Origin: Blastocystis sp. Blastoise
Lineage: Eukaryota; Protista; Bigyra: Opalinata
DNA: 64,000 nucleotides
Reading direction: 5' to 3'
Assembly: GCA_039096225.1 (NCBI GenBank)
Contig: JBBPEB010000025.1
Span: 124,001-188,000 of the forward strand
The position numbers and the translations under genes are program-made. Under the pieces are notes generated by a model. It was not told where the DNA came from, made no database searches, and saw only the letters and a list, made by a program, of their open reading frames with translations. Below, piece after piece: positions 1 through 64,000 of the stretch (position 1 is the stretch's first letter; each line of letters starts with the position of its first letter).

Positions 1-1196
1 TATATAGAGAGAGTCTTCGTAAATACGACGATACAGAAGAGAAGAAGCGACTGTTAGTAGAATTGGCGAAAGTCATGCCTGAACATGATCATTATATTCC
101 TATTTATATGGTATATATATAAACTTGTTTATATAACATTTTTAATAATAATAATAATAATAATATATATATATAGAATATGATAGAAACAATTGATATA
201 GATATTATATATGATTTTATATTTCATACCTATGCTACATGGATTGTTCATAATGACACACCTTCCGTCAGTACCAATAATTCTGAATTAACACTTAGTT
301 TTGACGATTCTATGGAGAATTCTATATCACGTGAGTGTGTCAGTGCTGAGATTATTCAAGAGAAAAAAGAACATTCGAAATCTATAGAAGATATAGTAAT
401 GTATTTAGGTAGAAGTGATTTTGAAAGATTAGTTATTGAATTATGTTATTTAAAGAATAAAAGCAGATGCAGTACGCTTGCAAATAGAATGTTTGACAGA
501 GTATATATAATTTATTATTTATTATTTATATTATTATTTATATTATTATTTATTATTTATTATTTATTATTTATTATTTATTATTTATTATTTATTTATT
601 ATTTATTATTTATTATTTATTATTTATTATTTATTTATTATTTATTATTTATTATTTATTATTTATTATTTATTATTTATTATTATTTATTTATTATTTA
701 TTATTTATTATTTATTATTTATTATTTATTATTTATATTATTTATTATTTATTATTTATTTATTATTTATTATTTATTATTTATTATTTATTATTTATTA
801 TTTATTATTTATTATTTATTATTTATTATTTATTATTTATTATTTATTATTTATTTATTATTTATTATTATATATATATATAGAATGCTCGTGAAGTATC
901 AGTAAGTAAAACTATATCGGGTCCTCGATCCTCTCTATTAATGCTTAATTATATGCAATTTATGAACTCCTTCTGTGAAATCATAAGAATGGAATATATT
1001 TATCCAAAAAACATGAGTATATACATATATTCAAAAATTTATATTATTCTATTCTAATTCTATATAAACATATCTATATCATATAGATTCGAAGTTAATT
1101 ATGAAGAAATTCATACAAGAGAATCTGTCATATTCACCTCCTCTTTTATCATTATTCAAAGAATTCTCGGAAGCATGGAAAACTTATAATCATTAA
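1..1196 (+). CDS. 3' part of a multi-exon hypothetical protein (5' end outside the window)
   Basis: Exons ~8-110, 178-500, 884-1016, 1088-1196 join in frame via GT-AG introns and end ...FKEFSEAWKTYNH-TAA. The poly-IIYYLLF tail of ORF 180..905 is intron 501-883. Confidence 0.7.
507..870. repeat. Intronic TTA/TTTA compound microsatellite
   Basis: (TTATTTA/TTA)n fills intron 501-883. Confidence 0.9.
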
Positions 1197-1820
1197 ATTA
1201 TTTTATTTTATTTTTGTGAACACTATTTCTTCTTTATTTTATTGTTTTATGTGATTTTAAAGTGTGATATATTCAGATATAAGATTATTTGCAAATTCTA
1301 TTTGTAAAAACACTGTTCTTCTTATAAACAACAAATATATACTATTGTTCTCAAAAAACAGTGAAAAACTTCATAAAGCACAAATATAGAATAAATAAAT
1401 AAAATAGTATATATCCTATGATCAATAACTTATAGAGAACAGTAGAAAATAAGTAAGACACAGAATAAAAGTCAATTATTCAAAAAAAAAAACATTAGTT
1501 TACCTATAATTTACTGTATTCATCATCATCAAGCTCTTTCTTAGTTCTATTCACCAATTTTAATATATAAATCAACAAAATAGTGTAATAATTAATTAAA
1601 TCGTCTTTGATTCTTTTACAAACATCATAAAAACATCAGTGATGACCCCAAATCAAATAATTCATATCGATAAAAAAATGATACCAATTTTAAATCCTTT
1701 AAACAGTTAAACAAATCAAAAAAAAAAGAAATTTTTTCATTCTAATTTTTCTCATTTCAAGTCTTTTTATTCCTCTATTTCCACTTCAGAAGCCTAACTC
1801 TAATATATCTGTATTCTATT

Positions 1821-2606
1821 ATGGATTCTGAATTTGATTCTAATTTATTTGAGGATATCCTACTCAACGATTCTCCTCAGTCTCCAGGTTTCTATCTTTA
1901 TTATTTTGTATTAAACAATTTACAATATTTCTAGATGACTTTTCAACAGAAATATTAGAATCATTTCCCATAACTGGTTCAGACTCGTTGTATGATATTG
2001 AATTTAATGATGAAAACCTTGGCAATCCTATAGATTATGATTTCTTAATGGGAGAAGAATATATTTCTGCAGAATTTGTTGATGAGAGTTATTCTTCACC
2101 TTATACGGAACTAAACTCAAGCAAACATAAAACTCAAGATGATCTTTTTGAGCATATTGTCCAAACTTCTCTAGCAACAGAATTGCCTCCTTTATTTCCA
2201 AATGGTATATGATTTAAATCTATTTTTTTTTTATTGTCTTTATTATATGTTCAATAATATATTTATTTAAAAAAAACATTTTTTAGAACCTGATTATTAC
2301 TATGACCCAAGACTTCCAGAAGGTTCACAATTTGTTGAAAAGAAACAATATGAAGCAGAACATAAAGAAGATAATTCAAATTATAATGAACAGAAAGAAC
2401 TATTAGTCAATCTTAAAAATGAATTAGATCATCTTGTGTATAACAAAAACACAAATATGAATCCAAATAAAGATTTAAATTTGTTAATAACTGTTCATAA
2501 TACTATATCTGAATTAAGCAAACGTGAAGACGAACTCGTCAATTCAACACAATCCGATGAAGATACTATTGATTCAACTTCTATAAAGCGTGTTAAGCAT
2601 GAATAG
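1821..2606 (+). CDS. Acidic hypothetical protein (3 exons) with C-terminal KRVK NLS-like motif
   Basis: ATG 1821; GT-AG introns ~1888-1934 and ~2205-2286 keep the frame; D/E/F-rich; ends SIKRVKHE-TAG. Confidence 0.65.
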
Positions 2607-3051
2607 ATGATTCCTGTTTCTATAAATCGTCTTTTTATACTCCTACTAATACATCTTCATTCTTAATATTTATATTTATATACAATAATTTTTCTTTTTC
2701 AATTATTTTTCATTTTTCATATATAATTATATTAGATTCATATGTATTTCAAATTTTTAAAAAATTGTTTTATTGTCTTTGTTATCTTTATATTGCAAAA
2801 AAAAAATATATATTACTATTTGAATATTTTTTAAAGAATCATTCCTTAAAACGCAAATCTATGGAGAAACTTTTCTTTAATTACGGAAATTTCGTATTTT
2901 ACAATACAATTAATGGAGATAATTATGGGAAATAAAAAGGAGATTTGTTACTTAATCCTCATCTAATCTGTCGTGAATGAGATGCACTATCAAAGTAGAA
3001 TACCATTCTTTCAAGTTATTGTATTCAACATACTATTTGTTTTCGAAGAAG

Positions 3052-4239
3052 ATGTTGAATTTTTTAATATTTTCTTGTTTCTTTTTATTTGTACTATCGT
3101 TTGATAATGGTCTTGGTCTTAAACCTCAAATGGGTTTTAATACTTGGAATAAATTTCAATGTGATATTCATGAACAATTAGCTCGTGATACTGCTGATGT
3201 AATGATTGAAAAAGGTTTATTAAAAGCAGGTTATGAATATCTTAATCTTGACGATTGTTGGCAAATAGCTCGTGATAATGTTACAAAGAGAATTATTGAG
3301 GATCCTAAAGCATTTCCTTCTGGTATGAAGTCTTTAGCTGATTATGTTCACTCAAAAGGATTGAAATTTGGTTTATACTCTGATGCTGGAGAGTTAACAT
3401 GTCAAAGACGACCTGGTTCTTATGGGTATGAGCAGATTGATGCAGATACCTATTCAGAATGGGGTGTTGATTATTTGAAATATGATAATTGTTTTGATTT
3501 ACAAATACCTCCTGAACATCGTTATCCTCTTATGGCTGAAGCTTTCAAGAAAACAAAGAGAAATATGTTTTTATCTATGTGTGAATGGGGAAAGAATAAA
3601 CCTTATGAATGGGGTCGTTTAACAGGTAATTCTTGGAGAACTACTGAAGATATTTGGGATTTATGGTGTAATATGATGGATAGAGCAGATGAGAATGAGC
3701 CTTTATGGAGATATGCTGGTCCTGGTGGTTGGAATGATCCTGATATGTTAGAAGTAGGTAATGGTGGTATGACAAATGAAGAATATAAAGTTCATTTTTC
3801 TTTATGGTGTATAATGAAAGCTCCTCTTCTTATTGGTTGTGATATAACTAAAGCAAGTGAGGAAACTTTTGAAATATTATTAAATCAAGAACTTATTGCT
3901 ATTAATCAAGATTCATTAGGTGTTCAAGGACATCGTGTTTGGTCTAATAAATATGGTAATCAATATATAGATAATGATATTAAACCTGGGGATTATGAAG
4001 TATGGTCAGGACCTTTAATTGATGGTTCCTTTGCTGTTCTTCTTTTAAATCGTAGTGATGAATATAAAGATATAGAAATAACTTCTATTTTTAAAGATTG
4101 TGGTATGAGAGAAAATACTACTGCTTATGTTCGTGATTTATGGAAACACGAAGATTTAGGTATATTTACTAATGAATTCACTGCTCTTGTAGGAAGACAC
4201 TCTGTTGTCGTTCTACGAGTTACTCCAAAACTTATGTAA
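3052..4239 (+). CDS. Secreted alpha-galactosidase, glycoside hydrolase family 27 (intronless)
   Basis: Signal peptide MLNFLIFSCFFLFVLS then DNGLGLKPQMGFNTWN, LNLDDCW, YLKYDNC (nucleophile), SWRTTEDI (acid/base), GWNDPDMLEVGN, C-terminal melibiase beta-sandwich. ATG 3052 preferred over 2977. Confidence 0.95.
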   Translation: MLNFLIFSCFFLFVLSFDNGLGLKPQMGFNTWNKFQCDIHEQLARDTADVMIEKGLLKAGYEYLNLDDCWQIARDNVTKRIIEDPKAFPSGMKSLADYVHSKGLKFGLYSDAGELTCQRRPGSYGYEQIDADTYSEWGVDYLKYDNCFDLQIPPEHRYPLMAEAFKKTKRNMFLSMCEWGKNKPYEWGRLTGNSWRTTEDIWDLWCNMMDRADENEPLWRYAGPGGWNDPDMLEVGNGGMTNEEYKVHFSLWCIMKAPLLIGCDITKASEETFEILLNQELIAINQDSLGVQGHRVWSNKYGNQYIDNDIKPGDYEVWSGPLIDGSFAVLLLNRSDEYKDIEITSIFKDCGMRENTTAYVRDLWKHEDLGIFTNEFTALVGRHSVVVLRVTPKLM

Positions 4240-5332
4240 ATACCTTTTTTATATATATAATCTTTTATACATTATTAAATTGTTTTTTTTTTTTGTTTAT
4301 TTTTTAGAAATATTTATTATGTTTTGTTATATTCTTTATTTTTAAAAGAATTCAATATATAATATATATATTGATATTTTGAAATATCGTATATCATAAA
4401 TATGCTAATAATTATCTGAATACAGATCTTTATATTATATTTTTATAATATATATAATTTAACTGTATATGAAAATATGCTTTATGTGTTTTTTTATTAT
4501 TATTTTTATTAATTATTTATTTTTTTTATATCTATTAAATTCTATTTATTTATTTATTTTATTTTGATATCATAAATCAAGACTATAGCATATTATTAAC
4601 CCATAATTATCTCTAATTAACGAAATGACAACTATAATTTAGGTTTTTCAATTTTTTAATTTATGAGTCTCTAATATTTCATTCTATTGCTGTCTCAAAA
4701 ACGTTTTATATATTATAAATCACTTTAGTTTTAAAAAAATGAAAATGATTACAGTTTTATTTATTCTATAATTCTTTTTATTTATGCTTATACATCTGTC
4801 ATTCAATAGTCTACAAAAAAAAACAAAATAGCACTGAAATAAGATATAAGTAAAACTGGAAACAATCATCACTTACATGAAACTTCACATAAAGTCCATA
4901 AATATACTTAATATACTGTCACTCATGTCTATTCATGAAATAAGCTATGAACTACTTTAAAAAACACTCATCAAACTACATAAATCCTTCAAACAGAAAT
5001 AAGAAAACGACAAACACCATCAAAACAAAACAGAAGAATACAAACTGAAAATAACTTTAACAATAGAAGTTTCAGTTCTTCAAAAGAAAACAATAATCCT
5101 AAATAAAACATTATGCAAAAAACAGAAGTGTCGTTGAAAAACCTTTTTTAATTGGATAGGATCCAATTATTATCGATTTGATTGGTCTCATAATTCGAAA
5201 GAACAAATACACTGACTCCATTCCCAGAAGAGGAATCACGAAAAACTTTTGATATACAGTTTATAAAAAATAGCAAAGAAGAAAAGCATAATTCTTTTAT
5301 TTCGTGTTAATCTTGAAACAAATAATATTAAA

Positions 5333-6952
5333 ATGAGTCAAAATCAATCAAATCAAATCAAATGTGAATCTGTTAAGAACATACCTTTTAATCATGCTGC
5401 TCAAGCTATCTTAGAAGATGTTCGTGAACGAATTATACCTGTTGTTGAATCTAATGGTATTCCTCTTCATATGATTCGTGAGGTCTTTTTCCAAAAAGAT
5501 TACTGTGGTATGACAGATACCAAAAGAGGTTGCATTTACTTACAATTAAGAGAGTCAAATAATCAATGTGAATTCTTAAGAGTAGATAACATTATCGGTC
5601 AAGCTATACATCAACTTGTTCATTTAGTCTATAATAATCATGATGAAACGTTTAATCAATTCTATAATAGTTTCTGTACTACATATCAATCTATCTATGG
5701 ACCTGTTACTCCTAAGAAAATTCGTGCTATTGAAAGTAAAATGTTTAGAACTCCTATTATTATTGAAACAGATTTACAAGGTGGTTATGAAAAATGTTGC
5801 TTTTCTGTACCTAATATGGAAGAACACATCCACGGTATTTGTAGTGTTTCTCAATATGAACTCAGTGAAGATGTTGTCATACAAGTTCCTCAAAAACCTG
5901 CTTCAAATCAATTTAATAATAATAACAATATCAAATTAAATACCTGGATATGTCCACGATGCACTTTAGAAAATGAGGGCTCTTCACAAAAATGTAATGC
6001 ATGTGACCTAGAAAAACCTGCTATTTCTTCATTTGTTGATAGAAATAATAATAATAATAATAATAATAATATCTTCTCTCCTCAACCTGACTATCCTCAA
6101 GATGTATGTCAAAGTGTTATTTCTGCTCCTGCAAATTATCCTAATCAAAAACAACCAGAAGTAGATAATTCTGTTCCTTTCAATCCTTATGCTAACGATA
6201 ATAATAATAATAATAATAATCCTTCTGCTTCTTACAGTTTCCAACCTGCCTCATCTAATTCTTATCTTCCTCCTAATCAAGGATTAATTAACAATAATAT
6301 TCAACCTATTTCTAATCCACCCGTATCTCCTATTGCTCCTCAACCTTCTCCTGCTCCTACTGGAATCATTTTCCCTGCTCCTATGGCTCCTGTTGAACCT
6401 AAAGCTCCTATAGCTCCTGTTGCACCTATAGTTCCTATAGCTCCTATAGCTCCCCAACTTCCTAAAGCTCCTGTTGCTCCTCAACCTCCTATGGCTCCTG
6501 AAGCACCTAAAATACTTATAACTCCTCAACCTCCTATGGCTCCTAAAGCTCCTGAAGCACCTAAAGTTCCTCAACCTCCTAAAGCTCCTGAAGCTCCTAA
6601 GATGCCTATAGCTCCTCAACCTCCTATGGCTCCTGTTATGTATAATCCTTCCATAAATACTCAACAACAAATTTCTAATCCTCCTTCAAATTCTCAATTT
6701 ATTACTTCTTCTCCTATGGCTCCTCAACAACCTCAACAACCTCAAAATTATATTAATATGCAATATCAATATCCTTCTCCTATGCCTCAAGTTCCTGCTA
6801 CTAATCCTGTTCAACCTCAATTTATACAAGCTCAAAATGGTGTTCCCTCAATGTCTAATCCTAATCTTGCTCCTAGACCTATGAATATGCCTACTAATAT
6901 ACCTATTCAATATCAAAACTATCAATATCAATATCAATATCCTCAACATTAA
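5333..6952 (+). CDS. WLM (Wss1-like) metallopeptidase-domain protein with RanBP2-type zinc finger and Pro/Gln-rich tail; probably catalytically inactive
   Basis: IYLQLR...AIHQLVHLVYNNHDETF matches the WLM HExxHxxxxxH region with E->Q; WICPRCTLEN....KCNACD RanBP2/NZF finger; PMAP/PKAP repeats. Confidence 0.75.
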   Translation: MSQNQSNQIKCESVKNIPFNHAAQAILEDVRERIIPVVESNGIPLHMIREVFFQKDYCGMTDTKRGCIYLQLRESNNQCEFLRVDNIIGQAIHQLVHLVYNNHDETFNQFYNSFCTTYQSIYGPVTPKKIRAIESKMFRTPIIIETDLQGGYEKCCFSVPNMEEHIHGICSVSQYELSEDVVIQVPQKPASNQFNNNNNIKLNTWICPRCTLENEGSSQKCNACDLEKPAISSFVDRNNNNNNNNNIFSPQPDYPQDVCQSVISAPANYPNQKQPEVDNSVPFNPYANDNNNNNNNPSASYSFQPASSNSYLPPNQGLINNNIQPISNPPVSPIAPQPSPAPTGIIFPAPMAPVEPKAPIAPVAPIVPIAPIAPQLPKAPVAPQPPMAPEAPKILITPQPPMAPKAPEAPKVPQPPKAPEAPKMPIAPQPPMAPVMYNPSINTQQQISNPPSNSQFITSSPMAPQQPQQPQNYINMQYQYPSPMPQVPATNPVQPQFIQAQNGVPSMSNPNLAPRPMNMPTNIPIQYQNYQYQYQYPQH

Positions 6953-7361
6953 ATAACTATTCATTTTTTTACATAAATCACATACATAATCATTCTTCTT
7001 TTTTCTCTTTTCATTTATTATTTTTTTCTTATTTTTGTTATTTCTTAGAAGTAGTTGTTCATTTATAGTTTCAATGTTTTGTGTTGTTTTTTATTTTATA
7101 TTCTTAATATTGTAAAAGTATTTAGTAATTGTTTTGTTAACTTTTTTTACAATCAAAATATCATTTTTATCATCCATTATGTAAACAAAACAAAACTTAT
7201 TTAATTTAATTATTGAAATGACGGGAAAAAAAAGAGAATAACAATCTCAATAGTAAAACAAAAAGAATTCAAATAGATAACATATATGCTAGCAATTAGC
7301 ACATCTTTAATTAAAATACAAAAGAATTATAATATATAAATTAATATATATAATTTCATAT

Positions 7362-10300
7362 TTATACACGTACAGTATTATTTTTAGCAGGAGTTTTCTT
7401 AGCGACATGATCATTTAATTTCTTAGTTCCTTTCTTATTTGTCTTCTTCAGTCTAAAGAAAACACAAGCAACTATAATTACGACAGCAAAAACAGCTAAG
7501 ATTGAGAGGATAACAATAAGAGTAATGATACCAGCACTAAGAGATTGAGGTTTAGATACAACAGGACTCTTATCAAAAGAAACTTCAGTAGTATCAGGGA
7601 ATACATTTTTATTATTTTGTTTTAATAAGTTAGCTATATTCATACCAGAACCAGCTAAAAGTAAAGCATTAGCATCACCATTATCTTTAGGAACAATAAG
7701 ACGAACATAAGAAGTAATAATAGAATCCTTAGAACCAGCAGAAGAATCTTTAAGTAACCATGTTTCAACATCATTAGAACTAATACCAAAAATAGAAGAC
7801 ATAACCATCTTAAGAGTAGCTAAACCACCATTATTCATACCTTCAAGAGTAGGTCCTTTAATACGAATAAGTGTATCAACATAAGCTTTACCACTAGGAG
7901 GAAGAAGAGATTTACAATTAGAAGAATCAACAGCTAACCAAACAGGCTTTAAAGCAGCTTCAGAACAACGACGAGTTTGTTCACCAATAGATTCAGCAGG
8001 ACAATCACGAGTAATAGTAGTACCTGATTGAGCAGATACCCAATTATTTTCAGGCATACAATAAACAAGATGACAAGAGAATAATTTAATTTCTGAAAGT
8101 TGAGTACGAGAAACAGAACCTTGAACAGCAGTAATTTCTAATTTATAAGTATTAAATGTTTGTAAAGAATCAGTAATCCACCATTCTCTCATTTGTTGTC
8201 TTTCAGTCCAAATATTCTTTTGATCTACAGTTAATAAAGTAGTCCAAGTAGCACCATTATCATTTGTACCCTTAAGAGTAAAGGTACGAGGATCTCTTTC
8301 AGCAGCATCATTAGCAGAATAAAGTTGTATTTTATTAATAAAATCTTGTCTATCAAAATTAAATTGAATAGAAATAGAAGCAGGTAAACCATCTTCTAAC
8401 CATTTAGTAGTAGGATCATTATCAAAAGCTTGTTCAGGAGATTCAAAAGGCATATTAAAAGCACCACTATTTGTTACAGTATAACTATCAATTCTATTAA
8501 TACAACTACCTTGTAATAAAGAACCAAAGAAATCAAAATCAACTTGAGTTACAGTAGAAGCAGATCTATGTAATTCTACACTAATAACATTTTGACCTTG
8601 TTTAAATAAATAAGAAGGAACAGAACCTCTTCTATAATAATAACCTTCATATTTAGTATTAGCTAAAGTATTTTGATTATGTACTTGAGGTAAATTCTTA
8701 TAATAGACTTCTTGACCATTCCAATATATAACAACACCTTCATACATATATATAGAGAAATCAAAAACAGGATATTTAGTAGGATCATCAATTTCAATTG
8801 ATTTTCTTAAGAAAATAGTATTACCAGCATAATTAGGAATAGAAGATTTCTTAGCAGTTTGCCAAGAAGCATCATTAAATTCAATATAATTCCAATTAGA
8901 AGATTGAGAAGAAGTACTTACTTTCCATTCAGATTCTTTACGTACTTGATAATTAAGATTAATAGTCTTAATATATTTAGTACCAGCAGGAGTAGTAGGC
9001 ATCCACCATTTACCTAATAAATAACCATTTTCTTCATATACAGCTACATAACTATTAGGAGCCCAACCATCATTAAATTCATCAAATAATTCAATTTCAA
9101 CTTCTTCATATTCAAGACAATAATTCCATACATAACGAGTATTATCAGCAGTAGAAGTAGATTTAAAAACGACTTGTCCCTTTTGTCTAACTTCAAATTG
9201 TTCTTGATAACTCCAACCACGAGCATAACGTTCAAAAGTAACTAAAGTTTTATCAGCACCACAAGTAGAAATAGTAACAGTTAAACTTTGAGAAGAAGAA
9301 ACACCCATAGGATTTGTCATAGTAATAGAATAACTATAAGTACCTACTTCAGGCCAAGAACCTTCTAATTGACCTAATTCTAAATTAATAGAAGCAGTAC
9401 GAGGTAAAGCAGGAGTAAAAGTAAATGTAGTCCAATAAGTTTGAGTATTAAATTTAATAGGATTTATCTTTTGTAATTTATAACCAGAAACACTAGAAGC
9501 AGATAAAGTGAATGAAGGAGAAGTAATACTAGAACTAAAAGAAGTATCTCCAACAGTAGGAGTAGCAGTAGAACCAGCTTGAAGAGATTTACCTAATACA
9601 TAAGCCATATCATCTCTATAGAAAGTATAATCACAACCAGAAGCAGAAGTACATTCAACTTTATGATTAAATGTTCCTTGAGTAAAACAATGTTTATAAG
9701 TACCAGCAGATCCTGAAGCAGTAGAAACTTCAGTATTTCCTTGCATAATTCTAATAGTAGCAGTACCAGAAATAAGTTTAGTAAAATAATAATTACCATT
9801 ATTACAACCAGGAACACGTAAAGTAACAGTAGTAGTAGCACAACCAGCACTATTACAACCATTAATAGTATAAGTAGCAGCAGTATTTAAAGATTGTTTA
9901 GGAGTACCTTTAAGCCAACCACTATAACTTTCGACATAAATACCAGTAGGAAGAGTAGGAGTAACAGACCAGAAGAACATAGTTCCATCAAATAAAGGTT
10001 TCATTTCAAAGAAAGTATCAAATTGTAATTCTATAGTAGAAGAACCAACAACAGCATTATTAAATTCATATCTATAATTAGAAGGAGGAGTAACAGAAGA
10101 CACAGTTATAGAAATAGTAGCAGAATTAGCTCCATTAGTAATAGTATAAGTAAGATATGCTTGAGCAGTAGAAGGAGTACCAGTAATAATACCAGTAGAA
10201 GAATTAATAGTTAATCCAGCAGGAAGAGTAGGAGTAACAGAATAAGAACCAGTAGATGAAGCACCAAACCAAATAGGTTTAATAGGATCAATAGGAGCAT

Positions 10301-12623
10301 TTACAAAGAAATTCATACGTGTATATGAATAAGTTAAAGGAGAAGAAGGAGTATGGAAGAAGAAAGAAGAAGGAATAACTTCAATAGTAGAAGTAAAAGG
10401 ACGTTTCCATTCAAATAAAATACCATGTCCATAAATATCTTCAAAGTATTGAATCTTAATAGGATAATAACCAATACGAGAGAATTCAATAGTTTTCATA
10501 ATTCTATTCATACCTTGACATTGCCAACTTTCATGGAATTGTTCATTATTAATATATAATCTCCAACCATCATCAGATTGTCCACCTAATTCCCAAATAC
10601 CTACAGTATCAATAAATAAATAGCCTTCCCATTCAGCATAGATTCTATCAGCCATATCAGGAGATAAACCAGTCCAAACAGCATTACCATTAAGATCAGG
10701 ATGATTAATATCAGCATCAATTCTACTAATTCTATGATTTAAAATAAGTTCACCAAACATCTTATATTCACAAATATCACCACTATCTGTAATCTTATAA
10801 TAATTACCACGAATACCAGCAATAGGAGTACTAACAATATTAATCTTAACAGCATATTCAGTATAACCTAAAGTACCAGTCATCTTAATAGTATAAGTAC
10901 CAGAAACAGGAGTATTAACAACACCAGTAATAAGACCACGAGAATCAATAGATAAACCACCAGGAAGAGCAGGAGTACTTGTATATTCAGTAGCAGCACC
11001 ACTAGCAAAAGTAGGATAAGCAGTATGTATTTGAGAACCAACAACAGCATTAATAGTATTATAATGTAAGAAAGAAGGACCACGACCACCTACACGAGTA
11101 TTAGCTTGAGATAAGACAGTTTCAGGAATATTAAGAGATTCTGATCTATACCAAACACCAAGACGAGAACCATAGTTCATATCAAAATAAGTAATAAAGA
11201 TAACATGTTTACCAGGAGTTAAAGTAATAGTAGCTTCAGTAGTTTTATCACCATGACAACCACCATTATCAACAACAGGAACATCAAAGTTATCAATAAA
11301 TAAAGTAGCACCATCATCAGAAGTTACTTTAAATGTATATTCACCAGCTTGATTAATAACAAGATAACCAGAATAAACAGCACTTAAGAAATCACGGAAT
11401 CTATATATAATAATTAATAGAATACTGTTTTTTAAATGAATAATAATTATTAGTTACTATGATTTATTATTATAAAAAAAAAAAGTAAAGTGATAAGAAT
11501 GAATAAAGAAGCATACCTATCATCAAGACCAGGCCAAGCATGACCACCAGTAGAAGAAGAATATTCATCAGAAAAATTGATATCAGTTTCTCTTTGACAT
11601 ATTTTAGCGTCATGAGTTCTAAACCAGAAAAGAGTAGGATTCATACAACCAGACATAGAAGTATAATAACAACCAGTTAAACCAGCTAATAACATCTCAT
11701 TCTGATCTAAAGAAATATCATAATAGAATAAAATATTTAGTTTTTAGAGAAACTTTTATTATAATAATTAGTATTTTTCTATATTTGTAATAGTAATTAA
11801 AAAATAGAAAAGACAAAAAAACAATAGAATTATATATATAAAAAAAAAATCATAATATATATATTATTATTCCAAAAAAAAACATACTTAAAATTTGAAT
11901 TTTGAAAGTAGTAGATTGAGTAGAAACTCCATTAGAAGCAGTAACAGTATAAGAAGTCATAGTAGAAAGAGTAGTAGCAGTACCAGTAATTAAACCTGAA
12001 GTAGGATCAAGAGTTAAACCACTAGGAAGAGCAGGAGTAACACTCCATGTATTTAAGTGACAATCACTTCTAGCACCAATAGGTTCAATTAATAAACCTT
12101 GATATATTTTAATTTCATTGAAACCATAACTTAATCTAGAACATGTACCAACAACTAAAAAGAAAATATATTTATTAAAATAATATAAAAAATATATATA
12201 TATATAAATAATGAATTATTATATAACCAATAATTAAATGAATCTAATAAAATAGATACCAGCAATTTTAATACGAACAGCAATATCAGAATCGAATCTA
12301 ACGTTAGGAACAATTAAGTATTCAGTATATTGTTGAGCTTTAAGAGGAGAACCAGAAATAATGTTATTTTCCATCTTAATACCTTCAGGAAGAGGAGGGT
12401 AAGCGATCATATTATCATAACCAGCACAAGTAATTTGAGGCATAGCTTGACCAACAGTCAGAACAACATCAGTCTGACTACATGTAGTAGGTGTTGCAAG
12501 AGCTATATATAGAAATAATAATTAGTATATTATTTAGAAAAGAAACATAGAAATAATTAAAAAAAAGATAAATCAAATACCAACAGACATCAAAGTGACT
12601 AAGAATAAGACAGTGAATCTCAT
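7362..12623 (-). CDS. Large type-I membrane surface protein: signal peptide, He_PIG-type Ig repeats, 2x PA14, F5/8C (CBM32)-like, HRM-like Cys module, TM
   Basis: Exons 12623-12581 (MRFTVLFLVTLMSV), 12502-12260, 12154-11888, 11706-11518, 11400-7362, all GT-AG. VTPxLPxGLTxxxxTGxITGTP Ig repeats; PA14 TSDDG/QSDDG; AFDNDPTTKW...F5/8C; TM GIITLIVILSILAVFAVVIIVACVFF; basic tail. Confidence 0.88.
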
Positions 12624-13480
12624 TTCTTTTATTTTTCTTTATAAAATTAAGTAATATAAATAAAAATATGAGAGAAAAGAGGAGTTTAAAACAAAAACAA
12701 TACATAGACTTTACCTATCAACGAGATACAAATATGATTATTTCTTTAAAAATGATTCCAATTCTAAGTGGTTCATTCAAATAATGAGCCAAACAAACTG
12801 AGATTAATTCAACTTCAAAACAGATGGTTGGCTGTTGTTTCTAAAAACGAGATTATTTTATCTTGATTTAAGCTCTTGAAATGATTCAATTTCTGTTTAA
12901 TCAACAATTCTCATCATACAGTCTCCTATGATTATTGTACATTTAAGATTATGGCTTCTCTCCATAACCACTGATTATCGTCTTTCATGGTGTTTTTGAA
13001 AGAACGAATAATCGTGATTATTCACATTTTTATCCAGAAGAATTATTCTCTCTAAATCTAATCTTATGATAATCTCCTTGAGATTGTTTGTGATGTAAAC
13101 ACTAGACTTGACGTAGTATTTCTTTAATTATCTCCATATCTTATCCAGATTGGCTTCTTCTTATTGTGAGGAACTTTTTTTCCGAAATTTTAAAGATATC
13201 TCAATATTTTTACGCATTCTTAGAAATAGTCATTTTCTATTCATATAAAGAATTTATGTATATATATTTAAAGCTGTTGAACATATCCATTCATCGTTCA
13301 TAGTATTTAAAATCGATCATTTTGTAAATGACATATCATGAATGCTTATAGTTTCTTATTGTTTATGGATATAGTTATCATATCTTTGTAGACAAAAAGT
13401 AAACCCTAAAATGGTTGCAAAACAATTACTTTTCAAACAATGATTTCCTTTCTTTTCAAATTGAAATCAATACAGAGTTA

Positions 13481-14469
13481 TTAGATGATAATTTGATTTG
13501 ATAAATTTGTATACAAGTAGGAAATCTTGTCATTACATATTGCACTAATACATAATAAAAAAGAAGAACCATTATTGTGATCTATATATACATATATAAA
13601 ACAAATAATCAAAATAATTATAGATACCAAAAATAAAAGAATAAGAATCTTTGAATGATATTAAAGGAATTGAAATAGAATATTCTTCAGGATAACTAAT
13701 TATTTCTACTCTATAAACATATTATAAGAATAAACAAAATATACTTTAAAATATGATGATTCTGTTGAATATTAGTTGTATTTAAATTCCAAGAGAGTGT
13801 TATCCATTGTATATTATCTCTATATTGCATAGTTGCAAGTAATTTAGCATGTTGTGTCCAATAAAGTTCATCTTCTAAGCAAAGAAATTGTTCAGGGTCA
13901 ACAGGAGGTAAAGAATCATGTTGAATTATTTCCTGTATATTGACTTTTAATGAAGTAATTGGAGAATAACTTATATTTTCAGTCATAGGAATAGTCCATA
14001 GAGAAGAAGAAGAAGTATTATGATATAAGTAATATAAGTATGTATATTCAGGTATAGAACAATCTCCAAATGTACATTGCTTCTGTAGTTCTAGAAATAT
14101 GTATATATATAACGTTTATTAATATATACCTTTTTGTATACATTCTTTTTCTTTCATAAACGATCCATTATAACAATAAGTATTATCTATATAATAATCA
14201 TTATAATTATTGTCATATATATATTTTTTTTAATTATATAAATATTATATAAATGACTCATATATTATAATATATATATTATACAAATAACTCATAATAT
14301 ATATCTTATATAAATAACTCATTATTCTTATTCTATATACCATGATTAGCAATAGAAGAAGACCAATGTCCATGGTCACATTTCTTATGATATAGAGAGC
14401 ATGCATTCATGGCAACTTGGCCTTCTTCTAATGAACATATAATAGTATTCTCAATGCATTTAGGATCTA

Positions 14470-14507
<38 letters not shown>

Positions 14508-15000
14508 TCATGGTAGATTATATTAATAAAATCATAATAACGCTATAATATGTTCTATATACAAGTAATTTCACAACTATAACTCGGTTTTCCATTAAAA
14601 CAGGATCTACCTAATTATAATAATGAATAATATATATATAGATAATAATACCTATATAATGATAAGGTCCCTCAAAGTGGCCGTTGTGGCATATAACATA
14701 ATTCTCAGCACATTGATTCATTCCTACAAGATTCCCATGGGAATCTACACATTGATTTCCTTCAAATGTACATATATCCTGTTTATTAAATAGAGAATGA
14801 AGAGATATTTTTTGATTCTCTAATTGAATAAGATCACCATTATAACAATAGAAGCCAGCTATATAGAAAATAGAGTATTATTAGTTATAATATATTAAAT
14901 AATAAATTATTTAGATTATTTATATACTAATATTATTATTATATATATATAATAAATCTATAATTATTGATTATAGCACAATATATATAATATACTATAA

Positions 15001-15032
<32 letters not shown>

Positions 15033-15632
15033 AGGAACAGGTAGAAGATCTGAGTATTTATGATGATCACATTGTATTCGATATAATGTATAGAAATCAT
15101 CCAAAATAGCACCATTTTCATTAGTACATTTATACCCAGTAAACGAACATTCTACATATATATATATATAGAAACTATTCGTAATATTTATATATACTTA
15201 AATATAAAACAACTATTTTATATATTTATAAAACATTTCATTTATATATTTTTTAATTGATATATATATATATATACCTGATTCTGAGAGAGGTTTTAAA
15301 ACAAGTAAATTATTCATACATACTGTTTCTTCTATGATGAATAACTCATAATAAATATTAACAATAAAATACCTGGAACATGATGAAGGGTAGACCAATG
15401 GTCTTCATTACATATACGATATCTATATCATTTGAATTAATATTAACAAGTCATAAATTTTATACATATATTTTATATACAAATAAGATTCGTTGTCTCT
15501 TTGATTCCATGATACATAACACTTTATCTCACTTTCAGAACAACCTACAACAAACTTTTTAAAATCAATAATAAAACACATACTTGGCAAAGAAGCAACG
15601 ATAGTTAATAAAAAAAGTATTAAAAAAAACAT
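13481..15632 (-). CDS. Secreted protein with about 4 Cys-rich repeats (CBM14/CBM19-like spacing), about 11 exons
   Basis: Signal MFFLILFLLTIVASLP; repeats CSFTGYKC..QCDHHKYSDLLPVPSGFYCYNG, CTFEGNQC..ICHNGHFEGP..RSCFNG, CIENTIIC..KCDHGHWSS..TYCYNG; canonical introns; TAA at 13483-13481. Confidence 0.7.
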
Positions 15633-16192
15633 CAACAACAAAATACAAAATAATATAAATTATAGCATTAAAGTAATTTCAACGAGAAGAAGACTTTTCG
15701 AATTATTCTTTTAAGAATTACAAAACGAAGATTTGTGAAAATCTGTTTTATCTTTACGAAAAATACAAATAATCAATTTACATATCATTTTCTACTAACA
15801 CATTTCATTTTCAACGACTTAGACATTCATCAATATCAAACGACCATGAAAGATAAAACAGAATGTAATACTATTTCCTTTATATTATATAACTTTCAAT
15901 TCCAGCAATAGAGTGTTACATATAATATGTTCATCTTTAATCAATTATAAAGATAAGTACTTTAATCTGAAATTTTATAAAACTACCTCACGAAGAATTC
16001 ATATTTATTTTTCCTTTCCAAAGAATACTCATTGATAACTTGCTTTTCATTATGAATAACTATTCAAGAAGCATCATTCATAAATCAATACTTCACTATT
16101 TTTGAAAAAAAAAACAAAAATTTCTCTTATTTTATTCAAATAAATGTGGGAAAATCAAAAATTTTTTTATTCAGTTTAAATACTATCCTAGT

Positions 16193-17213
16193 ATGAGTTA
16201 TTAATATCGATAGAATATTTTGTTTTTCTATAGTGAGTAATAGGAAGAAAGTGATATATACATCTCCTGCCAAACCGAGTAGATTACGATCTCGAATTGG
16301 GCTAGATGTGTCAGATCAAGATCAGAATCCTTTGACAGTTGCTCAGAAAGAGATGAAAAATAAGAAAATAGATATCTCAGAAAGAAAAATAGCTTCAAAG
16401 AGTATTTATTTATAATTGTGCTTGTTATGTCATATATAATCTATGATTCCTTAAATTTATGATTTTAGATTTGAATATGAATGATTTTTGTTATATTGAA
16501 ATGATTTTTATTGTCTATATTCTTCTATAGAAAAAGTCCATGTCAATGATTTACAAATTGTTGCTAATACTTTTGATGATGTATCCAATCATGTATTTGC
16601 ATCTTTAAGAGAACATGGAAAACGTATTCCTGAATCTGCTATTAAGATATTTATAGATGAAGTCAAATCAGACTTAGAGATTTATGTATGTTTTTTATTC
16701 TATTTATTCTATTTATTCTATTTATTCTATTTATTCTATTTATTCTATTCTATTATTATTCTATATATTACTAATATTATAACAATTTATAATACACTTG
16801 CAAATACATATGATGAAACAAAAAAGAAGAAGCGTCAATTAATGTCTTCTATAAACCAATCAAGAGAAGAATTATTTAATGTATATATATACTTGTTTTT
16901 ATTGAAACTATGTATATAAATAGATTAGAAAGAATAAAATAAATCTTATGGAACAAATTTCTAAAGAACAACCTATGTTAGATAAAGAAAAACAAGTATA
17001 TATAATAGTTACTTAGAATATTACTATAATATTTATTAGAATCAACAACAAATCAAAGAAGCTGGTCTTTTCTTTACAGATTTTAAGCAGAAAATATCAA
17101 AAAAAACATTTATATTTGATCGGTATACTACAGTATCTTCAGAAATGATTGACCCTGCTGTTTTCCTAAAGAATCTTAATACAGAACTTCGTTTCTCTCT
17201 TTCTAAACAATAA
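16193..17213 (+). CDS. Coiled-coil protein resembling kinetochore CENP-U/Ame1
   Basis: Spliced product has DLQIVANTF, SAIKIFIDEVK, KKKRQLMSSINQSREELF, IKEAGLFFTDFKQ, FLKNLNTEL, collinear with the CENP-U C-terminal domain as I recall it. Start codon uncertain; one intron (16686-16790) needs a GT-AT junction. Confidence 0.55.
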
Positions 17214-17512
17214 TTCTTTCTCATTTCATTTTCAAGAACTCAACTGAACTCCAAATTAATATTTATTTTGTTTCTTCTTTTTCTATTTTACTCTTTTATG
17301 CTTGTGTTTTATTCCTTTTCTAATCTTGTTTATGAATTCCATTTTATATTTGATTTATTATTGATTATTTTCTTTTCTTATCAAGATTGTAGTGTCGTTA
17401 TAACAATTTTTTCATCCTTTTCTCTTAACTGAATACGTTTAATGCTTAAAAACAATGAAAAATTTTGTAAAAATATTTTTTTGTTATACTCACGAAATAT
17501 TGTTTCAACAAA

Positions 17513-18746
17513 ATGGATGATATCACAGAACGGTATGAACGTCAAATTAAGTTTGACCAAATTGGAATTGAAGGTCAAAAAAAATTAGCAGAAACATCAG
17601 TTTTATGTATTGGTTGTGGTGGATTAGGCAGTTCATGTATTCTTTACTTGGCTGGATGTGGTATAGGTATCCATTTTTTATTAATTCTTTTGTTTTTCAA
17701 ATATATATTATTTTTATATGAATTTAAATTTATTCAATACATTATATAGGTAAATTAACTGTTATTGATAATGATATTGTCGAATTGAGTAATTTACATC
17801 GTCAACTAGCTCATACAGAAGAAGGTGCCAAGAATAAATTACCTAAAGCTATTTCAATGAAAAATCGAATTGAGTCTATTAATAGTAACTGTCAAGTGAC
17901 TGCAATTGTTGATTATTTTTCAACAAAGAATGCAATTCAACTAGTTAGTTCCCATGATATCATAATTGATTGTTGTGATAATATTCCTACAAGGTATTTT
18001 TGTTGTTGTTTATTTATCTATGTGATCTATATATATATATATATATATATATTTATTTATTTCAATACATAATAACTATCTAAATATCATTCTTCCCATA
18101 AGAACAATTCAGAATAATATTTTTTTTTTATTTCTTTTTAGATATGTAATAAATGATGCTTGTATATTATGTAATAAGCCATTTATATCTGCAGCTACTC
18201 AACGATGGTCAGGTCAAGTATTATTATATTTAAATATATATATATAATCATTTATATGTTCAAGCAATCTATTATATCTTCTTCTTTATTTCAATATAAC
18301 AATATCATTATTTGTAATAGTTGACAATTTATGGATATAAAAATGGTCCATGTTTTCGTTGTTTAAATCCAAATCCTCCTCCTTTACCTGATGTAACAAA
18401 ATATGGAACAAAACTTCCTGTTATTCCTCCACTTCCAGGAATGATGGGATGCTATGAAGTATTTAAATACATATAAAAATATCATCATTACTTAAAATCC
18501 ATATTTTTTACTAAATATTATTCTTAATAACTATAACCATAGGCATTAGAGGCTATCAAATTAATACTTAATATTGGAATCCCACTCTCTTCTCAAATGT
18601 TTTTCTTTGATGGAGAGACAAATCTTATAAGAATCATGAAATTACGTTCTAAACAAGATAGTTGTGTCTGTTGTAATAAAGAGAAAGAATGGAATATCGA
18701 AAAATGCCATCACTTTATCCAACAAAATTACAATAGAGATATGTAG
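17513..18746 (+). CDS. ThiF/MoeB/Uba4(MOCS3)-family E1-like adenylyltransferase, no rhodanese domain (5 exons)
   Basis: RYERQI, IGCGGLG, DNDIVELSNLHRQ, DCCDN, CFRC and CVCC zinc pairs; TAG 18744-18746. Confidence 0.9.
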
Positions 18747-19403
18747 GGAGAACCATAAGGCTTCATAGTATATATATTAGGGGTTTTCAAAGTTTAAAAA
18801 TGGATCGATCCATAGTTATTGTTGCTAATTTTTATACTAATTCAATGTTGTGTTTAGTTAAATATATTGTTTATATTGACAGTAAATAGGATAGAAAACT
18901 CTTCATTTAAATAATCCGACTATAAAAGAACCTTTTCTATGGAGAGAAAAGCACAACGCCAAAAAATGGGATAAAAGTTCAGTTAAATTTTAAAAAAAAG
19001 ATCCATACTAATCATGCCTTTGTTATGTTTAAGAATACCAGTGTCGAATTAAAATCAAGAAAAGTCTATACAATTTTCTTGATAAACAACCTCTAGTGCC
19101 CAGTAGGCAACCATTTCACAGAGCAAATGACTTCAAAACTACATTTTCACCATTCTTGCAGACTTTCCCACGGGACACTTCGGCTATTTCTATAATATTA
19201 TTTGTGTCCTTTTGAATAGGGTCGACATTTTGGGGCAATCTATTTATTAGATATTTTTAATATATATTTTCTTCATTCTTTTTATCTAGACTTTTCTGGA
19301 AATGGAACGCATGAATCGGATTCTTTATAAAATAAAAGATTAACTTTTGTCATAAATTATTTAATTTGAAAGTTTATTTTAATAGTTTTTATACTAAGTC
19401 ATA

Positions 19404-19535
19404 ATGGGTCACGATCACGTTGCTAAGGGTGCTCATGGTAAGAAGTTAGATGGTGCTGAAGCTACTAAGGAAGTTAAGCCTGAAGAACATGCTGCTGATG
19501 CCAAGGAAGAAAAACACGGTCATAAGAAGCATTAA
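19404..19535 (+). CDS. 43-aa His/Lys/Glu-rich microprotein MGHDHVAKGAHGKKLDGAEATKEVKPEEHAADAKEEKHGHKKH
   Basis: Isolated ATG..TAA ORF with the codon bias of the highly expressed genes here (GGT, GCT, AAG, GTT) and much higher GC than its flanks; below the ORF-track size cutoff. Confidence 0.75.
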   Translation: MGHDHVAKGAHGKKLDGAEATKEVKPEEHAADAKEEKHGHKKH

Positions 19536-21139
19536 ACGAATTAGTTGTACTATATCAAAAAAATATAACCACATTTGCTTTGCAGTTTATGAGTTGTGAT
19601 TAATCACATTTTTATTCATTCTCTAGTTTTGTTTCTTATTCTATTTAAAGTATTTAAGCAACTTATTAAATAATAAATCTCTATTAAAATATAAAGAAGA
19701 AAAATATCATATTTTATTTCTTCAATAATCTATTTATAACGAACTATAATAAAAATAATATAGTTCATAGGACATTACAGTATCAAAAAGAATAATTTCA
19801 TATTAAAATCTAGTATACAGAATAATAACAAGGACATTATTGTTAATCCAATGAAGAATAATTGAGGAAAAAATATCAATATAATATTTTTATTTCATCT
19901 AGATATAGTTAGGTTCACTATAAAGGGACTTTTTGATTCAAACATGTATTTCTCATTACCATGGATACTTTTTTTATAATATAAACTTGAAGAACGTATA
20001 AATCATGACTTACATAACTTAGTATATAAATAAATATAATAAAATAATCAATTCAACTATTTTTTACTAAAAAAATGAATTTTGAAGATTATTTACAATA
20101 TAATTCGTCTAAAAAATCCAGAAAATCAATATTTTTTTTGATATGTCTTATATAAATATAAATTAATTCATAAATAATTCTTCTTTGAGTGCATTAATGT
20201 ATTTATGAATCAACAAGATTTGTTTTCTTGGTTTCATGTCATTAATTGTTTTGTGCATTAATGTATTATTTATTAATTTATAGATATTCTAACTATAATC
20301 ATGATATAATGACATAAAATATTAATAATAAATGAATTTAAATGATCTTTATAACAAATTATTTCAAAACCATAGTATTCAGTTGTGTATAATTGTATAA
20401 CAGCAAAGAAATATTCTACTTATGCACTTATTTGTAAAAATAATGTCATTCAAATATCTATATAGTATTCATGTCAAATGAAATTATTTAACTGATAGCT
20501 CTACTATTATTAAATTAACAGAAATAGAGTTATCTATATAACAGTTTTATAACTAATCTTTCTCTATATAAATCAATATAATTTTGATTACAAATTCTTG
20601 TTTATTTCTATATTGAACGATTATATAAGATGTAAAACATCATAAAAAAGATAAAAATCAATTCTACAATTGAAAAATCTTACATCAGACAAATTATCCA
20701 TGACCAAAATTATATCTGATTTGTTTTCATAATACTTGCTATTTAATTGTATTCTATAAAATTTTAATTTCAATTTCCTCTTTTCGTTTTCATTAGGAAT
20801 CATTGCCATTTACAGAATTAACTTGAGTTGTTTATTTATGAACGATAACATATGAAACAAAAACTGAATTATTTTCTATATATTTGCAATCATACGTATA
20901 ATACTCGTCTAGATTCTCTATATCTGCTTGCTTCTGATATTATTCATTTTATGACGAAGCCAATCTCTATTCTTTTCTCATTTAATTGGCTTATTTCTCT
21001 TCCTTTTCCAATGTTCTCCAAAGAATACTGCTCACAGATGAAGATTTTTTTTCTTATTTTATTTTGTAAATATACTAATATTTCATAAATAATTTATTTT
21101 TATAAATCTTTACTTTTTTAAATACTAATCACTATTACA

Positions 21140-22171
21140 ATGCCTTTCACTTTACCTGCTCTTCCTTATGCTAGAAATGCTCTTGAACCTCAAATTTCTG
21201 AAAATACTATCAACTTCCATTATGGCAAACATCATCAAAATTATGTAACATTTTTATTTATATGTATACATAATATGTTTTTAAAATATCATAATAAATT
21301 TTATATATAATTTCTTTTTTTCCATATAATTATGTCAATACTTTAAATACTCTTTTACCTGAAACTGAATCTACTCTTGAAGATCTCATTAAAACCGCTA
21401 CTGGACCTGTATTCAATAATGCTGCTCAAGTTTGGAATCATACTTTCTATTGGAACGTATATATTTATATTAATATTTTATATTTCATATATCTGTATTC
21501 ATTATTTATTCTTTAAATATTCGTTTTTTAAATATTCTAAAATTCATAATCAATTAATATTATTTTTTATTTAGTCTCTTTCTGAAGTTGCTAATCAAAA
21601 ACCTACTGGTGAACTCTTAGAAGCTATTGTTGCTAAATGGGGTTCTTATGAACAATTTATTGAAGCTTTTACTAAAGTAGCTGCTACTCACTTTGGTTCT
21701 GGTTGGGCTTGGCTTGTAAAAGATAAGAATAATGAATTATCTCTTATTAGTACTCATGATGCTGCCAATCCTATTAGAGGTATATTTATATTTATTATAA
21801 TAATTTTGCTATAATAGTGTTTTTTTAAGTTAGTTATTATTATTATTTAAATTTATATATATATTTTATGTTTCTTTTTATAAACATTCTATTCATTTCA
21901 TAAAAATTCTCATTATTATCTATTCTATATCCCATTTACATAAATATTAAATAACTATGTATATTTTTAGATGGTTTCAAGCCTATTCTTTGTTGTGATG
22001 TTTGGGAACATGCTTATTATTTAGATTATCAAAATGCTAGACCTGCTTATTTAAAGAGTATTTATATATGCAAATTTTTATTATTCTTCTATTTTTCTAT
22101 TTATTTAATATATTATAGATTTCTTTGAACGTGCTAATTGGAAATTTGCTCTTGAAAATTATAAATTATAA
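21140..22171 (+). CDS. sodB: Iron superoxide dismutase (5 exons)
   Basis: [33 protein letters not shown] (Fe-type), [20 protein letters not shown]. First intron 21245-21333 has no AG. Confidence 0.95.
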
Positions 22172-22546
22172 ATCAGAAAAATATAGAAATAGAATTCATT
22201 CTACATATGTGTATTAATCTCGCTTAGTTGCTTATTTGTCTTTTTACTTTGTTTAGTTAAATATTTAACTTTTATTACATCTATATTGTTTTTAAAAGAT
22301 AACAAACAATAATATTATAAAGGAAACCCATATTTAGTAATCATATAAAAATAGCATATTATAATTTATCCATGAGAATATAAATAACCTTTTAAAATAT
22401 TCCTTCATATTGATAAAAAAAAACAAAGAAAAAGAAGAGAATAAAAATTTAATATATATATATAAATAAAGAATAATAAAGTAGAAAGAATAAAACAAAA
22501 GTCAACAAGAAAAATAAATCTTATTAAATTTATTTTACTATTGTAT

Positions 22547-24232
22547 TTAAATAAGTTCAATAGTAGCACCAACAGCTTTTAATTTCTCTACCATAGCCTA
22601 TAAACAAAGAATAATATAGAAAAAGAAGTAAATAAAAGTATTGGAAATATTTTAATTAATAATATATATATATATATATATACATTAGCTTCATCCTTAG
22701 GAACATTCTCTTTTACATTTGAAGGAGCACCTTCAACAAGAGCCTTTGACTATATATATATATATATAATTTATCTATATATATATATTATTATATCTAT
22801 ATATTAATTTATCTATATATATATATATTATTATATCTATATATTAATTTATCTATCTATATATATTAATTTATCTATATATATATATATTATTATATCT
22901 ATATATTAATTTATCTATCTATATATATACTTCTTTAAGACCAAGACCAGTAATACCACGAACTTCTTTAATAACCTAGACATAATTATATAAATAAAGA
23001 ATTAATAAATAAATAGAATATTTAATATATATATATATATATATACTTTAATCTTATCAGCAGCATTGAATTTCACTAATTTAATTGTAAAATTAGTTTT
23101 TTCTACTTTCTTTTCTTCTTTCTTAGGAGTAGCATTAGCACCACCCTATATAAGAAACATAAGAATAATATATATAATAATAAGAATTATTAAAAGTAAA
23201 TTGAATAACAAATAAATCTAATGAAAATAATACATTAGCAGCAGGAGCAGCAGCCATAGGCATAGAAGCAAAATCAGCATTGAAACCAGTCTTCTTCTAT
23301 ATATTTATAATATTTAATATATTTATATTAAATTTATTAAATATAAAATAATATAAAATAAACATAATATATAGTAATAAACATCTTAAATATACCATAA
23401 GGTAATCAAATAATAAACTAGTATCTACCCAATTTAAGCCTAAAATAGTATCAGCAAGGTATATATTAAGATATACTATTATACATATAATAAAAATAAA
23501 AAATAATAATGAAACAAAAAAAAAATAAATAAATGAAATAAAAAATAAAAAAATAAATAAATAAAATATAATAAAAATTAAAAATAAAAAAATAAAAATA
23601 ACAATAAATAAAATGGATATCTTTTTAAGTTCAGGAGTAATAGGAATATTTCCGGCAGCATCTTCAGCTTTTGTTTGAATAGTTACTTTATTTCCTTTAC
23701 CATCATCTACTACTTTATGAGACTCAGTTTCCTATACATATATCATCATATCAGTTTATACTATCAAGAAAACAATACAAAATAAAAAAAAAATATTATT
23801 AAAGAATAAAATAAAATTATAAATATACAGCAACAACTTTAGCTTCAGCTTGTTTCTTATCAGCTCCAGTAGCTTTCTTAATATCTTTAGCTTCTTTCTC
23901 ACGAGCATCAGCTACTTTAGTTTGAGATTTTTTCATTTCTTCACTCATCTATAAATTATTAAAAAAATATAGTTCTTTTTTATACCTTAGCTTTCTGTTC
24001 ATTTTTAGTCTTCTTGGCAGCTTCACTCTACAGACATATTAGATAGAATCAAATAAATAAATATAAATAAATATAAAAAAAATAGACATACAGCTTCCTT
24101 AGATTCAACAGAGAAGGAACGAATTTGAGAAAGACTATTCATATTGAGAATGACAGGTCTAGACATAATATTGACCGAAGAAGCCATAACAGCTGATCGT
24201 TTTAATCCAGCAACAAGAACCCTAGAAAACAT
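22547..24232 (-). CDS. MRPL12: Mitochondrial ribosomal protein L7/L12 with targeting peptide and long charged N-terminal extension (10 exons)
   Basis: MFSRVLVAGLKRS..QIRSFS presequence; [49 protein letters not shown] C-terminal domain. Confidence 0.92.
23459..23620 (-). other. U12-type (minor spliceosomal) AT-AC intron in MRPL12
   Basis: AAG|ATATCCAT...TATCTTAATATATAC|CTT; restores ELKK|LADTILGL in frame. Confidence 0.85.
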
Positions 24233-25059
24233 TATCTATAATCTACAAACTAATTTAGGATAGGCAAGGAGAACCTTAGGACTTATAAATGTAAACTCAC
24301 CTCAGAAAGATGAATTAATTCCAAGAAACTATAGGTCTCGCGGTTAATTTACAAAATAACCGACTTTTCCTATGATTCCCGTTCTCCTCTTTTTCTCTTT
24401 TTTTATATTATAAAGAATACATTATTATTCTTGAAATATTCTATGTATTCTCTATTTTGATAATTCCCAATATTTGAAGATGCATACGAAATCTTTTAGA
24501 TCTCAGTTTAAAAAGATATCTCTTTTTTCAATTCCATAATACTGTATTATTTGAACTTCTGGCTATAAATAAATAATAAAAAAATAAGATACGCTTGAAT
24601 AATATATTAATATCTAATGTATACTTGTAACAAAACTAATGAATATTGAAATTCAAATAAAACCACAAATAGAAACATTTTATATGTTCAACATCACAAA
24701 AAAGCAAAAAGAAATTAATAAAAGATATTAGAATTAAAATGAATATATATATATATAAAAGTGAAATAATCGTTGCTAATAGAGCAATAATGAATAAATG
24801 AAAAAGAATATGTATATAGACAGAATAAAAGAAAACCGAAAAAAAAGAAAAAAGATAAAAAAAAGAGTAAGAATTAAGAATATACAATTGTATATCAAAT
24901 AATATCGATAGAATTATATATGTTTCTTTCAACGATATATACATATATAAAAGAGAAAAATAAAATTTTAAGATTCAAGAATAGATGATAAGAAATATAA
25001 TACGAATAGATTTCTAATAGAACATTAAAAAAAAATATATATATGTGACTAACAATAAA

Positions 25060-29904
<4,845 letters not shown>

Positions 29905-30350
29905 ATATATATAACATGTAAATATGACTTAATATATATAAATTAATCGAGACTCAATAGATCAAACGTAAAAACAACGTGTAGTTATTTGAATTTTATT
30001 GTTTTCTTGTAACTTACTCTTTCAATTCTTGAAAGACTCGGTTTTCTTCATGTTTATTTCCGAAAAACCTCCTAGAATCTCATTTTTCCCAGAATAAAAA
30101 ATCTGATTTATCGACTGAAAATCACTTGCAATTTTTCAGTTCTTTTAACTTTTTCTTGTTTTTGATTTTCTTGATTCATTGATTTTAACATTTATCTATA
30201 TTTTATACGTATGAATATACTCTATAAAATTCTAATTACACAATTTTCGTTCGAAACATGATATTTATTTATATATAACTGCATTGTTTTTTTCCATTTC
30301 TTTTGTTTTTTTTTATTTTTCCTGGAATATATTTTTCTAAAATATATAGA

Positions 30351-31306
30351 ATGGCTTCGTTATATGAATTACCTGTGAAAAAAACGCCACATTTCTATAA
30401 TGATTTTTTTAATTCCTTTGAAGACCAAATGGAAGCTGTTAAAAAAGCAAGTACTGTATATGTGGGAAATCTCTCTTTCAAGACTAAAGAGCAACAAATC
30501 TTCTTTTACTTTTCAACCGTTGGTTCCATTAAGAAGATTATTATGGGTTTAGATCGTCTTCAGAAAACACCTTGTGGATTTTGTTTTGTTGTGTATATAT
30601 TATATATAATTTCTGTAGAAAGTCTTAGATTATTTTTATTTCATATTTCATATTGTTTTATTGTATTTTAGTTATAATTCAAGTGATGAAGCTCAGAAAG
30701 CTGCTGATTATTTGGATAATACATTATTGGATAATAGAACTATTAAAGTAGAAAGAGATTGGGGATTCAGTGAAGGCCGTCAATATGGTAGATCAAAATC
30801 TGGAATGCAAGTATATATATATATATAGTATTATCATATAAAATTATTGTAAATACATTATTTTATTATTGATATACATATTTACGTTACTGTTATTTAT
30901 ATGTTTATTTTAATATTTTAAATTATTCTCTTTATATTTCTCTTTATATATCCAATTAATATTCTATTCTATCTTATAACTCTTTTTATATACATATATA
31001 TATATGTATATATATTGATTTAGAGTAAATAATTATTTATAGTTTTATTCACTATATACTATCTTATACTCTCTATAGAAGAGAGATTATTACCGTACGT
31101 ATGAAGACCCTGACCGTGGATCTATGAATACTCTTCCGAATGAAGAAAGAAGAAATCCATTTAATAATTATAATCGTAATAATAATCGTAATTATAATCG
31201 AAATAACAGATATCCAAGATATGATAATTATGGAGATCGTAATTTTAATAATAATAAACGTAGATATGAAGATAATTATGATAATCAAAGAAGATCACGA
31301 TATTAA
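30351..31306 (+). CDS. NCBP2: Nuclear cap-binding protein subunit 2 (CBP20), 3 exons
   Basis: STVYVGNLSF, IIMGLDRLQKTPCGFCFV, DWGFSEGRQYGRSKSG; R/N/Y/D-rich tail. Confidence 0.95.
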
Positions 31307-31673
31307 CTTTATTTAACTATTTGCTTTTCGGTTCAATTGTTTTTCACTTTTCTTTTTTAGAATTCAATTCTGGCTTGTATATATTTTTCTTAGGATATTT
31401 AGTTACTTTTAATATGAATACTATCAACTATAATATCTAATAAAGTGATTCATTTGCTTTCTACAATAACTATGACAATATATAATATATACAGTTGCTT
31501 AAATACTTAATATTTCTGAATTTAAAAACTCATTATTCTTAAAACACAATTATCATTTTTTTTTTGACAGAAACTTTCCCTAGTAATAAATTGAAGACAA
31601 TCTTGTTTTATTTTTTTTTTTGAATAGTTTATACTTTATTATCTATTTTAAAATTAAAGCATTAAAACAAGAA

Positions 31674-33599
31674 ATGACTAAGAATAAGGAAGGAGAAAAC
31701 CAATATATACTTCATAAACTCTTGAGAGCCGGAGACATCAAGGGCTTTGAAGAAGAAATAATCAAGAATGAAAACAATACCTATAATCCTTATGTAAATT
31801 CATATAAAATAATATATAATATATTGTGTTTAGGGAAGTTCTGTTGATATCAATGATATGGATAATCTTGGATTATCACCTATGCATTTGTCTATCATGC
31901 TCTGCAATCTTGAAGCTCTTAAGATATGCATCAATCATGATGCAAATAAAACTCTTCATGTATTTTTTCATTAAATGATATCTTTATGATTTATTTATTT
32001 ATATTCAGTGTGAGCGTATGCCGCCACTTCATCTCCTATGTCATTCTTTAAGCATTTCAAAAGAATATGATTCAACATTTGCAAAAGAAGCATTTAGTTT
32101 ACTTTATACAGATAACGGAATTAATTTTTATGTTGATAAATTAGGAAGAACTGTATATCACTTAGCTGCAGCTTATGGATTAGTAGATATACTTGAATTA
32201 TGCTTTGAAAAAGAACCTGAATCCGTCAATATTGAGGATAATGAAGGGAATAATCCACTTCATTACGCAGCTAAATTGTATATATACATATATTATGTGC
32301 TTATTCGTAATACTTTATATCTTATTCACTATATTATTATCAATATAAATTTTATATAAATATATTATTTTTTATAGTGACCAAGTTGAATCTGGCCAAT
32401 ACTTGCTATCTATAAGTTCTGATCTAATATTAAAAACGAATAAATACCTTCAAAGTCCTCTTCATATGGCTCTTTATAATGATTCTACAACTGTATATAC
32501 ATTATTGATGAAGAATAAGGTACCTTCTCCCCCTTTACATGAAAAGGATATTTATGGTCATTCCCCCGTGGAAATATGGAAGGAAATAATTGATAAAAAG
32601 AGACAAAATGGTATATATATGGATTTATATTATTTATTTGATTATACTATTTTATACATATAGTATAGTTTATATATCTAGTATATTTTATTTATTTTTT
32701 TGTAATATTTGTTATATATATATATATATATATAGGAGGAAGGGAATTTCCTCATACTCAATCGCATCTTGGTATCTTTGTATCTAACGGCAATTATGAT
32801 CACGTGACATGCAAAGAACCTATTTGTAATCAAGTATATATATAGGTTTTTATTTGTTTTATTATTATTATTATTATTATATAGGCTGAATTGCCTCCCC
32901 CTGAGAATCCAGACCGTCTTCGTGTTTTATTAGAATATTCCCACGGGGGAAGTCTCTTACATGAGTATATTCGTACTCATAGTACTATAGAATTCGAAGA
33001 ACAGGAAATCGATATTCCCTCTTTACTGCGTGTTCATGATATTAATTATATTATGAAAGTCATGAAACTATCTAAATCACTTACTAATGTATATATATAT
33101 ATTATTCTTATAATGGATATTCTATATATATATATATATAACTATATATATAACCCTATAGACTCCTTCTACATTAACAACTCCATTAGATGGTGACACT
33201 CCTATAAGCGCGGGAACATTCAGCGCGGGAAGAAAGGCATGTAAATGTATATGTACCGCCATTGATACTCTTATGAAGGAAGACTCTGTATATATATAAT
33301 TATTTTTTTTGATAATAATAATTATTTTGATAATATATATATATGTATATATATATTTATAGAATTGCCATAATGCATTTGTGTGCGTGCGTCCCCCAGG
33401 ACATCACGTGGGGGTCTCAGGAGCCGTTGACAATGAGAACGTAAAGGGGGTTTCAAACGGCTTCTGTTTATTTAATAACGTTTGTGTTGCTGCTGCTTAT
33501 GCTCGGTATATATATATATATCTATATATATATATAGTTATTTATTACTTTTTCTATTACTATATAATAAATTTTATTTTTTATTTTGTTCTCTCTCTT

Positions 33600-33690
<91 letters not shown>

Positions 33691-34928
33691 ACTTAATAAA
33701 ACTACTCTATAGTAACATGTATCCCTCTCTGACGCGTATCGCCATTTTAGATATCGATATCCATCACGGGAACGGCACACAGGAGATCGTGGAAGCTTTA
33801 GTCCCTACCCTTCACGCACAAACACTCTCTCTCTTCAACTCTACTCTCACGTATATATATATATATATATACTATTTATGTTCTCTATATTATACATATA
33901 TACTTCCATTTTATATCAGTAATTCATCTATTCAATAATAATATATATATATATAGATCTTCTACATATGTATATAAGCCTTGGAAGGATATAAATGATG
34001 GTAGTAATACATTCTTTGCCTCTGTACAGGGCTATGGACCACTAGAGGGTAATACTAGGTTCTATCCTGGAAGTGGTAAGACTGAAGATGTACATATAAA
34101 TACAGATAATGTACAATTTGGATCATCTATGCAATTCTCTGTATATAGGATCCCTCCTCTTATTCTTATTCTTATTCTTATTGCTATTCTTATTGTTATT
34201 CTTATTGCTATTCTTATTGTTATTCTTATTGTTATTCTTATTGTTATTGTTATTGTTATTGTTATTGTTATTGCTATTCTTATTGCTATTCTTATTGTTA
34301 TTGTTATTGTTATTGTTATTGTTATTGTTATTGTTATTCTTATTGTTATTCTTATTGCTATTCTTATTGTTATTGTTATTGTTATTGTTATTGTTATTGC
34401 TATTGCTATTCTTATTCTTATTGTTATTGTTATTGTTATTGTTATTGTTATTGTTATTGTTATTGTTATTGTTATTCTTATTCTTATTCTTATTCTCTTC
34501 TATATATATTATATTTATTTATAATGATTCTAGCTATATATATATATATATAGACTCCTACAATTATTAATGTCGGTATTCCAAAAATAAAACATTCGAA
34601 TGGATATCCTTGGAGAGAGGCTTGGAGAGAACATGTATTCCCGCGGTTATTGGACTTTAAACCAGATCTCATTTTTGTATCTGCAGGTTTTGATGGTCAT
34701 TCACGAGATTCACTTAACCGTGGTTATGGAGCATTAAATGAAGAAGATTATAGTTATATCATTCGAGAAATCATTAAGATTGCGAATACTGTCTGTCCAG
34801 CTCACGTGATTAGTGTTCTTGAAGGGGGATATAGTATTGAAGGAGCAGGTGCTGGACCACTTGCACAAAGTGTACAATCTTATGTATATATATATATTAT
34901 TTTTAAATTAAATATTAACCATTTTTGA

Positions 34929-34959
<31 letters not shown>

Positions 34960-34965
34960 TCTCAG

Positions 34966-34997
<32 letters not shown>

Positions 34998-35841
34998 TAT
35001 TATTATTATTATTATATAGGTTGAGACTATGACTCAATGTTTTTATGAAGAATGTAATCCTATGGACTGGAAAATACAAGTATATATATATATATATATA
35101 TAATCTATTCATATATAGTCTGAATTTGAAAAGAAGGAATATGATGCTTTATTTACTAAAGTATATATTATTATTATATGTATTATATTTATTTCAACAT
35201 ACATATATACATGTATATATATATTTATAATATTAAAATGATTATAGAAACAATTGAGTTCTTCTTCTATGCCTACTCAAATAACCGTGAATAACACGTC
35301 ATTGAATGTATCTAAATATGTAGAAGCAAAGAATGAAGTAAAGAATGAAGATGATATATTAAAACAAGTATTAAATCAAGAAGAAGAAGAAAGCGAACCT
35401 GAATGTATATATAGTGAAGAAGAAGAAGAAGAAGAAGAAGAAGAAAGAATGAAACATGATGAAGAAGATGAAGAAGAAGATGAAGAAGAAGATAATAATA
35501 ATATAGATATAGATATAGATAAAGAAAATATTCATAAAGTTACAGAACAATTCGGTCTTTCTTCATCATCTTTTAAGAGTGATACTATTATTAACAAAGA
35601 AGAAGATGATGATGATGATGATGATGATGATGAAGATGACGATATGAATATAGAAGAAGATGAAGAAGAAGAAGAAGAAGAAGAATTACCTGAAGTAGAA
35701 GAAGGAGAAGCTGATAAATTATATAATCCATTAATTGAAACTGAAAATCATACCGTTATTTCAGAAGAACAACGTATTCAGGAACAACAAAATATCAACT
35801 CTATTGCAGGACGTGCTATGAGAAAACGTAAAGTGATTGAT

Positions 35842-35872
<31 letters not shown>

Positions 35873-36005
35873 TGAATATAATATCTGAATATACATAAAT
35901 ACAACATATATTATTTATATATATATCCAGGTTGCTTTAGATGAACAATTGAAGAAAGAAGAAGAAGAAATGAAAAGAAAACGATTACAAAAACAAGAGG
36001 AATAA
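31674..36005 (+). CDS. Ankyrin-repeat class II-type histone deacetylase with acidic C-terminus (about 15 exons)
   Basis: Ankyrin motifs GLSPMHL, GRTVYHLAA, GNNPLHYAA; HDAC motifs PENPDRL, RPPGHH, DIDIHHGNGT, FYPGSG, SAGFDGH, VLEGGY; canonical introns. Confidence 0.9.
34159..34494. repeat. Intronic array of 56 hexamers in three variants (CTTATT/GCTATT/GTTATT)
   Basis: 336-bp in-register array inside an HDAC intron. Confidence 0.9.
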
Positions 36006-36579
36006 CATTCTGTTTTAAATATTTTTCTTCTTATACTATATATATAGATCTTTATTTTTATATTCAATATACAAAAAACATTTATATTGCTTTCGTAGAT
36101 ATATCTAGACATAGTAATTATTTGCTAGTCACATTTTATTACTGTTAAAACAAAAAAAGTTTCTTTGCAGCGTTTTGTTCAAATTACGATAATTAGTTTT
36201 TCTTCAATAAAATTCAATATTTATATGAGTCTATTATGCTTTTTATATAAAATACGTTGAATATTGATTAAACTATGAACTATTCTTTAGAATAAAGTTC
36301 ATTTCCTATTGTGTTGATTGACATGATTTTCATAGTAACCCGTTCATCCAATTACATTATTAATTCGAAAAAAGGTGTTGTTTATTTGATGAACAGTATT
36401 TGACACAGTACTGTCGAATTATGACACGGATATATTATTTTGCTGGTTTTTTATTGAGTTTATTCTTTAAATTTATTTTAAATCAGAAATATATTTGGTT
36501 CATCCTTTTTATCTAGTCTGTCTTCTTTCTTTTTCGATTATTCTCATTTATTTCCTAATTAGAATAAAATAAATTTAAT

Positions 36580-39240
<2,661 letters not shown>

Positions 39241-40624
39241 TGTATAGATATTATTTTTTATTCTTTTTCTATGGAGTTTTTCTTCTTTTTATTTACATTC
39301 ATCTTCATCTGTTTTTAATATTCTATGTCATTGTTTTCATAGATATTGTTATATTTTGTTATCTCTTCATATTTAATTAGAAAAATGTATTTATATAAAG
39401 CAATTGAAAAATAAACATGAAATATATTTTCATCGAGTATTTGATTATGCCTATAATAGTGTGACCCTTAAACATGTGTATATTTATAAAAAATAAAACC
39501 CCTACAAAATTCTTCTTATGCTAAAAATAAATATTCTAACTCATTTGAGTAAAAATTCATTTGCTTTTGCTGTTAATCATATATTTTTGATCATTACTTA
39601 GTATATTTTGAGATCTTTATAAAAACTATTCATTTTTCACTAAAATAATAGAAAAACAAGATTCCTTTTTCTTATAAAAAGATTTACATATTTGATAGAG
39701 TTCGTCATAGATTACAACTACTTTTCTCAAAAGGACAAGAACAATTCTTTCAAGAGATTATTATGATTTATTCTCTGTATTGAACATGAGACTGTCTATT
39801 CTGTTTTTATATACCAGTAAACTATGAATACATGAAATGAATAAAATATTAGCATTTCTACTAATAAATGAAATCAAATATTCTAGTCAGCAGTCTATTT
39901 AATGCATTAACCACTTTCATTCAACGTAAATGCCAGTACATAGCTGTGCAAATCATTATGAGAAGTATATCCTATCTGTCTCATTAAATGATGGTCGACA
40001 TTTCATTTCGTTTTTTATAGATATTTTATTCTAATTCCTAATTGAATCTAGTTTAGATTAGATAAATATAGGCTCTATATAATTAGATATAGCCATAACT
40101 ATTAAAAGATTTTTTTTTAGTAGACAATAAAAGGAAAAGAATGATTTTTCTTTGTTTTTCGAGAAAGTAGGTATACAAAAGATTATATACTTGCAAGCCA
40201 CGCCTTTTTGCGTGAAAATAGAATCTTAGTAGTCTATTTAGTAAGGTGACACACCACGCGGTTCATGACACTTCTTTATATAAAAACAAGAAATCTATAA
40301 ATAAGTGGTTGCTAAAAAAAATGTCAGATTATCATGCTGCACATAATATCAAAGCGATCCTTTTGGTATTCTTCTGAAAAAGAGAAACTCGTCGATTTCT
40401 TGCTTAAGTATTGCTTTATTTGATTGGCTCTTTTTCCTACTTTTTAAGGGAACTGATTGGATAGATAAATGGAAAAACTAAAAAATGACATCAACCCTGG
40501 TCGCTATTTTCTTACGAACTCGCAATAATTGCCTAAAAGGAAATTTATGGCTTTACATGACCTGAGGGTAAATATTTGATTTTTATCTTCTTATTACTTT
40601 TTTATAATCATAACTTCCTTTTGA

Positions 40625-43600
40625 ATGTTAAAGATATTCATCATACTATTTCTCGTTGCATTTTGTATGATACTTCTCTAATGAATTCTAATTTATTCAT
40701 TTTACCTAGCAAATGCAATTACTTGCACAACAAACCAAGTCGCTGTAACTATTCGTAGAGTTTATGGTGGTAATGCTATGGAAGAAAAGTTATCTATTTA
40801 TCAAGGTACTTCTGCTACTGGTACTCTTTTAGAAACCATTGATGGTAATGGAATGGCTAATAAGATTGTTACTAAAGAATATTGTTTCGCTAGCTCTATT
40901 CACACTTTAGTTGCTGTTGATGGGTACATAAATTTATTGTTTTTAATGTTATTTTATTATTTTTTATATTATTTTTATATTTATATATATATTTTTATAT
41001 TTATATATTATTTTATATTTATATATTATTTTAATATTTATATTATTTCTATAATAAAATTTATAATATTATCTACTTAGTGCTGGTTCTGGTTGGTCTT
41101 CTGGTTCTGAAGTTTTCGTTATTATTGACGGTATTATTATTCTTAGAGAAAACCTTAATAGAGGTGAAATTGCTGAATGGACTTTTACTCGTATGTAATA
41201 CTAATTATTATTATTTCCAAATATTCTTTTAATAATTATTTTATTATTATTTTTAATTTTTTTTTAATAATATTAATATTCTTATTATTATATACCAACT
41301 TATTCCAATTGTCACTCTATAATATAATAATAATAAAACTCCTTTATATATATATAGCTACTTATTCTGTAAAGAAGGGTAGTTCTTGGAAATATACTGC
41401 TACTGCTCAAGTAGGTAATACTTGGACTACTGCTGCTTTTTCAGATGCTGCTTGGACTCCTTATAGTAATGGTACTTTCCCTGTAACTGTAGCTGGAACT
41501 GCTAGATATTATCGTACTACTGCTGTTCTTCCTACTGATTTAACTAATTATGCTACTTTTGAATTAGGTATTAATGCTAAGGAAGGTATTGTTGTCTATA
41601 TTAATGGTATTGAATTATTTAGAAGAAATATTGCTGATGCTACAGTTGTTGCTTCAAATACTCTTGCTACTGGTGAAGATACTACTTATGCTTATAGAAG
41701 AATTACTCATTCTATTAAGAAATATCTTACTGGAGTTACTCAAGCTGTTATTGCTGTTGAAGTCCATCCTGCTGCTACTACTGTTCCTGGAGTTGATTCT
41801 TTTGATGGCTTCTTTATTCCTATTTATGGTTCTTGCTCTAAACGTACTCATTCTGGTGTTGCTTCTAGTGTACCTACTATGACAGGTACCGAATCTGCTG
41901 CTTCTGCCTTTGATAATAACAGAGATACTAAATGGTTTGCAAATCCTATGCCTGTTTCTCTTACTTATCAATTTGATGATGGTAGACGTGAATGGATTAG
42001 TAAGTATGAAATTATTTCTGCTAATGATGTTGCAGGAAGAGATCCTCAAGATTTCACTGTTTCTGGTTCTAATGATAATGGTGTTACTTGGGATTTATTA
42101 GATATTAATGCTGCTGTTACTTATACAGGTAGAAAAGAATCCAAGATGTTCTTAATTCCTTCTAATGCTAGAGCTTATAATATGTATAAAATTGATGTTA
42201 CTTCTCTTAAGGATTCTGCTCAAACTGGTTGTCAATTTGCTGAAGTTGAATTTTATGCTTGTAATACTGATATTATTACTGGATTTGTTTATGAACAAGC
42301 TTCTTATACTTGGTATGCTGGAGTTGATACTGTTTATTTATCTCCTCATTCTTCTGGTTTAAAGACTTTTGCTCTTACTTCTCCTGCTACTCTTCCTGCT
42401 GGTCTCACTTTCAATCCTACTACTGGTGAAATCTATGGTACTCCTACTGCTACTTATACTGGTGCTTTTGTTATTACTGCTATTGATGCTATTACCAATC
42501 AACCTCTTACTTGTACTCTTACTATTTCTATTCTTACTTGCGAAGGTACTGGATTTATGAAACTTAAAGTCACTAAAACTTCTGGTGGTCAAACTCCTTG
42601 GTCTGAATTATATCAACTTATTAATGCTGCTGGACAAACTGTTCTTGATGGTATCAGTTTAGAAGGTGTTACTATGGTTCATAATATATGTGTTCCTGCT
42701 GGTATATACACTCTTAAACTTGTTGATACTGATTCTTCTGGTTGGCATTCTGCTTCTTTAATTACTATTAATACTATTACTAATGTTGATACTTATACTA
42801 TTATTAGAGATACTTTAGTTTCTGGTTATACTTCTTCTGCTACTCTTAATCTTCAATATCTTATTGCTTATAATGATGCTACTACTATGTGTAACATTCA
42901 AGCTGCTGCTGCTCCTGCTGCTAATTGGTATACTACTGCTTTTGTTGCTGATGCTAACTGGACTCCTTGTCTTGCTCTTGCTGCTAGACCTACTTCTCAA
43001 TATCGTGTTCATTATTTTAGAAATACTTTCAATGTCTTATCAAAGACTAATATGAATACTATTGAATTCCGTTTAGCTTCTGCTGAAGGTACTGCCATTT
43101 ATCTTAATGGTCAAGAAGTATATCGTTATGCACTTCCTGCTGGTGATGTTACTCCTGCTACTGTTCCTACTACTGAAACTTTAACTCTTAATTCTAGATC
43201 TATTACTATTGATCTCTCTAAAGTTATTGTTGGTCAAAATGTAATTGCTATAGCTTATGCTTTCCCTGCTGCTGCCACTCTTCCTATTACTGTTAATTTC
43301 AACTACAATGTTCGTCTTGTTGGTGCTTCTAATATTCACTCTCGTACTTGGGGTATGACTGCTGAAGGTCCTTCTAGAAGTACTTCTGAAGGTGTGTCTA
43401 CTCTTATTGATGGTAAATGGTATACTCGTTGGTTCTATAGACTAGTTGATGGTATTAATTTTGATCCTATTACTATTAAATTATCTTATTCTAATGCTGC
43501 TCGTTATGAATATTCTAATAAGTATTGTCTTATTACTGCTTTTGATAGTGCTAATGCTGATCCTACTGATTGGACTCTTCAAGGTTGTAATGGTGAAACT

Positions 43601-46600
43601 TGTACTCTTGTTGATACTGAAGCTAATGTCATGTGGAGAGCTAGATCTCAAAAACAATGCTTTTATATGAATGCTCATACTGAATCTTATAATAATTATA
43701 AACTTATTATTACCAAGAGTACTGGTTATAATGAAAATGCTGATTGTAATGCTGCTGAATTCCAATTATTAGCTGCTGATTTCACTTCTATTGTTGTTCA
43801 ACCTTTAACTTATACTCCTGCTACTGTTCAAGCTTATAAAGATGCTGATATCTCTACTATGACTCCTTCTGATAATTATCATGGATTTGCTATTGTTAGT
43901 GGTGTTTTCCCTTCTGGTATTTATCTTGATACTAACTCTGGTTTCATTTATGGTAAGCCTGTTCAAATTGCTCCTACTACTTCTGTTGTTATTTCTGCTA
44001 AAACTCCTTTGGGTGTTGTTACTCAAACTACTGTTACTATTACTGTTTCTAGTTGTACTGCTCCTAATACCATTCTTAAACTTGAAATGTATAACAAGGC
44101 TAGTAATGGTGGATCCCAAATGGCTTTTATTCTTCAAGATGGTGTTACTTCTCAACAAATTGATATGAGAAGCTCTTTCCCTGATTGGTCTACTACTTAT
44201 TATTCTTATTGTAGACCTGCTGGTTCTTATAAGATTATTGTTACTGATACTGCTAATAATGGTTGGGGTGGTGCTTATCTTCGTGCTTTATATAAGGATA
44301 ATACTGAAATCGTCAAGATTACTCTTGCTGGTAATGAATCTCCTAAGACTACTACTTTTGAAATTCAAGCTCTTTCTGGTCCTGATACTATTTCTTGGAC
44401 TTATTTAAATAGTGCTGTTGTTGCTGCTCCTACTGGTAATACTTGGACTCAACTTTCTTATTCTCCTGCTGGATGGGTAACTGGTACTATTGATACTATG
44501 ACTGCTCCTGTAGGTACTACTCAATATTATAGAACTCTCTTTACTGTTACTAATCCTTCTCTTTATGCTGGTTTTACTTATTCTGTTGATTTAATGGCTG
44601 GTGCTGTTATCTATGTCAATGGTGTTGAAGTTGATAGAATTAATATGCCTACTGGTACTATTACTTCTACTACTTTAGCTACTGCTGATTATGCTACTGT
44701 TCAAACTATTAGTGGAACTATTCATGCTCAATATTCTGGTGTTACTTTTATTGCTGGTCAAAATGTATTAGCTATTGAAACTCATAAGGGTACTATTACT
44801 CAACAATTCACTTATTTCTCTGCTTCTGGTTCTATGGTTGAAGAAGGTAAGAATCTAGTTATTAACGGTAATTATGCTACTAATGGTCCTAATTCTGCTG
44901 GTGCTGAAAACATTGATAAAGTATTTGATGGTTCTGTTGATACTAAATGGTTAGCTCAAGCTGGCTGTACTGGTATTTGGGCTACTTGGACTTATAAGAA
45001 TTCCAGAAAAGAATTTGTTACTTCTTATACTGTAACTAATGCTAATGATTGTAATCAAAGACATCCTTCTGGTTGGAAATTAGAAGGTTCTAATGATAAT
45101 GGTTCTACTTGGGATCTTCTTCATACTGCTGTAGGTGTTACATTTACTGCTTTTAAACAAGGAAAGACTTTTGATTTCTTACCTACTAAGGCTTATAATA
45201 TTTATAGATTTACTAGTACTGAATGTAATAATGCTCGTATTGAAACTGATCCTGCTGTTTGTTCTAATGCTAATCTTCAATTATCTGAAATCTCATTCTC
45301 TATAAAGAGAATTGCTTCTGTTTGTGCTGCTACTGCTGATGGATTCCCTGCTGCTGTTGAAGGTGCTTATTCTTATAAGGCTTGTGGTCAATATCTTAGT
45401 GGTAATAAGAAGAAATTATGTACTGGAGGTGTTTTTGGTGCTGAAGATGCTACTGCTTGTACTCCTACCGCTCCTACTACTTTCAGTTATCCTCAATCAT
45501 TATATACATTCTCTGTTAATACTCCTATTACTCCTATGATTCCTACTATTGATGCTATTCAACTTACTTATACTGTTACTCCTACTCTTCCTTTTGGTTT
45601 AGCTCTTGATGCTACTACTGGTACTATTTCTGGTACTCCTACTATCGGTGCTAATTTAGGTCAATATACTATTACTGCTACTAATAGTGCTGGTACTAAG
45701 GAAGTTACTATTCAAATTGTTGTTAATGGTGGTTCTACTCAACAATTCTGTAATGTTGAAGGTTCTTGGCCTATTACTACTCCTGGTTCTATTGCTACTT
45801 TACCTTGTCCTGCTGGTCAAACTGGTTCTCAAACTAGACCTTGTCTTGCTACTTCTCCTCCTACTTGGGGTTCTGTTACTAGTACTTGTACAGCTGCTGG
45901 TGGTACTGTTACTGTAACTTATCCTCAAACTACTTATACTTTATCTGTTGGTAGTATTGCTTCTATTATTCCTAGTACTACTGGTACTATTAATAGTTGG
46001 TCTATTTCTCCTCTTACTCTTCCTTCTGGTTTAACATTCCAAAAAGGTGTTATTAATGGTGTTCCTACTGTAGCTTCTAATGTTCAAGTTTATACTATTA
46101 CTGCTGTTGGTACAAATACTGTTACTGTTACTCTTACTATAAGTGTTAGTACTTTAACATGTCCTGCTGATGGTCAATGGCCTAGTACTGCTCGTGGTGC
46201 TACTGCTACTTTAGCTTGTCCTTCTCAATATCAAACTGGTTCTAGAACTAGACAATGTCTTAATACTGATCCTGCTACTTGGGCTGCTGAAGTTAATTCT
46301 TGTGTTTATACTCAACCTGTTATTGCTTATAATCCTGCTACTATTAGTACTAATATCAATGTAGCTATTACTCCTATTACTCCTACTATTACTGGGTATG
46401 CTACTTCTTGGACTATTACTCCTACTCTTCCTTCTGGATTAGTATTCAATGCTGCTAATGGTCAAATTTCTGGTACTCCTGTTGTTGCTGCAGCTACTTC
46501 TTCTTATCTTGTTACTGCTACTAATCCTAATACTAGTGGTACTACTTCTATTTCTATTACTGTTATTAATCCTCAATGTGCTGCTGATGGTACTTGGCCT

Positions 46601-47716
46601 GTAACTGCTGCTGGTCAAACTGCTACTCTTGCTTGTACTGATACTCAAAAAGAAGGTCAAATGACTAGAATTTGTGGTTCTAATGCTATTTGGGGAGCTG
46701 TTAATGATGCTTGTACTTATAAAGCTCCTGTTGTTACTATTCCTCAACAACAATATACTGTATATAAAGGTGATAATGTAAATATTGTTCCTACTGCTAC
46801 TAACTATGTTCAATCTTGGACTGTTACTCCTGCTCTTCCTACTGGTCTTACTCTTAATGCTCAAGCTGGTGTTATCTCTGGTACTCCTACTGCTGCTCAA
46901 GGTCAATTAATGTACACTTTAACTGCTCTTAATCCTAACAAACAAGGTATTGCTACCTTCTATCTTACTATTAACAATAAGGTTTGTAGTGCTGATAGTG
47001 TTTGGCCTCAAACTGAAGCTGGTACTACTGCTTATATTCTTTGTTCTGGTTCTACTACTGCTATTCGTTCTCGTGTTTGTACTGTTTCTGGTACTAGTGG
47101 TATTTGGGGAACTGAAGATGTTTCTACTTGTGTTACTGTATCTTCTAATGATAATCCTTCTGCTGATCGTTCTTTTGTTAAATTCCCTATAAGACTTGTT
47201 GGTATGTCTGCTGCTCAAATTCAAGGTAGACAAATAGCTGCTATTCAAAGAGTATTCTTCAATGCTGTTCAATCTTATGGTGTTGTTGCTACTGGTATTG
47301 CTGTTGAAAGTATTTCTGATGGTAATTTCTATGCTGCTGGTGCTCAAGTTGTTGTTCGAGTTGATACTGCTGCTACTAATGTAGAAGCTGTACGTTCTAC
47401 TGTTAATAATCTTTCTAACTCTTTAGCTAATAATTTACGTGTTCAAGATAGTACTGCTTTTGCTTCTCTTCAAAGTGCTTCTGTTGATACTGCTAGCGTT
47501 AAGGTAACAAATCACAATCCTATGACTACTGGTATGATTATTCTTATTGTTGTTGTTGTAATCTTTGTTGTCATTGCTGTTGCTATTGTTGTCTTCTGTA
47601 TTATGAATCGTGCTAAAGGTGCTAAGGGTAAGAAAGCTCATAAGAAATTAGGTGCTGTCCCTAAGGCTGCTACTAAGGTTCCTGCTAAGAAGGAAGCTAA
47701 GGCTACTAAAGTCTAA
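40625..47716 (+). CDS. Giant (~2240 aa) type-I membrane surface protein: 3x [jelly-roll + F5/8C-like] modules, He_PIG Ig repeats alternating with HRM-like Cys modules, TM
   Basis: Exons 40625-40664 (MLKIFIILFLVAF), 40711-40923, 41081-41191, 41358-47716; AFDNNRDTKW/VFDGSVDTKW; TPTLPxGL..GxISGTP; CxxxGxWPxTxxGxxATLxC..R.C....W.....C; TM MIILIVVVVIFVVIAVAIVVFCI. Paralogous to 7362-12623. Confidence 0.9.
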
Positions 47717-47875
47717 TTCAAATCTTATATAATAAAATATACTGTTTTTATCATGTATTCAATTAATATCATTTTTTATTAGTTTTAGTTATTCTTTTTA
47801 AATGAACAAAACAACACATCTAGAATTATTACATATCGTAATGAGAAAAAAATATATAAATATTTATTGGTATTT

Positions 47876-52704
<4,829 letters not shown>

Positions 52705-53467
52705 CTAAGCTTGTGTATAAAGAAATGCAAATTTTAAATAATAAATATTGTTTAAAAAACTAGAGTGCCTTTATTTTCATCAAAAACTGAGTTTTCTGAC
52801 TTCTAAATTTACTAAAAATATGTAATCAACTATGTTTTCATTTCTATATAGTTAATTCACTTTCCTCATGTCCCTGTAATTGCTTATATAATCACTATAA
52901 ATTAGTTGAAGAATAATCAATGTAGACAGTTTTGCTTGATTGTGTCGATTATAATGATTTGTAGCTTGAATCAATGGCAGTAGTATTCACATCTTAATTG
53001 GAAAACCATTCACATAAAATAAAAGAACATAAATATTTTTTGTTGAATTATTCCGATTATCTATCAGTTTCATCATCCTATAATTAACATAACTTTTCTT
53101 TTGGAATCTTTGATGTGTTTGAAATTATATATACATTAAAGTTAGAAAATAAAATGAATTGTTATACAATTATTGATTATTTGAATATTTCACTTTTATA
53201 TTGTATTTTTTAATTCACATGACTCATTGATATATAATTATATATGTCTAGGGTGTTTTAGTTTAATATTTATTATTATATTTCTTTTCAAGAATTGAAT
53301 GTATTATTAAAAAATTTGATTTAGATGTTTGACATTTCAAAAAAAAAGGCAAAACTCACTTGTATTATAAATCTACTTAAATATGCTATATTTCTTAAAA
53401 CCAAACAATTCAAATATTTAAAAACTATAATACGTACGTAAATTCTTCTATATTTTTTTGAAAATGT

Positions 53468-55662
53468 TTATATTTTTTGGAAAACTTCATATTCTTTGAC
53501 TTTGAATAAATTGATTTGATCTGGTTGGTTTGTTCCTACAAAAATAGAAGATCCTAAAGAATGATCAATTTGGAAAGTATCTAGAGAATCGAATGTAGGA
53601 GCAGCTATAAAACTATTAATATTATCATTACAATGATCACTAATATAGAAAGAAGAACTAAAACAAGGACCTAAGGAAGAAGAGTAAAATATAGAATAAT
53701 CATGAATATGTTGAGAATTATATTGTGTAGCTGGTTGACCATAAATATTATCTAATGTAAAAACATAAGCATCAGAATCCTTAAGGCAATATGTAGCTAT
53801 AGAAAAAAAAATTTAAAAAAAAAATAGTATCAGACATTAAAACGAAAGAAAGAAAATGAATTATTATTATTATAATATTATTATTACAATATATATATAC
53901 AGGAGTCTAATTCTTTATTATTATCATTATTAATATCATTATTATTATCAATAATATCTTCTTCATCGTCTTTTTCTACATTAAAGATTTCTATTGTATT
54001 ATCATTCGTTATTTGTATAGTATCCTCAATACTTTTAGAACTAGTTTCTTCTTTTTCTTCCTCTTCTTCTTCTTCGATAATGATATTACTATTATTTTGT
54101 TTTAAAGAATCTTTATGAATGATGCTTCTATTAGAAATCTCTTTATATAATTCTATACTATCGTCAATATCCTTCTTACATCGTTTATTCATATTCTCTT
54201 CTAATTCATCATACTCACTATTAATAATCTTTGATTTACTTGTATTCCATCCTATTCTTGTATAACCACCAAATATACAATCATGGGAATGAATCGTTGT
54301 CTTTACTAAAACAAGTAAATTCTCATGATTATCACAAATATCATGAAATGATTTTGCAGAAAAATTATGGTCGGATGCTCTATATATATAAATCATAGAA
54401 TTATATAATGAAAATTCAAAGAAAATCGAAATAATATTTTAACTATTATAATACATTAATATATTCAAATAAATATACTAATTAGAGAAAATCAAAATTT
54501 ATATTTTAAATAATAAACTCGAATAATAAAAATTAAATAAAAATAATAATAATAAAATAATAATAAAAAAATATATATACCTAAAAAGAAGGTTCCATTG
54601 GGTATTTTCACCAGCCCATTCTAATAAATCACAAATATAATCTAATTCTAAAAGAGAAGAATGTCCATGGAAATACAGTTGTGTATAGAAATAACTGGGT
54701 AATTTAATATGATTTATATCAAGGTCTTCAAGAAATACTTCAGTATCTATTTGTGAAACAGAAGATGTTGATATATTTAATATATATTTAATATATTCAG
54801 GATACTTTGTATTCATATAAATACAATAATGATTTGTTAATGAATTCCATTTCATAGTCATAATATTATCTTCAGCAAATTCTTCAAGTATATTATTTTC
54901 TTGTAAATAACTGACAAACTGAGGTAATGATTCATTACCTAATAAAATAAGAGGTTCTTCTAAAAATAAACGTATTTTTCCCGTGGTTAAATACTCATCT
55001 TTATTGAGTGTTTCATCTTCAAAAGGTAATTCATAATAACTAATATCATCTAATAATTTATATTGAATAGATTCAGGATAAGAATGAATATCAAATAATT
55101 CTCCTTTCATATATCGAATAATATCTTCGATATATTGAGAATCATTATTGATTTGAATAGGACCGTCAAGAGATAAATATATATGATCTTTATATAACAT
55201 ATAGAATAAAGATCGAGGATATTGATTAAGAACAGAAAGAGGAATTGAATATACTTTTGAAGAATCTGAAAACTGAAAATCTATAGAGGATTCATCTATG
55301 ATCTTTGTTTCTTTTGGAGACAAATCAACATGAACTCTCTGTTCTTTTGAATCTTCAGTTTTTATTTCATTCTTGTTATCTATACTATTTGTACACTCCG
55401 TACTAAAACATAAATTTTCTGTTTTAGTTTGAAGAACAGCATTTGAAGCGAGAATACGTTCTTTCAATTCATTAATCATTGTATAATCGTTTTCAACAAG
55501 GTTGCTTATTTCATTAATACTTGAATTCGTAGTTTTTGAATTATGTTGCATACAATATTTGGCATAAACACTCATTTGATTAATTAAAGCATCTTTTGAA
55601 GCAATATAGAGAGACAGACTCGAATTTAAGCACACTTTCAATTCTTCTTCAATATCGTTCAT
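53468..55662 (-). CDS. BTB/POZ (KCTD-type) + TLDc domain protein (3 exons)
   Basis: YSIPLSVLNQYPRSLF..IIRYM..DISYYELP BTB; WNLLFRASDHNFSAKSFHDICD..IFGGYT..GPCF..FKVKEYEVF TLDc with an acidic insertion. Confidence 0.85.
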
Positions 55663-56454
55663 TCTATATAAAAGTAAATTGTATCCAATTATGGAATTCA
55701 ATTAATTGTTTATGATTTTTAAAATAGGAATTATTATATTTATATATATTCTATATATATAAATACCTAATATAGTATTGAAATAATTCAGTCTAGAAAG
55801 AAAAATGTAGTAATTCCATAAAGACTCTATTCAAGAATAAATTCCTTTTCAAGTGTGTATTTGTAAAAAAAACATAATTCTTGGTTTAAAAGTCTTTGAT
55901 TAAATAAACAAGCAATTCACTATTATTATCATAAATGATTATCCCAAAAGATTATAAATCATCTTGGGATCTTATAGAAATAACATTAAAAGCTAATTTG
56001 TTAATAATTATGTCAATAATACTTTTCCAGTATGCTTATCGATAATTATTTCAATGTAAAACATGTGTCTACATATAATGTAAAAACAATGGACGGTCAA
56101 TATTATATAAATTCATCTACTATCATCGATTTCAACAAAGTATTTGTCATTTCCTAGTACTTTTATAAATAGATAATATATAAAAATATATATCATAATC
56201 CATGCTATTTGAAATCTATAGTATTCCTTTTAATTAATAATTCTTTTCAGTATTGATTCAGTCATCCTGGAATATCATTCTTTTATGGAAATGAATTCGA
56301 AAGGGGAACTTTTTGTATCACTAATAAAAATGGATTATTCACGATTATTTTGATGATCATTACTTTTTATTTTAATATTTTCATTTTCATCTTTCCTCTT
56401 TTTTGAGAATTCCTATTTTGAATAAATTCTTTATTCGTTAACAACTTGATTAAA

Positions 56455-57340
56455 ATGAGTGAATCGCAATCTGTTTCAGACAACAACGTACCATCCAAAC
56501 ATGCTTTAGAACATAAGTGGACTATTTATGAGCAAGTCTCACTTGTTGATTCTGTTGATAAAAAAGAAGCTTACTTGAATTCCTATGAAAACATTTGTAC
56601 ATTTGGAACTGTGGAAACATTCTGGTTAAATTGGACTAAACTTCCATCTGTTAGTGATTTATTCTATGATGGTGTAGAGAAAGAAATCATCCGTATTGAT
56701 ACTACAAATGATATTAAGACTGAGAAACGTTATCACATTCTTGGTCAAGCTATTTTCAAGGATGATATCTTACCTCAATATGAAGATCCTGCTAATGAAA
56801 AGGGTGGACACATTCAAGTTTCTCTTTCTCATGAAGCTCATCAACAATTAGGAGCTTTCTGGGAAACTGTTGTATTAAGTATGATAGGTGAAACTCTTGA
56901 AGAAGGAGATGAAATCGTTGGTGCTCGTATTCTTGATAAAGTATATATTATTATAATATAATAATATATAGTATTTGATATATATATTAAATATTTATAA
57001 AGAATTTTAATATGTTTAAGTTTGTAATAATAATGATAATAAATATAATATATTATATAATAATAATAACTATATAATAAAATCATCATAATAATAAATA
57101 TAATATATTATATAATAATAATAACTATATAATAAAATCATCATAATAATAACTATACTATTTTATAAATAGTCAAATCCTCGTAAGAAATTTGCTAGTT
57201 ACCGTGTAGAAATATGGTTTAGAGATTATGAAAATCAAAAGATTAAAGAAGAATTAAAAACTAAAATTGAAGACTTTTTAGTTAAGAATTCTATAAGTAA
57301 GGGAGAACTTAAAATTAAAGAACATACTTCTACTTGGTAA
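56455..57340 (+). CDS. eIF4E: Translation initiation factor eIF4E family protein (divergent), 2 exons
   Basis: HALEHKWTIY, FGTVETFW, FKDDILPQYEDPANEKGG, WETVVLSMIGE, IVGARI, RVEIW; intron 56941-57172. Confidence 0.9.
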
Positions 57341-57888
57341 ACAATATATATTTTTATATATATAATTATTTAATTATATTTAATATTTATTTTTTTTGTT
57401 TTTGTTTTTATTTTTCTTTAATATATTCTAATATGTTTTATGTAACTAGTCTCTATATATTATTACATAACATAGTATATATTATCTTTACAATTCTTTA
57501 TTATCTAATTTATGTATATGCTTTTCTTTTTGTTATATTCATATTCTCTCATTTCTATTCTCATTTATTTGTATTATATATATATATGTTTACTTGAATT
57601 ATATCTGCTAATTATTTTTATTAGTATATATATTTTTTATTTTTCGTTTTTTTGTGATCATAATCTATCACGATTGTTTATATATATATAAATATTTCTA
57701 TTCGTTTCTTACTCTTTTTTATTGTTGCTAGTTTATTATCTATTAAAAACGTGTATAAATTTGTAAACTTCTCACTTGTTTTTAAATCTTATTTTCATAA
57801 ATTAATTATATTCGAAAAGTATATATTAAAACAAACTATATATATAACAAAGCAGTTGCAATTTGCATATTATAATTATATCTCTTAT

Positions 57889-58063
57889 TTATCTACGTTT
57901 TTCTTTTTGTTGTAAAAGTTCAAATCCTTTCGGTTTTATTACCATCATATTAGCATCAGTATTTTCATTTGACCATAACAACATTTTATTATCTTTCATA
58001 TATTCCAAAGTCTAAATAATAAAATAATATTTATAAAACATAATTTATTTACAAGTTGATATA

Positions 58064-58095
<32 letters not shown>

Positions 58096-60312
58096 CATCT
58101 TGATAATCATTTGTAGATTTAAAATCCGTTAAAAGTAATCCAGCAGCAGGATCTATTCGATTATTTTCTTGCTATATATAATATATATAATGTTATATAA
58201 TATAAAAAAATGTTATATAATATATATATAATGTAGTATATTGTATATATATAATGTTATATAATATTATATATTATATAATATATATATAATGTTATAT
58301 AATATATATAATGTAGTATATTGTATATATATAATATTATATAATATATATATAATGTAATATAATATATATATAATGTAGTATATTGTATATATATACT
58401 TCCCATAAGAAGATTTGATCTACAATATTATCTGGAATACATTTTACCATTTTCCCGCCTTCTTTCTTTTCTGGGCGGGAATATTCAGTTAAGAATTGAC
58501 ATATTTGATTGGCGGTAATTCCACATTTAAATGCTTCTCTCATATTTTGGCGGGTAATTTGACCACATGCAAGATTTGGTAATATTGTATGTATTTCCAC
58601 AAATAATTGAAGAAGCGATATATAGAGCACATTTGATGTATATACATATATTTTAAAATTAGTTTCAATAACAATTTCTAAGCCTGATTCTTCTGATAAT
58701 AATGGATTATAAGATAAGTTATTTTTTTTATCATTACATAAATCTAGTCCTAATTTAGTGACGCAATATACTTCTTTTCCATTTGGTATAAATCTATATA
58801 TATATATTAGGTTGTTTAAAAAATTCAGATATTTAAAAAAATATAAAAATATTATTTTAATTAGAAAAATTTGTAATTCAAAAATGATATTCAATATATA
58901 TACATGACACCAATATTATTAAAAGCAGGAAGAGCTAGTCTTTGAATATCTGTCAGTTTATCCATTGAATATTCTATATTATAAGCTAATTGCCCTAAGG
59001 TAAGAAGGAAAGAGAGTAGTTCTATTTGTATAGAGTGAAGAACAGCAGGAGCATTCCCGCGGGAGGGATCAGGAGGTAAAGAAGAGAGACAATGCATATA
59101 AATCTGATTAATTAATATCCAACACTATATAGTATATATATGTATAGAGTATGTTATACATATAGAATTATATATATATATTTAGATAATATAGGATATA
59201 TAAACTGATATAAATTATATATATATATACTTGTTCTTTACTACTCATAAGTAGAAACTCATAACCAAATGATGTAATATCCAATCTACATAATTATATA
59301 TAATTATAATATATAATATATAATATACTGGTTCTTTTCATTCTTAACAATTCCAGCCGATAAGAGTAAAGCGTATAAAATGTCTGAAATGTATGAATTG
59401 TCACCTAACTATATACATACATATATATAACACTTATATATATTATAAAAAGAGAATAATATATATTAGTAATATATATATATATGTACAATAAAAGCCA
59501 TGATTCGTTTCCAGCAGAGAATAGAATGTCCTTCAATATCATGCTCATTATTACGGGAATAATTCTTCTTCTCTTCATATATATATCTCTCTCCTGTACC
59601 TAAACTTTTCTATATATATGATATATATTATATATAATAATATATAATAATATATAATAATATATAATAAACATTAATATATAATAAACATTAATATATA
59701 AATAATATATATAATATAAACTTAACTATATAATTATAATAATTAAAAAATAACTTTTACTATTCTAAAAGTGAAGAAAATATAAAATAATATATATTTT
59801 TAAAAAATATAAATTATTATCATAAATACCCTTAAAATAGTTTTGAAACTATCATTCATAAAAACCAAATAACTTCCATAATTACCGACAGATATCGATG
59901 TTATATTTGTACATATATTCCCATTTATATCTGTGATACGAAGTATATGATAATCTACCAACTAAAAAAAAGATTTATGAAAAAAAAAATAATTTTAAAT
60001 ACATCTTGAACATCATCCATCATTTTATCATCTTCTTTCACTTTGATATAACTCTTTACAAATGATAATGTTATATTTACAGTTTGAGTACATTGACATA
60101 AAAAGAAAATAATCCTATATATTGTATTTTCAAATATTATTTATTATCAGCATCATTATTTATACTGTTGTTGTATATTTGGAAGCATTTGAACAATAGA
60201 TGCAGGAATCCCAACTGATGAAAACCTATAGAATCAAATATTTTAAATAACAAATATACAATCTGGATGCTTCTTCATCAGTGAATGTTTTTACAATATC
60301 AAATATCTTCAT
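57889..60312 (-). CDS. TFB2: TFIIH subunit p52/Tfb2 (about 11 exons)
   Basis: ITSFGYEFLL, IVIETNFKIYVYT, GQITRQNMREAFKCGITANQICQFL, IPDNIVDQIFLWEQENNRI. Confidence 0.92.
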
Positions 60313-60497
60313 CGTACCTTCGTTATTTCAACAATAAGCAAACAAGTCTTTTTGAACTTTTTAGAATTTTGACTGGCTAACTATTCAATAACGATGTTTA
60401 TTTTTATTTTTCCATTCAAGAAAACTGTTTGTTTTTCTATATATCAAAGGAAAACTCATATTATTATTATATATTACTTATCTTCTGATATATATAA
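60313..60497. promoter_or_regulatory. Probable compact bidirectional promoter (TFB2 / NCBP3-like, head-to-head)
   Basis: Only 185 bp between divergent ATGs. Confidence 0.45.
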
Positions 60498-61729
60498 ATG
60501 GAACAAACACCAATTATCCCTTCTCCAGACTCAATTAAACCTCGAGCCGATTTAGATTTGTCTGTAGGAACCCTGATACCTAACTCTTTATATATATATG
60601 GAAGTCAGTGTGGCCAATGTAACTCTTGTAACGGTCCTTGCTTACATCCACTTGCAACTGCCGACTTAACTCTATTCTTTCAAGTATTTCTTCATTTTTT
60701 TATATCTATTATTTTTTATATAGGATTATAATTTAAAATTAGTGGATTGGATCAATGATAAAAGTTGTTTGATACGATTTGATGATGAAAATCTATTAAG
60801 AAATGCATTATTGAATAATTTTATTCCTGCATATAAGAATTCAAATGAAGTAGAATGGTATGAAAGTACTCGTCCAGTTATTAAACAGATAGTTTCAGAT
60901 ACATATGGAGAAAAGGGCAAATATGTTTTTTTATTTTGTAGATTAGCTTATACAACTGACAAACCTAAAACAAATAATAGTAGGTTGTTATTATTATTAT
61001 TTTAATTTTATTATTATTTTGTTTATATTATGCTTATTATTATTATCTGAGATATTATTATTTATTATATTTATTATTATTATGTTTATTATTATTATTA
61101 TTTAAACATATTATTACCATTATTATTATCTATAATAATATTATTATTATCTTTATTATAGAGAAGCCGAATAAGAAACATGTGAAGAAATTGGATCCAA
61201 AAATAGAAATGGCCTTAGAAGAAATTAATGGTATGGATTCAGTTCGGAATTTAAGTCGTAATGCAGAACGAATTCAGAGAATGCGCGGGAAACAGAAGCA
61301 GGGAAAGAAACAGAATCAATCAAAGAACAATAAGAATTCAATGATTTCAGAAGAAACTAATCGAACTATTGCTTCTAAAAAAAAGATATCAAATAATGTA
61401 TATATAATTATAGTATATCAGCTTATTATCAATATTATATTAATATTATTATTGTATATGTTTATGTTTATAAATAATTTATTAGTATTATTTTTATATA
61501 TAAATAACTCATAATAATAATATTATTATATATAGAAGAAGGTATCAACTGTTCAATATAAGAGAGAAGTATTTAATTATATATATATATATTCATGTTA
61601 CTATATATATAGTCTCAGGATAAAGTGGCCTCGGTTGTTCAATCCATAGGTCATCAATTAACATCAGAATATGGAACGTCTCTTTTTAGTTTTAATATGT
61701 TTGGATCATCACAACCACTTGCTTTCTAA
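60498..61729 (+). CDS. NCBP3: Nuclear cap-binding protein subunit 3-like (DUF2414 RRM), 5 exons
   Basis: PNSLYIYG...LATADLTLFFQDYNLKLVDWINDKSCLIRF matches the NCBP3 signature (W[IL]xDxSC); basic C-terminal region. Confidence 0.75.
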
Positions 61730-62237
61730 TTATATATGTATTCATTCGTTTTTTTTACTATATTATTTCTTATATAACTCACTCTCAATACTATATTTTA
61801 TACAATTTATATTATTTATAGAGAGTATATAATGAATATTTATGAATACTTTTTTATTGTTATTGAATTTACTCTTTATTTGTTTTTGTTCTATTTAATT
61901 TTGTGTTCGTTCTTTATTTCAATACTAGTTTTGTTTATAGAAACAATTCACATAAATTGCTATAAGAATATCTTCTTTATATATAGTAAATATATTTATA
62001 TATTTTGAGATGATTGTATTTTTAGTCAATGAAATAGTCTCCTCTGATTTGTAAATTCATTTTTTATAATACGAAGAATAGCGTATTGACACTTAAATGT
62101 GACTATATAATAGAATGAATCAAATAATTTGTTGTAAACACTATATTCTTAAAGATATATAAAATTTAACTCTCTACTAACAAAAAACGATATAACGCAT
62201 CACAATATATACTAATATATACATTTTTAATACTCCA

Positions 62238-64000
62238 TTAGAAGTATATATAGAAAAGGACAGAGAGACTTATTAGAAATATAGATAATATATATGGATT
62301 AGACTGTATTCCATCCCCTGGACATTTATATCCCATCGCTACAAGGTCTTTTGCATTCCCAATAACCGAACAATCAGGACAGGCATATCTATATATATAT
62401 TGATATTGATATGGATATAGTAATGGATAATAAAGAAAAGAAAATATTCAATAAAAATATAGAAATAACTATAAATGATCTAATTTACATACATAGTAAT
62501 AGTAATATGTATATAATTAAATAAATGGATATAGTAATCATTATGTATATATAAGAATTATATATATATATATATACCCTTCATAACATACGCAACGTCC
62601 ATTTAAGCAGCTTCCTCCTGTTTTAGTCGGTTTTCTATAATTTGGTCCAAAATTACCACAATCAGCATTCTTAGAGCACGTGTCTCCTCCATTGAGTCGT
62701 GCTGCGTCATCACATTGTTTACCTACATTAGAACACTGTGGGCAAGTCCATCCCTCGTAACACTCACATCTCCCTATATATATATATATATATATATATC
62801 TTGATATAGTTAAAAGATGTTAATATGTATACTATGATTAACTTTTTATATATTTAAGCTATATAGTATGTTATAGACTATATTATTATAAATATATCAT
62901 TTAGAAAAAGAATATAATAAATCATCATATATATAATGAAATCAAATTATATATATATATATTTGTTGTTTTATATAATATGAAATCATTATATATATAA
63001 TGAAATCAGCATATATATATGTGTATATACTTGTTGCTTTATTACAAATCCCTCCTACGCCTCCGTTACATTCTTCGTTCACCGTACATTCGTATCCGCC
63101 AGTAGTTTGAAGCTCACAATGGTCTCCGTACCAACTATGTGTATAGTATTCTTATATTAACAATAACTTGAAACATTAATGTATTAAAGATATTTATAAT
63201 GATTATTTTTCATTTCTTTTTATTATAAACATAGACAAGTATATATAAAATACATATATAGATATGTGTATATACCCATTATGACAAATACATTTGAAAT
63301 TATCTTCTGGATCACACGTCCCATGAGACCCACAATCTGCTAAGGAGCAAGGGTAGAAGGTGAAGGAATATATATATATATGTATATAATGAATAATAAT
63401 AAATATGTAGAGAAGTACACTTGAATAAACATAAAATAAAATAAAAAATAATAATAATAATACATATAGTGATAAGAATGTATATAAAAGAAAATACAAA
63501 ATTCAAATACATACATAGAATAGTAAAAAACAAACACAATGTATTTATATTCATATTTATAGGCATTAAGAAGAGATATATAGAAAATAATAAAAATAAT
63601 TAACAAAATTTAGAGAAAAAATGAAAAAGATAATAAGAATTACTAATAATCACTATATACATAATTAATTAAAAGATATATTTGTTTCACAATAGAGTCC
63701 AAGATATCCATCTTTACAGACACATTTACCGTTTTGACACGTGCCATGATCCCCACATTTCAGTCTGTCACATGGGCATGTTTGACCTATAGAGGAATAG
63801 TAAGTTATATTAATAGTGTTATTATAGTAAATATCTATATAAAGAAATTTATATGTATATAAAAAAGAATTATATATATAAAAGAATTATATATATATAT
63901 AATACCGGATACAATTTGTTGTACAGTATGTGTACAATGGCTACAAACATAGCCACTGTTACAATGACAATATCCACTGTTACATACACCGTACATTTGT
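62238..64000 (-). CDS. 3' part of an EGF-repeat (tenascin-like) surface protein with GPI-type hydrophobic tail
   Basis: CGDHGTCQNGKCVCKDGYLG, CGSHGTCDPEDNFKCICHNG, CECYEGWTCPQC; ends NPYILSIFLISLSVLFYIYF-TAA. Confidence 0.85.

Follow-up and report, generated by a model that had tools for sequence, protein, structure and literature searches.

The first intron of the Fe-SOD gene of Blastocystis sp. Blastoise is a genuine intron and probably a canonical one. In the public assembly, it begins with TT and ends with AA at what appears to be its best-supported position, 21241-21329 of the window (the whole stretch of DNA analysed here, 64,000 nucleotides of contig JBBPEB010000025.1, positions 124,001-188,000). 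We infer that genomic DNA carries a G at both 21241 and 21329. From the sequence patterns described below, it is likely that spliced reads overwrote these and other intron ends during the polishing of the assembly and that Fe-SOD intron 1 would be an ordinary GT-AG intron. If other types of assembly errors are counted in, an artefactual origin of the odd ends becomes very likely. Overwritten consensus bases were one of the two options put forward in a preliminary description of this DNA, and this option is the one best supported by the present analysis.

The Fe-SOD gene lies on the forward strand. Exon 1 (21140-21240), which overlaps an RNA contig (21113-21237) and matches Sod_Fe_N 2-32, stops at the intron position of the orthologues, inside the Asn codon of H-H-Q-N-Y (phase 2). 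Exon 2 (21330-21456) matches Sod_Fe_N 35-79, exon 3 (21575-21779) Sod_Fe_C 1-60 and exon 4 (21971-22057) Sod_Fe_C 61-90, while exon 5 (22119-22171) ends with a TAA stop. RNA joints support exons 2 to 5 as well as the canonical GT-AG introns 2 (21457-21574), 3 (21780-21970) and 4 (22058-22118). Pfam matches of spliced gene models were obtained by searching exons one at a time. No further copy of this gene was found in the genome (33.34 Mb in 34 contigs, about 23% GC), which holds only a distant Fe-SOD paralogue (L010:1069-1911, contig C8). This paralogue encodes an N-terminal extension resembling a targeting peptide and has two canonical introns, whose positions differ from those of the window gene. 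Among the orthologues, L013 carries an additional intron 5' of H-F-G-S-G (region 6400-6440, to be compared with 21670-21690 of the window) that is lacking in the window gene, and L025 is devoid of intron 2.

Other coding sequences deserve mention. The region 40625-47716 of the window encodes a He_PIG surface protein of 2,240 aa that has two paralogues sharing at least 90% identity in the same genome; a similar large gene (L013:1-5602) adjoins SOD in mammal-host Blastocystis. A single-exon ORF on the forward strand (19404-19535) encodes 43 aa rich in His and Lys; RNA contigs cover it, a related-strain contig shows it without differences, and no called gene is on record. In another locus (L026:9780-9813, forward strand), a T7 run within a very long ORF shows an apparent one-base frameshift, which might reflect a Nanopore homopolymer error left in the assembly.

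Removal of Fe-SOD intron 1 is directly seen in RNA. In the same-strain RNA contigs (run X1), exactly 89 nt are absent at a k-mer depth of about 17,450, and these contigs show zero differences from the assembly. The removal joins the Sod_Fe_N match of exon 1 to that of exon 2, which bears out the proposal that splicing restores the SOD. Run X1 carries no library description and contains spliced RNA. The layout of its contigs used a threshold of 1%, under which rare intron-retaining contigs could be hidden. A contig of depth 7 near 21211 showed no tie to intron retention, and adapter-bearing contigs account for it equally well. Template switching by reverse transcriptase was also rejected as the source of the 89-nt gap, since the conserved protein requires the removal and the site is the orthologous intron position.

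The junction carries a direct repeat of 8 nt, 21239-21246 (left copy) being identical to 21328-21335 (right copy). Since these eight letters fit both sides of the joint, nine registers lead to an identical mRNA and RNA cannot pick one of them. The preliminary description had placed the intron at 21245-21333 and considered its GT-AT ends as obligatory. Its reading of the letters was accurate (89 nt starting with GTAACA, ending with AATTAT and devoid of AG, with a direct repeat at the junction), but the ends are not obligatory, as this register is the same deletion shifted by 4 nt inside the repeat.

The choice between registers relies on splice scores and orthologues. A two-strand gene model was trained on about 290 kb (the window, 200 kb of contig C1 and six short loci). 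It gave a tight consensus, GTAT(A/G/T)T for the donor and (A)TATAG for the acceptor, with A at +3 (98%) and T at +4 (92%). Registers were scored against 363 canonical introns, the two end bases being left out. The register 21241-21329 reaches the 43rd percentile for the donor and the 48th for the acceptor; the donor of the register 21245-21333 lies under all 363 canonical introns (0th percentile) and its acceptor at the 7th percentile. In the same set, GTATGT starts 33 introns and ATATAG ends 175, while none starts with GTAAC (0/363). In the register 21241-21329, the intron reads TTATGT...ATATAA, one base off the typical GTATGT...ATATAG at either end. The T that replaces the donor G at 21241 is the first base of exon 2 and is followed by five bases matching this exon. 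In the same way, the A that replaces the acceptor G at 21329 is the last base of exon 1, next to one matching base. Furthermore, in DNA assemblies of mammal-host Blastocystis, the orthologues (L013 to L024 and L025) contain a phase-2 GT-AG intron located two bases into the codon preceding Y-V-N, i.e., at the place of 21241-21329 in the window.

Fe-SOD intron 1 thus resembles the U2-type GT-AG introns of Blastocystis (PMC5608401) by its exact removal from the mRNA, its orthologue position and its extended consensus (donor +2 to +8, acceptor -8 to -2). It differs from them by its two terminal Gs, both replaced by the mRNA base in the assembly, which has TT and AA instead of GT and AG. A U12 type (RTATCCTT donor with an AC or AG end) was rejected, being found in none of the nine registers, in agreement with the earlier remark that a U12 donor is absent. 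U12-type AT-AC introns do occur in Blastocystis (346 in ST1), apparently also in this window, whereas the SOD intron has neither a U12 donor in any register nor an AC end. The intron of the window (23459-23620, reverse strand, 162 nt), located in the mitochondrial L7/L12 gene, has AT-AC ends, a near-U12 donor (ATATCCAT) and a branch-like motif, TCTTAAT; it does not copy the mRNA and, from these features, looks like a real minor intron.

Odd ends are not restricted to Fe-SOD. Five other sites of the window had been reported to depart from GT-AG by one base and check out as such at the sequence level; the SOD intron, which had been counted with them, departs by two bases in its best register. 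The 105-nt GT..AT intron at 16686-16790 (forward strand) ends with the mRNA base, followed by five matches, and is spliced in RNA from a related strain (X2). The 5'-nucleotidase gene (forward strand) holds three odd introns. Two of them are GT..AT introns in a TA-repeat context whose last base is the mRNA base, with five matches beyond it at 38141-38192, an intron called from frame continuity and PF05761, and zero at 38461-38528. The third (38601-38676), an AT..AG intron made of pure TA repeat, starts with the mRNA base, then one match. The TT..AG intron at 52226-52268 (reverse strand, 43 nt) starts with the mRNA base, then six matches. These last four introns have reading frame and partial Pfam matches as their basis, that at 52226-52268 frame continuity.

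Five extra odd introns come from contig C1, namely those with three acceptors of RPS5, the donor of a gene encoding an RRM and the acceptor of a NadA-like gene. In RPS5 (L033, forward strand), all five donors are canonical and three of the five acceptors are odd (164-268, 439-546 and 1009-1109; GT-TG, GT-AA and GT-AT), each showing the mRNA base. In the GT-TG intron, the odd base is located at -2, precisely where the first mismatch falls. The RRM gene intron (L045:3860-3977, reverse strand), with an AT donor, has a 13-nt junction repeat, and its final 11 nt are identical to those closing the upstream exon; such a stretch of exon sequence inside an intron end argues for an artefact. The gene that we presume to be NadA-like, for which Pfam gave no match, carries on the reverse strand a GT-AA intron that copies the mRNA (L045:9259-9458) and a second one, read as GA-AG or AT-AG, that does not (L045:8961-9093); this latter may be a GA-AG intron. 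Altogether, the odd end pairs are mixed (TT-AA, GT-AT, AT-AG, TT-AG, GT-TG and GT-AA). De novo calls of odd introns are noisy, most of the ten candidates checked by eye having a canonical alternative or being doubtful.

The previous observation that the deviant base is the one present in the mRNA across the intron holds at 12 of the 13 odd ends examined, the exception being L045:8961-9093. On base composition, agreement at these 12 positions (11 introns) would arise by chance with a probability of 1.6e-4, a value calculated before selection bias, as six introns come from the earlier list and mRNA-matching candidates received closer scrutiny. The numbers of matches to the far exon after the odd base are 0, 0, 1, 1, 1, 1, 1, 2, 5, 5, 5 and 6. 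Among the canonical ends that face a non-G exon base, 30 have runs of three or four matches and two have runs of at least five. Ends with at least five matches are thus odd in 4/6 cases and those with three or four in 0/30 (Fisher p=2.5e-4), a comparison affected by the incomplete search for odd ends outside the window. In the window alone, which was read fully, the corresponding figures are 4/4 and 0/7 (p=0.003).

By default, BWA-MEM scores +1 for a match and -4 for a mismatch, with 5 for clipping. With the +1/-4 scores, five matches are the minimum that carries a local alignment past one mismatch. Both polishers named for the assembly rely on this aligner. An overhang model was built by applying the BWA-MEM rule to 46 ends of four genes, the consensus base being restored in silico. 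Under this rule, the number of mis-extended reads per read start is 75 at three of the 46 ends and 1 to 7 elsewhere; the three ends with 75 such reads are odd in the assembly. The model does not separate the six odd ends with short matches, including the SOD acceptor, from unaffected ends of the same genes.

One protein encoded in the window shows 100% identity to WA158_004477 of Blastocystis sp. Blastoise. We infer that the Blastoise assembly is that of strain Rus-B, isolated from a Russian tortoise and described as 33.3 Mb in 33 scaffolds with 23.1% GC (PMC12129017). Nanopore R9 reads were assembled using Flye and corrected with racon, three rounds of Polypolish (“Illumina DNA”) and one round of POLCA (“short-read”); the deposited data named for this strain are assemblies and RNA-seq only (PMC12129017). 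POLCA, which uses bwa mem, changes a base when at least two reads support the change and are twice the reference count (PMC7347232). Polypolish asks for at least five reads and more than 50% of them, and trims alignments, in its own wording, “at the end” (PMC8812927). Mis-mapping of RNA reads leads to false RNA-DNA differences located six bases or less from splice sites, which are routinely filtered (PMC4989487). The Methods are ambiguously worded as to the reads given to the polishers; RNA reads would presumably have entered one of them.

If so, the DNA would contain, at a site common to other Blastocystis, an ordinary U2-type intron (21241-21329, GTATGT...ATATAG). During short-read polishing, spliced reads derived from RNA would be placed by an aligner unaware of splicing and would extend by a few bases into the intron, where exon bases would outvote the true terminal G. 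With at least five matches past the mismatch, every junction read would bring the wrong base. With fewer, the wrong base would be found just in reads ending one or two bases beyond the junction, so that chiefly the genes of very abundant transcripts would be affected. This is comparable to the junction mis-mapping of RNA reads (PMC4989487), acting here through Polypolish (PMC8812927) or POLCA (PMC7347232): the changes lie inside the first two intronic bases, the odd bases copy the exon past the junction and their onset coincides with the break-even length of the aligner. It differs in that a public reference would carry the changes and that RNA polishing is absent from the Methods statement. 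Directly shown are the splicing event, its register, the agreement of the odd bases with the mRNA, the step at five matches and the names of the polishers.

Several observations weigh against it. Besides the naming of Illumina DNA as the Polypolish input, six odd ends have short matches, and other ends in the same genes would need to be protected by intron retention. Run X1 hardly covers the gene at 16193-17213; the odd base there would thus require almost no DNA reads. Introns of 43 and 61 nt belonging to abundant transcripts are still present in the assembly. The 363 canonical introns include three with a net-positive extension for 4.0 expected, a number that shows no depletion, and L045:8961-9093 does not follow the rule. 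If Polypolish trims just one end of each alignment, a one-sided bias in contig orientation would be expected. Genome-wide motif counts (donors, 45,362 forward and 46,297 reverse; acceptors, 39,877 forward and 40,343 reverse) revealed no left/right bias in a test of low power (log difference -0.009 +/- 0.010). By contig orientation, the odd ends with short matches are distributed as six right and two left.

The main rival explanation takes the odd bases as real. In this case, spliced RNA or cDNA would have rewritten chromosomal intron ends by partial templated gene conversion, with microhomology at the junction, and the major spliceosome of this lineage would tolerate the outcome, a scenario that seems unlikely to us without being negligible. 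Its corollary, that introns having lost one or even both terminal Gs are still removed exactly if the remaining splice signal is strong, even in abundant essential transcripts, is to be doubted to the same extent. Real bases would account for the mRNA-matching rule and for its links with microhomology and with abundant transcripts, and DNA is what the Methods name for Polypolish. However, SOD would require two separate conversions, each sparing the 87 nt between them; the signals beside the G are very tight (positions +3 and +4, see above), and the step between four and five matches is left without reason. Furthermore, according to structural data, the 3' AG is recognised when paired to the 5' site and to the branch A, and mixed ends such as TT-AA, GT-TG, AT-AG and GT-AA, which follow no compensatory logic, therefore do not fit.

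Real bases would also mean a major spliceosome accepting non-GT/AG ends, as in Fritillaria borealis, but 95% of the introns of this species are non-GT/AG and its U2AF is duplicated (PMC13326754). In Blastoise, a few per cent of introns are odd, with mixed ends that each copy the far exon, while the predicted introns are overwhelmingly GT-AG with a tight consensus and the RNA joints of the canonical set are GT-AG except two. The Prp8 PROCN domain is present at one locus of the genome. In an independent ST1 assembly, 98.3% of the introns are GT-AG, and the other classes described are GC-AG, GA-AG and U12 AT-AC only.

Assembly errors unrelated to RNA, i.e., Gs lost beside TA repeats owing to Nanopore R9 reads or multi-mapped DNA reads, with a match to the mRNA by chance, appear improbable. 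They would fit the three sites whose odd base prolongs a TA repeat (38192, 38528 and 38601), and this strain was sequenced with R9 chemistry, but the sites in SOD, RPS5, RRM and NadA and that at 16790 are not all inside TA repeats, twelve chance matches would be exceptional (see the value above) and no concentration at intron ends is expected. Finally, the other option of the preliminary description, a true GT-AT intron at 21245-21333 removed by a relaxed major spliceosome with the help of the repeat, is compatible with RNA and, of all registers, departs least from GT-AG in the current assembly, but is highly improbable, for it combines a donor start and score foreign to all canonical introns with a 4-nt slide of the intron relative to the orthologues, and leaves aside the odd bases on the donor side or at -2. 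The mixed nature of the odd ends and the otherwise normal splice signals do not support it either.

Exact look-ups for DNA of a sister strain or of a second assembly gave no match, and protein searches for sister strains led only to Blastoise proteins and mammal-host relatives. A metagenome scan gave no match above 62% identity, and a literature search no description of such intron ends in Blastocystis.

If the bases were real, the major spliceosome of this organism would be indifferent to terminal Gs, and splice sites would undergo RNA-templated rewriting. If the overwriting of intron ends by spliced reads is true, the Fe-SOD intron would be an ordinary one and the public Blastoise assembly would hold mRNA-derived bases at intron ends. 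Gene models would then be broken, and all non-canonical introns reported from this assembly would be doubtful.
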